Part shown: piece by piece, positions 1-64,000 of the stretch
Position numbering within the stretch: the stretch's first letter is position 1
How the letters are laid out: each line of letters starts with the position of its first letter
Origin: Candidatus Bathyarchaeia archaeon
GTDB taxonomy: Archaea; Thermoproteota; Bathyarchaeia; Bathyarchaeales; Bathycorpusculaceae
Assembly (NCBI GenBank): GCA_050012755.1
Contig: JBEKGO010000003.1
Location: 29,168-93,167 of the forward strand
DNA length: 64,000 nt
Reading direction: 5' to 3'
The notes under the pieces: generated by a model
What the model was told of the DNA's origin: nothing
The model's input: the letters and a program-made list of their open reading frames with translations, nothing else
Databases searched by the model: none
Program-made: the position numbers and the translations under genes

Positions 1-323
1 TAGATGGATCCAAACTGAAAATTCCAGATAATGTGCTTGATCTAATGTTTATTGCAGGAAACGAAGCTGTAAATCTATACGTAAAGTCGGTGGAAACCTT
101 CTTTTCTAAAGATCTTTTGAAGGCAGTTGAAATTCTTAGGCAAAGACAAGGAATTGACAGGTTGGATCAAGAAATAGCAGCTAGAGCGTTTACAGAAAAA
201 CAAAAAAAGGAACAATTGGTTTGTGGAATTTGTTCTATCAGAGAGAATATAAAAAGAATTGCGGACTGTGCCGCAAACATTGCCGAGATCTCGATAAATC
301 GAGCTTTTACTGTCCCTGTTTAG
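1..323 (+). CDS. PhoU-domain phosphate uptake regulator, C-terminal part (5' truncated by window edge)
   Basis: Helical PhoU-like pattern 'ENIKRIADCAANIAE'; frame appears to run in from the window edge. Confidence 0.75.
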   Translation, partial: DGSKLKIPDNVLDLMFIAGNEAVNLYVKSVETFFSKDLLKAVEILRQRQGIDRLDQEIAARAFTEKQKKEQLVCGICSIRENIKRIADCAANIAEISINRAFTVPV

Positions 324-2046
324 GATTTTTTGATGGTGGATAGCTTAGAGTCAACGTCAACTTGGTTGGAAATAGCTCTTTCTCTTTCTGGAGCAGTGTT
401 CGTGCAAGTGGGAAGTCACTGTTGTAATTGTATACTTCTTTTCCGTTAGATTTTGCGTCGCGCAATATTTCTTTTTCAAGTTTGTGTTTTAGGTCTCCGA
501 CTGTAAGAGCTCCAATTGTGAAGATTCCAGGTAGCATTTCTCTCATGTCGTCTTTTAATTCGATACCTTCGACACCAAAGGGTGGTACTGCGTTTATGTC
601 AAGTAGGACTTTCATGGTTTTGACGTCATTGAGCATTTCTTTGTCTATAATGCGGACACCTCTTACTCCAGCGCACATTACTACGTCAGCTTTCTTAATG
701 ATTTCAATTTTTGAAGCCGGAGTTGGTGCGAAAATTCCTTCAACTTGGACGCCGTGATCTTTTGCCAGAAGTTTAGATATGCCGTCAGCATGTTCTTTTC
801 CGTCAACGCGTTTTGGATTAAGGCTGGCAATCATTACGTTGCATCCCATTTTGGCCAAGAGAACCGCAGCTATCTGTCCAACAGCGCCTGTGCCGAGAAT
901 AGCGACAGTCTTGGTTTTCAATTCGCCGAGTTTGCTTGTTGCAAGTGCGTTTTCAGCTTTTGCTACCATTGCAGCGGCAGTTGTGTATGCGCCTGCAGGA
1001 TCGACGATTATGCTGGTTTTGAATGGTGGAAACATCGAGTTTTTTGCTGCTTCAAACACTTGTTCAGCTCTCTCAGCGTTTTTCCCGCCGATTAAGAAGC
1101 ATGTGTGTTTAACGGCTTTTGGTCCTCTTGAAAGTAAAGCATCTAGCACTATGGTTTTTGCATCTTCAGGAATGATGTTTTCGTAAGGAATTACAGCGTC
1201 GTATCCAGCATCATAAGCCATGCAGATATCAAACGGGCTTGCTTTAACATCAGTGTCAAGATAGAATAACAGGTAAGGTGCATTTTCGTTTTTTGAAATA
1301 ACGGGCTTAACTTGGATTTGCATCGATGTTAGCCAGTTTTCCATTTCTTGGGAAGATGGGCTTTCAACTTGTGAGGAGATTACTTTTTTTGAGAGTTTTG
1401 CGATTTCCACTTTGACATTGAGTGTTTCTAAAAGTTGCTTTATTCCGGCTACGTGTTCGGGGCTGCAGATATGTAGACAGGTTATTTCGTTTTTGTTTTG
1501 AACCTCTCTAGCATGCTCCATTATACCCATGGCTATCCAGCTTTCTCTAACGGAGAAATTGACTTCACGTTCTTGTTCTTCTATTTCGGATTGTACACTC
1601 TGTCCGTATGCGACAAGGTAGTCTCTTTCTGTTGAATCGCTGAGTTTTTGTTTGTTTAGGTTTTCTATGTTCTTGATTATGCTGTCTCTTAGTGATACTT
1701 TCTTGTCAACAGCTGTTAAAAGGTAAGTTTTGGCTTCGCTGTCAATATCAACTGGGAAGAACGGGATTCTGCTTTTTTGGAAAACGTCAGCTAAAATGTT
1801 GTCTTCAAAGAATTCTTTTTGATTTCGGCTGCCTAATTCTTCTGTCACGAAGTCTACGTTTACTTTGGCTACGACATTTTCGACGAATTTGTAAAAGCCG
1901 ATGGACGGTCTCAATAGAACTTGGAGAACGTTTGGTTTTGGTGATGAAAATTTTTCGAAAAGCTGAAAGGGTTCGTTGTATTCTTTTTCTTGAATCATTA
2001 CAGTTAAGTTCTTTTTTTCAAGCGGTTTTAATTCAAGTACTTTCAT
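307..2046 (-). CDS. NAD(P)-dependent methylene-H4MPT dehydrogenase (MtdA/MtdB-like) with ~250-aa N-terminal extra domain
   Basis: SPFDICMAYDAGYD, DPAGAYTTAAAMV, GTGAVG Rossmann motif and DINAVPPFGVEG match the MtdB family. Confidence 0.85.
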   Translation of the reverse strand: MKVLELKPLEKKNLTVMIQEKEYNEPFQLFEKFSSPKPNVLQVLLRPSIGFYKFVENVVAKVNVDFVTEELGSRNQKEFFEDNILADVFQKSRIPFFPVDIDSEAKTYLLTAVDKKVSLRDSIIKNIENLNKQKLSDSTERDYLVAYGQSVQSEIEEQEREVNFSVRESWIAMGIMEHAREVQNKNEITCLHICSPEHVAGIKQLLETLNVKVEIAKLSKKVISSQVESPSSQEMENWLTSMQIQVKPVISKNENAPYLLFYLDTDVKASPFDICMAYDAGYDAVIPYENIIPEDAKTIVLDALLSRGPKAVKHTCFLIGGKNAERAEQVFEAAKNSMFPPFKTSIIVDPAGAYTTAAAMVAKAENALATSKLGELKTKTVAILGTGAVGQIAAVLLAKMGCNVMIASLNPKRVDGKEHADGISKLLAKDHGVQVEGIFAPTPASKIEIIKKADVVMCAGVRGVRIIDKEMLNDVKTMKVLLDINAVPPFGVEGIELKDDMREMLPGIFTIGALTVGDLKHKLEKEILRDAKSNGKEVYNYNSDFPLARTLLQKEKELFPTKLTLTLSYPPSKNPKQGQ

Positions 2047-2104
2047 GTTTTTTCTTCCTTTTTGGAAAAAAGGAATGGTGGTGGAAAATATATACCTAGC
2101 CGAA

Positions 2105-2132
2105 ATACCATATATCCAAATATATATGGTAT
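2105..2132. promoter_or_regulatory. Perfect 11-bp inverted repeat upstream of the mtdB-like gene, candidate operator
   Basis: ATACCATATAT-ccaaat-ATATATGGTAT. Confidence 0.5.
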
Positions 2133-2156
2133 ATACAATAACCGCTGGTAATTATT

Positions 2157-3065
2157 TTATAACGGTTCTTCGGAAAAAGTGGGGGCTAGCATCAGTCTGG
2201 TCTTGAACTTTTCTTTGCCATCTTTAGCATGTGGCTTTCTCAGCAAAGTGTCATTGTATTTTTCGATTTCACGAGCATCTTCCGCAAGTCTAGCAGCCGC
2301 TTGCGCCACTTCATGTGCGGAGGCTACAAGCGGAATGTATTTCTCGCTTTCTTTCTCCATAAAGCATGCTTGAGTATTAATTTCGGCTACTTTTTCGGCC
2401 ATTGCATATGCAGCGATTGCTTTTGCTTTTGCATAGGGATTATTAAAGAAAGTTTGATCGCGTATAGTTGAGATGTCGATGACTAATTTTGGCAGACTGG
2501 GCGGTTGTTCGGCTTCGATGGCGTAAATTACTTTGTCTATTTCTTGGTAAACTAGGCGGTAAACTCCCGTTATAGCAAGAATTTTGTTTATATTGGAGTT
2601 GAAAACTGCCATTTCAATAGGATCCAAAAATTCTTTTCGCGCTCCAATAAGCGGGTCTCCAGTTATTATTAAATAGCCTAAACCTTGCTTCTCAATATCT
2701 GCTTTGATGCGTTTGCCTGGAGCATCTGTAATGACTATTCCTGGCAATTTCCTGCCTGCAACAGCCTCCCTAGCTTTTGAGGGACCAGGCAATGCTGTAT
2801 TAGGAGAAATTATTATCATTAAGTCAGGGTTAAACTCAAATATCTTGGGCAAAGCTTCCTCAACGTCTTCTGGGTTCATTTTTGAACCTGATGTTACGGT
2901 TCTTACTTTGATATCTTTTCGATCAGCTAATTCATCGAGTAGGAGTTCGAGACATGGTGATGTTCCAATGTTTCCACATTTGAAAATTCCAATTTTTTTA
3001 GGTATTATTTCTACTTTAGGTTGCTGTTCCGCCAATTTGAAATTACTCCTTAGTATTAGGACCAC
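2157..3065 (-). CDS. mtd: F420-dependent methylene-H4MPT dehydrogenase (true start probably ~3035)
   Basis: KIGIFKCGNIGTS, LLDELADRKDI, DPLIGARKEFLDPIEMAVFN, NPYAKAKA, ASAHE. Confidence 0.93.
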   Translation of the reverse strand: MVLILRSNFKLAEQQPKVEIIPKKIGIFKCGNIGTSPCLELLLDELADRKDIKVRTVTSGSKMNPEDVEEALPKIFEFNPDLMIIISPNTALPGPSKAREAVAGRKLPGIVITDAPGKRIKADIEKQGLGYLIITGDPLIGARKEFLDPIEMAVFNSNINKILAITGVYRLVYQEIDKVIYAIEAEQPPSLPKLVIDISTIRDQTFFNNPYAKAKAIAAYAMAEKVAEINTQACFMEKESEKYIPLVASAHEVAQAAARLAEDAREIEKYNDTLLRKPHAKDGKEKFKTRLMLAPTFSEEPL

Positions 3066-3218
3066 CTGTTATCCTTTTAAAATTTGTCATAATATGCAGT
3101 TGATGATTAATTGCCTTAATTTCTAAGAAGAAGCGCACGGAGTTTATTTTGAACCGCAATTGTTTTATAAGTTTGTTCTCAGAATTCTATCCATAAAAAC
3201 TTAGAAGGCGCTTCAACT

Positions 3219-4262
3219 TTGTCTATAAATGAGAATTTAGCTAAACTCTCAAACGCCTGCGGAGTAACAGGCAGAGAAAATGAAGTTAGAGAATTAATGA
3301 TTCGACTTATGACGCCCTACGCGGACGAAATAGTTGTCGATAGACTTGAAAACGTCATAGCAATAAAAAAAGGAAAAGAAAAATCACCCAAAATCATGCT
3401 AGCTGCCCACATGGACGAAGTCGGCTTGATGGTGAAAACTATTACTAAAGAAGGGTTTCTGCAATTCGCTAAAATGGGCGGAATAGACGACCGCATATTA
3501 CCTGCTCAAAAAGTTACAGTTTTCTCAAGAAAAGGTACGTTTCCTGGCATAATCGGGTCTAAACCGCCGCACATTCAAAAAGAAGAAGAGAGAAAAAAAA
3601 TTATAACATCCGATGAGCTCTTCATTGACGTGGGAGCAGAGAGCAAAGACGACGCATTAGCAATGGGCGTCTCAGTCGGCGACCCAATAAGTTTTGACAT
3701 TCAATACGTTCATTTAGGCAAAGACGTCGTTATGGGCAAAGCTTTTGATAATCGAGCAGGCTGCGTTACCATGATTGAAGCCCTTAAACTAATGGAAAAA
3801 ACTGACTTCACAATCTATGCTGTCGGCACTATTCAGGAAGAGGTAGGATTGCGTGGAGCAGGCCCAGCAGCCTTCAGCATCGACCCTGACGTGGCAATAG
3901 CCCTTGACGTAACCATTGCAGGTGACACCCCGGGGGTAAAAGAGTTTGATACCACAGTAAAGATGGGGAAAGGACCAGCGCTGACAATCACAGATTCAGG
4001 ACTAATCACTTCAGGAAAGATTTTGCGATGGCTTTTGGACTCGGCTGAAGAGGAAAAAATACCCTTCCAGATTGAAACGGGCTTAATGGGCTCAACTGAC
4101 GCAGCAAGAATTTCTCTTACACGACAAGGCATTCCATGCGGCAACATATCGATGCCCGTACGTTACATTCACAGTCCAGTAGGCATGCTTTCCCTCAAAG
4201 ACATAGAAAACTCAGCTAAACTAACAGTTGCAGCGATACAAAGAACTAAAAAATATTTCTAA
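3219..4262 (+). CDS. M42 family (TET) aminopeptidase
   Basis: AAHMDEVG, KAFDNRAG, QEEVGLRGA, STDA, RYIHSP motifs. Confidence 0.93.
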   Translation: MSINENLAKLSNACGVTGRENEVRELMIRLMTPYADEIVVDRLENVIAIKKGKEKSPKIMLAAHMDEVGLMVKTITKEGFLQFAKMGGIDDRILPAQKVTVFSRKGTFPGIIGSKPPHIQKEEERKKIITSDELFIDVGAESKDDALAMGVSVGDPISFDIQYVHLGKDVVMGKAFDNRAGCVTMIEALKLMEKTDFTIYAVGTIQEEVGLRGAGPAAFSIDPDVAIALDVTIAGDTPGVKEFDTTVKMGKGPALTITDSGLITSGKILRWLLDSAEEEKIPFQIETGLMGSTDAARISLTRQGIPCGNISMPVRYIHSPVGMLSLKDIENSAKLTVAAIQRTKKYF

Positions 4263-4324
4263 GCAGGCGAAGTACAATGACGCGTGACCAAATTCTGTTT
4301 GTGTAGGCTGTTGAAATTGTGCAA

Positions 4325-4470
4325 GTTTTGGCGCAAAATTTTTTCTTTGTGTTCCAGTTTGCTTCTTTGGTTCAGGGTCTGCCTCATTTGCAGGTTGCGT
4401 CTAGATTCGTCCCAATTCGTCTTGATTCGTCCCAAAACGTCCCGATTCGTCCCAAAAAGTCCTGAAAAGT
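4325..4470 (-). repeat. Dispersed element copy A: conserved 76-bp block (4325-4400) plus eight 10-bp phased units
   Basis: CGT/AGT ends at 4400, 4410 ... 4470; the 76-bp block matches the reverse complement of 62976-63051 without gaps (13 mismatches by manual alignment). Confidence 0.85.
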
Positions 4471-4579
4471 CTTGGATAAAACCTGTGCCAAACTAATCAA
4501 AGCTGCAATTAAAAATTTTCTAGAACTAGAACGGCAATGACAAATCAGCAAAAGCATTTTAGACAATGGCACTCAATAC

Positions 4580-5050
4580 TTGTTGTGGCTTAAAATGGAC
4601 AAGAACACAGCAGAGAAATTTTCTGGAAAATTTGAGTTTCTAGAACATACTGCAGATGTTTTCATTCGAGCTCATGGTAATACAATGGAAGAAGCCTACG
4701 AAAACGCTGCGCTTGCAATGTTCGAGACTATGACTGATTCCGAGAAAATCGCTCAAACACAAGAACAAACCTTAGAGGTTGAAGCCGAAGACCAATATGC
4801 GTTGCTTTATAATTGGCTTGAAGCTTTGCTTGTAAAGTTTGAAACAGAAAATATGTTGTATTCCAAATTTCAAATCACAAATTGGCAAGAAACACCTGAA
4901 ATCTTCAAATTTAAAGCAAAAATCTGGGGCGAAAAATTTGATTCCCAAAAGCATCCGCAAAAAGTCGCTGTTAAGGCAGTGACCTATCATAGAATGGTTA
5001 TAATAAGGGAAAAAGACCGAGTGGTCTTAGAGTTTATTTTAGATATCTAA
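4580..5050 (+). CDS. Archease
   Basis: FEFLEHTAD and VKAVTYH ... FILDI motifs. Confidence 0.95.
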   Translation: MLWLKMDKNTAEKFSGKFEFLEHTADVFIRAHGNTMEEAYENAALAMFETMTDSEKIAQTQEQTLEVEAEDQYALLYNWLEALLVKFETENMLYSKFQITNWQETPEIFKFKAKIWGEKFDSQKHPQKVAVKAVTYHRMVIIREKDRVVLEFILDI

Positions 5051-5712
5051 GCAAGCTTGAGTTTCTTTAAGTCAGTTATTATCTGCTCTACGATTGGTTC
5101 TGGCGGTTGATCAAGGTTTTTGGTGCCCGAGATTACGAAGGGAATCTTTTTCTGTTTGAAGAATTCTATCAGCGGCTTCGTTTGTTCTTTGTATACTTGG
5201 AGTCTTTTCTTTATAACTTCAGGGTTATCATCCGATCGCTGATAAAGTGGTCCCCCGCATTTGTCGCAAACGTCTTCTATTTTTGGCTTTAAGAATCGTA
5301 CATTATAGACGGTTCCGCAGTTGCGGCATATTCTGCGAGTTGATAAGCGCTCAATAATTATGGAATCTGACACATCGAGCATGAGAATAACATCAATTTT
5401 TGTGAAAGTATCTAGCATTTTTGCTTGTTCCGTTGTACGGGGGAACCCATCCAAGATGAAGCCTTTGCCTTTGGGAATTTTGCTTATACGCTGCTTTAAA
5501 ACCTCAATGACAACTTCATCTGGAACAAGCAGCCCCTTCTCCACATAACCCTTAACTTTCTTGCCAAGTTCAGAATTCTCTTTGATTAATTCGCGGAAAA
5601 TATCGCCTGTGGCGATGACTTCCACACCAAGTTTTGCTTGAAGCCTCGAAGCATAGGTTCCTTTTCCAGCGCCTGGCGCTCCCAACATTATTGCTTTCAA
5701 TTCAGTTGCCAA
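5047..5712 (-). CDS. adk: Adenylate kinase (long, Zn-lid type)
   Basis: GAPGAGKGT, LDGFPRT, CxxC...CxxC lid, RSDDN. Confidence 0.95.
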   Translation of the reverse strand: MATELKAIMLGAPGAGKGTYASRLQAKLGVEVIATGDIFRELIKENSELGKKVKGYVEKGLLVPDEVVIEVLKQRISKIPKGKGFILDGFPRTTEQAKMLDTFTKIDVILMLDVSDSIIIERLSTRRICRNCGTVYNVRFLKPKIEDVCDKCGGPLYQRSDDNPEVIKKRLQVYKEQTKPLIEFFKQKKIPFVISGTKNLDQPPEPIVEQIITDLKKLKLA

Positions 5713-5942
5713 CCTTTAGTTTCAACAAAGACGCGGTATCTGTAATTAAATTTTGCGTGTCCATTTTTTCAATCGGTGAGGTGGATAGGCTAATCTACAA
5801 TTTCTGTTTTGCTCAGCTGCCTGCGGGTAAGTCAATGTTTATGCAATTTGTTGATGCATTTTGTAGATACAAGTTCTGCTTGTGAAATTTTTACGGAAAC
5901 GTTTATGGCATAACAGCCCTCAAGCCTAACTAAGGTGAAGCT

Positions 5943-6860
5943 TTGCATTCAAGAGAGATCGGGAAAAACCTCTTTCAAGTCGAGTTGGAGACGGGCGGAT
6001 TCAAAAATCTCATTTGCAGTTACATAATAAAAGCACCTAAAATTACTCTTGTGGAGTCGGGTCCAACTTCTTCAGTTCCCAACCTTGTTACTGGCTTAAA
6101 AGAACTTCACATACCCCTTGAGGATGTTGAATACCTAGCCATTACACATGTTCACTTAGACCACGGCGGCGGCGCTGGCACCTTGCTAAAGCTTCTGCCA
6201 AACGCCAAAGTCCTTGTTCACGCAAGAGGCATGCTTCACCTTATCAATCCTGACCGTCTTTGGCAATCAGCCCAAACAGTTCTTGGGTTTGTTAGCGAAA
6301 TCTTCGGCAAGCCTGAACCTGTGCCAAAAGAACGGATAATCCCTGTAACAGAGGGCGCCTTTGATTTAGGCGACGGCGCCAAATTGAAGGTTATCGAAAC
6401 GCTGGGTCATGCTTCACACAATCTTAGCTACCAAGAAACATTCAACGGCGGTGTTTTTCCGGGTGATGCTGCTGGCACCTATTTTCCAGAGTTTGATGTT
6501 GTAATTCCAACTTCGCCGCCGCCGTTCCGTTTGGACGCAGCATTATCTTCTTTGGATAAATTAATCAATTTACGACCAACCGCTCTCTATTACAGCCATT
6601 TTGGAAAAGCAACTGATGCAATTTCACGCCTTAGAGACTACAAAGTCCAACTGGAATTATGGGCAAGAATTGCAGAAGAAGGAGTGAAGCAAAACTGGAG
6701 TCTTGAACAAATTCGTGATAGAATTGTTGATGAAGACAAAGTGATGAGTCAGGTTGAAATTGCCTCTTTCATTAAGTCTCATCGTATTTACTCAAAAACG
6801 GTTCTGGAAAACAGCGTAAAAGGTTTTATCGATTATGCAAAGCAGAAACAGGCTTCGTAA
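5943..6860 (+). CDS. Metallo-beta-lactamase fold hydrolase
   Basis: THVHLDHGGG, GHASH, GDAAG, YSHFG. Confidence 0.9.
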   Translation: MHSREIGKNLFQVELETGGFKNLICSYIIKAPKITLVESGPTSSVPNLVTGLKELHIPLEDVEYLAITHVHLDHGGGAGTLLKLLPNAKVLVHARGMLHLINPDRLWQSAQTVLGFVSEIFGKPEPVPKERIIPVTEGAFDLGDGAKLKVIETLGHASHNLSYQETFNGGVFPGDAAGTYFPEFDVVIPTSPPPFRLDAALSSLDKLINLRPTALYYSHFGKATDAISRLRDYKVQLELWARIAEEGVKQNWSLEQIRDRIVDEDKVMSQVEIASFIKSHRIYSKTVLENSVKGFIDYAKQKQAS

Positions 6861-6905
6861 ACGTTTATAATCTCATTTCTCTTTTGTTTGAAAAGGTGAA
6901 GAATT

Positions 6906-8384
6906 TTGGGCGAAAGTGAAAGCAGAGCTGTTCCTGAGAGAGTTCCTTTGGAAAAAGTTAATGATTACATGTGGCGTATTCCCAATTACAAGCCTGCAAT
7001 GCGTGTTCCAGGAATGGTTTTTGCTAATGAAATGCTTCTGGATAAAATGAAGACTGATCGTACTCTTTGGCAATGCTCAAATGTGGCACAGTTGCCTGGA
7101 ATTTACAAGTATGCTGTAACATTGCCAGATGGACATGAAGGATATGGCTTTCCCATTGGCGGTGTGGCAGCAACAGACTATGACAACGGCGTAATCAGCC
7201 CGGGTGGAGTAGGCTATGACATTAATTGTGGTGTTCGCTTGCTAGCCACCACGCTCACAGAACAAGAGATCAGACCTAAACTTGCACCTTTAGCCGATGC
7301 CATTTTCCGTAATGTTCCTTCTGGGCTTGGAAGTCGACGAAAAGATCTCTCAATTTCCTCTTCTGACTTGGACCATTTAGCGGTTGAGGGAGTACCGTGG
7401 CTAGTCAAACGCGGGTTCGGATGGCCAGAGGACGCAGAACACTGCGAAGAAAAAGGTGCCATGCCCAATGCAAACCCAGAAAAAGTTTCATCAACAGCTA
7501 AAAGCAGAGGAATAACCCAGATTGGCACATTAGGTTCAGGAAACCACTTCTTGGAAATACAAAAAGTGGACAAAATTTATAATCCCAAAACAGCCAAGGC
7601 TTTTGGAATCACGCAGGAAGGCCAAGTAACCGTAATGATCCATTGCGGTTCGCGAGGCTATGGTCACCAAGTCTGTTCTGACTACTTAAGAGTCATGGAG
7701 CACGCAGTAATAAAATACAAAATAACTCTTCCCGACCGCGAATTAGCTTGTGCCCCTGGTAATAGCAATGAAGCCCGTGATTATTTCCAAGCTATGGCTT
7801 GCGCTGTTAACTACGCATTTTGTAATCGCCATGCAATTATGCATTGGGTTAGACAAAGCTTTCAACAAGTCTTCCAGCAGCCACCTGAAAACTTTGGTTT
7901 AAAACTTGTTTATGACGTAACCCATAACATTGCCAAAGTAGAAACCCACAGGATAGATGGAAGAGAAAAGAAGGTTTGGGTTCACCGCAAAGGAGCAACA
8001 CGCGCTTTCCCGCCTGGTCACTCAGATATTCCAGCAGATTACCGTAGCGAAGGACAACCTGTGCTAATTCCTGGCAGCATGGGTACTAGTTCATGGGTTC
8101 TAGCAGGTGCCGAAAAGGCTATGGACTTGACTTTTGGTTCGACCGCGCATGGAGCAGGCAGAATGATGAGCCGTTCTGCGGCTAAACGGCAATATTGGGG
8201 CGGAGAAATAAAAGCGTCTTTAGAGAAGAGAGGCATTGTTGTTCGTGCAGCCAGTGCTTCGGTTTTGGCTGAAGAAGCTGACCCAGCTTACAAAAACGTG
8301 GACGTTGTAGCGGACGTTAGTGATAAGGTTGGGATTGCCACTAAGGTTGCCAGGCTTGTTCCATTAGCCGTTGTAAAAGGATAA
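6906..8384 (+). CDS. rtcB: RNA-splicing ligase RtcB
   Basis: PDGHEGYGFPIGG, GYDINCG, GSGNHFLE, HRKGATRA, HGAGR, AVVKG. Confidence 0.97.
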   Translation: MGESESRAVPERVPLEKVNDYMWRIPNYKPAMRVPGMVFANEMLLDKMKTDRTLWQCSNVAQLPGIYKYAVTLPDGHEGYGFPIGGVAATDYDNGVISPGGVGYDINCGVRLLATTLTEQEIRPKLAPLADAIFRNVPSGLGSRRKDLSISSSDLDHLAVEGVPWLVKRGFGWPEDAEHCEEKGAMPNANPEKVSSTAKSRGITQIGTLGSGNHFLEIQKVDKIYNPKTAKAFGITQEGQVTVMIHCGSRGYGHQVCSDYLRVMEHAVIKYKITLPDRELACAPGNSNEARDYFQAMACAVNYAFCNRHAIMHWVRQSFQQVFQQPPENFGLKLVYDVTHNIAKVETHRIDGREKKVWVHRKGATRAFPPGHSDIPADYRSEGQPVLIPGSMGTSSWVLAGAEKAMDLTFGSTAHGAGRMMSRSAAKRQYWGGEIKASLEKRGIVVRAASASVLAEEADPAYKNVDVVADVSDKVGIATKVARLVPLAVVKG

Positions 8385-8510
8385 CACTGTGCAACCTTTT
8401 TCTATCAAACCTTCTTTTTGTAATTCTTTTGGCATTTGTTTGGGAAATTGTATATCAAGAAGATAGCAATCCAATAATTACTGACCGCCCAAAAAGTAGG
8501 AAAGCGTAAC

Positions 8511-10037
8511 TTGAACAAAAATCGCATAAGAGTTCAGTACAGTGGATTTATTGTTTTTTCGTCTCAGCTACTGAGTGTAGTTACTGGACTCATCTTTACG
8601 CTTTTGCTTACCAGAACTATGTCCACAGAACAGTTTGGCATCTGGACAAACATGTTTGATTATCCTGTATACTTTTTGATTTTCAGTGGAATTCTACCTT
8701 TTTGGGCAACAAGATTTGTCGCAAGGGGCAAAGAGGGAACCGTTAAAACTGGCACTTCAGTGCAATTATTGATAGCTCTTGTTTCAACTCTGGTTTATCT
8801 GCCCGTTATAGTTTTAATTTCAAAAGGAATCGGCACCCAAGCTTACTTACTAATTTACTTGATATCAGCACTTTACATTTTCAATACTTACATGATTACG
8901 GTTTTTGAAAGCATGTTACGTTCCATAAGGCCTCAAGTAATTGGATACGGCTTATTGATTGAAGAGACAGTGAAAGTCGCAGTTGCCTTAGTTGTGATAG
9001 TTGATTTAAAGCAGGTGTTTCTTGGTGCAATTTTAGCTCTTGTTATTTCTGCTTTCGTTCAAATATTATACTACACACGACTTGTGGCCAGTGAACTTAA
9101 GAAAAAAGTAAACTGGAGCTACATTAAAGAATGGCTCAAGGGCTCACCAGCAATTGTTTTTAACGCATTCGGCGGAGTATTGCTTTCGTTTGTCTTTATC
9201 TTGCTTTTCATCTATGGTGGGTCGGAAGCCCGAGCTTATTACCAGGCGGCTTTTACCTTTACGAGCGTAATTTCTTATTCTTCTTCCTTGGCATTCGCAT
9301 TATATCCTGTATTGTTAGCAAAGACTTGCCCAGAAGAACAAGTTGGAGAATCATTTAAGACGGTGTTGATGTTGGCGATTCCATTAGCTACATTAACCAT
9401 GGTTATGTCCACTTCATTCTTGACTATCCTAAAGTCTTCTTTCAATGTTGCTTGGCCAGTCCTTATCGCATTAACGATTGATACGTTGGTAGTTTTGATC
9501 TTCAACTTCTATACTTCTTGTCTAATGGGAGCAGAAGCTTTTGATGAGGAAGGAAGAATTTCGTTACGTAAACTTGTTAAAAGCAAAATCTTTCTTGTTT
9601 TTGGCGTTACATACATTCAAGGCGCAATTGCCTTGCCCTTGATTTACTACATTCTGACACATACAGCGGTAGCTGGACCAGTACTAGCAACAGTGTACAC
9701 AATATCTGTACTCATTGGCGTTCACATTTCATCATTTATTGGACTATACTCGTTTAGACGTGGCTCATTTAGGATACCTGTTGCTTGGAAAAGCATAGGT
9801 AAGTACATAGCTGCTTCACTCTTAATGGGAACTGTGCTTTTCCTGTTACCAAATACGACAACCTTAACTTACACATTAGGAAAAGCCATAGCTGGCTTTC
9901 TACTTTACGTGGGTTTGTTAGTTGCCATTGATGTGAAAGCGCGCCAACTAATCAAGTTAATTTTTGCAGAAATAAAAGGGTCCTGGCAGCAGCTCACAGC
10001 GAAAAACGGAAGTATTGAGCCTGAAAACGTTTCTTAG
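8511..10037 (+). CDS. Polysaccharide flippase / MOP-superfamily membrane protein
   Basis: About 14 hydrophobic segments in 508 aa, Wzx-like N-terminus. Confidence 0.65.
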   Translation: MNKNRIRVQYSGFIVFSSQLLSVVTGLIFTLLLTRTMSTEQFGIWTNMFDYPVYFLIFSGILPFWATRFVARGKEGTVKTGTSVQLLIALVSTLVYLPVIVLISKGIGTQAYLLIYLISALYIFNTYMITVFESMLRSIRPQVIGYGLLIEETVKVAVALVVIVDLKQVFLGAILALVISAFVQILYYTRLVASELKKKVNWSYIKEWLKGSPAIVFNAFGGVLLSFVFILLFIYGGSEARAYYQAAFTFTSVISYSSSLAFALYPVLLAKTCPEEQVGESFKTVLMLAIPLATLTMVMSTSFLTILKSSFNVAWPVLIALTIDTLVVLIFNFYTSCLMGAEAFDEEGRISLRKLVKSKIFLVFGVTYIQGAIALPLIYYILTHTAVAGPVLATVYTISVLIGVHISSFIGLYSFRRGSFRIPVAWKSIGKYIAASLLMGTVLFLLPNTTTLTYTLGKAIAGFLLYVGLLVAIDVKARQLIKLIFAEIKGSWQQLTAKNGSIEPENVS

Positions 10038-10114
10038 CAAGTGAAAATTAATATCTTTAAAAGAAGATTCTTACTCGAAGCGATTTTTCAGCTCGCTTAA
10101 AGGTTGACCTATCA

Positions 10115-10735
10115 TTGAAGGATGAATGCGGCATCTGCGGTAGAGTTCTAAGGGTAGCTTACATGCGTAAATGCGAACGCTGCAGGAAACTGTTCTGCCG
10201 TGATTGCATGGTGCCTGATGTTGCTACTGGCGACCCTAATGCAATGCTATGTTTGCATTGTGCTAGACGGGTGGTTTCGCCGCGAGCAATAGGCAAGTAT
10301 GATGGACTTGAGAGCCACTTAAAGTTTAGAGCTGCCTTTACAAACATGGTGAAGCTTTCTTTTGCTAGAATAGATGGTTTAATCGGCAGCAGTCTTCCAA
10401 TGGATGCTTTTAGAGACACAGCTTGGTGGAACAACTCGTCACGTAATACTCACACAAAGGCTTGGTTGAATGCAGGCTGGGAAGTGCAGGAAGCAAACCT
10501 CAAAGAAGGTTATGTTCTCTTCAAGAAAGTGCGTAACGTTTCACCTAAAAAAGGCGGGCGGCGTAAACTTGAGATCAACAAGCCATTTACACCTGTACCT
10601 GTTCATAGGCCTCGGTCTAAAGTGCCATCAAAAACTAAAGTGTCAAAACTCTATGCAAGGATTAAAAATATGGAACGAAACCGTGCTGCGGAGCAGCGGC
10701 ATATTAGAGGATTTAAGGCAAGGCCACGTCATTAG
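10115..10735 (+). CDS. Zn-finger protein with basic C-terminal domain
   Basis: Four CxxC pairs at N-terminus, then 'AWWNN...KAWLNAGW' domain and K/R-rich tail. Confidence 0.7.
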   Translation: MKDECGICGRVLRVAYMRKCERCRKLFCRDCMVPDVATGDPNAMLCLHCARRVVSPRAIGKYDGLESHLKFRAAFTNMVKLSFARIDGLIGSSLPMDAFRDTAWWNNSSRNTHTKAWLNAGWEVQEANLKEGYVLFKKVRNVSPKKGGRRKLEINKPFTPVPVHRPRSKVPSKTKVSKLYARIKNMERNRAAEQRHIRGFKARPRH

Positions 10736-10778
10736 AAGAAGCTTTTTAGGTACATAGTATTATTAAGCCTTAATCTAA

Positions 10779-11315
10779 TTGGTGCCATGGTTGCTTGAAC
10801 GAACCGTCAGCTTAGAAATTGATAAAGCATATGTTTTCATCAAAACTGCTTTTTCTGATAAAGGCTGTAAAATAATATCTGAAGAATCTCCGAACAAGAT
10901 TTTGCTTAAGCAGGGATCACTTTGGGGTATATCGCCCAATTCTGCGAAGAAAAAAATACAGGTTAATCTCGAAGCGGTTGATTCTGTAACAAAAGTGACT
11001 TGCTCTTCTCGTTTGAGTTCAGACTGGAAAAACATAACTTTAATCGGCTGCGTCTTAGCTGCCGCGTTAACAGGTTTATGTCTGTGGATGGCTTTTGATT
11101 TAAGTACATTTATTGTTACTCACAAACCTAGTATCTGGAGTTGGTTGGTGACAGTTAACGGCAATATTGATTTTCAAGTGGGGCAAGCGTTTGTAAATTT
11201 AACTAAGACTCTTGCTGTTTTCCTCTTAGTCATTATTTTTATAGAAATCGCGATCACTGTCTACGTGCATGTTAGAATAAATAGGTTTGCAGAACAAACT
11301 CTCAATTCAATTTGA
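10779..11315 (+). CDS. Membrane protein of unknown function
   Basis: Soluble N-terminal domain plus two TM helices. Confidence 0.65.
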   Translation: MVPWLLERTVSLEIDKAYVFIKTAFSDKGCKIISEESPNKILLKQGSLWGISPNSAKKKIQVNLEAVDSVTKVTCSSRLSSDWKNITLIGCVLAAALTGLCLWMAFDLSTFIVTHKPSIWSWLVTVNGNIDFQVGQAFVNLTKTLAVFLLVIIFIEIAITVYVHVRINRFAEQTLNSI

Positions 11316-11329
11316 GAATAGGATCATCT

Positions 11330-12508
11330 TTAAGCTATTTTTTTACCGCATTTCTCACAGTATAATGCAAACGATTTGTTGCTTGAGCCGCAGTAAATGC
11401 AGAACTTTGTTGCATCGTTTTTGGGTTCTGTGTTATCGACTAGCTTACCTTCTGAAATATTTTGGTTTTCAGTTGGGGAAATGCTTGGTTCAGAAGAGGC
11501 TATTTGTTTGGATTTTGGCTGTTTGTTTGTTGCCGTTTTAACTGTTATAACGATTGAAAAAACTATTGCCGTAACGATAACAATGAACAGTACAGGATAA
11601 TCTGAAATTAAGTTAAGAGATATTGGTTGAACAGGTTGAACAATTGGTTGGGTAATGTCAGGCGAGCCCGTGGGAGCTGTTCCGCTATTTTGTGTTGGTG
11701 CAGATGTTGGCGTACTAGACGTGTACGGCGAAATGCTTGGATTAGGAGCGATTGTGTAACCTGTTTGTGAATTTACAACGAATTGCTTGTTCTCATCTAT
11801 TGGATAAATAAAAGCGCTTTTTCCTTTGAACTCATCTGGTAGATCGCCCAGTTTGAAGCCTACTCCCGTAGTTTCTGCATAATAGTATGTTTGATTTTGA
11901 TATGTCCAAAAGGTTCCTTGAAGGTTATCCCCAAGTACGCCCACCGCTAAGTGGTCTGGTGGGTTAATGAAAACTGCACCGTAGCCCAATCCAAGAGTTA
12001 AGGTTACAAAAAGATCGGATTTGCAGTCGCAGTCTCCAGTTTGATCTACTAATACTTCTATTGGAAATCTAGGATATTCCTCGTAACCGGTGCTATTCAA
12101 ATCAGTGGAATATGGAATGCTTTGCACGAAAGCTAAAACAAAATTTATCTTATCAACTGGGCCATATCCAAGCTGGTTTGCGGTTTCATTGAGCTTTTCA
12201 GTTAGGGTTTGCATATAACTATCTTTAGTTGTGACCATCAAGTCATAACCGGCGGGTCCATTTTGTGTTCTAACGGAGTCAGGTACTGCTTTGTAAGCAT
12301 TATAGAGAGCTACTGGAATGCTGAGGTTCCAGATCCAGTGGTTTCCGCCATAATCCCATGAGAATTCTCTTGTATAATTCTGACTTTGATCAGGGCTCTG
12401 AGCTAAAGCCACTTCAAAAGGGCGTACAATAGGCACAAAAACGAAGAGAACTAACGCTAAGATAATCATTAATTTTACTGATTTACTGCTCAAAGGTGAG
12501 TTACTCAT
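11330..12508 (-). CDS. Secreted/membrane-anchored transglutaminase-like protein with C-terminal double zinc ribbon
   Basis: Signal peptide, GDCDCKS / DHLAVG / YAET catalytic-like motifs, S/T/P linker, TM helix, CIYC..CEKC. Confidence 0.75.
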   Translation of the reverse strand: MSNSPLSSKSVKLMIILALVLFVFVPIVRPFEVALAQSPDQSQNYTREFSWDYGGNHWIWNLSIPVALYNAYKAVPDSVRTQNGPAGYDLMVTTKDSYMQTLTEKLNETANQLGYGPVDKINFVLAFVQSIPYSTDLNSTGYEEYPRFPIEVLVDQTGDCDCKSDLFVTLTLGLGYGAVFINPPDHLAVGVLGDNLQGTFWTYQNQTYYYAETTGVGFKLGDLPDEFKGKSAFIYPIDENKQFVVNSQTGYTIAPNPSISPYTSSTPTSAPTQNSGTAPTGSPDITQPIVQPVQPISLNLISDYPVLFIVIVTAIVFSIVITVKTATNKQPKSKQIASSEPSISPTENQNISEGKLVDNTEPKNDATKFCIYCGSSNKSFALYCEKCGKKIA

Positions 12509-12688
12509 TCAGGCAACTTCAATAGCGGTAACATTTAACGTACTTTCGTTTAAAACTTGTCCCAAATCATCAATTACCGCTAACTGTTGAACAGTTGCTA
12601 TCAGCAAAATTTGATATGGCAAAATACAAACTATCTCCTACAATTGACAAAACGTAAAAGATTTCAGAAACAGAAGTCAATATAGCGA

Positions 12689-12970
12689 TTATTTTTGTTT
12701 GATTATGCCATAACTCTGCTTTTTCCAAGCATCCCTAAACTTATTGTAGTAATCAATCGGCTGGAAAACAGGTGCATACGTTAACTGCCACTCAAGACCA
12801 CACTTGCAGACAGCATAAACTTCTTTTTTATGCACATTCGCCAAAATCTGCAACAGTTCTTTCCTGCATTTTGGACAGTAATATGGTCCATTAACCATTT
12901 GCTTTGCATCTTTGGTTAAAATTTTAATTCTACTGCCAGGAACTCTATGCGCGTCTTTACCCAAACCCAT
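12689..12970 (-). CDS. Elf1-like zinc-ribbon transcription elongation factor
   Basis: YYCPKC...VCKCG...PIDYYNKFRD resembles archaeal Elf1. Confidence 0.65.
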   Translation of the reverse strand: MGLGKDAHRVPGSRIKILTKDAKQMVNGPYYCPKCRKELLQILANVHKKEVYAVCKCGLEWQLTYAPVFQPIDYYNKFRDAWKKQSYGIIKQK

Positions 12971-13290
12971 CTTCTGACACTTACTTTAAATCTTAATTCG
13001 ATGCTTCCCTCAAGATATACCATTCCATTATTGACGATTAATTTTCACATGAGAAATTCGAATTTGTCTTGAAATTATGGCTCGGAAACAGTTTCAGGTA
13101 TTTTGAACTTTAATAGCTTAGAACTTGGTAGTAATCCTGTTTATGCAGCACCTTTCCGCAAACTAAAATTTTGAATTTGAAGCTTTTTCTTCAATTTTGT
13201 GCTTTTTCGTTTTGGGAGAGGCTTGGAATAGGCTTAGATTAGCGAAAGCTTGGAGAAGGCGGCGTTTTGTTTTTGAAGTTGTGAAGAAAT

Positions 13291-13360
13291 CTGACGTGTT
13301 TCTGCGCTGTTTTGACGTGATCTTGCGCATATTTGACGTGTATTTGCGTATTTTGAACGT
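13291..13360 (+). repeat. CG-phased array with 10/11-bp alternating period (21-bp dimer)
   Basis: CG at 13295, 13305, 13316, 13326, 13337, 13347, 13358; units alternate TGACGTG / TGCG. Confidence 0.75.
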
Positions 13361-13561
13361 ATAGACAATTTTGAAAACTGAATCTGCAGAATCGCCGGGT
13401 CTCCCAGAAATTCCCGCTTACAAACAGCCTGTTCCACAAAGCAAACTTTGCATAGTATGCCAAAACTCAAAAAACAACTTTTAGCCTTCCCAACCGACAG
13501 TGAACAAATGCAATAAACCTTAAATCAAACACAGATATTGGAAATACAAGCAACACAAAAC

Positions 13562-13640
13562 GCGGTTGTCGTCTAGTCTGGTTTAGGACTTTAGCCTTCC
13601 AAGCTAATGATCCCGGGTTCAAATCCCGGCGACCGCACCA
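13562..13640 (+). tRNA. tRNA-Gly(TCC), intronless, encoded CCA
   Basis: Acceptor GCGGTTG/CGACCGC, anticodon stem TTAGC-CTTCCAA-GCTAA, T-loop GGTTCAAATCC. Confidence 0.96.
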
Positions 13641-13881
13641 CCTCTTCCCCAAAAGCAACTTGATTTAAGTCCTGTTGATTTTGCTGACCGTTACAGAATT
13701 CCGTAACGCCGTTACATTTTTCCGTAACGCCGAAGCAGCATTTTTGGAGAAGCGCCATTTCTTCTCGAAGTCCTTGAACTTTCAAGTTTACACGATGACG
13801 AAGAACACGTCGGTAATCTACATCAAAGTTTTCGGGCGATTTTAGGAATTCAAGCTCAATCTTGCTTAGCAAGTTTTTCAC
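13591..13881 (-). mobile_element. ORF reading antisense into the tRNA-Gly 3' half; candidate N-terminal fragment of a split (SSV-type) integrase
   Basis: ORF ends ...VVRSPGFEPGIISLEG across the tRNA T-arm; accessory genes follow; no catalytic integrase half seen. Confidence 0.5.
13688..13729. repeat. Two tandem 21-bp units, each a CGTTAC-N8-GTAACG palindrome
   Basis: CCGTTACAGAATTCCGTAACG / CCGTTACATTTTTCCGTAACG. Confidence 0.8.
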
Positions 13882-14120
13882 CTTAAGAATCTTGTTTGCA
13901 TTGCCATATTTAACCTATTGATTTATGTTTAAAGTGAGACTTCAGTTTTTCGCAACAATCTGCCTGTTCTATGAAAAATTGGGTAAATCAAGTATAATAT
14001 AGTAATTGGTCACCTTGTTTTCTATAGGACAGCAGTCGCTGCAAATTCAAAGCGAGGGTGTGATTTGAAACTTGGAAGCGACAAAGATGTCACCTGCAAA
14101 ACTCTTTTTTTTCTCCTGAA

Positions 14121-14234
14121 CATTTGGGTAATTGGTTGAAGAGGATAAAATTAACATGATAACGATTGAAGAACGGTTTAGTTGTATTTTCCATTCTTTT
14201 CTCCTTTAGTCAGTTCCATTGCCTCAGCAAACCC
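14121..14234 (-). repeat. CCTCAGCAAACCC-ended dispersed repeat, copy 1
   Basis: CATTCTTTTCTCCTTTAGTCAGTTCCATTGCCTCAGCAAACCC, aligns with copies ending at 18855, 19539, 19647. Confidence 0.8.
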
Positions 14235-14250
14235 ATCTTGTTACTCAAAA

Positions 14251-14548
14251 CTAACATTTACTCTTAACAGGCTTCAAAAATGTAGTCAAGTACTGCCTTA
14301 TCCAATTAGACTTCTCTAATGATGTCACAGCCTTCTTTCTTGGCGTCTTCCTCAGAAATTTCACCCAGGTTCTCCTGGCGCCTCCTAACAATTCTAATCG
14401 CGCCAATATACTTCGTGTAACCGGCACGAATACCAATTACTTGACCAACGGAAAAAACCTGAACTCCAGGCTTGCGCCTAATATCCCTGCGCGTCTGAGT
14501 CTTCTCACCTGTAAGAACCTTTTCCAGGAGAGCTTTCTTAAACATCAT
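14251..14548 (-). pseudogene. ASCH-domain protein, frameshifted/truncated
   Basis: GEKTQTRR ... ISEEDAKKEG motifs; the expected 'SLEE...W' helix continues in another frame (TSLEKSNW). Confidence 0.7.
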
Positions 14549-14913
14549 GTTTCCTAATCTAATATTACCCCTTATAACAATTTTTTTGAGGTTGAGAGGA
14601 TTTCTCCCACAACCCTCTCCGTTTTAGTATTGTAAGCAATTGTACAGCGGCAGTAAGTATTTTTCTTCTAATTTTACTGTAGCCAATAGCCGCCCTATTT
14701 TTCTGCCCATGTACGTTTGCTTTTTCACGTTTTGTTTTCTGCGTAGGTGTTGATAAGGCTTAATAGTTTCTTGCATTGAGCCTATTTTCAGCCTGCCTGG
14801 TTTTTTATTTCACCTAAGTGATCCGAGTGCTATTTTCCCACATCATATCATACCAATGTTGAATTGCTTGGACTGCACTGAGCTTGTTTGGCTACAAGCA
14901 AAGTTGCGCCAAC

Positions 14914-15693
14914 TCATTTTATTTGGGCGCTACTCCACAGGTTTTCAAAGTAGGCGTTCGCTAATTCGGCAACATGAGGACTATTTGTCCACAAGCTGGG
15001 TAACGGTTTTTCTGATACCATTACAGTCACTTCTTGTTTATCAAATATGTGCATTCCAAATAGAATATGTGCCTCGGGTAAATATCTGAGTTCAAAGAGG
15101 CGATTCTTCAATAATGGTTTTGGATTCTTGGCAAATGTTTCTTCATTTACTTTTGGTATAATGGCTCGAATTTTTACGCCTCTACTCATCGCCCTCTTGA
15201 GCCAGGAGCATTCATGAAAGAATCTCTTCTCGCTGCTTTTCAGTGGTACAAAAAAATCAATACTTTTTTTGGCCGCATTAGCCATCTTTTCATGCATTTT
15301 TAAAAGTAGCGCTAATTGAGAAATAACTGTAAATTGTACGTTTTCCTGCTCCATGTTTTGGTTTTTATTCTCGTTGAAATTATTGAATATTTTTTTCCCT
15401 TGTTTTTCTTTTTCAACATACTTTTGCTTCTCGTTTTCAAGTAGAATATCAATGCCTTCATTAATTTGGGTGGCTTTATACCTTATTGGTTTGGCTATTA
15501 CTTTTTCAACTAGCCCCTTTTCTTGGAGTTCAGTGAGTAATCGATAAACGTCTTGGGATGCTACTTTTGACACCTTAGCCACTATTCTTCCTGTTGAGGT
15601 ACCTGATATGACGAGGGCTAAGTAGACTTTTGCCTGCATTACTGTAAGTCCTAAATTAACTAATGTTTGTATATATTCATCTGGTGACCGCAA
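14914..15693 (-). CDS. TrmB-family transcriptional regulator
   Basis: LGLTVMQAKVYLAL...DVYRLLTELQEKGLVEK HTH; C-terminal PLD-like sensor (IFDKQEV...YFENLW). Confidence 0.9.
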   Translation of the reverse strand: MRSPDEYIQTLVNLGLTVMQAKVYLALVISGTSTGRIVAKVSKVASQDVYRLLTELQEKGLVEKVIAKPIRYKATQINEGIDILLENEKQKYVEKEKQGKKIFNNFNENKNQNMEQENVQFTVISQLALLLKMHEKMANAAKKSIDFFVPLKSSEKRFFHECSWLKRAMSRGVKIRAIIPKVNEETFAKNPKPLLKNRLFELRYLPEAHILFGMHIFDKQEVTVMVSEKPLPSLWTNSPHVAELANAYFENLWSSAQIK

Positions 15694-15929
15694 ACTCTCT
15701 CCTCCCTAAGCATTCGAGTTGCGAACAAATTGTTATTAAACTTTTCTAACAAACAGGCTACTCTCAAAAAATACTCGTAATGATCGAATATTTTAGGCGA
15801 TAAAATAGAAAAAATAGTCAGATTTCCATTAACGTATTTCCAAGTATCCTAACTTTAAAGTGCCCAAATCAGCTTGTGCCAACCAATCGATAAGACAGAA
15901 CTTTAGCTTTCGTTTTTTCAGTATGTAAA

Positions 15930-18683
15930 TTGGTAGTCGAACTGACTTACAGCGATGTTTTAAAAACAATTTTCGTTGATGTTGAGGGCACAGAAAAAAT
16001 GGAGAAAAAATACGTGAAAATAATAAAAAATAAAATAATAACTATTGCGATTGCTATTTTCTTGATGCTTTCGATGTCAGCTTCAATGATGCTAGTACCA
16101 ACTGCTACTGCGCATACACCAGCTTGGCAAATCCCCACATATGCCTACATTAATGTTGCACCTAACCCAATTGGTGTCGGTCAGCCAGCTTCCGTGTATC
16201 TGTTTCTTACAAACTATTACTACGGTGCACAATATGGAAACGACCTCAAATTCCACAACTACAAGCTTACCATTACAGCGCCTAATGGAGCGGTAACAAC
16301 GCAGAATTTTGCTACAGTCGTAGACTCAACATCAGATCAACATACTTCATTTATTCCTGATCAAGTCGGCACGTACAATTTGACCTTCACTTATCCAGGA
16401 GAAACCTACACATCAACCGAGCTAATATCAGGAAGTGTATTTGTTCCTCCAGGACCTAACGATTACACAAACGATACTTTTCTACCCAGCAGTGCATCAA
16501 CAACTCTTACAGTTCAGCAAACAGCAATACCTGCGGCCATAGCCAGCTACCCGCTTCCAACCGCTTACTGGACACGACCAATCTACGGTGAAAACTCCTA
16601 CTGGTACACGATTACATCAAACTGGCTAGGTACGGGCGCACCAGGCTACGGTGGCTGGTCCAATTTGGGCTACGATGCCATGGGATTCGGAGGCGGTCAG
16701 GCGATGTTTCCAGGAGACGCCGTAGGATCTCAAACTAGCCATGTGATGTGGACTAAGTCGCTGCAATCCGGTGGAGTTGTAGGAGGAAACGATGTTGGTA
16801 CTGCACAGACTTACTTCGACGGATCTGCATACCTGATTAGATTCGACAATCCGATAATACTTGCTGGAATGCTCTACTACACAGAACCATTAAGCTTCTC
16901 GGGAAGTGATTCTGGACCTACTGACTGCGTTAACCTACAAACAGGACAACTTATTTGGTCTCGCACTGATGTACCAACGCTAACAATGGGACTTGTCTTT
17001 GACGTCCAAACCCAAAACGAGCACGGAGTTACTCCACCAATCTTAGTAGCAGCTAGCGGTTCGACTTGGATGGGCTATGATGGAGACACAGGAAACTGGC
17101 TGTTCAACATGACTAACGTTCCTGCTTTAGGTGCTGGAAAGGTAATGGGGCCAAGCGGTGAATACTTAAACTATGTCATGGCAAACGCGGGCACTGACTC
17201 GAAGCCAGATTGGCGTTTAGGTGAGTGGAACTCTACTAAAGTGTTTATGCCAGACGGTTCAGCTGCACCAACACTGACTGGTACATTGGATGGAAGCGTT
17301 TCGACTGGGTCGAACACCTGTTATGACTGGAACGTTTCGATACCATGGTTAAACACTATGACGTCGACACCTACTGTTGTGAGCGCTAACTATAATGATG
17401 GGATACTTTGCTACAATGGTACTCTGCCTTCAAACGGTGAAAACATGCTTTTCTCTGCAGTAAGCACAACTCCCTACACTTACTTCTTTGTCAACCTCAA
17501 TGCTTCTCGTGGTGCAATCGGTTCGGTATCGTGGTGGAATACACTTCAGCCGCCAGCAAACAACTACACTGTCGTTCAAGCCGGAGTTGATTGGAACACT
17601 CGCATCTTCCTTCAATCATATAAGGAAGCTACACAATGGGTCGGATTCAGCCTAGATTCAGGTAAGCAAATATGGATAGCCCAACCGCAAACGGCTTTTG
17701 ATTACTATGGCAGTCCAAGCGCAGGCATTTTATCCGGTCAGATTGCTTATGGTAGGCTTTACAGTTGTGCAATGGGAGGAATACTCTACTGTTATGACGA
17801 TACTACTGGAAAGCTATTGTGGACTTATGGTAATGGCGGTGAAGGCAACAGCACTAACTCTGGCTTTAACTGGCCTTACGGCAATATCCCAACGTTTGTG
17901 AATGCTATTGGCAACGGAATAGTATACTTGATTACCAGTGAGCATACTTGGGTGTCGCCACTTTACAAAGGCGGATTGGCGCGTGCTGTTAACGCAACTG
18001 ACGGAACAGAAATCTGGACTATTTCATCGGCTACTATTGAGTTCGGTTCGACAAGCTATGCTATGGCTGATGGCTATAATACATGGTTTAATAGTTATTC
18101 CAACCAAATTTACACTGTAGGCAGAGGACCTAGCGCTACTACCGTTTCAGCACCAAACACCGCTGTAGAATCTGGATCGCCAGTAGTGATACGAGGTACA
18201 GTCACCGACATTTCTGCTGGCACAAAGCAAGACCAGCAAGCAGCTGATTTTCCGAATGGTGTTCCAGTTGCATCTGATGCTAGCATGAGTTCTTGGATGG
18301 GCTATGTTTATCAACAGAAACCGCTTCCAACCAACTTTACTGGTGTTCCTGTAACGATAAGCGTCGTTGACTCTAACAACAATTTCAGAACCATTGGCAC
18401 TGCAACAACTGACGCAACCGGCATGTATACCTTAACATGGACTCCGGACATATCTGGCAACTTCACTGTTTACGCTAACTTCGCTGGCACTAACGGTTAC
18501 TGGCCATCATATGCAGAAACCTCTTTTGTCGCAAATTCAGCACATGCAACAACTGCTCCAACTGCAACTGCTGCTGCATCTGTCGCTGATACATACTTTG
18601 TTCCCGCAATCGCCGGACTATTTGTTCTAATCATTATAGTCCTCGCTCTAGTAGCTCTGCAAATGTTTAGGAAGCGACCGTAA
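15930..18683 (+). CDS. Large PQQ-like beta-propeller cell-surface protein (true start probably ~16000-16014)
   Basis: Signal peptide, repeated 'xxTGxxxW' propeller motifs, Ig-like C-terminal domain, TM anchor plus RKRP tail. Confidence 0.9.
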   Translation: MVVELTYSDVLKTIFVDVEGTEKMEKKYVKIIKNKIITIAIAIFLMLSMSASMMLVPTATAHTPAWQIPTYAYINVAPNPIGVGQPASVYLFLTNYYYGAQYGNDLKFHNYKLTITAPNGAVTTQNFATVVDSTSDQHTSFIPDQVGTYNLTFTYPGETYTSTELISGSVFVPPGPNDYTNDTFLPSSASTTLTVQQTAIPAAIASYPLPTAYWTRPIYGENSYWYTITSNWLGTGAPGYGGWSNLGYDAMGFGGGQAMFPGDAVGSQTSHVMWTKSLQSGGVVGGNDVGTAQTYFDGSAYLIRFDNPIILAGMLYYTEPLSFSGSDSGPTDCVNLQTGQLIWSRTDVPTLTMGLVFDVQTQNEHGVTPPILVAASGSTWMGYDGDTGNWLFNMTNVPALGAGKVMGPSGEYLNYVMANAGTDSKPDWRLGEWNSTKVFMPDGSAAPTLTGTLDGSVSTGSNTCYDWNVSIPWLNTMTSTPTVVSANYNDGILCYNGTLPSNGENMLFSAVSTTPYTYFFVNLNASRGAIGSVSWWNTLQPPANNYTVVQAGVDWNTRIFLQSYKEATQWVGFSLDSGKQIWIAQPQTAFDYYGSPSAGILSGQIAYGRLYSCAMGGILYCYDDTTGKLLWTYGNGGEGNSTNSGFNWPYGNIPTFVNAIGNGIVYLITSEHTWVSPLYKGGLARAVNATDGTEIWTISSATIEFGSTSYAMADGYNTWFNSYSNQIYTVGRGPSATTVSAPNTAVESGSPVVIRGTVTDISAGTKQDQQAADFPNGVPVASDASMSSWMGYVYQQKPLPTNFTGVPVTISVVDSNNNFRTIGTATTDATGMYTLTWTPDISGNFTVYANFAGTNGYWPSYAETSFVANSAHATTAPTATAAASVADTYFVPAIAGLFVLIIIVLALVALQMFRKRP
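15933..15966 (+). promoter_or_regulatory. Imperfect palindrome (candidate TrmB operator) just upstream of a TATA-like box for the propeller gene
   Basis: GTAGTC-GAACT-GACTTAC followed by TTTTAAAAAC. Confidence 0.45.
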
Positions 18684-18699
18684 AAATGCGAAACAAAAA

Positions 18700-18720
18700 A
18701 TTCCTTTTCCCTTTTTTTTA
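18700..18720 (+). terminator. Pyrimidine/oligo-T terminator-like tract after the propeller gene
   Basis: TTCCTTTTCCCTTTTTTTT. Confidence 0.5.
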
Positions 18721-18721
18721 G

Positions 18722-18855
18722 TTTAAAAATTATTTGTGAATGATATGGGGCTGAGTGGGCTCTGGTTGAATCTTGATTTCCTTAGGTTTGTTGTGATAAC
18801 GCATTTTCATTTGCGTTTTTCTTCCTTTGTTCTGTTCCAGAACCTCAGCAAACCC
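18722..18855 (-). repeat. CCTCAGCAAACCC-ended dispersed repeat, copy 2
   Basis: TTTAAAAATTAT..GATATGGGGCTGAG...CCTCAGCAAACCC. Confidence 0.85.
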
Positions 18856-18899
18856 ATTCCAAAGGAATAGAAAAAAGTGTTGCGGGATGATAAGAAACG

Positions 18900-19301
18900 A
18901 TGCTGATTGAGAACGAAAAAAAGGAATATGTTAAACAAGCCAACAATCGCGGGCGAACTAGACAATCAGAGGTCATTACGAAAACAATAGATAACTCGAA
19001 TGAGAAACACCGAAACTGTCAACGTGAATGGATTAGAAAGCATCCAGATTACATGAAAGAATGGAAGAGTAGGAATAAGGAGAAACAGAGGCATTATAGG
19101 GAAACTTGGAATAAGAAGCACCCGAACTACTACCGTGAATGGATTAAGAAGCACCCAAATTACATGAGAGATTGCTTGAAAGAACGGAAGGGTAATGCGA
19201 AGGGGTTAAACGCTGGAGTCACTCTAAAAACTGAAGTTGTCGATTTGACTGCGATTTCTGAGTCAGACAAAAGTATTGCGGCGAAAATATTGAAACAATG
19301 A
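18900..19301 (+). CDS. Basic protein with (Y)xxEWxxKHPxY repeats
   Basis: REWIRKHPDY, ETWNKKHPNY, EWIKKHPNY; style seen in mobile-element accessory proteins. Confidence 0.55.
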   Translation: MLIENEKKEYVKQANNRGRTRQSEVITKTIDNSNEKHRNCQREWIRKHPDYMKEWKSRNKEKQRHYRETWNKKHPNYYREWIKKHPNYMRDCLKERKGNAKGLNAGVTLKTEVVDLTAISESDKSIAAKILKQ

Positions 19302-19355
19302 GAAGGAAATTTGTCGGCAAACAAATTGGATTGTAGAACAGTCTAACTGGTGCAA

Positions 19356-19540
19356 AGGAAGCGACCGTAAAAATGCCAAAACAAATTTTCATTTCCCTTC
19401 TTTTGGATACTGAAAGAATGTGTGAAAAAGAATGGGGATTGAGTAGGCTTTGGATAATATTCACATAGTTGCAGTTGAGAATGGTTTAATCATTTCTCAT
19501 TCTTTTCTCCTTAGTCTGTTCCAGAGCTCCAGCAAACCCC
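19356..19540 (+). repeat. Duplicate of the propeller-gene 3' end, terminator and repeat copy 3
   Basis: AGGAAGCGACCGTAAAAATGC identical at 18669-18689 and 19356-19376; similarity continues to CTCCAGCAAACCC. Confidence 0.85.
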
Positions 19541-19647
19541 TTTAAAAATTATTGCTGGATGATATGGGGCTGAATAGGCTCTAGTTTGAATCTCTCTTAT
19601 CCTTAATTTTTTTTCTTCCTTAGTTTGTCCAGAGCCTCAGCAAACCC
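19541..19647 (-). repeat. CCTCAGCAAACCC-ended dispersed repeat, copy 4 (tandem to copy 3)
   Basis: TTTAAAAATTATTGCTGGATGATATGGGGCTGAATAGG...CCTCAGCAAACCC, closest to copy 2. Confidence 0.85.
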
Positions 19648-19868
19648 TTCGCAATAAATAGAAAAAAATGTAATAGTTAGGAAGAAAGATGCTGACTGAG
19701 ATAGAGTTATCTTCTAAGAGAGGCAACCAAGTGGATATATGACGCAAGAAGCGCAGTGCGATTGCTAGGCAACATAAAAATGGTTCTTCCGGTTTGTCTG
19801 CATTAATTGGAAGCGAAAAGGTGAAAAGCCACCGCGTATAATAATCCAAAACGACGAGGACTCTGACA

Positions 19869-20069
19869 ATGAGTGATCAACCAAATATAGCAACTATCCA
19901 GTTAAACGGCGATAAACAAAACTTCATTATTGAAAAGAAAGATTTCAAAACAGGCAGCAGAGGATACTATGGGACAGGCAAGATGGTGGCCGCGGGCAAA
20001 AAGTACCAGATAAGCATACAAGTTGTGGAAATCGGCTCAAAGCCCAAAGAAGAAAAGAAAGAAAAGTAA
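19869..20069 (+). CDS. Small conserved hypothetical protein
   Basis: GAGGA RBS; KDFKTGSRGYYGTGK...KYQISIQVVEIGSK beta-rich pattern. Confidence 0.75.
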   Translation: MSDQPNIATIQLNGDKQNFIIEKKDFKTGSRGYYGTGKMVAAGKKYQISIQVVEIGSKPKEEKKEK

Positions 20070-20098
20070 TCAACCATTTCTTAAATTCTTATTTTTGT

Positions 20099-20581
20099 TT
20101 AAGGCACAATTGATACACTAATTATTGTAACATTTCTAAGCGGTTTGTCTTTTGAGTTCGTCCTTACTTTAGCGATTGCATCGACCACTTCCATTCCAGA
20201 GATGACTTTGCCGAAAGCTGGGTGTTTGCTGTCTAAGAAATTATTGTCTGCTTGATTGATGAAAAATTGGCTGCTTCCGGTGTTTGGACCTGCGTTTGCC
20301 ATTGATATTGTGCCTCTGTCGTTGCGATTGGTTCTAGTAAATTCGTTTTTAATGTCGGGTATTGATGGGTCACCATACCCGGTACCTGTGGGGTCGCCAC
20401 CTTGAATCATAAAGCCAGATATTACCCTGTGGAAGATTGTGCCGTTAAAGGTTCCCTTCTGGACTAAATTCTTAAAGTTGCCTGTGGTTATTGGCATGTC
20501 GTTACGTAGTTGGATAGTTATGTCACCCATGTTGGTTTGGAGCAAAATTTTTACTCCGTTGGTATATTCGTTTGAAGCCAT
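20099..20581 (-). CDS. Cyclophilin-type peptidyl-prolyl isomerase (cytoplasmic)
   Basis: FHRVISGFMIQGGD, SMANAGPNTGSSQFFIN, HPAFGKV. Confidence 0.95.
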   Translation of the reverse strand: MASNEYTNGVKILLQTNMGDITIQLRNDMPITTGNFKNLVQKGTFNGTIFHRVISGFMIQGGDPTGTGYGDPSIPDIKNEFTRTNRNDRGTISMANAGPNTGSSQFFINQADNNFLDSKHPAFGKVISGMEVVDAIAKVRTNSKDKPLRNVTIISVSIVP

Positions 20582-20710
20582 AATTTATTCCCAATTATCA
20601 ATTAGAATAATTTCTATTATGCCTATTGCAGGCAGAGCGTTCGTGAGGAGTTGCCTCCGCTAAAATCTTTGCTGAAAAGAGAGAAAACTAAAAAAACTTT
20701 TATTGTATGC

Positions 20711-21424
20711 TTAAGTCACGATTGATGCTTTTATGATTGTGACTGGATTTACTGGTTGACTATTTTCTCCCGTAGCACTCGTAGTAACTGGCGCATTAGC
20801 TATTGCATCAACAACGCTTTGACCTGAGATTACTGTTCCAAATACTGTGTAGGTGCCATCAAAGGTCGAGCCGTCGGAGTAGGTTATTCCGCTGTTGTCT
20901 GCTACATTTATGAAGAATTCGCTTGTTGCCGAGTTAGGACTGCTGGTTTTTGCCATTGCTATTGTGTACTTTGTATTGTGGTTGTTTGTGCCTATCTCGT
21001 CTTTTATAGTCGGGGTGTTTTCAGTTATGCTTCCGCCTTGAATCATGAAGCCAGCTATGACACGATGGAATGTTGTGCCGTTGTACCATCCTTTTTGAAC
21101 GATGTTTATGAAATTGGCGGTTGTTATGGGTTTGTCCGTCCGAAGTTGAATTGTTATATCGCCTGCACTTGTTTGCAATAGAACTTTTGTTCCTGTGACG
21201 GTTGTTGGAGTTGCTGTAGAGGTTGCCGTTGGAGTTGTGGTTGGAGTTGCAGATGGAGTTGAAGCAGTTGGGGATGAAGTTGGATTAGTTGACTGACTTG
21301 CGGTTTGACTGCCTGGCGCTCGTATTACAGCATATGCACCTATAACAATTATAACCAAAACTATTATGCCAATTACATAAGACTGTATATTGGACTTTTT
21401 CTTAGGCGTTTTTTTGTTTGCCAT
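20711..21424 (-). CDS. Membrane-anchored cyclophilin with T/P/S-rich linker
   Basis: N-terminal TM helix, TPT repeats, FHRVIAGFMIQGG, YTVFGTV. Confidence 0.92.
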   Translation of the reverse strand: MANKKTPKKKSNIQSYVIGIIVLVIIVIGAYAVIRAPGSQTASQSTNPTSSPTASTPSATPTTTPTATSTATPTTVTGTKVLLQTSAGDITIQLRTDKPITTANFINIVQKGWYNGTTFHRVIAGFMIQGGSITENTPTIKDEIGTNNHNTKYTIAMAKTSSPNSATSEFFINVADNSGITYSDGSTFDGTYTVFGTVISGQSVVDAIANAPVTTSATGENSQPVNPVTIIKASIVT

Positions 21425-21717
21425 ATCCCAGACATTTAACTGCTTATCATATAAAATTTTCTAATTTTTGCCAACGAGTTGACAGTTTTGTGTTTCTATC
21501 AGTGATATGTCGGCGAAATGCCCAGGTTATTTACTAGACTGACGTAATGAAATGGTTAGCTCCAACCGATGGGAAATTAATAATTTGTCTGCTGCGTCAA
21601 CTTCATTTAGTTTTTCAATATTGATTTTAGTCTTGCTTTCAACCGCCTTTCCGATAGCGAAACGGCAAATTAGAAATAAATGTGCCTTCTGATATTGTTT
21701 GAATAAGGCGAAGTGTT

Positions 21718-23265
21718 ATGACGGATGTAGTGTTTGTCTTTGAAGTTCACCAGCCACATCGGCTGAGACGGAACCTGTTTTGGGAAGGGAAAGTTTTCAG
21801 GCGCTTGAAGAAAGAAGAATTATTTAATTATTATTTTGACAATGAGGTTGACAGAGAAATTTTTAAGAGGGCTGCACGTAAATGCTATTTTCCTTCAAAC
21901 CAGATACTTCTTGATACAATAGACAAGTACAAGCATCTCCAAAAACAAGCCAAATTCTCATTCAGTGTTTCAGGAGTCTTCCTTGAACAATGTGAAATGT
22001 TTGATCCTGACCTCCTCGAAACTTTCAAGCAGCTAGCCGAATCTGGCAAAATAGAATTTCTAAACCAAACCTACTATCACTCAATCGCAAGCCTTTACCC
22101 AGACAAAGAAGAATTCATTGAACAAACAAAAATGCACAAAGAAACAGTAAAAGACCTGCTCGGCTGTATACCTACAGTTTTTGAGAACACAGAACTACTC
22201 TATAACAACACAATCGCCAAAACAGTTGAAGCCTTGGGTTACAAGGGAATCTACACTGAAGGCATTGAGAAAATTCTTGGCGAAAAATCTCCAAACTACC
22301 TCTATACCCCTAAAGGCGCCAAAAAAATTCGTGTTCTCCTTCGCAATTACAAATTAACTGATGATATTGGGTTTAGGTTTTCCGCAAGATGGTGGCCTGA
22401 ATGGCCCTTGACTGCAGATAAATATGCAGGCTGGTTAGCGGGTACTCCTGGTGAATGCATTAGTATTTTTCCTGACTACGAAACTTTCGGTGAGCATCAC
22501 TGGCCCGAAACTGGAATTCACAGTTTCCTGCAGCATCTTCCCGACGAGATATTGAAGTTTGAACATTTGCAGATGGCTACCCCCTCTGAGGTGATAGCTA
22601 AACATGCATCTGCAGGAGAAATTGACGTTCCCGAATCCGAAGGCACCGTTTCTTGGGCAGACGTCCAAAGGGACCAAACTGGGTGGCTTGGTAACGTTAT
22701 GCAGTGGGCGTATTACACTGCATTGAGGCGGTTGGAGCCATTCATTAAAGAAGCAGACGAACCTGAATTTCTTAAATTGTGGCGTGACTTCCAAACAAGC
22801 GACCATTTATACTACATGTTTACTGCAGGCGGTGGACCTGGAGAAGTCCACTCTTACTTCAGTCCATTCGAATCCCCTATGGATGCTTTCGTCGTAGCGC
22901 AAACACTGCTAAATGAATTTGAAGCTAGACTCAGACTGGCGATTTTAACTGCAAATGAGCCTTTCTTGTTCTACACAGGCGTTGGAAAAGAATATTGCAC
23001 AGGAATTATGGCTTGGAGCATGAAAGGATTTCTTAAAGCGATAAAGGAAGTTAACGCTAAAGCCATAGAGTTCCATGTTAGCAACGGAGATTTTGAAAGC
23101 TGGGCCCAGAGTTCACTTAAAGATCAAGAATTGGCATTGCATTTTAAGGAAATTAAAGATTCAAAAGAAAGAGGAGAAAAACTTCGGGAAACAATAATTG
23201 ATTTTACAAGTAAACGCTTTGCAGTCTTAAACAAGCAAACGCAGGATGCAACCAAACTCTTCTAA
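21718..23265 (+). CDS. GH57 alpha-amylase with C-terminal DUF5752-like domain
   Basis: FEVHQP, TYYHS, ENTEL, DYETFGEH, QTSDH; C-terminal 'IEFH...GDFESW'. Confidence 0.92.
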   Translation: MTDVVFVFEVHQPHRLRRNLFWEGKVFRRLKKEELFNYYFDNEVDREIFKRAARKCYFPSNQILLDTIDKYKHLQKQAKFSFSVSGVFLEQCEMFDPDLLETFKQLAESGKIEFLNQTYYHSIASLYPDKEEFIEQTKMHKETVKDLLGCIPTVFENTELLYNNTIAKTVEALGYKGIYTEGIEKILGEKSPNYLYTPKGAKKIRVLLRNYKLTDDIGFRFSARWWPEWPLTADKYAGWLAGTPGECISIFPDYETFGEHHWPETGIHSFLQHLPDEILKFEHLQMATPSEVIAKHASAGEIDVPESEGTVSWADVQRDQTGWLGNVMQWAYYTALRRLEPFIKEADEPEFLKLWRDFQTSDHLYYMFTAGGGPGEVHSYFSPFESPMDAFVVAQTLLNEFEARLRLAILTANEPFLFYTGVGKEYCTGIMAWSMKGFLKAIKEVNAKAIEFHVSNGDFESWAQSSLKDQELALHFKEIKDSKERGEKLRETIIDFTSKRFAVLNKQTQDATKLF

Positions 23266-23326
23266 AACCCTCTTACGCGTATGCGTTTATAAGAGAAGTT
23301 GCCCTAAATAATGACGGTGCGCTAAA

Positions 23327-23578
23327 ATGAGAGAAGAACTTCCTTTTCCCGATAAGGTTTTACAAACACTACATAACCTATGCGCCACAGCAGCTGATTT
23401 GGCAAGAAGAGGCGAAGAAGTTGCCCGGCTTATGCAGAAAGATCCAAATGAAATTGAAAGCATTTTGGATAGGTACAAGGCTGAAGGATTCGCTGAAAGC
23501 TTTGTGGATAATGAAGGAAAAAAACGCTACTATCTTAACGCAAGAGGAATAATCAAGGTCTGCTCGCTTTTCACGTAG
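23327..23578 (+). CDS. Small winged-helix protein
   Basis: HTH-like helices with 'KKRYYLNARG' wing; co-oriented in GT operon. Confidence 0.65.
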   Translation: MREELPFPDKVLQTLHNLCATAADLARRGEEVARLMQKDPNEIESILDRYKAEGFAESFVDNEGKKRYYLNARGIIKVCSLFT

Positions 23579-23585
23579 TGGAATC

Positions 23586-24209
23586 ATGCGTGTAATAGTT
23601 TTATCATGGGAGTATCCGCCAAGAGTAGTAGGTAAACTCTCTGAATATGTTAAAGCCCTCTCAACGCAACTATCTACTAAAAAAGTAGAAGTTAACGTTG
23701 TAACATACGACGATATTTTAACAGGGCTATACCGAGAACCAAGCGGGGTCAGAACAGTTCGGGTGTCAAACCCTGTTCGAACTCACATTGGCGTTTTAAC
23801 ATGGGCTTTGACATTAAATCAGGAAGTAGAAAGAGCGGCAGCAAACATTTACTATCAAGACAACAAGCAAATTGACCTTGTCGACGTATTTGACTGGCAT
23901 TTCATACCTGCAGCAGTCACATTAAAAAGTGGACTTGAAATACCGTTTGTTTATTCCGTTGAAAGCTTAGAAGATCATCGTTCTCAAGCTTTAAACACGT
24001 CTAACACTTTGGCAATTAAAAGTATTGAATGGTTGGGGTTCTTCGAGGCTGAGAAAATCAGCGTTAAATCAGAGTGGATGCGTGACGAAGTCATCCGAAT
24101 TTATAAGGTACCTAAAGAAAAAATAGTTGTTATTTCAACCGATTCCGATTCCTGGATTACAGACGTCCTTAAACTATACAAAAGTGTGGGTGGATTGAAA
24201 ATCAAGTGA
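23586..24209 (+). CDS. GT4 glycosyltransferase N-terminal domain only
   Basis: LSWEYPPRVVG, DWH; lacks the C-terminal EPFG donor-binding domain. Confidence 0.8.
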   Translation: MRVIVLSWEYPPRVVGKLSEYVKALSTQLSTKKVEVNVVTYDDILTGLYREPSGVRTVRVSNPVRTHIGVLTWALTLNQEVERAAANIYYQDNKQIDLVDVFDWHFIPAAVTLKSGLEIPFVYSVESLEDHRSQALNTSNTLAIKSIEWLGFFEAEKISVKSEWMRDEVIRIYKVPKEKIVVISTDSDSWITDVLKLYKSVGGLKIK

Positions 24210-25411
24210 AAGACGACTTAACCGTTATGATGCTAAGCTGGGAGTTTCCACCAAGAGTAATCGGAGGCATATCTCCGCACATTTATTTTCTATCAAAAAA
24301 CCTGGTAAAACAAGGCGTAAAAGTTTACGTGGTTACCTGCGATTTCCCAGATACACCCGCTCATGAAGTAATTGACGGTGTTGAAGTTTACAGAATTGAC
24401 TCTTACAAGAACCCAGCGCCTGATTTCGCCACTTGGGTTTACTTGATGAACCTGAATATGCAAAAAGAAACAGCTGCCATAACGAGAAGAATTGGAAACA
24501 CAATTGATGTTTTTCACGCTCACGATTGGCTTGTGGCAAATGCAGGTATTGGACTTAAACATGTTTTTCGAAAGCCGCTTTTGGTGACTATGCATTCAAC
24601 TGAAATCGGAAGAAGAGACGGATTGCATACTGACACTGAAAAAATGATTCATGAAACTGAGGCTTGGTTAACGTATGAAGCTTGGCGTGTTGTTTGCTGC
24701 AGCGAATACATGGTTTCACATGTTAAATGGGCTTTTGGGCTTCCAAATGATAAGTTAGTTATGATCCCCAACGGTGTAAACACCCAATCTTATCGCGAAG
24801 TACCTGATGATTTGAAAGAGTTCCGTAGCAAGTTTGCTTTGCCAGAAGAAAAAATAGTGCTTTTCGTAGGACGACTGGTATATGAAAAAGGCATTCATGT
24901 GCTAATTAATGCTGTTCCAAAAATCTTGCAAAAAGTCAACGCTAAATTCATCATTGTCGGCAGCGGCTACATGAAAGAGCAACTGTTAAACATTGTGCGC
25001 AGCATGGGACTTGAACATAAAGTTCTCTTCGAAGGTTTCCTAGATGAAGAAAGCTTGATTAAACTTCAGAAATGTGCTGATGTGTCTGTTGTGCCGTCAC
25101 TTTTTGAACCGTTCGGAATTGTTGCGTTGGAAGCTATGGCTGCGAAAAGCCCAGTTGTTGCATCTGATACGGGCGGTTTATCGGAAATCATTGAGCATGA
25201 TGTAACAGGGGTTAAAGTTTACCCGAATAATCCTGATTCATTAGCTTGGGGAATCACAAAGGTTTTGGTTGATAATTACTACCGAAACACTATCAGCGAA
25301 AATGCCTATAGAAGAGTTCTAGAAAAGTATGATTGGGCAAAAATTGCGCAGCAAACCAAGGGTGTTTATGAGAGCGTTATAGGCGAGTATTCAAAGAGTT
25401 TCTGGGCATAA
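24206..25411 (+). CDS. GT4 glycosyltransferase (glycogen synthase-like)
   Basis: WEFPPRVIGG, HAHDW, GRLVYEKG, EPFGIVALEAM. Confidence 0.92.
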   Translation: MKDDLTVMMLSWEFPPRVIGGISPHIYFLSKNLVKQGVKVYVVTCDFPDTPAHEVIDGVEVYRIDSYKNPAPDFATWVYLMNLNMQKETAAITRRIGNTIDVFHAHDWLVANAGIGLKHVFRKPLLVTMHSTEIGRRDGLHTDTEKMIHETEAWLTYEAWRVVCCSEYMVSHVKWAFGLPNDKLVMIPNGVNTQSYREVPDDLKEFRSKFALPEEKIVLFVGRLVYEKGIHVLINAVPKILQKVNAKFIIVGSGYMKEQLLNIVRSMGLEHKVLFEGFLDEESLIKLQKCADVSVVPSLFEPFGIVALEAMAAKSPVVASDTGGLSEIIEHDVTGVKVYPNNPDSLAWGITKVLVDNYYRNTISENAYRRVLEKYDWAKIAQQTKGVYESVIGEYSKSFWA

Positions 25412-25417
25412 CAGATT

Positions 25418-26758
25418 TTATTTTCCAATCACTCGTACATTTTCAACTTGAATCCAAGGCGAAATCAACTGACCCATCTGCCGCTCATTACTGCTGACTA
25501 AACTTACGTTTTTCAGCACTTCAAATATGTTGCCTGCCAGCATAACGCCTCGGCTACAGTGATCTATTTCTCCGTTCTTTATTTTCCAGGCTGGAGTTGC
25601 AACAACCGAGAATTCGCCGCTTACAGGGTTACTGCTGTGAGCACCCTGCAGGTAATAGATTATTAGACCGTCATCTACTTCGCTTAGCATTTCATCGGAT
25701 GTTTTGTTTCCAGGCATAATGTGAAAGTTTGTGGTGTCGATGCTGGGAGTTGAGAGGTATCCTGCTCTGGAAGCGTTTCCAGTACTTTCTTTCCCATCTT
25801 TTTTGGCGGAGTAGTTGTCGTACAGAAAATTTTTCAGAATTCCTTTCTCTATCACTGTGGTCTTCTGATGTGGTACTCCTTCGCCGTCAAAAGCCCAAGT
25901 ACGTAATCCTCCTTGGAATAGGCCATCATCATGGATTGTTAGGTTATCTGACGCGACTTTTTCCCCAAGTTTGCCTTTAAACGGAGACTGATTTCTTTGT
26001 ACGTTGTCGGCTCTTATAGCGTTCACCAACGTATAAGCGAGAAGGTCCTGCAAAGCAAACTGCGTCAAAATAAGAGTAGTGGACTTTGTCTCTACTGCCT
26101 TAGTTTTTAAGGCTGAAAGAGCCATTTTCGCCGCTTCTTTTCCAACCCATTCAGGGTTAACATTGTAGTTTCTTGAAGCATTAAATTCGAAGCAAACTGG
26201 AGTAACAGTGTTTCCTTCTTTAGCCAGCGTCGCAATGCTGCATTCAATCACTGTTCCTTTATCGAAACCTGAGATCCCGTTGGAGTTGGAGACGGCGTTA
26301 GAAATATAGGCGTTGCCTACCCCTCCTTCAATTGGAGCCACACGTTTGTCAACTTGGCTGGCGGAATCAAGCATGGTTGCAGCTACATTAACTAGTTCGC
26401 CTGAGCTAATCGCAATAACTTTGTCGTCAAAAGTCTGCTTAGGCGAAGGGTAAGGTTTGCTTTGCGGAAGCCCATTCCAATCTAAGTCCGGTTTGCTCGC
26501 TTTTGCTGCACTCAAAGCACTGGCAATTGCGTTTTCAACCGCGTTTTGATCGTCAATGACGTTTGTGTAAGCGAAACCTATTGCTTTGTTTGCAGCCACC
26601 CTAATGCCTATGCCTCGGTCAATTATTCTATTAGTTTTACTGATTTGCCCCAGTTCAATACCGATGTTTGTCGCTTGCCCCTCGTAAACATAAGCTTCAG
26701 CTTCAGAGGCTCCTTTTTGCATAGCAATTTTAACTGCGTTTTCAGCTAAACTTAACAT
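25418..26758 (-). CDS. pmbA: PmbA/TldE family protein
   Basis: FDGEG, STGNASR, SGEFS; lacks HExxxH; downstream of tldD. Confidence 0.9.
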
Positions 26759-26768
26759 TGTTTCTTTT

Positions 26769-28154
26769 TTAAGAGCTGCCACCGACAACCATCTCCTTAA
26801 CTCTAATGTGCGGACCACCATCACAAATGAACGCCGTTTGCCCTTTCCCGCATCTTCCTGGATCTAACATGAAATCTTTTCCCACAGCGTCAACATGATG
26901 TAAAGTTTCAAGAGTGTTTCCGCTCATTGATGCATCACGAACTGGAGCGCCTATTTCTCCATTAATTATTTCGTACCCTTCTTGGATGCCGACTTGGAAA
27001 GTACCGTCAAGGTTAGCTTGTCCACCCCTGAAACTCTTAAAGTAATAACCCTGTTTGATGTCTTCTACCAGCTCTTCGAAAGATTGATCTCTGGGAGCCA
27101 TGTAGGTGCATCGCATGCGAATTATTGGTTCTACACGGAAATCTTCAGCCCTAGCATTACCCGTGGGCTGGACGTTGAATTTTTGAGCCGTCTCACGATT
27201 ATGCATCAATCCAGCAACGACTCCGTCCTCTATAAGTAATGTTTTCTGAGTTTGAACCCCTTCATCATCATATTTGAAAGCGCCAAAAGAACCATCAATT
27301 GTGCCATCATCACAGAAAGTTACTAAATTTGAACCAATTTTCTTTCCAATGTTGCCTGCTAAAACACCGCCTGAAAGAGCCAAATCAGCTTCAGCCAGGT
27401 GCCCGAATGCTTCATGAACAAAAACTCCTACCACGTTTGGTCCCAAAACCACTGGGAACGTTCCCCCTTTTGGCGATTTAGCACTTAACTGTTCAATCGC
27501 GCGTTTTGCAACTTTTTCACCCAAAGCTTCAGGGGTTTGTTCATCGAATAATTCGTATCCTGCCGTTGAGCCAATTTCTTCCCGACTAAATGTGTAGACT
27601 CCCTCGCTGAGGGCTGAGGCAGTTATTCTTGCCCAAACATACAGTTTATCCTGCTCTATACTCGTGCCCTCACTGTTTACAAAATAACTTGTCCCAGTCA
27701 AATCTAGGTAATCCATGTTACAACTTTTAATTCGCTTGTCAAACCTCAAGCTTGCCTTGTTCACCGCCAAAGCAGTTTTAACTTTATCCTCCATCAAAAT
27801 ATCAGACGGGTTCTTCTTGGGCTTTGACACAACTCGGTCAGTAACGATTTTGGCTTCAGCAAGCTTAATCGGCGTTTTCAACCGTGAACTAGCCATCTTA
27901 GCCATCCTGCAAGCATCAGAAACTGCGCTCTCCAAAATATCTGGATCCAATGAGCCAACCGATGCAAAACCCCAAGCACCGTTTACTAGCACACGCAAAG
28001 CAACGCCGTTCTCAATGCCCTGTTTGGCTGCTTCTACTCGCTCTTCCTTTACGTTGAGCATTGTTTTGTGGAGTTTTTGGGCTCGGGCTTCAGCGTATTG
28101 AGCGGCGAATTTTTGGGTGGCTATGCTGTTAATTTTTGTTAGAAGGTCTTTCAA
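26769..28154 (-). CDS. tldD: TldD metalloprotease
   Basis: [26 protein letters not shown]...GGPH. Confidence 0.93.
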
Positions 28155-28248
28155 GTGGTATCTGTCCTTAGTAAGTTGGATTGTTTAACTAGACTTCTTT
28201 AGTGGAATTAAATCATTCCGTTGCCTGATTGCATAGAAAATTGTTGAT

Positions 28249-29553
28249 TTATTTTCCGAAAAAATCAGACATATTCATCTGCTTAACCGTTTCACGGGGA
28301 CGCTTAGGTTTAGGTTCGATTGTCGGGGCTTCGCTGTCTAAAACTAGCTGTCCATAAACGCCGTCGTATCCTGGAGTGACTTTGGCTGTGCCGTTTCTGA
28401 CTTTTAGGATAGCGTGAGCAATTGGTGCATCAACAATATTGGCTAACGCTTGCAAGGGCGCGTCAATTAGTACAGTGTACTCATCACCGAAGTTTTCAAC
28501 CAACGAGGTATAATTCTTCCAGACTGCCTGTGTCGAAGGCGAATCAGTGCCCAACACCGCCGCAATTATTTCCGATAGCGGCAACAAACGCAAAAACCCC
28601 GGAGCACCTTCACGTTTGAAATTTACAGGTCGGTCAGCGAGCTCCTCAACGCGTTGTTCTACGCCTTTAGTTAGTTTTCTGCGGCAAACTGGGCAGATAT
28701 TATTGAATTTTATTGCTTCCTGAGGCGAGAGGGACATTTTGCAGTTTCGATGTCCCGTCCAATGATACTTGCCATAAGCAGGGTCAACTTCAATGGTATA
28801 CTTGAAGTGTGAGGCATCATTGCTTTTTATGGCATCAATTACTTGCCCGTAGCTGAATTTTTCTATTTCAAAAACGTTGGCTTCCCTGCCAATACGCCAT
28901 GGCCAAAAACTGTGGCAGTCGCTATTTGAAACAAGTGCAAATTTGTCCAATTTGCTGAGGCGCCAATTCATGGGAGGGTCAGAGGAGAGCCCCGTTTCCA
29001 AGGCGTGGATATGTTTGGTCATGTCTTGGTAGCAGTCTTCTACGGTGTCGAAGCCGCTGAATGCTCCAAAAATGCTGTACCATGGAGTCCACGCGTGGGC
29101 TGGGAAAACCATGTTTTCGATGGACACAGCCATCACCTGCTCAACAAGCTGTGCCGCCGTCATGTCTAAAATTGGTCTGCCATCGGAAGATAAATCGCCA
29201 AAACTTTTCAGTCGTTCATTAATTTGAATAACAATCTCCATGCTTGGCGCCAAAATGACGTGGTGAATTTTTTTGGATTCGCCCTTGTAATCGAAGATGG
29301 TGCAGGCTTCGGTTGTAAGCATAAATCGGACTGGTGAATCAGCGTTGGCTTTTAGCTTGAAAAGTCCTGTGTTTTGTTCAGGCGTTAAGGTTTCGTTGAT
29401 TTCTTTGAGCCATTGCGGATGGGTAAAGTCGCCTGTACCTACAAGGTTTAGGCCTTTGATTTTTGAGTAACGGGCGATTTCGAGAATGTTCATTTGTTCG
29501 CTTGCCGCTCGACTGTAACGTCCATGAATGTGCAGGTCAGCTATGGCTCTCAT
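28249..29553 (-). CDS. Endonuclease Q family PHP-domain protein
   Basis: DLHIHGRYS, GTGDFTHP, PAHAWTPW, NSDCHS, GKYHWTGHRNC, CPVC, PGYDGVYG. Confidence 0.9.
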   Translation of the reverse strand: MRAIADLHIHGRYSRAASEQMNILEIARYSKIKGLNLVGTGDFTHPQWLKEINETLTPEQNTGLFKLKANADSPVRFMLTTEACTIFDYKGESKKIHHVILAPSMEIVIQINERLKSFGDLSSDGRPILDMTAAQLVEQVMAVSIENMVFPAHAWTPWYSIFGAFSGFDTVEDCYQDMTKHIHALETGLSSDPPMNWRLSKLDKFALVSNSDCHSFWPWRIGREANVFEIEKFSYGQVIDAIKSNDASHFKYTIEVDPAYGKYHWTGHRNCKMSLSPQEAIKFNNICPVCRRKLTKGVEQRVEELADRPVNFKREGAPGFLRLLPLSEIIAAVLGTDSPSTQAVWKNYTSLVENFGDEYTVLIDAPLQALANIVDAPIAHAILKVRNGTAKVTPGYDGVYGQLVLDSEAPTIEPKPKRPRETVKQMNMSDFFGK

Positions 29554-29637
29554 GCTTAACGCCTCATTGCTAACGTAGGCTCTATCCGTTTTAAGGCTTC
29601 GCAAATTCGCGCTAAAATTGAGGAACGGTTAATCGAT

Positions 29638-30204
29638 TCATTGCGGCTTACGTTTCAACGTGTTAGTCCATGTCACGAGCGCTTCAATAAGCTGCCGAAT
29701 AAGCACTTTTGTTTGCTCATTAGTTAACCTGCCATTGGCATCTACATTCTCAGCCGCAGAGGCTAACATAACTTCAGGCTGATTAAATGCATGTATATTT
29801 GTCATGATAAACGTCTGTCGAAGGTGATACTGTGCCCTTGCTCCACCAAACCTTCCCGTTGACGCGCTCATAATGGCGACTGGTTTGCCTTTAAGAGCAT
29901 TTTCCTGAAATGGTCTTGAAGCCCAATCAAGCGCGTTTTTTAGAACTCCAGGAATAGAGTAGTTGTATTCTGGTGTGGCAATTAGAAGGGCGTCTGCATT
30001 TCTGATTTTTTCTTTGAATTCTTTTACTCTTTGGGTTGGAGTGTTTTCAAGGTCTTGGTTGAAGGGTGGGATGCCTTCTAAATCGAAAACTTCAATTGAC
30101 ACATTTTCAGGGGCCAGTTCCACTGCTGCGCGGACTAAGGCTTTGTTATAGGAGGCTTTTCTTAAGCTGCCAGCGAAGGCAAGAATGTTGAATTTTTTTT
30201 CCAA
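29638..30204 (-). CDS. NADPH-dependent FMN reductase (ChrR-like)
   Basis: GSLRKASYN, TPEYNYSIPGVLKNALDW. Confidence 0.93.
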   Translation of the reverse strand: MEKKFNILAFAGSLRKASYNKALVRAAVELAPENVSIEVFDLEGIPPFNQDLENTPTQRVKEFKEKIRNADALLIATPEYNYSIPGVLKNALDWASRPFQENALKGKPVAIMSASTGRFGGARAQYHLRQTFIMTNIHAFNQPEVMLASAAENVDANGRLTNEQTKVLIRQLIEALVTWTNTLKRKPQ

Positions 30205-30352
30205 AAGAAATCACCGCTAAAGGCATTCGAAAATAAGCAGTCGAGGGGATTTAAAGTTAGCCATTGATTGCTGCGTCACTTTGTGTTTTTCGGTTTTGAA
30301 ATCTTGGTTTGATGCAATATTCTTTTAAAGACGCGTCAAGCATGGTTACTTT

Positions 30353-30751
30353 ATGCATGAATGGGCTTTAGCTGAAGCTATTCTTACATCGGCGAAGCAG
30401 ATTGCAGAGCAGGAAAAACTCAAAGAAGTAACAGAGGTCACCATTAGGGTTGGTGAGCTCCAGCAGGTTGAACCCCCAATTCTGCGTTTCGCTCTTTCAC
30501 AAATGAAAACTGAGACATTTAAAAACGCTAAATTTCATATTTTGAAAGCTAAGTCAACGCTTAAATGCAGAGTTTGCGGGACCACATGGCAATTTAACAT
30601 TAAAAAACTTGATAAAACCACTGCTGAAGCTATCCATTTTGTTCCGGAAGTAGCGCACACATACATTAGGTGCCCTAAATGTGGCAGTTCTGACTTTGAA
30701 ATCGTCAGTGGACGTGGAGTTTGGCTTGAGAATATAAAAGGAGCTAAATAA
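30353..30751 (+). CDS. hypA: Hydrogenase nickel incorporation protein HypA
   Basis: MHEWALA, CRVC ... CPKCGS. Confidence 0.93.
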   Translation: MHEWALAEAILTSAKQIAEQEKLKEVTEVTIRVGELQQVEPPILRFALSQMKTETFKNAKFHILKAKSTLKCRVCGTTWQFNIKKLDKTTAEAIHFVPEVAHTYIRCPKCGSSDFEIVSGRGVWLENIKGAK

Positions 30752-30753
30752 GC

Positions 30754-31500
30754 ATGGCTGATCCGCGAACAAGCATAATTAACGAGCGTTTGGCGCGGAT
30801 AGGCAGAATTATTGCCGTTTCAAGTGGAAAAGGCGGCGTCGGCAAAAGCATGGTTGCAACCACGCTCGCGTTAACCTTGGGACAGAACGGCTGCAAAGTA
30901 GGCTTGTTTGACCTAGACTTCACCAGCCCATCAACACACTTAATTCTTGGCGCCCATAAGATGCATCCGCAAGAAGAAAAAGGCTTAGTTCCGCCAAAAG
31001 TTCATGGCTTAGAATATATGTCCCTTGTCTACTTCGTCGGCGAAAAACCGGCACCCTTGCGTGGGGCGGATGTTTCAAACGCACTTATCGAACTCTTGGC
31101 AGTTACACAGTGGGGTACGCTTGATTTCCTGATCATTGATATGCCTCCAGGAATCGGTGATGCAATTCTCGATTTGGTACGCCTGGTTAAGCATATAGAA
31201 TTTTTAATAGTAACAACGCCTTCGCTTTTGGCTTTTGAAACAGTCAAAAAACAAGTAGCGTTGCTGTGCGAGTTGAAAATGCCAATTATCGGCGTCGTTG
31301 AAAATATGAAAATGGATGTGTCTGAAGGTGTAGGAGTGGAAACGGGAAAGCTGGGGCTAAAATATCTCGGCGAAATCCCATATGACCCACAGGTGGAAGG
31401 CGCCATTGGCAACGAAAAAGAATTGCTCAACACGGCCATTGCCAAAAAACTAAGAAAAGTAGCCAAAAGCATAATGCTGATGGAAAAGAGAGAACCCTGA
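30754..31500 (+). CDS. Mrp/NBP35 family ATPase
   Basis: SGKGGVGKS, DMPPG, VENM. Confidence 0.92.
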   Translation: MADPRTSIINERLARIGRIIAVSSGKGGVGKSMVATTLALTLGQNGCKVGLFDLDFTSPSTHLILGAHKMHPQEEKGLVPPKVHGLEYMSLVYFVGEKPAPLRGADVSNALIELLAVTQWGTLDFLIIDMPPGIGDAILDLVRLVKHIEFLIVTTPSLLAFETVKKQVALLCELKMPIIGVVENMKMDVSEGVGVETGKLGLKYLGEIPYDPQVEGAIGNEKELLNTAIAKKLRKVAKSIMLMEKREP

Positions 31501-32252
31501 TGGCGTGCATTAAAGCAATGATATTCGACTACATTGGCACACTAGTAAACTGCAAAGGCTACACTATGGACGCTTCAAAACAAAATCTGCACTTAGCATT
31601 GGCTGCTGAAGGCTTCGATGTTTCCAAAAGCAATTTTCTACGAGCCTACGATTTAGCCCATGAAAAATACCGTGTTATACGCTTTGAACAGTTAAGAGAA
31701 GTAACCAACGCTGTGTGGGTGGCAGAGGCGCTCAGCAATTTGGGCTTTGAGGTGACAGCGGATGATTACCGAATTAAATGTGCCCTAAATGTTTTCTTCA
31801 AGGCCTACGTGGATACGTTTGAGTTGAGAGACGGGGCAAAGAAACTGCTCAAACAAGCAGGAGGGCAATGCAAAGTTGGCTTAATCTCAAACTTCACTCA
31901 TGCACCAGTTATCTACTCAAGCCTAAGAGTGCTAGGCATAAACACGTTCTTCGATGTGGTTGTGGTTTCAGAGGAAGTTGGGTGGCGAAAACCAAGCCCA
32001 AAGATTTTCGAAGACGCCCTAAACAGGCTCGGGATTGAGGCTAAAGAAGCGGTTTACATTGGCGACAGCCCAATCGAAGACATCAAAGGCGCAAAAGAAG
32101 CGGGACTAAAAACCATATTTGTGCCATCACAATTCAACACATTAAAAGACCTATTTCAAAGTCGACAAAAACCAGATTTCATCACAAGAGATTTGGAGTC
32201 AATTCTTAGCCCCTTGGCTGAAATTACAGGTTTAACAAACTTTAAATCATAA
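31500..32252 (+). CDS. HAD-family hydrolase
   Basis: FDYIGTL (atypical second Asp), SN, KPSP, GDSPIEDI. Confidence 0.85.
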   Translation: MACIKAMIFDYIGTLVNCKGYTMDASKQNLHLALAAEGFDVSKSNFLRAYDLAHEKYRVIRFEQLREVTNAVWVAEALSNLGFEVTADDYRIKCALNVFFKAYVDTFELRDGAKKLLKQAGGQCKVGLISNFTHAPVIYSSLRVLGINTFFDVVVVSEEVGWRKPSPKIFEDALNRLGIEAKEAVYIGDSPIEDIKGAKEAGLKTIFVPSQFNTLKDLFQSRQKPDFITRDLESILSPLAEITGLTNFKS

Positions 32253-32263
32253 AAAAGAAGAAT

Positions 32264-33505
32264 TTAGATTTTCTTCTTTGTAACGGCATTTTCCAGTGCT
32301 ACTACGCCTGGGAGTTTTTTGCCCATAAGGAACTCAATTAACGCGCCGCCTGCTGTGCTTATGTAACTGATTTTTTTGTTTAAGCCGTATTCTTGTATGG
32401 CTGCGATGGTGTTTCCTCCGCCTGCGAGGCTGAATGCTTTGCTGTTTGCAATGGCTTCAAAAACTTTTTTGGTGCCATAGTTGAATTCTTTGTTTTCATA
32501 AACGCCCATTGGTCCGCTTACAACTATGGATTTAGCGCTTAAGATAATTTTTGAATAGTTCTCGACGGTTTTTGCACCTATGTCAAAGATTGAGTATTCA
32601 GTTGGCAACTTGTTTACGGGGATTTCTTTGCGTTTTCCATTCATGTCTAAGGCAACATCAACGGGCACAACAACCTTGCCGCCATACTGCTCCATTAGCG
32701 CTTTTATGCCTGGAATTAAGCCTGTTAATTCTTTCTTTGCTAGAAAATCCATGTTCTTCTTGCCTAAATCGACGCCCTTAGCTGCAAGGAACAACTGTGA
32801 AGTGACACCGCCAAGAAGCACGTAATCCGCTATGCCGTTGCCGAGAACATACTTGCTGATTTCAAGGCTATCGTCGGCTTTTGCTCCACCCATTAAGTAC
32901 ACCGAAGGTTTCTCAGGTTTTTCTAAAGCTTTGCTTAAGCTTTTTAGTTCTCGTTCCATTATTCGCCCAGCAGCGCTCGGCAGAACTGCAGTGAAGCCAA
33001 CCATGGACACATGTCCGCGGTGAGCTGCAGCGAAAGCATCATTAACGAATAAATCTGCGAGCGGTGCAAGGTTTTGAACAAGTTCAGTTTTGCTATGCTG
33101 TTCAGGCGTGCCGCTTTTAGTCTCTCCATCCCATGAACGTACGTTTTCAAGAACTAAAATTTCTCCACCCTTCAGGTTCTTGATGGCTGTCTTTGCTTTT
33201 TCACCAAAAACATCGTCAACGTATTTTACTGGGCATTTAAGGATTTTTTGAAGGATTGCTGCGTGTTCTTTTAGAGGCGTGTAATCTGGGTCTCCTTTTC
33301 GTCCTTGATGCGCCAAGACAACCGTTTTGGCGCCTTTTTCAGCGAGTTCCTTGAGTGTTGATTCAGCATGTGCTCTTATGCGTACATCGCTTGTGACTTT
33401 CTTGGTAGCTGGGTCGATTTCTGAGTTAAAATCTACTCTTACCAGAACAACTTTGTTCTTCACATCAAAATCGTCTAGGGTTTTATACTTAGCCATATTC
33501 TTCAC
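32264..33505 (-). CDS. pgk: Phosphoglycerate kinase (archaeal type)
   Basis: RVDFNS, AHQGR, NDAFAAAHR, GGAKADD, STAGGA. Confidence 0.96.
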   Translation of the reverse strand: MKNMAKYKTLDDFDVKNKVVLVRVDFNSEIDPATKKVTSDVRIRAHAESTLKELAEKGAKTVVLAHQGRKGDPDYTPLKEHAAILQKILKCPVKYVDDVFGEKAKTAIKNLKGGEILVLENVRSWDGETKSGTPEQHSKTELVQNLAPLADLFVNDAFAAAHRGHVSMVGFTAVLPSAAGRIMERELKSLSKALEKPEKPSVYLMGGAKADDSLEISKYVLGNGIADYVLLGGVTSQLFLAAKGVDLGKKNMDFLAKKELTGLIPGIKALMEQYGGKVVVPVDVALDMNGKRKEIPVNKLPTEYSIFDIGAKTVENYSKIILSAKSIVVSGPMGVYENKEFNYGTKKVFEAIANSKAFSLAGGGNTIAAIQEYGLNKKISYISTAGGALIEFLMGKKLPGVVALENAVTKKKI

Positions 33506-33558
33506 TTCTATTAGTCAGAAAAGAAAAAGATAGGAAAGATTTAAGCTTGTTTGCTTGC

Positions 33559-34578
33559 TTAAAAGCCTGCTTTTTTGCCGATCATTTCGATGAATTCAAC
33601 CATGCGGTTGCTAAAGCCCCATTCGTTATCGTACCATGCGAAGACTTTAACGAAGTTGCTTTTATCGCCTAAGACCATTGTTAATTGAGCATCGAAGACT
33701 GCTGAGTAAGTGCTATGAAGGACGTCGGTTGAAACGATTGGGTCTTCAGTGTACTCTAAAATTCCTTTAAGTGGGCCTGCTGCTGCTTTCTTCATGGCTG
33801 CGTTAATGTCATCTTTGGTTACGTCTTTGCCTAATATAGCGGTTAAATCAACGATTGATACGTCTGGTGTAGGCACACGCAGTGAATAGCCATTCATTTT
33901 TCCGGCGCAACTTGGCAAAACTAATCCGATTGCTTTTGCTGCACCAGTGCTTGTTGGGATAATGTTGATTGCTGCTGCTCTTGCTCTTCGGGGGTCTTTG
34001 TGGACGAGATCCTGGACTTTTTGGTCGTTTGTGTAGCTGTGGCATGTTGTCATGAAGCCTTTTTCTAGGCCAAAGTTATCAGATAATACTTTGCTGATTG
34101 GTGCTAGACAGTTTGTTGTGCATGAAGCGTTGCTTAAGATATTGTGTTTTTCTGGGTCATACGATTTATCATTTACGCCTAATACAAAGGTTGCATCTGG
34201 GTTTTCTGCTGGCGCGCTGATTAGAACCTTCTTTGCTCCTGCTTGAAAGTGTTTACTAGCACCTTCACGGTTGGTAAACAAGCCAGTGGATTCTACTGCT
34301 AGGTAAACTCCAAGGTCTTTCCATGGGAGTGCCACCGGGTCTTTTACGCTGAGACATTTAAGGGTCTTTCCGTTGACGACCATGTCGTTGCCGCTGACTT
34401 CGATTTTGCCGGGGAAGTGTCCGTGGATTGAGTCATATTTGAGCAGGTGCGCGTTTGTTTTGGCGTCTGCAAGATCGTTGATTGCTACGAAATCAATTTT
34501 TGCGTTGCGTTCGATTGCTGCGCGGTAAAGAAGTCTTCCAATTCTTCCGAATCCGTTAATTCCTACTTTGATTGCCAT
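33559..34578 (-). CDS. gap: Class I (bacterial/eukaryotic-type) glyceraldehyde-3-phosphate dehydrogenase
   Basis: [34 protein letters not shown]. Confidence 0.95.
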
Positions 34579-34731
34579 AATTTCACCATTTTCAGGGTTT
34601 GTACAAGAACCTTTGTCTTTATTAATTTTCCGACGGAAGAGCGGCAATAGGTAGCAGGCTATAAGTTTAGTGGTTTAAAAAAGTAGCAAATTTGTGTGCT
34701 AGGATTTGGCATCAATTGAACACGAAATTAT

Positions 34732-35112
34732 TTAGTAAATTCCGCCTTCCCTGAAATAGTAGTATTCTTCTTTTTTAGGACCAAAACTTCTAAGACCTTG
34801 ATCCTTTAGTTGGCAGCGCAGTTCATCAGCATACTTTTTAGTTATTTCTCCTTTTTTTTGCAGAAAAGCGATTATTTCTCCTGCTTGCGTTTCCGTGTCA
34901 CATCGGCGAATAAAATCTACAGCCGAAGGGTTAAAATGGCGCAACTTATCAGGCAAAACCGTAGGCTCAAATTCCTCTTCTTCACATTCAGCATTTTCGA
35001 TTGCTTCAGCGTTTTTTCGAACAGCGTCAATTGGAACTTTGACTTCTCCCTTTTCAAGTTCGTTGTAGAGATGTGGAAACATTTTCTTAAGAGATTTTTT
35101 ATCGATTGCCAT
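34732..35112 (-). CDS. DUF2095-like conserved archaeal protein
   Basis: FPHLYNEL, NPSAVDFIRRC, GLRSFGPKK..YY. Confidence 0.75.
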   Translation of the reverse strand: MAIDKKSLKKMFPHLYNELEKGEVKVPIDAVRKNAEAIENAECEEEEFEPTVLPDKLRHFNPSAVDFIRRCDTETQAGEIIAFLQKKGEITKKYADELRCQLKDQGLRSFGPKKEEYYYFREGGIY

Positions 35113-35192
35113 TGTTCATCAGTTGTTCAAAAATAATTATTGAAACGGTTATTTATGTGCTTTTTTGATGTAAAATCAAGATTTTCCCAGAG

Positions 35193-35801
35193 TTATGACG
35201 GAATGAATTGTTGGGTTGAGTTTTCGTTGATTATTTTTTCAAGTTCTTTGATGCTTAATCCTTTCATCATGTCGCCAAAGATTTCGCATTTTCTATTTTT
35301 ACCAGCTTCCTCTCGGCTTCGAACCACTATTTCAAGTCCATATTTACTTAGAGTCTCACCGTAAATGTGAAATGAAGCAAAAGTTGTCCCACGCTTGTTC
35401 ACTGTCGTCCAAACTGTTTTCAAAATCTTTACATCTGCCTCTTTAAGAGCTTTAACGATTACTTCAGGTTCATCTGCATAAACTGCAATGTCAATATCGC
35501 TTCCCTGCTTTATCGTTCCCCTCCAAACGCTACCAATCAAAACTGGGCAGTAAGCATCAAGAATCTTCATTATCTTCAGGGCTTCTTTTCGCATCTCAAT
35601 TAAGCGTTCTTTTCTTTTTGAGCCTTCGTTTTCTTCAGCTATTTTCTCGAGTTCCAATGCGACTTCAAGGTTAGAAGGCAAAAAGTGAGAACCCAACGTT
35701 TCTGCTGCTCTCACCTTAGCTTGCTTGTATTCCCTTTCAGCGCCAAAATAAAGTAAAGTAGCCGCTTCACGAGCAACTTTGCATTTTAAGTCAGCGGTCA
35801 A
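35193..35801 (-). CDS. Nucleotidyltransferase-domain protein
   Basis: EYKQAK...LPSN N-terminus, LIGSVWRG...SDIDI motif. Confidence 0.85.
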   Translation of the reverse strand: MTADLKCKVAREAATLLYFGAEREYKQAKVRAAETLGSHFLPSNLEVALELEKIAEENEGSKRKERLIEMRKEALKIMKILDAYCPVLIGSVWRGTIKQGSDIDIAVYADEPEVIVKALKEADVKILKTVWTTVNKRGTTFASFHIYGETLSKYGLEIVVRSREEAGKNRKCEIFGDMMKGLSIKELEKIINENSTQQFIPS

Positions 35802-35820
35802 TTAGACACCTAGCGTTGCA

Positions 35821-37071
35821 TTATCGTCTTGCAATTGTTTCGTAAAGCGATATCGTTTTTTTGGCGATTCTGCTCCATGTGAACTCGGCTAAAACTCGTT
35901 TTCTTCCATTTTTGCCAAGCAAATTGCGTCTCTCAGGATTTTCTAAAGCGCTGATTACTCCCCATGCAATGTCGGATGGGTTGTTTGGGTCTATATGGTA
36001 GCCGCATTGTTCTTCACCGCAGCAAATTACTATTTCCCGCATTCCGCTAACGCCTGCAGCGCCAACGACAACTGGCTTCTCCATACTCATTGCTTCTAAA
36101 GCAACAATTCCGAAGGGTTCGTAATGGCTGGGGAAAACTGCTACGTCGCATGCTGCATAATGAATAATTCTTTCTTCTTCTGGGATGAAGTCAAAACAGA
36201 ATTTAACGTATTGGTCAAGCCGCATGGTTCTAGTTAGGTTTGTCATGTATTCTTGAAGTTCACCTACACCCACAACAACAAGTCTTGCGTTAGGAATCTT
36301 TGTTAGAATGTGCGGCATCGCCATTATGAGTTTATCAACGCCTTTTACACCTACGAGCCTGCCGAGGAAAAGAATCATCAATTCATTATCACTAATGCCA
36401 TATTTGCTTCTGACTCGTTTAATGTCCTCAGCCGAAGTGTTCTGCGGATTATATTTTTGTGGGTCAACACCGTTATAACTTACTTGAATCTTGTCCCTTG
36501 GGAAACCAAGCTGTATAAGCTCATCCTTCATAGCGTACGATACTGTAACAACCATATCAGCCATTTTACCAGCACGTAACTCTATATTGCTAACTACGTC
36601 TGAGCCGTTTCCTAAGGTTCGGCCTTTCTCAGTTGAGTGAACATGGAAAGCCAACGGCAAACCTGTTTCTCTTTTAACTGTAATTCCACCCATTGCTGAA
36701 AGCCAATCATGGGCGACAACAACGTCGTATTTCATGCCTTCTTTCTTAATCAACTCATTGATGAGTTTAGCTGCGGACAAATAATTATAAACCATAAGTT
36801 TGCCGAAAAAATGTAATCCTCTTCCCCATTTCTTAATGTCTTCGGCGATAACATCTGGAAGTGAGTCTGAAATATCAATGTGTAATGGACGATGAATCTC
36901 AATTCCACGCCAAATTTCTCTAGTCGGTAAAGAACCTGCGTCATCATTCATAGTAAAAACTGTTACATCATGATCTTCCAAAACAAACTTTCTTGTTATC
37001 TCGGCGGCGTAAGTTCCCAATCCACCAACAATTTTAGGGGGATACTCGTAAACGAAAACAGCAAGCTTCAT
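35821..37071 (-). CDS. GT4 glycosyltransferase (glycogen synthase-like)
   Basis: YEYPPKIVGGLG, AHDW, GRLVGVKG, EPFGIVALEAM. Confidence 0.92.
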   Translation of the reverse strand: MKLAVFVYEYPPKIVGGLGTYAAEITRKFVLEDHDVTVFTMNDDAGSLPTREIWRGIEIHRPLHIDISDSLPDVIAEDIKKWGRGLHFFGKLMVYNYLSAAKLINELIKKEGMKYDVVVAHDWLSAMGGITVKRETGLPLAFHVHSTEKGRTLGNGSDVVSNIELRAGKMADMVVTVSYAMKDELIQLGFPRDKIQVSYNGVDPQKYNPQNTSAEDIKRVRSKYGISDNELMILFLGRLVGVKGVDKLIMAMPHILTKIPNARLVVVGVGELQEYMTNLTRTMRLDQYVKFCFDFIPEEERIIHYAACDVAVFPSHYEPFGIVALEAMSMEKPVVVGAAGVSGMREIVICCGEEQCGYHIDPNNPSDIAWGVISALENPERRNLLGKNGRKRVLAEFTWSRIAKKTISLYETIARR

Positions 37072-37192
37072 TCTGTACCGTCACCAATTTACCATTAGCA
37101 TTGGCAATCAATATACTAAAAGCTTTACTTATTTGCCAAAATTACTTGAAACCGAAAAACCAAAAAAAATCTAGCGAAAAGTTTGATTAGAC

Positions 37193-37792
37193 GTGTCTAC
37201 AATACCATTAACAGTAAGGTGTCTGCAAATGAGTTTATCACCTGTCAAACAAGAGATACTGGAAACAATGCTCCTTAATGAAAAACCAATGAAAGCCATA
37301 GAAATTGCAAGTGAGAGCAAAAAGGAGTTTCCACCAACTATGATGCATCTTTTAGGGCTTACGAAAATGGGCTATGTCTCTTCACCTGAAAAAGGGCGAT
37401 ATGTCATAACTGAACGGGGAAAGAGTGCTTTGGGTGTACCTGAAATCACAAAGGAGAAAGCTACAGCTATACTATCTTATGCCGCTCATGATAAAGCCTT
37501 CAATTTCTATGTTACCATCGGGAAACCATTAAGCCTTCATGCACATAACCTGAGAGATTTCGCCAACAAACTTGACAAAGCAGACTTAGCTTCAGTAGAA
37601 TTTCATTTGCAACGCGGCGATTTTGAAGCTTGGTTTAAAATGCTCGGGGACGAGGAATTAGCCAAAAAAACAGCCCTTCTGAAAAAGAAAAACGCAGTTG
37701 GCGAAGACATGCGAAAACAACTGCGAGGCATCGTTGAACAGCGATATCTTAATCTCGCTAAGTTGGCGGGTCAACCAGTACCAACCGAATAA
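37193..37792 (+). CDS. Winged-helix plus DUF5752-like domain protein (start probably 37229)
   Basis: N-terminal wHTH (GRYVITERG); C-terminal 'FNFY...VEFHLQRGDFEAW'. Confidence 0.8.
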   Translation: MSTIPLTVRCLQMSLSPVKQEILETMLLNEKPMKAIEIASESKKEFPPTMMHLLGLTKMGYVSSPEKGRYVITERGKSALGVPEITKEKATAILSYAAHDKAFNFYVTIGKPLSLHAHNLRDFANKLDKADLASVEFHLQRGDFEAWFKMLGDEELAKKTALLKKKNAVGEDMRKQLRGIVEQRYLNLAKLAGQPVPTE

Positions 37793-37879
37793 CAACTTTT
37801 TTCTTTAAGCAATTTACTGCAAATTCTTCCTAGCAAACTTAATGGATTAAGTGAAAAAAAATAGAAGAAAGAAAAAGGG

Positions 37880-38863
37880 CTAAGTTATTTGACTGTATAC
37901 CGGGTGTCCTTTAAACTTCAAAATAGTTTCTGATCTTTCAATGGTTCCGCTCGGCAGCCTAGTGCATATAGATTTCACAATCGCTCCGGTCGGAATGAAC
38001 CGTACACCGTCAAGCATTTCACCTTTAGTTACCCCAGATGCTGCAAAGATCATTTCATTGCCCTTCGCCAATTCGGCTTCATTGTAAGTTTTATCAACGT
38101 CGACTCCTTCAGCTTTCAACCTGTTCATTCGGTTTGCATCGTCTTTTTTGTCTTTCCAAACCTTAACCAGCATGGTTCCGCCAAGACATTTTATGGCTGT
38201 TGCAGCAATGGTTGCTTCTGCCCCTGCGCCGGCACCGATGAGCAAGTCAATGCCTGAGTCAGGTAGACAAGTCACCATTGAACCTGCGATGTCACCATCA
38301 GTAATTAAGATGATTCTGACACCCATCTTTCTAAGTCTTGAAAGCAAATCTGCATGCCTCTCGCGTTCCAGCATAATTACGGTGAAATTCGAGAGTTGCA
38401 GTTTTTTGCGGTCAGCAACAGTTTGTACAATTTCTTCGATAGACATGTCGGGTGAGATTTTGCCCTTTGACAAGCCGTTGGTTGCTATCTTAAAGTAGTA
38501 TCCATCGTCTGGCAAGACCTGCAGGCAACCCGCGGGTGCGCATGCTAGTGCTGATATGGCATCTTTCTTTCCCTTGGAGGTTGCGGTTGTGCCGTCAACT
38601 TGGTCGATGACAAATTCTACTTTAGGACCGTTGCCGGTGCCGACTTTTTCTTTGTAGCTGAATGCTGGGGCGTTGTCTTTTGGTCCCTCGCAGCAGATAA
38701 CTTCGCCATCTACTTCAGTTTGGTTTAAAACAGCTCTTGAAAAGTCCAGTGCGGTTTGGTCAACTTTGTCTGGGTCTCCTTTGCCAATGTGGAGAGCTGC
38801 TCCCACTGCTCCAGCGATTGTGATTCTTGTTAATGATGGGGACAGAGATCTTAATGATGTCAT
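37880..38863 (-). CDS. glpX: Class II fructose-1,6-bisphosphatase (GlpX), divergent
   Basis: CEGPKDNAP, DQVDGTT, RERH, DGDIA, SGVTKGEMLDGV. Confidence 0.85.
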   Translation of the reverse strand: MTSLRSLSPSLTRITIAGAVGAALHIGKGDPDKVDQTALDFSRAVLNQTEVDGEVICCEGPKDNAPAFSYKEKVGTGNGPKVEFVIDQVDGTTATSKGKKDAISALACAPAGCLQVLPDDGYYFKIATNGLSKGKISPDMSIEEIVQTVADRKKLQLSNFTVIMLERERHADLLSRLRKMGVRIILITDGDIAGSMVTCLPDSGIDLLIGAGAGAEATIAATAIKCLGGTMLVKVWKDKKDDANRMNRLKAEGVDVDKTYNEAELAKGNEMIFAASGVTKGEMLDGVRFIPTGAIVKSICTRLPSGTIERSETILKFKGHPVYSQIT

Positions 38864-38869
38864 TTTTTT

Positions 38870-39790
38870 TTATCTCCTTTTACATTCGTTTAGCCATAAG
38901 TCTGCGAAATCTATGTAGTTTTGGGCTATTTTTTCAACTGCTTCTTTTCTGCTTATTTTGCCTGCTTTATGGTCAGCCAAAGGTTGCCAAAAAATTGTTC
39001 TTCCAACGGCAAATCCTATGATGCCTGGTATTTTGGCTCCAACTTTTAGCCATTCTTGAACTTTTTCCTTAGATTCTCCTCGCCCAAGAGTTATTACTCC
39101 CACTTTTCTTCCGCTGCTCTGAGCTTGCTTTACTACAGCTTTTGCAGATTCTGGTTTGTTCACGCCTTCTAACTTCCAAATGGACGGTTCAACTCCTGCA
39201 GCCTGAATTTCTTCGAGGCTTTCAACCATCAATTTCGGTCTCAACTCTATATCGTATTTTTCTTTTGATCCCCCAAGTTTCGCCAGTTGAGATGGTAGTG
39301 CAGGCACAATAAGTTCAAGGAGGAAGGTCCTCTTTTTTTGCGCCAAGTAATCACTGAGTTTTTTAAGCCTTTGCAGCTGTCTTTTATTCAAAGTTGCCTC
39401 GCTTTCGGGATTATAGCGCACTAAAACTTTAACAAAAGTGGGGTCAAACTCTTCAATGTGTTTGGGGTAGTTTTCTCCGTATTCGAAGTCAAATTCTTCC
39501 TGACCTGATTTTTCAACAGGCATAGCAAATGCCAAGCCATCTTTTTTAGCTTCTCGAAGAACTCCGCTTCCAAACTCTTCATCTACTAGCAAGCCCGCAA
39601 TTTCCTTCGGAACGGACTTTTTAATGGCCAGTTTGAAGCCTTCAAAAATTATTTTCTTATAATCGTCAATCTGCTTTTTTTCTTCAGGTGTGGGTTTACG
39701 ATTTTTAATATCAAACATTTTTTCAAGAAATGACGCTCTATGGTCAAATGCCAGAATTAACAATTCTTTTTGGGACCAGTCAACCAACAT
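38870..39790 (-). CDS. DUF2090 / IolC-C-terminal-like class I aldolase fold protein
   Basis: LAFDHRASF, LLVDEEFG, PVEKSG, KVLVRYNP, WKLEG, LGRG, GFAVGRTIF. Confidence 0.85.
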   Translation of the reverse strand: MLVDWSQKELLILAFDHRASFLEKMFDIKNRKPTPEEKKQIDDYKKIIFEGFKLAIKKSVPKEIAGLLVDEEFGSGVLREAKKDGLAFAMPVEKSGQEEFDFEYGENYPKHIEEFDPTFVKVLVRYNPESEATLNKRQLQRLKKLSDYLAQKKRTFLLELIVPALPSQLAKLGGSKEKYDIELRPKLMVESLEEIQAAGVEPSIWKLEGVNKPESAKAVVKQAQSSGRKVGVITLGRGESKEKVQEWLKVGAKIPGIIGFAVGRTIFWQPLADHKAGKISRKEAVEKIAQNYIDFADLWLNECKRR

Positions 39791-39945
39791 AAGTCACCCT
39801 ACCCTCTATTTTGTACTTCTGTAATAAATTACTATTGTTTTAGCGTTTGCATTTCAAAACTGCTCGTGCGCTTTTTTCCGGTTAAAAGTTGTTTTAACTT
39901 TTTGTTTCTGAAGGAATTTTAGAGAAACCATGAAATAATAAGAGA

Positions 39946-40473
39946 GTGCATATGACTTCTGGGGTGCCAGTGTTGAGTGAAGTCAGAATAGTGACGGTAA
40001 AGATTCCTGAAGAAGTATACAAAGAAATGGCTTTGCGTATTCCTGAAGGTGACAGAAGCAACTTTATTCGAGAAGCTATAAGTGAAAAACTGCAGAAAAC
40101 ACCCAAAGCAGACAAACTCTTGGCTCTAGAAGATAGGATGGCAAGAATAGAGCAGGAATTTGGTCAAATTAGAAAATACTTGGCTGATTTGGAATTGCTC
40201 ACTTTTCAGCATGGAAAAATAAATCCTCACTCTTACTGCATAGATGAAATAGACCATAAAATAATGGAGTACCTGCTACATTACAAAAGCGCGACTACCC
40301 CTGAATTAGCTGAATACGTTAAAACCAATAGGTGGCTCATACTTAATAGGCTTAGAAAAATCCAGAAATCATCTAAAAAACAGGTTGGAAAATCCATAAT
40401 TGAATATTATGCAGGCGAACGTTCTGGTAAGAAGAAGGCTTGGTGGATAGATGAAGAGTTGATCCAAGAATAA
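39946..40473 (+). CDS. Ribbon-helix-helix plus coiled coil plus HTH regulator
   Basis: VTVKIPEEVY...RSNFIREAI; C-terminal HTH. Confidence 0.8.
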   Translation: MHMTSGVPVLSEVRIVTVKIPEEVYKEMALRIPEGDRSNFIREAISEKLQKTPKADKLLALEDRMARIEQEFGQIRKYLADLELLTFQHGKINPHSYCIDEIDHKIMEYLLHYKSATTPELAEYVKTNRWLILNRLRKIQKSSKKQVGKSIIEYYAGERSGKKKAWWIDEELIQE

Positions 40474-40517
40474 CAAGGTTAGCTTTAATTAATTGACCCT
40501 GCTGGTTTGTAAACTGT

Positions 40518-40596
40518 GGGCTCGTAGTCTAGCACGGATTAAGGCATCGGCCTCCGGAGCCGAGAATCCTGGGTTCAAATCCCAGCGGGCCCGCCA
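40518..40596 (+). tRNA. tRNA-Arg(CCG), intronless, encoded CCA
   Basis: Acceptor GGGCTCG/CGGGCCC, anticodon stem TCGGC-CTCCGGA-GCCGA, T-loop GGTTCAAATCC. Confidence 0.96.
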
Positions 40597-40781
40597 CTCT
40601 ACGTGCGTATTATGCCGTTTTTTATCTTTTCCTTTTTCTATATTTTTTGAAAATTAGCGCACCATAAGCATCAGATTTTTTTGCAAATGATTAATCAAGA
40701 TAAATGCGCCTTTGGAGTGGCAAGCGTGATGGTATTTGCATCTCTGTAGGTGAAGGTCCTTATCAAGGATGTAAGCCGTAG

Positions 40782-40806
40782 AGCTGGGGATGGGAGTTGA
40801 ACCCAT
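40782..40806 (-). other. tRNA 3' fragment (Cys-like), candidate att-site remnant
   Basis: Minus strand ATGGG-TTCAACT-CCCAT-CCCCAGC-T: T-arm, acceptor 3' strand and U discriminator; no matching 5' half nearby. Confidence 0.6.
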
Positions 40807-40923
40807 AGAAATGGGGCGATTTCCTTTTTTCTGCAGATCTCCGTTTTTGATCTACACGATTTCTAAATTGTTCAAGTTTTATAAGCATCAAACTATGCTG
40901 TTATAAGGTTAAGTGAGGGGAAC

Positions 40924-41844
40924 TTGTCGGATAATTTAAATAAAGAACCGTCACTCGCGTTTGGTGGACAAGCATTAATCGAAGGCGTAATGATACGCTC
41001 CCGAAAACATCTAGTATCATGCGTAAGAAATCCCAGAAAAGAAATCGTAGTAGATATAAAACCGATAACGCCCTATTCTGAAAAACACAAAATTTTAGGC
41101 TGGCCTTTTTTCAGAGGCGTAGTAAACATGGTTGAAAACTTTTACCTCGGCATGCAAGCAATGATTTCGTCTGCAACTACGGCGTTTGAAATTGAAAGTG
41201 CTGAAGGTGAAAAGCCAGAAAAGATAGAGTTTGGTTACGCAGAAATCGGTTTGCTTGCAGCTGGCGTCGCAGGCGTAATGGCTGTCTTCTTTTTGGTGCC
41301 CTTCCTTTTATCCACTTGGTTAAACCTGAAGGGTTTTGTTTTCAACCTAGTTGAGGCTGTCATTCGTCTGGGTATGTTTTTGGCTTATTTGTCTGCTATC
41401 TCATTGTGGGGTCAATACAAACGTGTGCTTATGTATCATGGGGCTGAGCACAAGGCTATTCATGCTCATGAAGCAGGAGTGCCCATGGACGTTGATCACG
41501 TTAAGGTTTTTTCACGGCTACACCCGCGTTGTGGAACGAGCTTTCTCTTCATAGTACTAGTAATCAGCATTGTCCTGTTCACTATAATGCCGAACCTTGG
41601 CTTTGCAATAAACTTAGCTTACCGCCTGCTCCTGATTCCTGTCATCGCAGGAATCTCCTACGAACTGCTAAGACTAAGCGCAAAATACAAAGACTCCCCA
41701 ATCACAAAAGTCCTAATAGCACCGGGACTCGCATTTCAACACTTAACAACGAAAGAACCCACCAATGACATGCTAGAAGTATCCATAAAGGCAGTCACAG
41801 AGGTAAATAGACTAATCTGCTCCACGTTACAGGATAAAACATAA
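40924..41844 (+). CDS. DUF1385 (YqhQ-like) membrane protein
   Basis: GGQALIEGVM, YHGAEHK, HPRCGTSF, TTKEP. Confidence 0.9.
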   Translation: MSDNLNKEPSLAFGGQALIEGVMIRSRKHLVSCVRNPRKEIVVDIKPITPYSEKHKILGWPFFRGVVNMVENFYLGMQAMISSATTAFEIESAEGEKPEKIEFGYAEIGLLAAGVAGVMAVFFLVPFLLSTWLNLKGFVFNLVEAVIRLGMFLAYLSAISLWGQYKRVLMYHGAEHKAIHAHEAGVPMDVDHVKVFSRLHPRCGTSFLFIVLVISIVLFTIMPNLGFAINLAYRLLLIPVIAGISYELLRLSAKYKDSPITKVLIAPGLAFQHLTTKEPTNDMLEVSIKAVTEVNRLICSTLQDKT

Positions 41845-41966
41845 ACTATTCGTCGATTTCCATTTTTCTTCAGAAAACAAGTAACGAAATTATTAGCATT
41901 TTAGCGAAAATTCAGTCTCAAGACGTCCATTTGACCGTTGAAATTTCACAATAGCTTTACCATTTG

Positions 41967-42980
41967 TTATTTGTTCACAAAGTGTTTTCCACTTTTGGTG
42001 AAAAAACATGCATGTTTTATTTCTAAATTTTCAAATGTGAGAACACCGAAATCTAAGTCTTCACATGTAGAGTCAAGAGGGATCCAATCATGAAGGTTCT
42101 CCTCTGCTATTTTCTTATTTACAAAGGGTTTGTAAAGCTCAGGAGCGTCAGGAATATGAACGGCAGAATATACGTGATCAGCTATGTTATCTCCGTCGGT
42201 GTCTGCGAAAAACAGGGCAGTTTCGAACCCTATGGCGAGGAGAAGAGAACAGAGCAGAACAGCTTGATCATTGCAGTCTCCTGTTAACCTTCCTAACGTT
42301 ATTTTTGGTGACTGAATATCTTCAAATGGAAGCGGATCTGGCATGTAATGTATTTCATCTCTAACGTACTCGTAAATTTTTCTTGCCTGCTTGAAATTGC
42401 CTGCTTCAAAACGCCGACCCAATTGCAAAGCTAGAGTTCTGATTTCTTCTAAGCCTGGGTCCACCGATTCCACTATCTGCTTCATTGAATCGATGTACTT
42501 AGTTCGCTCCTGTCCTTGGTTATTGTTGATGGAATTAACAAGTTGAACAATTTCCTTGGACAAGTCTTCTCTGTAAGTCTCGCTTAGGTGTATTAGAGTC
42601 AGAACTCTCTGCCTAGCTTTGGATTCATCGAGCATCAATAAAGGGAGAAATATTCCGTCGATGATGTTGCTGATTCCAAGAGCCTCGCTTTTGCAGACCA
42701 GATTCGCAGTTTCGTCTTTCATCGTTGCGGTTTTCTGTCCAATGGCGGAGTAATGTAACATTCCCATATAGGTTAAAATGAACATATTAATTAGAAGATC
42801 ATAAGCTTCGGGCGTTAATGCTTTTGAAGAGAATTGTTTGATTATTTCTTTACGTGCTTTTGAGAATAGAGACAAGGCTTCTTCGATTTTTCCTTCACGA
42901 AGTCTGGCCATGGCAGCTTGGAGCATATCTTGAAGTTTGTTTTCCATTCTTCTCATCTTGACATAAATTCTGCAATCCAT
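41967..42980 (-). CDS. Cytoplasmic transglutaminase-like protein with helical N-terminus
   Basis: YEYVRDEIHY, GDCNDQA, HVY, WIPLD catalytic triad. Confidence 0.8.
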   Translation of the reverse strand: MDCRIYVKMRRMENKLQDMLQAAMARLREGKIEEALSLFSKARKEIIKQFSSKALTPEAYDLLINMFILTYMGMLHYSAIGQKTATMKDETANLVCKSEALGISNIIDGIFLPLLMLDESKARQRVLTLIHLSETYREDLSKEIVQLVNSINNNQGQERTKYIDSMKQIVESVDPGLEEIRTLALQLGRRFEAGNFKQARKIYEYVRDEIHYMPDPLPFEDIQSPKITLGRLTGDCNDQAVLLCSLLLAIGFETALFFADTDGDNIADHVYSAVHIPDAPELYKPFVNKKIAEENLHDWIPLDSTCEDLDFGVLTFENLEIKHACFFTKSGKHFVNK

Positions 42981-43930
42981 TTCTCAGTGCGCAACTTTAA
43001 GAATTCGGGTCCTTCTACTGCTCCATCTTCAGTGATATAGATTTCCTGGGATCCCAATCTCATAACGCCACTTATTGGATCGAATGCCTTTATTCCGCGT
43101 TTGGCTAAAAAAGCTGCGAAATCTCGGATATTGAACACCTTGGAAGGTGCTCCTAAAGTTACTGTGACTACTAGAAGTGTTTCATTCTTGATATATTTCT
43201 GATTGCTCATCCTCTTGATCTTAAGGAATCTTTCAAGGCCTTTCTCAGTTTGTCTGTCACAAATATCGATCTCTCCTTCGAAAAGTCCGAGAATAGCGTG
43301 AAGTTCTTCTGAAGGATGCATTTGGGGATCAATTACTGCAAGCGTTGTAAAATTCGTTGATTTTAATTGAGCAATGAGCTCAGTGAGCCATTTTCTTGTC
43401 TGAACTGAATGATGCTGAAGCAGAACATCTGAGACTATATCTATGCACATTCTTCTATTTCCTTTCAGCGAGGGATCCAGTTTGCGGATGGCAGAAGTCA
43501 AGGCGATGCTGATGTTTGTTAGGCTTTCTACGCCGTTTACCTTGAATATGTTTGGTGAGGGGGTCTTAACTAGAGCATCTGCTTGAGGATTGCAGACGAA
43601 CAGATAGAAAGTTGAAGGAGCTTTTCCTGTTAGGTCTATAGCCAACCTGGGATCAATAGTCACGTAGAAAGTGGCTTCGCCGTTTTTTTGCCCAGTTTCA
43701 AGAAAACTCTTGATAAGAAGGTCTCTCTCGTCACAAGAAGGCGAAGTCAAAACCACGGCAAAATTTGGAGGTAATCCACCACAAAGCATCTCGTCAAGAT
43801 TGTAATATCCAGTGGCAACACGATCAGCCGCTTTGAGGTCCGACACTACTTGGCGCTCAACTTTTACCTGAACCTTTGAAATATCGTTGTTATCATCCAT
43901 GTTCTGTAACTCCGCGTGAACAACATTCAA
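42953..43930 (-). CDS. KaiC/RAD55-like ATPase fold with degenerate Walker A
   Basis: ATGYYNLDEMLCGGLP then TSPSCDERD in place of GxPGxGKT. Confidence 0.8.
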   Translation of the reverse strand: MNVVHAELQNMDDNNDISKVQVKVERQVVSDLKAADRVATGYYNLDEMLCGGLPPNFAVVLTSPSCDERDLLIKSFLETGQKNGEATFYVTIDPRLAIDLTGKAPSTFYLFVCNPQADALVKTPSPNIFKVNGVESLTNISIALTSAIRKLDPSLKGNRRMCIDIVSDVLLQHHSVQTRKWLTELIAQLKSTNFTTLAVIDPQMHPSEELHAILGLFEGEIDICDRQTEKGLERFLKIKRMSNQKYIKNETLLVVTVTLGAPSKVFNIRDFAAFLAKRGIKAFDPISGVMRLGSQEIYITEDGAVEGPEFLKLRTEKWIAEFMSR

Positions 43931-44020
43931 AATCTTTAGTATTCAACAGCCTTTATGCCTTTGCTTTCCTATGGATTTTGTTGAGATTTCTGGGATTGAA
44001 AAAAGACTGCGCCTGCGCGT

Positions 44021-44458
44021 CTAAAGTGTTTCTCCGCCAATAGATCTTCTGAGAGCAGTCTCCCAATCTTGAGGGTTGCTCACTTCAAAAGTTGGGCTTT
44101 CCATGCCTTCAGGGGTCTCCAATCCTACAATGATAATTTGGTATTGTTCCTTGCTAAAAACTGAAGCGGGCTGGCTCATTGTACCTTTTTTCCTAGTTCT
44201 CGTCTCGATCTGACAGCCAATGATTTTCTCAAGAGGAATGTTAATTGGCATCGCAGTTGTATGAATCTCAGCTGTCCTACCGAATCCAATGAACCCTCCT
44301 TGTTGAACCTTATGTTGCTGTGCAAAGACGAACCGTTTGTTTGTTAATATCAGCTTCCCATACATTGGAGAACCATATCTGGACATTCCGCAATGGTAAT
44401 AAACATCTGACTGTTCGCGTACTACCTTTTCGTCTCGGCCCAAAAAGAAAGTGCTTAT
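44021..44458 (-). CDS. PH/GRAM-like domain protein (start uncertain)
   Basis: GKLILTNKRFVF, IPLEKI, NPQDWETAL; SD-like GGAGAAGG precedes an ATA codon at 44458. Confidence 0.65.
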   Translation of the reverse strand: MSTFFLGRDEKVVREQSDVYYHCGMSRYGSPMYGKLILTNKRFVFAQQHKVQQGGFIGFGRTAEIHTTAMPINIPLEKIIGCQIETRTRKKGTMSQPASVFSKEQYQIIIVGLETPEGMESPTFEVSNPQDWETALRRSIGGETL

Positions 44459-44714
44459 TCTCCTTCTCCTCCAATCAAGTAAGCTAGTAATGCGGTGCAT
44501 TCGCCTTTTAAAGCTTTCTTCATGCTGAAGAGCTGGATCTGCGAACGCAATGAAGCCGAAACCATCGCATATTGAGTTTGATTCGGCCAAGAATTTTTTT
44601 CCTGCAGGAATTTCATATGCATAAAAAAACAGGCATAGTTTTATTAATACTCCGAAGAGAATAATAATCAAAACTATCAATTTGAAAATCTTTCTGTTCA
44701 AAGGAGATGGAAAA

Positions 44715-45209
44715 ATGAAGACAAGTAAAAAATTAAGTCTTTGCGTTTTGGCAATGCTTTGCTTTTCGCTAGCTTTCACGATGTTGCAGTCTTCTTTTGC
44801 TCAACAAGGGCAACAGTACCCTCTAACTATCACGATTAAAGACGGAGTCACTGGCAAAGAGGCACAAGGTGTAACCACAATAGTAGACACATCTTCAGGC
44901 TCCCTGGTTCAAGACCTAGGCACCGTCGCTGAAAATACCACGGTCAATCTTCCAGCAGGAACCTACGTCATCAAAACACAACTAACTATATTGGGTGTTC
45001 CAATAACTATCCAATCGTACACTGTCAATCTTAACCAACCCGTAACTGCGTATCTAACGGTATCTGCCTTCATCATTCCAATCCAATATGCGGCACTAAT
45101 AATCTACGTAATTGTTATAATCATAATAATAGCGATACTCTACGTAATTATTAGGTGGATTCTCAAACGAGCAACATATAAGGATCCGAGCCAAAGAAAA
45201 CCCACTTGA
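44715..45209 (+). CDS. Secreted Ig-like domain protein with C-terminal TM anchor
   Basis: Signal peptide, LPAGTY motif, TM helix plus basic tail. Confidence 0.75.
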   Translation: MKTSKKLSLCVLAMLCFSLAFTMLQSSFAQQGQQYPLTITIKDGVTGKEAQGVTTIVDTSSGSLVQDLGTVAENTTVNLPAGTYVIKTQLTILGVPITIQSYTVNLNQPVTAYLTVSAFIIPIQYAALIIYVIVIIIIIAILYVIIRWILKRATYKDPSQRKPT

Positions 45210-45697
45210 TTCACCGCAAAGAAACGTTCGCCAAGCCTTTTAACTCAAGCAGACTTCGAAAACCGCCAACTAAAAAGGTTTCATTGATCAGCTAAAGCTA
45301 CAATCGAGCTCAATTACTTTCATCGGTTCAAGCCAATTGTTAGTACCTTGTGTAAATAAGAAAAGGTTTCGCACGAGTAGGAAAAAGGATGAAAGTACAT
45401 ATTCGCCTCTTGGAATTCGAGATTCGGCTATATTTTGTATTGGTGAGGCGAGAGGGGAAAAAATAGGCGCTTAAGCTGAGTGAAACAGAGACTGAAACCG
45501 GGAATTCAAATTATAGATTATCTACGCTTGTTCAACTCTTGCGATATTTCGTTTTTGGGAATATATCGAATTTCGTAATAACATATATATTAAGATTTAC
45601 GATAGTGGCTTGGTGTAGAAGAGTGCTACAAATGAACAGTACAACACAACTACAAAGAACTTACTTTGATATTCTGTTCCTAGCAGAGGGATCCTAA

Positions 45698-46144
45698 ATG
45701 GCTGAAACAACTTTTTGGCCAATGGTTGAATTGCGGTTAACTGGTACTGAGGATTTCTTGAGAGTTTTGTATGTCGATGACGATGTTTGTTTGCTGAAGG
45801 TTTCCAAGCAAATTTTGGAAATGGATGGAAAGTTCAAGGTTGACATAACGACTTCAGTCGAAGAGGCTTTTGAGATGTTGAAGAACCAATCTTACGCTGC
45901 AGTTATCTCTGACTATGAGATGCCAAGAAAAAATGGTTTGCAGTTTCTTGCGGAACTTAGAGACAGGGGAAACGATATTCCGTTTGTAATTTTTACTGGC
46001 AGAGGCAGGGAAGAAGTGGCCATAAGAGCATCAAATCTGGGTGCGGACGGGTATTTCAGTAAGACGGGTGATCCAGAAACGGTCTACGGAGAACTGATTT
46101 ATGGCATACTTCAATCTGTTGAAAAGAGAGATGCAAAAGCCTAA
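45698..46144 (+). CDS. Stand-alone response regulator receiver protein
   Basis: VLYVDDD, ISDYEMP, FTGRG, YFSK. Confidence 0.92.
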   Translation: MAETTFWPMVELRLTGTEDFLRVLYVDDDVCLLKVSKQILEMDGKFKVDITTSVEEAFEMLKNQSYAAVISDYEMPRKNGLQFLAELRDRGNDIPFVIFTGRGREEVAIRASNLGADGYFSKTGDPETVYGELIYGILQSVEKRDAKA

Positions 46145-46265
46145 AGCATTCTGAGAAGAGGCTGAGAGCAATATTAGATTCATTCTCGAGAGATGATTGA
46201 AAGTGAAAGAGGTTATGTCTTGCGCAAAACCAGTTGGACTATTAGCGCTGGTTTATTGAAGTTAG

Positions 46266-48668
46266 TCACTTCAAGCGATTTTCAAGATCTCGATGGGGGT
46301 AGCGTGAAGATATTTTCTTTGAAAGTTGATATAGTAAATTCCCAATGGCAAGAGCAAAAGCAGGAAAAGCCGGCAGGATATACCAGAAGAGTTTTGTCTG
46401 AGCAAAAGTAAACACTAAAAGTACAACCGCCATCCAAATAATGATTAGAGTGTCGGCTTTTGAATTTTTAAAAAACGCCTTAAACGAGCAAAACGCTGCA
46501 GCAAAAGGCAACAAAATAGCCCATAAATATTCATTGTTGATTAGATAGCTGAAATAAAACAGGTAACTTTCTGCGTGACCTTCAATAGGGCTAACTGTAC
46601 GGGTAACAGCGGCGTAAACAAAATAGTCTTGCCAAAACGGCGATCCATAAGAAATGACCATGTATATTAGCCATGGAGAAAAAAGCAGAAGTCCAATGCT
46701 CCAAAAAAGAGTGAACTGTTTTTTGAAAAGAAATCTGATGCTTCTCTTTGACAAGAGGAGGTATGTGAAGATAATTAATGGAATCAGTAAAGCTTGAAGT
46801 TGTTTAGTCATTAATGCTAAACCAAAGAAAACGCCGCTTAAAGCTGCATATCGATTGGTTTTTTCTGTTTTCTCACTTATCACAAAAAAATATATGCTGG
46901 CGACAATGAAGAAGGTGAAAGTTACATCGGTCATTGCATGTCTTGAAAAATCGTAGAAAGTTGTAAATGTGCCTAAAACTAAAGCCGACAGTAACCCAAC
47001 ATATGAATTGTAAAGTTTCTTTCCTAAAAAGAAAACCAAAACTAGCGATAAGCTGCCAAATATAGCGCTTGGAAGCCTTGAAGTAACGTTGCTAACGCCG
47101 AAGGCTTGGTAAGACAGAGACATAAGCCACATGCTCAGAGGCGGCTTCACAATCCAAAATGATACATCCCCAAAAGCCCAAGGCGTCAAGTAATCCCCAG
47201 TTTTAACCATGTGAAAAGCCCATTGGGAATATGTTTGCTCGTCAGCTGCCCAAAGATGCCCACTCGACAGATTGATATAAAATATTATTGAAAAAGCCAG
47301 AATTCCCAAAACAAAAAGTGCATCAGCATGCGTTGAGTACCAATATACATTTTTGCCTGGCATTTTCGCGTTTTCAATGTTTAGCTTTTTTCTCCCAATT
47401 GATCGAGCAAACTGTACCACTGCAAAAATGCTTATCGCTGTAATAGCGCATGCAATACCGTCGACCATTATTGTGGTCCATGGCAAATAGGCTGCAGATT
47501 GCGAAGGTGAGGGTTTAGTTGTCGAATTGTATAGGGTAAGAGCGTAGACATAATTGTCATCGGAACCGATGTAGAGGGTGTTGTTCACTATTGCTGGTGA
47601 AGATTCGACATAGTTTCCAGTGGTGAAACTCCATTCTTTCGCTCCTGTTGAAGCATTGAAACCATAAATGTTGCCGTCTTCTGACCCCACATAGACGGAG
47701 CCGTCTGCAACTGCAGGAGAGGATGTAACCCAATATCCAGTTGAACTTTGCCATATTTTCTGACCAGTAGACACATTTAAACAATAGACGTTGTTATCGT
47801 CGGAGCCGATGTAAACACATCCATATGCAACAGCTGGCGAAGACTCCACGGAATCTTCTGTTTGATATTTCCAAATCTGGTCTCCGGTGGAGGCATTTAA
47901 CCCATAAACGTAGCCGTCGTATGATCCTATGTAAACGTACCCGTTGTATACTGTGGGTGAAGAAATGACGCTTCCGGTGTGGCGGCTCCATATTTCGTCA
48001 CCTGTCGTTGCATTAAGAGCATAAACGTAGTAGTCATCCGTGGCAACGTAAACTATGCCGTTCGAGACAGCGGGTGATGATTGTACGCGGGATGTGGTTG
48101 AGTGACTCCATATTGGGTTTCCATTTGTTGCGTTAAGACAGAAAATCCCTTGGTCCCAGGCACCAATGTAGATTCGATCATCCACGATTGCTGGAGAAGA
48201 CCGCACGACATCTCCAACTTGCGATCCCCAAATAGGAATTCCGGTAGTTATGTTGAAACAATATAGCCAGCCGTTGTCAACGCCAACATAGACGGCGCCG
48301 TCATAAACGGTCGGTGACGACCATACTTCAGTGCGAAAAGAAAATTTCCAGATGTCTTCGCCGCTGGAAGCGTTGAGACAGAATAGTTGGCTATCCCTGC
48401 TGCCTACGAAAACGTAACCGTTTGCTACTGCGGGGGAAGACTGTACCATTCTGCCTGTTTTGTAACTCCAAAGAAGTTTAACAGAATCAGTTGTATTGCT
48501 ACTCGTTGTGTATCCGCTGTGCGCTGGATCATGACGAAATGTCGACCAGTCGGCGGCGTTTGAAGTGACGGGAGTGCTCGAGGTTGAGGCTGTTGACATT
48601 AGACATGTTGGAATAACAATGAGAATAACCAACGTAATGAGCAACCACTTACGGTTTCGCATTGCCAT
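46266..48668 (-). CDS. PQQ-like beta-propeller fused to GT-C (ArnT/PMT-like) glycosyltransferase
   Basis: Repeated SSPAV..YVGS.D..YxLNASTG..W blades, then ADEQTY, KPPL, RLPSA and multiple TM helices. Confidence 0.88.
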   Translation of the reverse strand: MAMRNRKWLLITLVILIVIPTCLMSTASTSSTPVTSNAADWSTFRHDPAHSGYTTSSNTTDSVKLLWSYKTGRMVQSSPAVANGYVFVGSRDSQLFCLNASSGEDIWKFSFRTEVWSSPTVYDGAVYVGVDNGWLYCFNITTGIPIWGSQVGDVVRSSPAIVDDRIYIGAWDQGIFCLNATNGNPIWSHSTTSRVQSSPAVSNGIVYVATDDYYVYALNATTGDEIWSRHTGSVISSPTVYNGYVYIGSYDGYVYGLNASTGDQIWKYQTEDSVESSPAVAYGCVYIGSDDNNVYCLNVSTGQKIWQSSTGYWVTSSPAVADGSVYVGSEDGNIYGFNASTGAKEWSFTTGNYVESSPAIVNNTLYIGSDDNYVYALTLYNSTTKPSPSQSAAYLPWTTIMVDGIACAITAISIFAVVQFARSIGRKKLNIENAKMPGKNVYWYSTHADALFVLGILAFSIIFYINLSSGHLWAADEQTYSQWAFHMVKTGDYLTPWAFGDVSFWIVKPPLSMWLMSLSYQAFGVSNVTSRLPSAIFGSLSLVLVFFLGKKLYNSYVGLLSALVLGTFTTFYDFSRHAMTDVTFTFFIVASIYFFVISEKTEKTNRYAALSGVFFGLALMTKQLQALLIPLIIFTYLLLSKRSIRFLFKKQFTLFWSIGLLLFSPWLIYMVISYGSPFWQDYFVYAAVTRTVSPIEGHAESYLFYFSYLINNEYLWAILLPFAAAFCSFKAFFKNSKADTLIIIWMAVVLLVFTFAQTKLFWYILPAFPAFALAIGNLLYQLSKKISSRYPHRDLENRLK

Positions 48669-48746
48669 CCCACCATATCATCTCATATTGAGATCGAATA
48701 TTAAACTAGTTGAATTTCAAGAATCAACGCGTTCTGCGTAGTTTTT

Positions 48747-50240
48747 TCAGAACAAATTTTTAATGTATTTCCAAATCAGTTGTGGCTGATCAAACATTGT
48801 TTTTAATGTTTTTCTTGGATTTTTAATGTGATTTATTAGAGATAATTTCTTATACTCTTCAAGAGCCTTGGCTGCAATTTCTTTCACTTCTTCTGGTGTA
48901 AAATCTTCGGTTGAAATCAGTGGCATGCCTTTGGATTGACGTGCCTCAGCAAAAGAGTTCCAACTCAAATCTTCCTTAACGTAACCTTTGGTCTTGCATT
49001 CGTCATATAATCTTGTCCCATACGACGGTGTTGCAAAGAATAAGTGCATTCCAACATCGAAATCACGTTTAAGCTTTAGTGCAAAGTCAACTGTTCTCTG
49101 CATATTCTCTTTTTTTTCTCCTGGAAAACCAATAATGTAGAATCCTCCAGTTTTCAAACCAATTTCTTTGGAGATTTTCGCAACTTCCAACACGCGGTTT
49201 AAGTCTAAGCTCTTGCAGATGACATTGCTCAAGATCTGCTGGTCGCCTGATTCTACCCCAAAAAACACGCTTTGGCAGCCAGACTTCTTCATCTTTTGAA
49301 GCAAGTTCAAATTTAAGCAATCTGCTCTAACCCCGTTTGGTGTTTCCCAACCTATCTTGATTTTTTTCTCAATTAAGCCATCGCAGATGGCTTCGAACCT
49401 TGCTAAATCAAAAGTTAGATTGTCGTCTTCGAAGAAAATATTTTTAACTTTAAACTTTTCGGTAACGTATTGAATGTGGTTGAGCACGTAATTTGCGGTG
49501 TGTGCTCTGAACTCTCTGCCCATATGCAAATGAACGGAGCAAAAACAGCAATTGTAGGGGCACCCTCTGCTGGTAATCATTGATATTGCCCTATTTTGGA
49601 AACTGCGATAACCTATTTTTTTTGGGCTTAAATATTGCTCCATATTTACATGATCGTATGCGGGATATGGCAGCTCATCTAAGTTTGTTATAAACGGCCT
49701 GGAAGAATTTACTATAACTTCTCCATTTTGTCGGTAGGCGATACCGAGAATTTCTTGTAACTGTTTTTTGCCTTCAAAATGCTTGGCTATTTCAAGCATG
49801 CTGTATTCCCCTTCACCTATGACAGCAATGTCTACATTTTTTGCAACATCAAGAAACTCTTTTGGCATCACTGTTACGTGCGGACCACCAACAACAGTTA
49901 AAATGCTTGAATCAACATCCTTGGCTAAGCTGCTGATTTCAAGCGCATGTTCAATTTGGCAAGTAAACGGCCCGGCTATGCCCACAATATCTGGTTTCTG
50001 CTCTTTGATTTTCTGCTTTATCTGATCAGAGGGCATGCCAACGCTTATCGTGTTTCCTTCTTTTTTGAATGAATCTTCAGTCATGAATGCTTCTAAAATC
50101 TCCGTTTTGTACGCTGACTTTTCAAGCACTGCTGCTATGTACATCAGACCCAAAGGCAAATTGCCTGCTGGCAGGTCAGAGCCCGGATAAAATGTCTGTG
50201 GCGGATTAATTAGAAGCACTTTCATTTTAGGTAAATCCAA
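48747..50240 (-). CDS. B12-binding radical SAM protein
   Basis: PLGLMYIA, GGPHVT, GEGE, SRGCPYNCCFC, GVESG. Confidence 0.92.
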   Translation of the reverse strand: MDLPKMKVLLINPPQTFYPGSDLPAGNLPLGLMYIAAVLEKSAYKTEILEAFMTEDSFKKEGNTISVGMPSDQIKQKIKEQKPDIVGIAGPFTCQIEHALEISSLAKDVDSSILTVVGGPHVTVMPKEFLDVAKNVDIAVIGEGEYSMLEIAKHFEGKKQLQEILGIAYRQNGEVIVNSSRPFITNLDELPYPAYDHVNMEQYLSPKKIGYRSFQNRAISMITSRGCPYNCCFCSVHLHMGREFRAHTANYVLNHIQYVTEKFKVKNIFFEDDNLTFDLARFEAICDGLIEKKIKIGWETPNGVRADCLNLNLLQKMKKSGCQSVFFGVESGDQQILSNVICKSLDLNRVLEVAKISKEIGLKTGGFYIIGFPGEKKENMQRTVDFALKLKRDFDVGMHLFFATPSYGTRLYDECKTKGYVKEDLSWNSFAEARQSKGMPLISTEDFTPEEVKEIAAKALEEYKKLSLINHIKNPRKTLKTMFDQPQLIWKYIKNLF

Positions 50241-50463
50241 TGAATATAAATTGACATATGGGCTATATTTAAATTAAATCATGATTTACTTTGGACATAG
50301 AACATTTCCAAAATTATCTGTTTTTTGTTTATTACTTCTACCTTTCCATAAGTTGACTAACCTATTTAGCATGTTACAGCTATAGTACAACCACATAAGT
50401 TTATGAGCGGTTAATCGGCTCTAATCTTGTTAACTTTTCTCGATTTTAGGAGGTGAATAGGTT

Positions 50464-50781
50464 TTGAGTACGCGTGAGGAAAGTAAGAAAGGCAAGATGA
50501 CCGTTGCTGAGGCAGGCAGAAAAGGCGGGGAAAAAACGGCTTCAACTCATGGCAAAGAATTTTATGAAGAAATAGGGCGTAAAGGCGGCGAAAAAGTATC
50601 TCAAGAACGCGGTCCCGAATTTTACAGTGAAATCGGCAGCAAAGGCGGTTCTGAACGTGCTAAGCAACATGAAGGCTCAACCGAAGCAAGGGGAAAAACA
50701 AGCCTTGAAGAAGCAGGTCACCGAGGTGGACAAAGAGTCCGAAAACTGATCCAAGCAGGCAAAGAACATGAAGAAGAATAA
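50464..50781 (+). CDS. KGG-repeat general stress protein (GsiB/Em/Con-10-like)
   Basis: GGAGGTGA RBS; repeats of EAGRKGG / FYxEIGxKGG. Confidence 0.9.
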   Translation: MSTREESKKGKMTVAEAGRKGGEKTASTHGKEFYEEIGRKGGEKVSQERGPEFYSEIGSKGGSERAKQHEGSTEARGKTSLEEAGHRGGQRVRKLIQAGKEHEEE

Positions 50782-50872
50782 AAATATCTTGATCATTAAC
50801 TCATTTCTTAATTCGTTCGAAAAAATTTCCTATTCTTTAAGATCAACTGCTTTTCGTGGTTCTTAGTGGGAG

Positions 50873-51070
50873 GTGAAATTTTTATCAGAAAGAAAGGGTA
50901 AAATGACCGTTGAGGAAGCTGGAAGGAAAGGCGGATTAAGAACTGCTGCAACTCACGGTGAAGAATTCTATAGCGAAATAGGACGCAAAGGTGGAAAGAT
51001 AGGCGGCCCAAAAGGCGGACAAAGAATCCGTAAACTTATTCAGGAAGGAAGAGAGTACGAAGAAAAATAG
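50873..51070 (+). CDS. KGG-repeat general stress protein, shorter paralog
   Basis: MTVEEAGRKGG, FYSEIGRKGG, same C-terminal GGQRxRKLIQ. Confidence 0.85.
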   Translation: MKFLSERKGKMTVEEAGRKGGLRTAATHGEEFYSEIGRKGGKIGGPKGGQRIRKLIQEGREYEEK

Positions 51071-51304
51071 ATAAAACGACCACCACTGATACCTGCGCCG
51101 TCGGGTAAAAGCGTATTTTCCAAACTTGAATTCGTCAATCTATCAATGACTTAGAACTAAATTTCATTCTCAATTGTTATTGTGCAAAGAAAAAAAGCAC
51201 GGGTGCATAAGTGAAATTACAAGTCTCTTTTTCTTTTGCAATCTTTATTTCTTATCTATCAAACAAAACAAAATATTGAAATAACACTCAATCAAAGTAT
51301 TTTC

Positions 51305-51748
51305 ATGAAAAAAATACTCGTTTTATATTATAGCCAAACCGGAAATACAGAAAAAATGGCGACAGCCGTAGCCAAGGGCGCCAAAATCAACGATCAAGTT
51401 GAAGTAGCATTAGTTTTTCATATTGATCCTCAAGAACTAAGTGCCTTTGATGCATTACTTGTCGGAACGCCCACTTATCATCATGAGATGCCTATTGATT
51501 TCAAAAAGCTTTTCGAGGAGATTGCAGTACAAGGCATAAATTTGAAGGGCAAAGTAGGCGCAACATTTGGTTCATACGGATGGAGTGGAGAAGCTCCTAA
51601 ACAAATTTTGGAAATCATGAAAAACAAGTTTGAAATGCAAGTTGTTGAACCTCCCTTGCTGGCGAAGTATGTTCCTGACGAAAAAATGGTTAGCGCCTGT
51701 ATGGAATTAGGGAAAAAAGTTTCCGAAAACTTGATGAACCCGACTTAA
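51305..51748 (+). CDS. Flavodoxin
   Basis: YYSQTGNTEKMA, GTPTY, FGSYGWSG. Confidence 0.92.
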   Translation: MKKILVLYYSQTGNTEKMATAVAKGAKINDQVEVALVFHIDPQELSAFDALLVGTPTYHHEMPIDFKKLFEEIAVQGINLKGKVGATFGSYGWSGEAPKQILEIMKNKFEMQVVEPPLLAKYVPDEKMVSACMELGKKVSENLMNPT

Positions 51749-51771
51749 CATTAATCGAGGAGGAGAAAAAT

Positions 51772-52254
51772 ATGGAAAAAACACAGAATCTCCTAGAATT
51801 TCTCAAAAATCAAATAACCGTGGAAAAAGAAATTGTGGCCTCTCTTGAAAAACCTTTACGTGACATGAAAAACCCAGCTGTCAAAGGGGTTTTGAAGGGT
51901 GTTTCGCTTGACTCGATAAAACATGCGGAACTTTACATGGCTGCCGTCACATTGTTAACTAGTGCTTCTACAGCTTTAACGCAAGAGCATCTTGACGAAC
52001 ATAAAGCCCTTGTTGAAAAGCATATTGAAATAGAATCTAGACTGATCATTAAGCTAGAAGGCATGATACCAACTATTGAAGACAAAAAGGTTGTGTTTCT
52101 CTTGAACTCCATTTTAGCCGATGAGAAACGACATCATGAGATGCTAAAGATGGTCTTAGAAATAATTGTTAAGGGAGAAACTATAACCGAGGATGATTGG
52201 TGGAAACTTCTCTGGGAAAACGCTCCTTTTCATGGAACTCCTGGCGGAGGATAA
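51772..52254 (+). CDS. Ferritin-like domain protein
   Basis: DSIKH and DEKRHH helices. Confidence 0.8.
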   Translation: MEKTQNLLEFLKNQITVEKEIVASLEKPLRDMKNPAVKGVLKGVSLDSIKHAELYMAAVTLLTSASTALTQEHLDEHKALVEKHIEIESRLIIKLEGMIPTIEDKKVVFLLNSILADEKRHHEMLKMVLEIIVKGETITEDDWWKLLWENAPFHGTPGGG

Positions 52255-52273
52255 GAAAAGAAAAGTTTAGCGG

Positions 52274-53233
52274 CTAAGAATTGGCGTTGTCATTCATTAC
52301 TTGTTCAGAAGAGCTCCATGTTTCTTCTACAATTTGTTGGAGCCCCTTTAGTACTGATGCTAACATTTCACCTTTGCAAGTTAAACCATAAGCTTTTGGT
52401 GTTCTTCTTAGGAAAACCAGTTTTTTGCCTTTCAATCCTCTTAGAAACTTGTAGGTTCTTCTAATTGAGATACCTGTTTCTTTGGCAAGTTTTCCGGCTG
52501 AAATTCCCTCAATGGTTATTGTTTCATAGATTTTCCTTTCAGTTGATGTTAACGATTCTTTAGCGGGGTCTCGCTTTGACTTGAAGAAAAATATGTAATC
52601 TCTTTCAGTTGGAGTTTCTATCAAACCGCTTGCCCGTAACCGTTTAAGTATTCGTGAAGCAATTTTCGGCGGTATAAGTACTTCAATTTCTTCAAAAGTT
52701 TTTGGCCCCGACAGTAAGCATTGTAAAAGAGTTTCTTCATGACATTCAGAATGAGCTGGGAGCATCTCCACGAATTCAGGAAAAACTCCAAGCAACTCAG
52801 TTAGACGACCACCGAATGTTGTTGCGTAATATTCATCTCGTGCTTCAGTCGCAAGGCCCACTGACATTAAAGGACCTAAATATTCCTCGCTAATTGTATC
52901 TTGACTATGAACGTGACCTGTTTTTTTTAATTCTTGCTGAAGTTGGCTCACAGAGTATCTGCCATTTGCTATTGCTTGCAAAATATGCAGTCTGGTCTCA
53001 TTTTTAAGAACATTAAAGAGTTCTTTTATGTAGTTTGGGTTATCCATTGTTTCCCGAAGTTTTCTTAACTCATTTTTTAGCTTGTATACTTGGCAGCGGT
53101 TGATGCATTGAAGAGGTGTTATCGGAGCACAATTTCTGCATTCTGAGTCAAGTGTTTTTAGCATTCCAACTAAATCGCGATTGTTTTCTGTTTTTCGAGT
53201 TGAGATTTGGACATTGCCCATTTTTTTATTCAC
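52274..53233 (-). CDS. Multi-wHTH regulator with N-terminal Cys cluster
   Basis: CRNC..C..C followed by three wHTH-like repeats. Confidence 0.75.
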   Translation of the reverse strand: MNKKMGNVQISTRKTENNRDLVGMLKTLDSECRNCAPITPLQCINRCQVYKLKNELRKLRETMDNPNYIKELFNVLKNETRLHILQAIANGRYSVSQLQQELKKTGHVHSQDTISEEYLGPLMSVGLATEARDEYYATTFGGRLTELLGVFPEFVEMLPAHSECHEETLLQCLLSGPKTFEEIEVLIPPKIASRILKRLRASGLIETPTERDYIFFFKSKRDPAKESLTSTERKIYETITIEGISAGKLAKETGISIRRTYKFLRGLKGKKLVFLRRTPKAYGLTCKGEMLASVLKGLQQIVEETWSSSEQVMNDNANS

Positions 53234-53308
53234 CTTGGCGAGTGTCGCGGGGGTAAATAAGTGTGGGTGATGGTATGTTGAGGTTTATTTTGAGGCTGCT
53301 GACCCATC

Positions 53309-53332
53309 ATGACACGCGTCATAAATTATGAC
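53309..53332. promoter_or_regulatory. Overlapping palindromes between two divergent regulators
   Basis: ATGAC-ACGC-GTCAT and GTCATA-AAT-TATGAC, followed by TTTAAATA. Confidence 0.6.
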
Positions 53333-53374
53333 AATCGGCATATTTAAATAAGTTTCTCCCAAAATTATCCCTAA

Positions 53375-53761
53375 TTGGTGTCAAACTTGATACTGCCGTG
53401 CGAAGTAGGAGTAAAAACCGTTCTGCCTGCAGTAAAAGCAATTATGGCAAGACAAATCGTTGAAAAACATGGATTAAACGAACAGCAAACCGCCGAACTC
53501 CTCGGATTATCGCAATCCGCCGTCAGCAGATACGTAGGTCGAGAAAGAGGAAACCTGCTTCCGATTGAAGGCTCAACTGAAATTTTAGGATTTATCAGCC
53601 AAATGGTTACTTCACTTATAAAAGAACCTGACAACAAAGCAGAAATCCTCAAGCTTTTCTGCCAGACATGTCAAGCTGTTCGAGAAAAAGGTTTGATGTG
53701 TCCAGCTTGTCAAAAAGAAATGCCCCAAGACTGGGCGGAAAAATGTTTATTTTGCCGTTAA
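53375..53761 (+). CDS. HTH transcriptional regulator with C-terminal Cys motifs
   Basis: LPCEV...LPAVKA, GLSQSAVSRY..RG, CxxC, CxxC, CxxC. Confidence 0.85.
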   Translation: MVSNLILPCEVGVKTVLPAVKAIMARQIVEKHGLNEQQTAELLGLSQSAVSRYVGRERGNLLPIEGSTEILGFISQMVTSLIKEPDNKAEILKLFCQTCQAVREKGLMCPACQKEMPQDWAEKCLFCR

Positions 53762-53823
53762 ATGTGCGCAATCAAACTTATTAAAAACGAGCCTGTACTG
53801 ATTTTGAAGCACCATAAACCTGT

Positions 53824-54267
53824 TTGCAGATTGGAAGTTTTCGGTTGAGTCAAAGCCAGATTAAAGAAATCTTGAACGAATACAAGGTCATAGCGATTGT
53901 CGGCTTGTCTAAAGAGCCTGAGAAGGATAGCCATAGAGTTAGCGCTTACCTAAAACTTCATGGCTACGAAATTATACCTGTAAACCCTTTTACTGATGAA
54001 GTTCTTGGCGAAAAAAGCTACAAGAGCCTGCTTGATATTCCGCCTGAAATCCAGAAAACCATAGAAATAATTGATATTTTTAGACCGGCCAAAGATGTGA
54101 TGCCAATAGTAGAGCAAGCTATCCAGCTTAAGCAGAAATTTGGTAAGCCTTTGGTTGTTTGGATGCAACTTGGAATAGTGAATGAACAGGCTGCTACAAT
54201 GGCTAGGGATGCCGGTCTCGTTGTCGTCATGGATAAGTGCTTAATGGTTGAGCACCGCTCAGCTTAA
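53824..54267 (+). CDS. CoA-binding protein (YccU-like)
   Basis: IAIVGLS, PVNP, DIFR, WMQLG, DKC. Confidence 0.92.
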   Translation: MQIGSFRLSQSQIKEILNEYKVIAIVGLSKEPEKDSHRVSAYLKLHGYEIIPVNPFTDEVLGEKSYKSLLDIPPEIQKTIEIIDIFRPAKDVMPIVEQAIQLKQKFGKPLVVWMQLGIVNEQAATMARDAGLVVVMDKCLMVEHRSA

Positions 54268-54284
54268 TCTACATGCTTGCTTCG

Positions 54285-54392
54285 TTAAGCTACAGGAATG
54301 GTTCAGGATGGAATCATTTTACGAAGCAGCAACTAGTTGATTTGTTCTCTAAATACTTTGAAATAGAGGAAATTAGACATTGCCCGTCGTTC
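54285..54392 (+). pseudogene. Fragment resembling the C-terminus of a class I SAM methyltransferase
   Basis: SYRNG.GWNHFTKQQLVDLFSKYFEI; no N-terminal part. Confidence 0.35.
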
Positions 54393-54513
54393 GAACAAAA
54401 AATGCTAAAACGATTTTTTTTCCTAAGAACTCGTTTAGACTTCTGGGGTTCTTGTCGGTGTCTGGTAGAGTGAAATCGGGTGCTTTTTCTCCGACTTTGA
54501 TTTTGCTGGACAT
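54373..54513 (-). pseudogene. Truncated peroxiredoxin (Bcp/AhpE-like), N-terminal 46 aa
   Basis: GTGAGG RBS; MSSKIKVGEKAPDFTLPDTDKNPRSLNEFLGKKIVLAFF then breaks before the catalytic PxxxTxxC. Confidence 0.8.
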
Positions 54514-54571
54514 AAAAAAATAATCCTCACTTCTAGAAAAAAGTTAAGCGACTATAAATGCGTGATGTTTT

Positions 54572-55231
54572 TTAACCAAACTCAAATGCACATGGGCAAT
54601 ATTTGTTTAGAACGCATGTTTCACATTTTGGTTTTTTTGCTGTACAGACTTGTCTACCATGAAAAATCAATAAGTCAGTTAGTTTCATCCATTTCTCTTT
54701 GGCAGTAATCTGCATTAAATCCTGTTCTATTTTAGCGGAATCCTCATACTCTGTGAGTCCAAGGCGCTGTGAAAGTCTATTGACATGTGTGTCCACTGCT
54801 ATGCCAGAGATTATGCCGAAAGCGTTGTATAACACTATGTTGGCAGTTTTCCTTGCGACTCCTGGAAGCTCCAATAGTTCATCCATTGTTTTTGGGACTT
54901 GGGAATTGAATTTTTCAACTAATAGTTTGCAGCAATTTTGGAGATTTCTGGCTTTGTTATGGTAAAAGCCTGTTGAATGTATGTCTTGCTCCAGTTCTTT
55001 TATGTCTGCGTTGGCGTAGTCTTTGGGAGTGCGATATTTTTTGAATAAATTGGCGGTTACTATGTTGACTCTTTGGTCGGTTGTTTGGGCAGAAAGCATG
55101 GTGGCAACGAGTATTTCCAGTGGATTGGAGTAGTTTAAGGCGGTTTTGGCGTTTGGATATTCTTTTTCGAGGAGTTCGATTACTTTTACAGTTCTTTGTT
55201 TTGGTTCAAGGTATATTTCAGGTTGTTTCAT
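54572..55231 (-). CDS. nth: Endonuclease III
   Basis: LSAQTTD, LPGVARKTA, VDTHV, CxxxxxxCxxCxxxxxC. Confidence 0.96.
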   Translation of the reverse strand: MKQPEIYLEPKQRTVKVIELLEKEYPNAKTALNYSNPLEILVATMLSAQTTDQRVNIVTANLFKKYRTPKDYANADIKELEQDIHSTGFYHNKARNLQNCCKLLVEKFNSQVPKTMDELLELPGVARKTANIVLYNAFGIISGIAVDTHVNRLSQRLGLTEYEDSAKIEQDLMQITAKEKWMKLTDLLIFHGRQVCTAKKPKCETCVLNKYCPCAFEFG

Positions 55232-55424
55232 TTCGCGTTCTCCTTGAGCGCCTTATTAATTAGTAATTAGAGAATGGAATAAATGTTGCTTCCGATGAGA
55301 CGTTTCTTTAACAATTGTTTAGTATTTCAGTCACAATATTAAAATTTGATAAGTATATTTTAGTCTGACATGCGTAATGTTTATATAATTTTCAATTAAT
55401 TGAAAATATGTTGAATTACTGCAA

Positions 55425-55994
55425 GTGAGCGTTATGGTTAACCCAACCAGAATAACTGTTGCATTTGACAAAACAACAGCTGACTTACTAGAAAAAATAA
55501 GCACTGACGCACAAGTATCACAAAGCGAAGTCATGCGTCGAGCACTAAAATTCTACAATGAAAACAAATCCCTCGAAGACCCAGCAACAAAGAAAAAAAT
55601 TCTTGCCTACATGGACATGCTTCTCAACGGCGAACACATAATCCTTGACGTCGACCACTGGCTCATGTTCCTGCAACTCATATCCACATCCCCTGAGCGA
55701 GAAAAGTTCTGGAGTGATCACAAAGAAGTGGCCCGAGCACACTGGGAACAGCTCAAAACAAAAGTGCATTCGCCAGAAGAAATGCTTTCACGACTTGAAA
55801 TATGTAACTTTTACCGTTTAACTAAGAACGCCCCAAACGATTATACCTTAGTCTTGGTTCCTGAGACTTCAAAAGACTTCATAAGAATATTTCTTGAAGA
55901 ATACTTTGCAGCTATGGGCGTAAAAGCTGAAATAAAAGAAAACCTAACTAAACTCAGAGTTTTGGTTAAACCGACTACCACTCCAAGAACATAA
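55425..55994 (+). CDS. CopG/RHH transcriptional regulator with C-terminal ligand-binding-like domain
   Basis: RITVAFD...SQSEVMRRAL; GEHIILDVDHW. Confidence 0.85.
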   Translation: MSVMVNPTRITVAFDKTTADLLEKISTDAQVSQSEVMRRALKFYNENKSLEDPATKKKILAYMDMLLNGEHIILDVDHWLMFLQLISTSPEREKFWSDHKEVARAHWEQLKTKVHSPEEMLSRLEICNFYRLTKNAPNDYTLVLVPETSKDFIRIFLEEYFAAMGVKAEIKENLTKLRVLVKPTTTPRT

Positions 55995-56082
55995 TAGACT
56001 CTTTTTTTAGCTCACCCTTGGTTGTTTGCACAAAAGCTTTTTACCCTTCATTTAAGCTAAGCAATACAATCGGTGAAGAAGC

Positions 56083-56232
56083 TTGAGTTTGAAACTGAAA
56101 GTTGACGGAAAAGAAATTCCACTAAATGAATTTGTATCAAATATTTTAAGCGGAACTATAAGCGGTGCCGTAAGTTCTCTTAAAGGCATAAAAACAGATT
56201 GGAAAAAAATCGAGATAGAAATCGAAAAATAA
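56083..56232 (+). CDS. Small 49-aa protein resembling the C-terminal extension of archaeal MobB
   Basis: GGTGA RBS plus TTG; MSLKLKVDGKEIPLNEFVSNILSGTISGAVSSLKG; below ORF-track cutoff. Confidence 0.75.
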   Translation: MSLKLKVDGKEIPLNEFVSNILSGTISGAVSSLKGIKTDWKKIEIEIEK

Positions 56233-56237
56233 CTTCG

Positions 56238-56798
56238 TTAACCGTTAAATTCAATACTGCTTTCAATTTCAGCAAACATTTCTCTTTTAGCCTTGCATAT
56301 TGGGCAAATGTAAGGTGGATCTTCACGGAATACCACGTAACCGCATTGTTTGCAGTACCAAAGCTTCTTTTTGACAGTTGGTTGAGGCTTTGGGGCTTGA
56401 GCTGCAGCTGGTTTTTCTTGTGCGCTTTGAGAGGATGTTTGTTTAGTAGCTACTGGGGTTTCGTACGCTCTTTGTTGTTTTTCTATTGGTCTTCGTTCTG
56501 GAACTTCAGGTAGGTTTTTGCTTTCGTAAACTTGCTTGTTCACATAGAGTCTACAGTAGCATGAGCCGTATTGGGCAACGTCTGGGTCCCGATAATCGCA
56601 GGGGCAAATTATGTCTCGGTCATATTCAAAATTGCCTGAAGTTAACCTGCATGGGCACAATGGGTAGCCGTAGCGGTCTTCGTTTGTTTTTAACCCTTCG
56701 AGGAAGCCCTGCAGAAGTTCGGGTTGAGGTGTTAGGAAATATCCGTAGGTTTTAGCATCAGCTTCGGCTCTTCTGCGAGTTTCCTCTAACGTTGTCAA
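56238..56798 (-). CDS. Ferredoxin:thioredoxin reductase catalytic domain fused to rubredoxin (FDR-like)
   Basis: CPC, CPC, CYC motifs; C-terminal CKQC..CPIC. Confidence 0.92.
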   Translation of the reverse strand: MTTLEETRRRAEADAKTYGYFLTPQPELLQGFLEGLKTNEDRYGYPLCPCRLTSGNFEYDRDIICPCDYRDPDVAQYGSCYCRLYVNKQVYESKNLPEVPERRPIEKQQRAYETPVATKQTSSQSAQEKPAAAQAPKPQPTVKKKLWYCKQCGYVVFREDPPYICPICKAKREMFAEIESSIEFNG

Positions 56799-57079
56799 AT
56801 TTCAAGGGCCTCTTTGAGCCTATCTTTGCGGAATCCAGTGATTACAGTTTTGTCATCAACAATTATAGTAGGGTAACTTAGCATTCCGCCTTTGCTGGCA
56901 ATTGTCTCATGAACCTTCGATTTGTCGTCTTCATCAAGCAAATCCACATCCACAAACTCATATTCAACTTCGTTTTCTTTGAGAAATTCTTTTGTAAGTT
57001 TACACCAAACGCAAGTGCTTAAAGCGTACAGAGTAACCTTGTGGTTGTTTTTTTTACCAGAAACTTTTGAGAATTGCAT
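56795..57079 (-). CDS. Glutaredoxin/NrdH-like protein
   Basis: YALSTCVWC, SYPT, TGF; overlaps FTR start. Confidence 0.9.
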   Translation of the reverse strand: MQFSKVSGKKNNHKVTLYALSTCVWCKLTKEFLKENEVEYEFVDVDLLDEDDKSKVHETIASKGGMLSYPTIIVDDKTVITGFRKDRLKEALEI

Positions 57080-57146
57080 ATTCTCACCACTAAAATTTGG
57101 TTTAAGCCAAATATAACTGTTTAGATTACTAAAGAGAACTAATTTC

Positions 57147-58529
57147 TTAATGCTCATGCGAGTGAAGATTACCGAAAGCGTTCTGAACCACTTCCGACAA
57201 CGCAGGATGAATATGCATGCCCTGCGCAATAGGCGCAAAAGTTCCAGTTTCAGATACCATGGCATTAATGATTTCTTGAATTAAAATTGAAGCTTCAGGA
57301 CCAATTATGTGTCCCCCAAGGATTTTTCCTGTTTCTTGTTCCACAATAACTTTCACAAAGCCTTCAGGAAACCCCATTGCAGCACCCATAGCTGTATCTC
57401 TATAGAGGGCTTGTCCAACGAGGATTTTGTGATTTTGTTTAGCTTCTTGCTCTTTTAACCCTATTGAAGCAACTTGTGGATGAGTAAAAACTGCGTGAGG
57501 AGCAGTTGAAAAATCCATTTTGGCCTTGTGCTCATGAAGGGAATTATGCCATGCGACGCCCGCTTCATAATTGGCAACATGTTTAAACATTTGAATGCCG
57601 ATGGCGTCGCCGAAAGCCCAAATGTTCTTTTTGCTTGTTTCCAGATACTCGTTAACTTTTATGAAATTGTGATCGTCAAGTTTCACGCCTGTCTTTTCCG
57701 GTTTCAAAATGTCAGCGTTGGATACTCTGCCTGTAGCGATCATTACTGCTTCAGCTGAAAACTCATGTAGGCTGACGTCTTGCCGGTTTCTGGCAATCAA
57801 AGTCTTAATTTGCCCTTCTTGTTTAGCTTCAATAACCTCAAAACCTGTGTATATTTCCATTCGCTGACTCATTTCCTTCTTTAACAATTCAGAGATTTCT
57901 GTTTCCTCTTCAGGCACCACTCGATCCGGTCTTTGTAAAATAGTGGTTTTTGTGCCCATGCTCGCGAAAAAGTGGCCGTATTCCATACCAACGTAGCCTC
58001 CTCCAACAATCAATATGCTCTTGGGGGGCGTTTGGAGTTCTAAAACTGTGTCACTTGTCAAGTATTCTATTTTGTCTATTCCCTTTATTAATGGAAGCGC
58101 GGTGCGTGCGCCTGAAACAATAAAAATCTTTTCCGCCGAAATAGTATGCGCCCCAACCTTCATCGTGTAATCCGAAATAAATTCGGCTGTTTCCTTAAAC
58201 CAAGTCATTTCAGGCGTCGCTTCGACCGCCATTGCCTGATGCCCTGAATCCTCACTAACCAACTTATGCATTCTTGTCATTATATTGTTAAAATCGACCG
58301 AATTCAATGTTGCATTAACGCCAAGCTTTCCTGCCTCTTTGACAGTGGCAATTGCGTCTGCTGGGTAAATCAGCATTTTAGAAGGCACGCAACCTACGTT
58401 TGTGCATGTGCCGCCCATTTTTCCATGCTCAATCAACGCTACTCGAAATCCCTGTTCAACTGCGGCTGAAGCTACGAGCATTCCAGAGCCCGAGCCAATA
58501 ACGATGATGTCAAATCGCTCCATAGTCAA
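57147..58529 (-). CDS. Flavin disulfide oxidoreductase (dihydrolipoamide dehydrogenase / mycothione reductase-like)
   Basis: GSGSG, GGTCTNVGCVPSK, GGGYVG, HIHPALSE. Confidence 0.9.
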   Translation of the reverse strand: MTMERFDIIVIGSGSGMLVASAAVEQGFRVALIEHGKMGGTCTNVGCVPSKMLIYPADAIATVKEAGKLGVNATLNSVDFNNIMTRMHKLVSEDSGHQAMAVEATPEMTWFKETAEFISDYTMKVGAHTISAEKIFIVSGARTALPLIKGIDKIEYLTSDTVLELQTPPKSILIVGGGYVGMEYGHFFASMGTKTTILQRPDRVVPEEETEISELLKKEMSQRMEIYTGFEVIEAKQEGQIKTLIARNRQDVSLHEFSAEAVMIATGRVSNADILKPEKTGVKLDDHNFIKVNEYLETSKKNIWAFGDAIGIQMFKHVANYEAGVAWHNSLHEHKAKMDFSTAPHAVFTHPQVASIGLKEQEAKQNHKILVGQALYRDTAMGAAMGFPEGFVKVIVEQETGKILGGHIIGPEASILIQEIINAMVSETGTFAPIAQGMHIHPALSEVVQNAFGNLHSHEH

Positions 58530-58639
58530 GCCTCAATGTCAATAAAAATGAATTGTTAAAGGACAAATAAACTTTTCAACGATGTTTTGGGCTGGAAAAT
58601 TTTTTATGCAAGTTAAAGATAACATAATTGAGGATTCTA

Positions 58640-58738
58640 ATGGCAAAACCTGTAAAACCAACAAAAGCCGAAGAAGAAAAGAAAAAGAAAGCATATTATG
58701 CCAAAGCCGAGAAAAAAGCTAAAGCAGTTAAAAAGTAG
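58640..58738 (+). CDS. 32-aa Lys/Ala-rich small protein
   Basis: GAGG RBS; MAKPVKPTKAEEEKKKKAYYAKAEKKAKAVKK; TTTTTATG TATA-like upstream. Confidence 0.6.
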   Translation: MAKPVKPTKAEEEKKKKAYYAKAEKKAKAVKK

Positions 58739-59507
58739 CTTTTTGGCTCAGAAATTTTGGTAAACACCGTTCGTCATGAACGGCATCAAAGCTTTCCAGT
58801 TCTTTTTTTGTTAGCGGCAAGGCAATTCTAGATACCAAACCGTTTAAACTCCAAGGAAGCCGTATCAAACGCATTTCGCCTGAAGTTACCCATTCGTCAA
58901 TATGGAACCCGGCGCTTTTTACTTGCTGGGCAAGCTCCTCCCTCTGTTGAATGCTCTTTTTGTAGGCTTGCAGGTCTAAAACGTGTAGGTGAAAGCCTCT
59001 ACCAGAATAAACAGCCTTAACTTCGGAAAAACGATTTGTAAGAAAATCATAGAGGCCGATTGCTTCCTGCTTAACCATTTCAAGCTCTAATTCACAGAAG
59101 CTTAAGCCTTGCATGCGTTTCATTTTGTCAGCTAAGGTTCCATGTATTGGGCAGGTAATGTTTTCTGGGTCAAGGTCAAAAGCGAGTTCTTGTCCTGTCT
59201 TACGGTCACATTCATCATATACACTTCTGTCATAATACACGGCTTCAGGCAAAAAATCAAGGATTTGTTGCCTTAGGTCTTCCAAATCTTTGTATTCATC
59301 AATTATTATGGTGGTTGCAGCGTCTTCTTTGTATTTTTCAGGGAAAATTTTGGTGTGCCTGCCCATGATTATTGCAAATTTGGTTTTACCAAGACTGCCT
59401 TTGAACCATTGGGCCACCTTTTCTAAGTCAAATTCTGAAGTGTAGAATTGTTTTCTTTCCTCAAGAGTTGTGTATCGCATGCCAACAGGTAGGTAGTATT
59501 GGACCAT
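58728..59507 (-). CDS. Stand-alone archaeo-eukaryotic primase small-subunit-like protein
   Basis: ELAFDLD, YSGRGFHLHV, IDEWVT..RLIRLPWSLN. Confidence 0.85.
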   Translation of the reverse strand: MVQYYLPVGMRYTTLEERKQFYTSEFDLEKVAQWFKGSLGKTKFAIIMGRHTKIFPEKYKEDAATTIIIDEYKDLEDLRQQILDFLPEAVYYDRSVYDECDRKTGQELAFDLDPENITCPIHGTLADKMKRMQGLSFCELELEMVKQEAIGLYDFLTNRFSEVKAVYSGRGFHLHVLDLQAYKKSIQQREELAQQVKSAGFHIDEWVTSGEMRLIRLPWSLNGLVSRIALPLTKKELESFDAVHDERCLPKFLSQKATF

Positions 59508-59602
59508 TCAAACCGTTATAGAATAAGATAGTTATCCCAAAATGTCTTGCGGAAAAAAACGTAATGCAGAAACCCTAATATTTCCGATTTTGTTGATTTT
59601 TA

Positions 59603-59932
59603 GTGGTGAATTCTTTGCCAATTGACCCTGATTTTCAAACCAAACGCCAAGTTGTTGGCGAACATAACGGACACAAAGTTTGGGGACCAGTTGAAGCCCC
59701 ACAAAAACTCGGAATTCATGGAACATCCAGTGCTGTTGACTGGGATTCGTGTGTTGGAGACGGAGTGTGCATAGATGTTTGCCCCGTTTCATTATACGAT
59801 TGGGCTGACTCGCCGGGGCACCCACTCTCAGAACGCAAATCTGACCCTGCCCGCGAAAAAGACTGCATACAATGCCTAGCATGCGAAATGCAGTGTCCAG
59901 CTGCAGCCATAAAAATAACTCCAGCACCTTAA
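59603..59932 (+). CDS. Dicluster ferredoxin (7Fe/8Fe type) with N-terminal extension
   Basis: CVGDGVCIDVCP and CIQCLACEMQCP. Confidence 0.92.
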   Translation: MVNSLPIDPDFQTKRQVVGEHNGHKVWGPVEAPQKLGIHGTSSAVDWDSCVGDGVCIDVCPVSLYDWADSPGHPLSERKSDPAREKDCIQCLACEMQCPAAAIKITPAP

Positions 59933-60262
59933 GCGGTGCACCTTTTGGTTTAAACTGGCAAGTATTATATTAGCAGACGCTCCAAATAACTGCTAAGGCA
60001 TGGTACACTTGCATTAAAATTAACCAATGGCCAGATTTCCAAAGATGCTATCGGAATAAAACTGATCCATCTTTATTCTATTTTGATGAGAAACGACCCA
60101 ACGAAAAGCATAGCTGCTTTATCGATATATCTTCAGAAAGGCATTTCGACAAGATATGTTAAAAGGCAAAGTGAATTGCTCAAAAAACTAGAGACAGGGC
60201 AGCCCTAAAAAAGAGTCGTATGCACTAAAAAACAAGGAAAAAAAGTTGAGTGGTTTTGGTGT

Positions 60263-60877
60263 TTATTTTACAAGACCGAGATTTTTGTTAACTTTCTCCC
60301 AGTTGATAACGTTCCAGAAAGCTTCAATGAACTTCGGTCGCTCATTTTTGTAGTCAAGGTAGTAGGCGTGCTCCCAAACATCCAAAACCATCAGAATATT
60401 AAATGTCGGAAAAACATTCACATTGTGCTTCTCAATCTGCATTATCAGTGGTCTTGCAATGCATGGATGAACGGCTAAAGCAGCCCAACCTGAACCTTCA
60501 ACGCTGGATGCAGCCATCGTGAATTCCTTTTTGAACCGTTCAAAGCTTCCAAAGCCCATGTTAATCATATCGGCAACAGCTCCTCCAGGTTGTCCTCCCC
60601 CGCCTTTGCCAGCAGGCGCCATGTTTTCCCAGAAAGCACTGTGCAAAATGTGTCCGCCAACATTGAAGGATAATTCTTTCAACATGGCTTTCATGTCAAC
60701 ATCGGCGTTTTCGCTCCGCGCTTTATCTATTTTTTCAAAAGCTGCATTTGCACCATTCACATAGGCTTGGTGGTGTTTGTCATGGTGGAGTTTTAGTTGT
60801 TGCTCAGAAATGTAGGGTTCCAAAGCATTATAACCGTATGGTAGTTTGGGTAGAGTAAATGATTTTACTTTTTCCAT
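60263..60877 (-). CDS. sod: Fe/Mn superoxide dismutase
   Basis: [29 protein letters not shown]. Confidence 0.96.
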
Positions 60878-60995
60878 AAAATTCACCAAAATCAAACAAA
60901 CCAAAGAGGAAGACAACTAATATACTTTGCCATAATACGAAATTCAGACAAAAACTAGTATAGCTTATTACCCGCGGTTTGTTTAGTAATTTCCA

Positions 60996-61505
60996 GTGAA
61001 TTTTATGACTAAAACTGATGACAACCTAAAAGCTGCATTCGCAGGCGAATCCCAAGCTAACAGGATGTATTTGGCTTTCGCTAAGAAGGCAGAGGAAGAA
61101 GGTTTCCCCCAAATTGCCATGCTGTTTAAAGCAGCGGCTCAAGCTGAAACCGTCCACGCCCTCAACCACCTAAGAGTCATGGGGCAGGTAAAATCAACCG
61201 TAGATAACTTGGGAACAGCCGTTTCTGGCGAAACATACGAGTTCAAAAAAATGTACCCGGAATTTATTGCGGATGCCAAAAAAGATGGAAACAGACGAGC
61301 TGAAAATAGTTTTGACTATGCAAACAAAGTAGAACAAATCCACGCAGCCCTCTACCAAAAAGCACTTGACGCCTTAAAAAGCAAAACACAACCAGCAAAA
61401 GCCGAATATTATGTGTGTCCAATTTGTGGAAACACTTTTGAAGGCTCAACACCTGACGTATGCCCAATCTGTGCAACGCCAAAGGAAAAATTCATGAAAA
61501 TATAA
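60996..61505 (+). CDS. rbr: Rubrerythrin
   Basis: AFAGESQA, ETVHA, EQIH, CPICG..CPIC. Confidence 0.95.
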   Translation: MNFMTKTDDNLKAAFAGESQANRMYLAFAKKAEEEGFPQIAMLFKAAAQAETVHALNHLRVMGQVKSTVDNLGTAVSGETYEFKKMYPEFIADAKKDGNRRAENSFDYANKVEQIHAALYQKALDALKSKTQPAKAEYYVCPICGNTFEGSTPDVCPICATPKEKFMKI

Positions 61506-61510
61506 AAAAA

Positions 61511-62722
61511 TTAGGCTTTGATTTTTTGGGCTATTTGCTGCCCAAAATCAAAACATTTTTTCAAATCTTCCTGGTCAGGAACGAATTTGACTTCAACGCC
61601 TGGCTCATAAACTTCAAATCCAGCTTTTTTTGCCATGTCAACCATTCCTCTAACGGCCCCGCCGCCCCATCCGTAAGAGCCGAAGAAGCTCCAGAGTTTT
61701 CCTTTAGGTTTCAATCCGGTTGCGTAAGTTAGGAATTGACCTAGCGTTGGGAACATTCCATTGTTAAGTGTTGGAGAACCAACTAGAACTGCTTTTGCAT
61801 CAAGGATTTCGGTCATGGCTTCTGAAATGCTGGAGGCGCGTAGCTTGTAGAGTTTAGCTTCTACGCCTTGGCTGATTATGCCATCAGCTATGGCTCTTGC
61901 CATGGTGTCTGTGCTATGCCACATGGTATCAAAAACTATGACAACCTTGTTTTTGCTCTCACCCGCACTCCACTTGAGGTAGGCATTGACAATTTTCATT
62001 GGGTCCCGTCGCCAGATGATACCGTGACTTGGGGCAATCATGTCTATTGGGATTTTCATGTCAACAACTTCTTGGATTTTGCGTGTGATGAGGGGCGCAA
62101 ACGGCATAAGGATATTAGCGTAGTACATTGAGGCTTCTTCCATCAAGGCACATTCGTCAACTTCATCATCAAACCGCCCTGAACTGGCAAGATGCTGGCC
62201 AAACGCGTCGTTCGGTAACAAAATCTTATCTTCGACATCGTAAGTGAACATGCTATCGGGCCAATGAAGCATAGGTGCCTCCAAAAACCGCAAAGTCTTC
62301 TTTCCAAGCTTCAGCTCATCGCCAGTTTTCACTGTCTCAACCACATCGAAGTCGTGACCGTAGTGTTTGATTAACTCCTCTTTGCCTCTGCCAGAAGCCA
62401 AGATTTTGGCGTTTTTTGCAAGTTTAGCAATTGCGGGTAGGCTGCTTGAGTGGTCCATTTCGACGTGGTTAACTATTATATAATCGATTTTGTCAAAGCT
62501 GGTTAATTCAGTAATATGTGCTACTAGGTCATCACAAAATTGGCTCTTGACCGTGTCAATGAGCGCTGTTTTCTCGTCTCTTATCAAGTATGCATTGTAT
62601 GTGCTTCCTCTGTTTGTGTTGTAGCCATGGAAATCACGTATGTTCCAATCGACCGCTCCAACCCAGTTTACTCCTTCTTTCAAAACAACATTAACCATAA
62701 CTTGTTTACTCCTGACTTGCAA
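61511..62722 (-). CDS. fprA: Flavodiiron protein (FprA)
   Basis: HVEMDHSS, HWPDSM, NDAFGQH, PSHG, flavodoxin domain. Confidence 0.95.
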   Translation of the reverse strand: MQVRSKQVMVNVVLKEGVNWVGAVDWNIRDFHGYNTNRGSTYNAYLIRDEKTALIDTVKSQFCDDLVAHITELTSFDKIDYIIVNHVEMDHSSSLPAIAKLAKNAKILASGRGKEELIKHYGHDFDVVETVKTGDELKLGKKTLRFLEAPMLHWPDSMFTYDVEDKILLPNDAFGQHLASSGRFDDEVDECALMEEASMYYANILMPFAPLITRKIQEVVDMKIPIDMIAPSHGIIWRRDPMKIVNAYLKWSAGESKNKVVIVFDTMWHSTDTMARAIADGIISQGVEAKLYKLRASSISEAMTEILDAKAVLVGSPTLNNGMFPTLGQFLTYATGLKPKGKLWSFFGSYGWGGGAVRGMVDMAKKAGFEVYEPGVEVKFVPDQEDLKKCFDFGQQIAQKIKA

Positions 62723-62900
62723 TTACGTTGTAAGTTGTTTTAACGCCTGCCTTCTCAAAAAGGTATTCCTACGAGGCAGGTCTCAGTCGTAAAGGTAACC
62801 TTTTTGTTAAAGGTATATAGATTCTCCAAAAATAATTGTTGCTATTTTGGCAATTCAAAGCATAATTGTCCTTGCTTTAGACACTTATACTTAAGCATTT

Positions 62901-63051
62901 AGAGAACGCAGGGGAACGGGATTAAACGCAAATAAACGGGAAAACACGCAGAAAAACGCAAATCAACGCAAAAAAACGTAACCTGCAGACGTGGCAGACC
63001 CTAATTCAAAGAAGCAAACAGAAACACAAAGAACAAAATTTACCCCAAAAC
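62901..63051 (+). repeat. Dispersed element copy B: eight 10-bp phased ACG units plus conserved 76-bp block
   Basis: ACG at positions 6-8 of each decamer from 62901 to 62980; 62976-63051 matches the reverse complement of 4325-4400. Confidence 0.85.
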
Positions 63052-63184
63052 AAACAATAATATTCGCTTACTCTCAAAACCGAAATAGAAGATTCTAGTC
63101 GAAAAATGAAAAATCAATATATGCCTGAATTATCTGTTTATTTAGTTGATTTACTAAAGTTAAAATGGCAGGGAAGCTGATTTT

Positions 63185-63829
63185 ATGGGTTTAATTCCTG
63201 ATGACAAAAAAGAACTATTAAAAAACGATTTTGATGCGAAGCTGGTTGACCCAGTTAAACTTGTAGTGTTTACCCAAGAAATTGAATGCCGATTCTGCTC
63301 CGACACACGGCAGCTAGTCCAAGACTTAGCAGCTCTAAACAGTAAGATAACTGCGGAGATCTATGATTTTGTTGCTGATGCAGCAAAAGCAAAGGAATAT
63401 GGCATCGACAAGATTCCTGCAATAGCTATTACTGGCAAAAAGGATTATGGCGTAAGAATTTACGGTATACCCTATGGGTACGAACTTCAGACTTTAATTG
63501 AAGCAATCATCAACGTATCCAAAGGGCAAACTGACCTTTCAGACAAAACAAAATCTATTCTAAAAGAGGTAAAATCTCCTGTCCAGATCAAAGTCTTCGT
63601 GACTTTAACGTGCCCACATTGCCCTGCTGCCGCGGCAGTAGCTCATAAATTAGCCATAGAAAGTGACATGGTGAAAGCAGACGTTATAGAGACCAGCGAG
63701 TTTCCCGATCTAGCCGTGAAATATAATGTTATTGGAGTACCAAAAATAGTGATTAACGAAAAAGTTGAGTTCGTCGGAGCCTTTAATGAAGACCTCTTTG
63801 CTGAACATGTGCTGTTAGGCGCATTTTAG
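63185..63829 (+). CDS. Protein disulfide oxidoreductase (two thioredoxin domains)
   Basis: CRFC and CPHC motifs, GIPYGYE. Confidence 0.92.
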   Translation: MGLIPDDKKELLKNDFDAKLVDPVKLVVFTQEIECRFCSDTRQLVQDLAALNSKITAEIYDFVADAAKAKEYGIDKIPAIAITGKKDYGVRIYGIPYGYELQTLIEAIINVSKGQTDLSDKTKSILKEVKSPVQIKVFVTLTCPHCPAAAAVAHKLAIESDMVKADVIETSEFPDLAVKYNVIGVPKIVINEKVEFVGAFNEDLFAEHVLLGAF

Positions 63830-63926
63830 AAATTTGATTAATAAGTTAATTTTCAACAATAGAAAAAACATGCGGAATCGAAAAGGAAAATGGGCGGTAA
63901 GTGGACGTTAGAAGAACGATAGAGGT

Positions 63927-64000
63927 TTAGTTTCCTCCGCAACCGCAGCTATGAACGCCTGATGTTCCTGACGCTCCAGCGTACTTTGCTGGATTCTTGT
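63927..64000 (-). CDS. Partial CDS, C-terminus of a probable YHS-domain protein
   Basis: KNPAKYAGASGTSGVHSCGCGGN* at window edge. Confidence 0.55.
   Translation of the reverse strand, partial: KNPAKYAGASGTSGVHSCGCGGN

Follow-up and report, generated by a model that had tools for sequence, protein, structure and literature searches.

What kind of element joins a conserved block of DNA to a run of short repeats set exactly one helical turn apart, and what might such an arrangement do between genes? The question is raised by two loci, here called copies A and B, which lie in inverted orientation within the window, i.e. the whole 64,000-nucleotide stretch of bathyarchaeial DNA that was analysed. 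The features on which the argument draws are given below in window coordinates; loci from related genomes carry L numbers.

4278-4527, forward strand: whole inserted segment of copy A, delimited by blastn of its flanks against the empty site of L001.
4325-4400, forward strand: block of copy A held in common with copy B (76 nt, 13 mismatches); the family profile matches 4322-4403 (E 1.8e-12).
~4352-4400, forward strand: part of copy A conserved family-wide; a core-only profile matches 4352-4400.
4398-4477, forward strand: copy A array of eight decamers in phase with the block end, six with CGTC and the last two with AGTC, from unit starts and Tandem Repeats Finder (TRF) periods of 10 and 20.
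4551-4564, forward strand: native archease promoter-like box (AAAGC plus a T/A-rich stretch), given as context outside the element; present at the same place in L001, L003, L005, L007 and L013, which are element-free there.
13291-13360, forward strand: candidate copy C, a degenerate array upstream of tRNA-Gly, from TRF (period 21) and a period-10 Fourier scan.
62899-62978, reverse strand: copy B array of eight T-rich decamers with a CGT core, from CGT starts and TRF.
62976-63051, reverse strand: copy B block, with the family-wide core at ~62976-63025; the family profile matches 63053-62976 (E 3.6e-11).

The relationship between the two blocks, first proposed from a hand alignment in a first-pass annotation, was reproduced by script: 4325-4400 and the reverse complement of 62976-63051 align over 76 nt without gaps and with 13 mismatches. 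Among the 60 inverted pairs listed for the window, this block is the longest (76 nt, 83%). With block A as query, blastn against the window returned B at E 7e-18 and its next best match at E 0.011, and a two-sequence nhmmer profile scored A at E 1.7e-23, B at E 6.3e-21 and the following match at E 0.42. The eight units per copy at an exact 10-bp period were recovered as well, with [C/A]GT starts at 4398, 4408 and onwards to 4468 in copy A, where the final two units read AGT (ACT on the other strand), and with eight CGT starts at 62978, 62968 and onwards to 62908 in copy B. Both blocks run in phase into their own decamer arrays, and TRF reported periods 10 and 20 at the two loci alike. The arrays themselves are identical at just 31 of 80 positions: array A contains six overlapping [AC]GTC triples at 10-bp spacing, and the copy B unit is atypical in having T or G, not C, after CGT.

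Gene context agrees with the earlier description of both copies as intergenic, and each is oriented toward a same-strand downstream gene. Copy A lies between the M42 peptidase gene and archease, before the latter, whereas copy B lies before the flavodiiron protein gene, between it and a divergent gene for a thioredoxin-fold disulfide oxidoreductase, within an oxidative-stress gene cluster. The promoter-like box at 4551-4564 is downstream of insertion A and intact; by the general archaeal BRE/TATA consensus, it would be the archease promoter.

Several readings of the pair were set aside on direct evidence. A protein-coding origin was rejected, the A/B mismatches being spread 5/5/3 over the codon phases, the element strand of copy B carrying stops in two of three frames and the 70-aa ORF across copy A having no Pfam match. 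With neither codon phasing nor a family match, the block does not appear to be a fragment of a known coding gene or an IS end, an outcome for which the first-pass annotation had allowed. A CRISPR array was likewise rejected, the 10-bp unit lacking spacers, in contrast to the ~24-48-bp repeats and similarly sized unique spacers of such arrays. Searches of one element against phage and plasmid collections with blastn in distant mode returned no match.

Relatives of the pair were sought in Bathyarchaeia metagenome-assembled genomes, including Ca. Bathycorpusculum, by an archease-anchored scan with 10-kb flanks that yielded 80 loci (1,486,459 bases), archease being chosen as the anchor because its span also covers the tRNA-Gly locus. 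Archease in these loci is 70-93% identical to that of the window, whose own genome is absent from the sample, and the loci plus the window make up 81 sources and 1.55 Mb of searched DNA. An iterated nhmmer profile recovered 17 clear copies (E 5e-16 to 2e-9 in 1.55 Mb) and two further weak ones, in L069 (E 1.3e-3) and L075 (E 0.46), giving a total of 19 copies in 15 of the 81 sources, a count that covers ~20 kb around one gene rather than whole genomes and a sample outside which the copy B locus of the relatives falls. All are intergenic, and no long ORF with a protein-family match crosses any of the 19. The profile search that had been suggested for related genomes thereby extends the A/B pair to a dispersed family. 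Its family-wide core spans ~50 bp and ends in TGCAGGTTGCGT; subfamilies have additional upstream sequence in common, and in the A/B subfamily, which also includes the first copy of L055 together with L060, L061 and L078, the core is extended to 76 bp. To this dispersed family of non-coding elements in Bathyarchaeia, composed of a core and a decamer array of variable unit number, we assign copies A and B and, as a probable member, copy C; we are highly confident that the family is real, dispersed and mobile.

The same survey bears on the suggestion that the pair might be centromere- or origin-like, for which no evidence emerged: none of the copies examined (flanks of 19 copies) has a partition or replication-initiator gene as a neighbour, and the sole ParA-family match in the window, at 30754-31500, is of the NUBPL/Mrp type and far from the copies. 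Centromere-like arrays bound by small dimeric proteins, such as ParR/parC of R1 and pSK41 and the omega heptads of pSM19035, resemble the present ones in their uninterrupted runs of short direct repeats (unit of 10-11 bp, or superperiod of 20 bp), on which, in those systems, a cooperative one-face filament is built. They differ in that no ParA/ParM-type partner stands beside any copy here, and in that many copies occur per chromosome region as opposed to one site per replicon.

Core and array are strictly coupled and in phase, and the units turn over in concert. A decamer array follows the core in all 17 clear copies, each of which was displayed, and likewise in both weak copies. When arrays were called by a core-blind detector that scored autocorrelation at lag 10, demanded it at lag 20 too and rejected other lags, 10 arrays were found in 1.55 Mb, every one abutting a core match (those of both weak copies included), and none in locally shuffled DNA; the association of arrays with further copies of the block, on which the first-pass annotation had made its interpretation depend, is therefore upheld. 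Triples of [AC]GTC at exact 10-bp spacing numbered 34 against ~1 expected and fell into 12 clusters, 11 of which adjoin a core, all 11 on the strand of that core. Each array starts at the final bases of the core, in phase with it, and comprises from 3 to 10 units across the family.

Pooling 109 units from 18 arrays (L031 was excluded for its truncated core and uncertain phase; L069 and L075 were included despite imprecise phase) gave the unit C-N3-AAA-[A/C]-G-T, with C at position 1 in 65 of the 109, A at positions 5-7 in 62-64, A or C at position 8 in 88, G at position 9 in 85 and T at position 10 in 61. Unit sequences are copy-specific, with an identity of 0.60 within arrays versus 0.37 between arrays, and the box is [AC]GTC in ~10-11 of the 18 arrays, the others having AGG, AGC, GACA or, in copy B, CGT with T or G as the next base. 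The original claim that the period, a short core and the copy number are kept at the expense of the decamer sequence thus stands for phase, short core and position beside the block, but a number of eight units is not a family-wide property. In the orthologous arrays of L055 and L061 (flanks 93% identical), most units read TAGACA and TTGACA, respectively, and the unit number is five in L055 and six in L061; such a same-position difference repeated through most units is concerted evolution. In addition, L060 combines the core type of the first L055 copy with the array type of the second, and looks like a recombinant of two tandem copies.

These properties could be taken to describe a neutral by-product, in which a slippage-prone minisatellite was seeded once beside the core and the core alone, if anything, is functional. 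Homogenization of units within arrays alongside divergence between arrays, the variable unit number of the orthologues and the recombinant-like L060 all fit such a history. On the other hand, 19 of 19 copies keep an array in the same phase in species with an archease no more than 70-93% identical to that of the window, G at position 9 is retained in most units though other positions have turned over, and copy C retains its CG cores in all five species; we consider a purely neutral array very unlikely.

A structural role was also weighed. Alternation of A/T and G/C at 10 bp favours histone wrapping, and phased A/T tracts with intervening G/C cores might form curved DNA or an archaeal histone wrapping site that positions chromatin upstream of promoters. 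The exact 10-bp period, the A-rich positions 5-7 set against G/C at positions 8-10 and the retention of phase while sequence varies would be expected of such DNA. When 80-bp windows across the window were ranked by period-10 power of AA/TT/AT/TA, copy A came first, the 13291-13360 array second and copy B fifth, and a ranking by CG placed copy B first, the 13291-13360 array third and copy A eighth. However, a range of 3 to 10 units fits no fixed histone footprint, and neither the strand-specific [AC]GTC box of 11 clusters nor the obligate conserved core would be explained, which makes a structural function by itself quite unlikely in our judgement.

The array at 13291-13360, candidate copy C, is by inference probably an old member of the family. 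TGACGTG alternates there with TGCGC at ~10.5-bp spacing, producing a 21-bp superperiod, and weak, short core-like remnants occur upstream at ~13190-13260; the core profile search of the window gives no match at this position. The segment is kept at the same place in L001, L015, L080 and L011 with 77-83% identity, and its CG-containing cores are retained across the five species.

Comparison of close relatives shows that members of the family have been gained and lost. Flanks of copy A aligned by blastn place window positions 3563-4277 on L001 9220-9931 and positions 4528-5263 on L001 9933-10669, so that 250 bp in the window correspond to 1 bp in L001, its closest relative; neither a clean target-site duplication nor a terminal inverted repeat was evident at copy A. 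Two insertions in L009 are better resolved. The first, at 8143-8470 (328 bp), is missing in L014, L005 and L006, where the flanking sequence is 88-96% identical, and has GTTTC at both sides and inverted termini of 14-16 nt; the second, at 18912-19300 (389 bp), has no counterpart in L005, lies between copies of AGAT (CTTAGAT) and ends in termini that resemble those of the first, the arms being common to these two and to no other locus. Further filled and empty pairs, less clean, are L029/L050, L033/L037 and L075/L080. The earlier suggestion of a non-autonomous mobile family accords with these empty sites and, in two cases, both in L009, with target-site duplications, the element being mobile at least some of the time.

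The termini of the family are less uniform than its interior. A motif search with the L009 termini found them, among the 19 copies, only at the two L009 copies. A de novo search for inverted termini, applied to 16 of the 19 copies (the other three having too-short flanks), gave scores level with, or only slightly over, the 95th percentile of each copy's own shuffles, and the alignments concerned were A/T-rich or short repeats. Termini are accordingly not conserved family-wide, no significant inverted repeats or target-site duplications being found at A, B or the other non-L009 copies; the conserved part is an internal module, not the ends. In terms of archaeal and bacterial MITEs, the family is alike in its length of a few hundred base pairs, its lack of an ORF and its insertion polymorphism with precise empty sites (copy A against L001, and both L009 copies), to which the L009 copies add duplications and inverted termini, and is unlike them in conserving an internal core in place of the termini; no autonomous partner came to light in the loci sampled. 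On this sequence comparison, the best-resolved cases behave like MITEs: they measure ~330-390 bp, carry a target-site duplication and have related termini.

The one transposase detected in the neighbourhood of a copy is an IS110-type recombinase pseudogene, confined to L019 and L012, where 247 bp separate it from the core. A link between the family and this IS110-type gene was considered and rejected, since the 247 bp upstream of the pseudogene match no other copy.

Mobility of this kind raises the alternative that the family is a purely selfish MITE whose core and boxes are cis-sites for a transposase or recombinase, without any role for the host. Multiple protein-binding sites are familiar in transposons, as in the subterminal repeat clusters of Ac/Ds and the several end-binding sites of Tn7 and Mu. 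Presence or absence between close relatives, the duplications and related termini in L009, subfamilies that have extra flanking sequence in common in the manner of transposon subfamilies, the restriction of arrays to sites with a core and the recombinase pseudogene in L019 and L012 are each compatible with a selfish element. Yet the conserved module is internal and one-sided, the other 17 copies have no adjoining transposase, box sequences differ even among copies of one genome, and the persistence of copy C at one site in five species looks like host constraint. Taken as the whole explanation, selfish spread is in our view unlikely, and we consider that the array is probably a protein-binding platform.

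A candidate for the bound protein is suggested by the genes that follow the arrays at the tRNA-Gly locus. There, a gene for a 99-aa single-chain tandem-AbrB protein stands behind the array in L055, L007 and L060, and a remnant of it in L061. In L007 the ATG, at 20351, lies 18 nt past the fifth and last box with GGAG between, a gap that leaves no room for another promoter, so that the gene can be transcribed only from the core; in L055 the gene starts 160 nt past the core, and in L060 it is partial at the contig end. Such a gene follows the array in only 4 of the 19 copies, all four of which share an unusual core variant, and the four associations are effectively one evolutionary event rather than four. 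At the other 15 copies, A and B included, the array is not at the promoter of a tandem-AbrB gene.

The core variant of the tRNA-Gly-locus copies has a recognizable promoter-like content. Its middle part, variable elsewhere, reads AAAGC-TTAAATC, a sequence that resembles the local promoter boxes of tRNA-Gly and archease. A TATA-like box is intact in ~4 copies (L007, the second copy of L055, the first copy of L009, and L031) and is the least conserved part of the core elsewhere, including A and B. Archaeal TATA boxes centre ~26 bp upstream of the transcription start, and by this rule transcription at the tRNA-Gly-locus copies is predicted to start in the first box. The reverse complement of the core also resembles the local TATA box of tRNA-Gly, for which reason a reverse-strand promoter was considered; it was rejected on distances to divergent genes that range from 64 to 461 bp and on the two archetype copies, which have no box on that strand and a good one on the forward strand.

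Transcription through the array would open the possibility of an RNA function, with the core as promoter and the array transcribed as a leader or small RNA that binds or titrates an RNA-binding factor. The L007 gene, transcribable only from the core, would carry the array in its 5' leader, and the arrays are strand-asymmetric. RNAalifold on 16 of the 17 clear cores (L031, with its truncated core, was omitted) nevertheless gave seven weak pairs for one strand, not one of them backed by a compensatory change, and none for the other; Rfam searches returned only two tRNAs across the whole window at the gathering threshold and, with E up to 10 at three element loci, only tRNAs or noise and nothing above threshold. 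The ncRNA family suggested in the first-pass annotation is, as a structured RNA, not supported by these results. Given also that the TATA-like box is lost in most copies and that several copies face convergent genes, a function of the array as RNA appears highly improbable.

The tandem-AbrB protein family is confined to Bathyarchaeia, where it forms 26 clusters, and the protein has no Pfam or PDB sequence match. An AlphaFold2 model of the 99-aa protein (pLDDT 90) consists of two beta-beta-alpha-beta halves. Its best Foldseek match is PhS018 of Pyrococcus (2glw; TM 0.69/0.73), a protein grouped with AbrB/MazE-type DNA binders (PMC4333400). Four MraZ entries follow with a probability of 0.98-0.99 and a query-normalized TM of 0.46-0.49, and, as no more than a lead, archaeal AbrB-family regulators are the named Atlas clusters that come closest (score 0.84). 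The model lacks the helices by which MraZ oligomerizes. Membership of the MraZ (UPF0040) family was rejected, there being no Pfam or PDB match and the fold being nearest to PhS018, with MraZ second. In the 64-kb window, tblastn detected no tandem-AbrB homologue, and Pfam detected no AbrB or MazE domain in 44 ORFs (41 small intergenic and three larger unassigned). On the strength of the modelled fold and the gene position, we tentatively put the tandem-AbrB protein forward as a candidate binder of the arrays, an assignment we would not press.

The comparison with MraZ is instructive in both directions. MraZ binds direct boxes at 10-bp spacing, namely GTG(G/T) boxes separated by six spacer nucleotides, with one subunit per box, and in Mycoplasma genitalium the transcription start lies inside box 1 (PMC12957436). 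Mollicutes MraZ sites are described as direct repeats of AAAGTG[T/G] (PMC8475190). The present arrays likewise consist of direct 4-5-bp boxes with a 10-bp period and, at one locus, stand directly upstream of a gene for a single-chain protein with two AbrB halves; a start at the first box, shown in M. genitalium (PMC12957436), is predicted here, and the Mollicutes repeat (PMC8475190) resembles the pooled unit AAA[A/C]GT. The pattern of an MraZ-type operator, with at least three direct boxes on one strand at a 10-bp period, is thus present. Unlike these arrays of 3-10 boxes, MraZ sites have 3-4; they are single-copy and immobile, whereas the Bathyarchaeia element is dispersed and has a conserved core; and the protein here is archaeal, has 99 aa, is closer to PhS018 and lacks the MraZ oligomerization helices. 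By this analogy the element may work like an MraZ operator, although the candidate protein is not a member of the MraZ family. An MraZ-like binding mode has, as far as we searched, no prior description in archaea.

Cooperative protein binding on one face of the helix, with a tandem-AbrB protein of MraZ/PhS018-like type as the candidate, is on these analogies a plausible use of the arrays. The archetype would be the promoter-operator of the tandem-AbrB gene, in which a promoter-bearing core is followed by boxes one helical turn apart; at this locus the core carries an intact BRE/TATA-like box, with the predicted start in the first box. Each box, [A/C]GTC in most arrays, would be contacted in the major groove by one subunit of a small DNA-binding protein, all subunits lying on one face, in a binding mode like that of MraZ on GTG(G/T) boxes with 6-nt spacers. 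The module would have been copied around the genome on MITE-like vehicles, its boxes evolving in concert by slippage while constrained in phase and in a core of 3-4 bp. The TATA-like box has been lost from the majority of dispersed copies, A and B among them, and these would now serve as protein landing strips ~80 bp upstream of host promoters, or else be decaying relics. Binding, promoter activity and an effect on neighbouring genes are what we infer from this arrangement. As a whole, the account of a mobile core with a helically phased protein-binding array, and the tandem-AbrB protein as its best candidate binder, explains the observations best, and we would give it a nearly even chance of being correct.

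A number of observations count against it. Box sequences are varied, and one protein with a fixed specificity would leave some of them unread; [AC]GTC arrays are never found away from a core, an odd pattern if they were the regulon of a free-standing regulator. The gene association is one event, the gene is absent from the window and its product has no MraZ oligomerization helices; target-site duplications with inverted termini are clear only in L009, and the TATA-like box is intact in only ~4 copies. In its most ambitious form, the proposal would describe a transposable promoter-operator cassette in which the core nucleates, and the phased boxes polymerize, an archaeal tandem-AbrB protein on one face of the DNA; transposition would spread control or chromatin-like landmarks before housekeeping genes (archease, M42 peptidase, flavodiiron protein and tRNA-Gly), and, because the boxes turn over rapidly and in concert, cassette and binder could evolve together. 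We regard this extended form as speculative and somewhat unlikely.

Whatever the binder, the layout itself was said in the first-pass annotation to match no described element, and none was found in the literature on Bathyarchaeia or other archaea, as far as searched. The layout is apparently undescribed, and its parts have analogues in MraZ boxes, in modular repeats of the BOX and MIRU types and in MITEs. Pneumococcal BOX and mycobacterial MIRU elements are modular dispersed repeats with an internal module of variable number, built from repeat units of ~45-100 bp and thought to act partly as RNA. They are alike in being intergenic, non-coding and dispersed and in combining conserved end modules with a tandem middle module of variable number, and unlike in that the unit here is exactly one helical turn, is copy-specific and without exception keeps its phase with the core.

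Bathyarchaeia are abundant and uncultured, and to our knowledge almost nothing has been described of their non-coding DNA, mobile elements or gene control. Against this background, the family constitutes an easily recognized cis-element, a core with one-turn repeats, situated before conserved genes, and its differences between close relatives make it a marker of recent genome change and a handle on regulation. Should it prove to be a selfish repeat only, it would still represent a new repeat family in archaea, its minisatellite unusual in being locked in phase. If a tandem-AbrB protein binds the array, DNA recognition in the style of MraZ would be extended to archaea, the family would provide a clear prokaryotic case of a transposable element that spreads operator arrays, and the protein with 50-100 bp of DNA would offer a simple, culture-free test system.

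Copy B, the inverted copy of the dispersed intergenic element (a conserved core of about 50 bp followed by an in-phase decamer array), is contained within an oxidative-stress gene cluster, and a perfect inverted repeat is placed between its array and the flavodiiron gene start.

Window 56238–63829, cluster genes: ferredoxin-thioredoxin-reductase-like, glutaredoxin-like, pyridine-nucleotide disulfide oxidoreductase, Fe/Mn superoxide dismutase, rubrerythrin, flavodiiron protein and thioredoxin-fold disulfide oxidoreductase
Window 62746–62780 (−), 7-bp inverted repeat CCTGCCT ... AGGCAGG with a 21-nt loop, read from the sequence
Window 54376–54513 (−), 46-aa ORF matching the AhpC/TSA and Redoxin profiles

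The inverted repeat might form a hairpin in the leader or serve as a site for a regulator. The 46-aa ORF covers only the first 35–40 positions of both profiles and is probably a gene remnant.

Further repeats were recorded in the window, and a second AbrB-type gene near the tRNA-Gly locus at two loci from relatives.

Window 13688–13732, pair of 21-bp direct repeats lying closely downstream of tRNA-Gly (Tandem Repeats Finder)
L060 11000–11233 (−), 78-aa MazE/AbrB-type gene (PF04014) near the tRNA-Gly locus
L005 19349–19579 (−), 78-aa MazE/AbrB-type gene (PF04014) near the tRNA-Gly locus
Window 18669–19671, also 14195–14242, duplication of a segment about 690 bp long (repeat families D1, D2 and D6)

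Each 21-bp repeat encloses a palindrome, CGTTAC...GTAACG. The 78-aa gene, present at these two loci from related Bathyarchaeia, is distinct from the 99-aa tandem-AbrB gene whose product is our candidate binder. At locus L033, ARAGORN called a tRNA with anticodon CTA (‘tRNA-Pyl’; 16844, +); the sister locus L037 carries tRNA-Gly(TCC) at that position, with almost identical upstream regions, and the CTA tRNA could represent either a miscall or a copy of tRNA-Gly that is mutated or suppressor-like. Families D1, D2 and D6 share a spacing of 684–688, and the ORF at 18900–19301, which contains 111-bp internal repeats, had no Pfam match.

The contigs L016, L039 and L070 encode an archease 74–82% identical to that of the window; their record titles assign them to Acidoferrum, Planctomycetia and Methanocella MAGs, probably reflecting binning contamination by Bathyarchaeia contigs.

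Other settings of the element were recorded at three loci from relatives.

L031 9768–9822 (+), family member with truncated core, its array running on to about 9880
L019 6417–7198 (−), IS110-family (DEDD_Tnp_IS110) recombinase pseudogene
L012 6634–7194 (−), IS110-family (DEDD_Tnp_IS110) recombinase pseudogene

The L031 member occupies the same M42 peptidase–archease spacer as copy A of the window, whereas this spacer is empty of the element in closer relatives; either insertions favour this spacer as a hot spot, or an old presence there was lost repeatedly. The IS110 pseudogene, limited to the two orthologous loci L019 and L012, lies 247 bp from the core and is oriented away from the array, and this segment ends exactly where core similarity to other copies starts. 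Because IS110-type elements are known to target repeated sequences, the core may have been the target of such an element at these loci.
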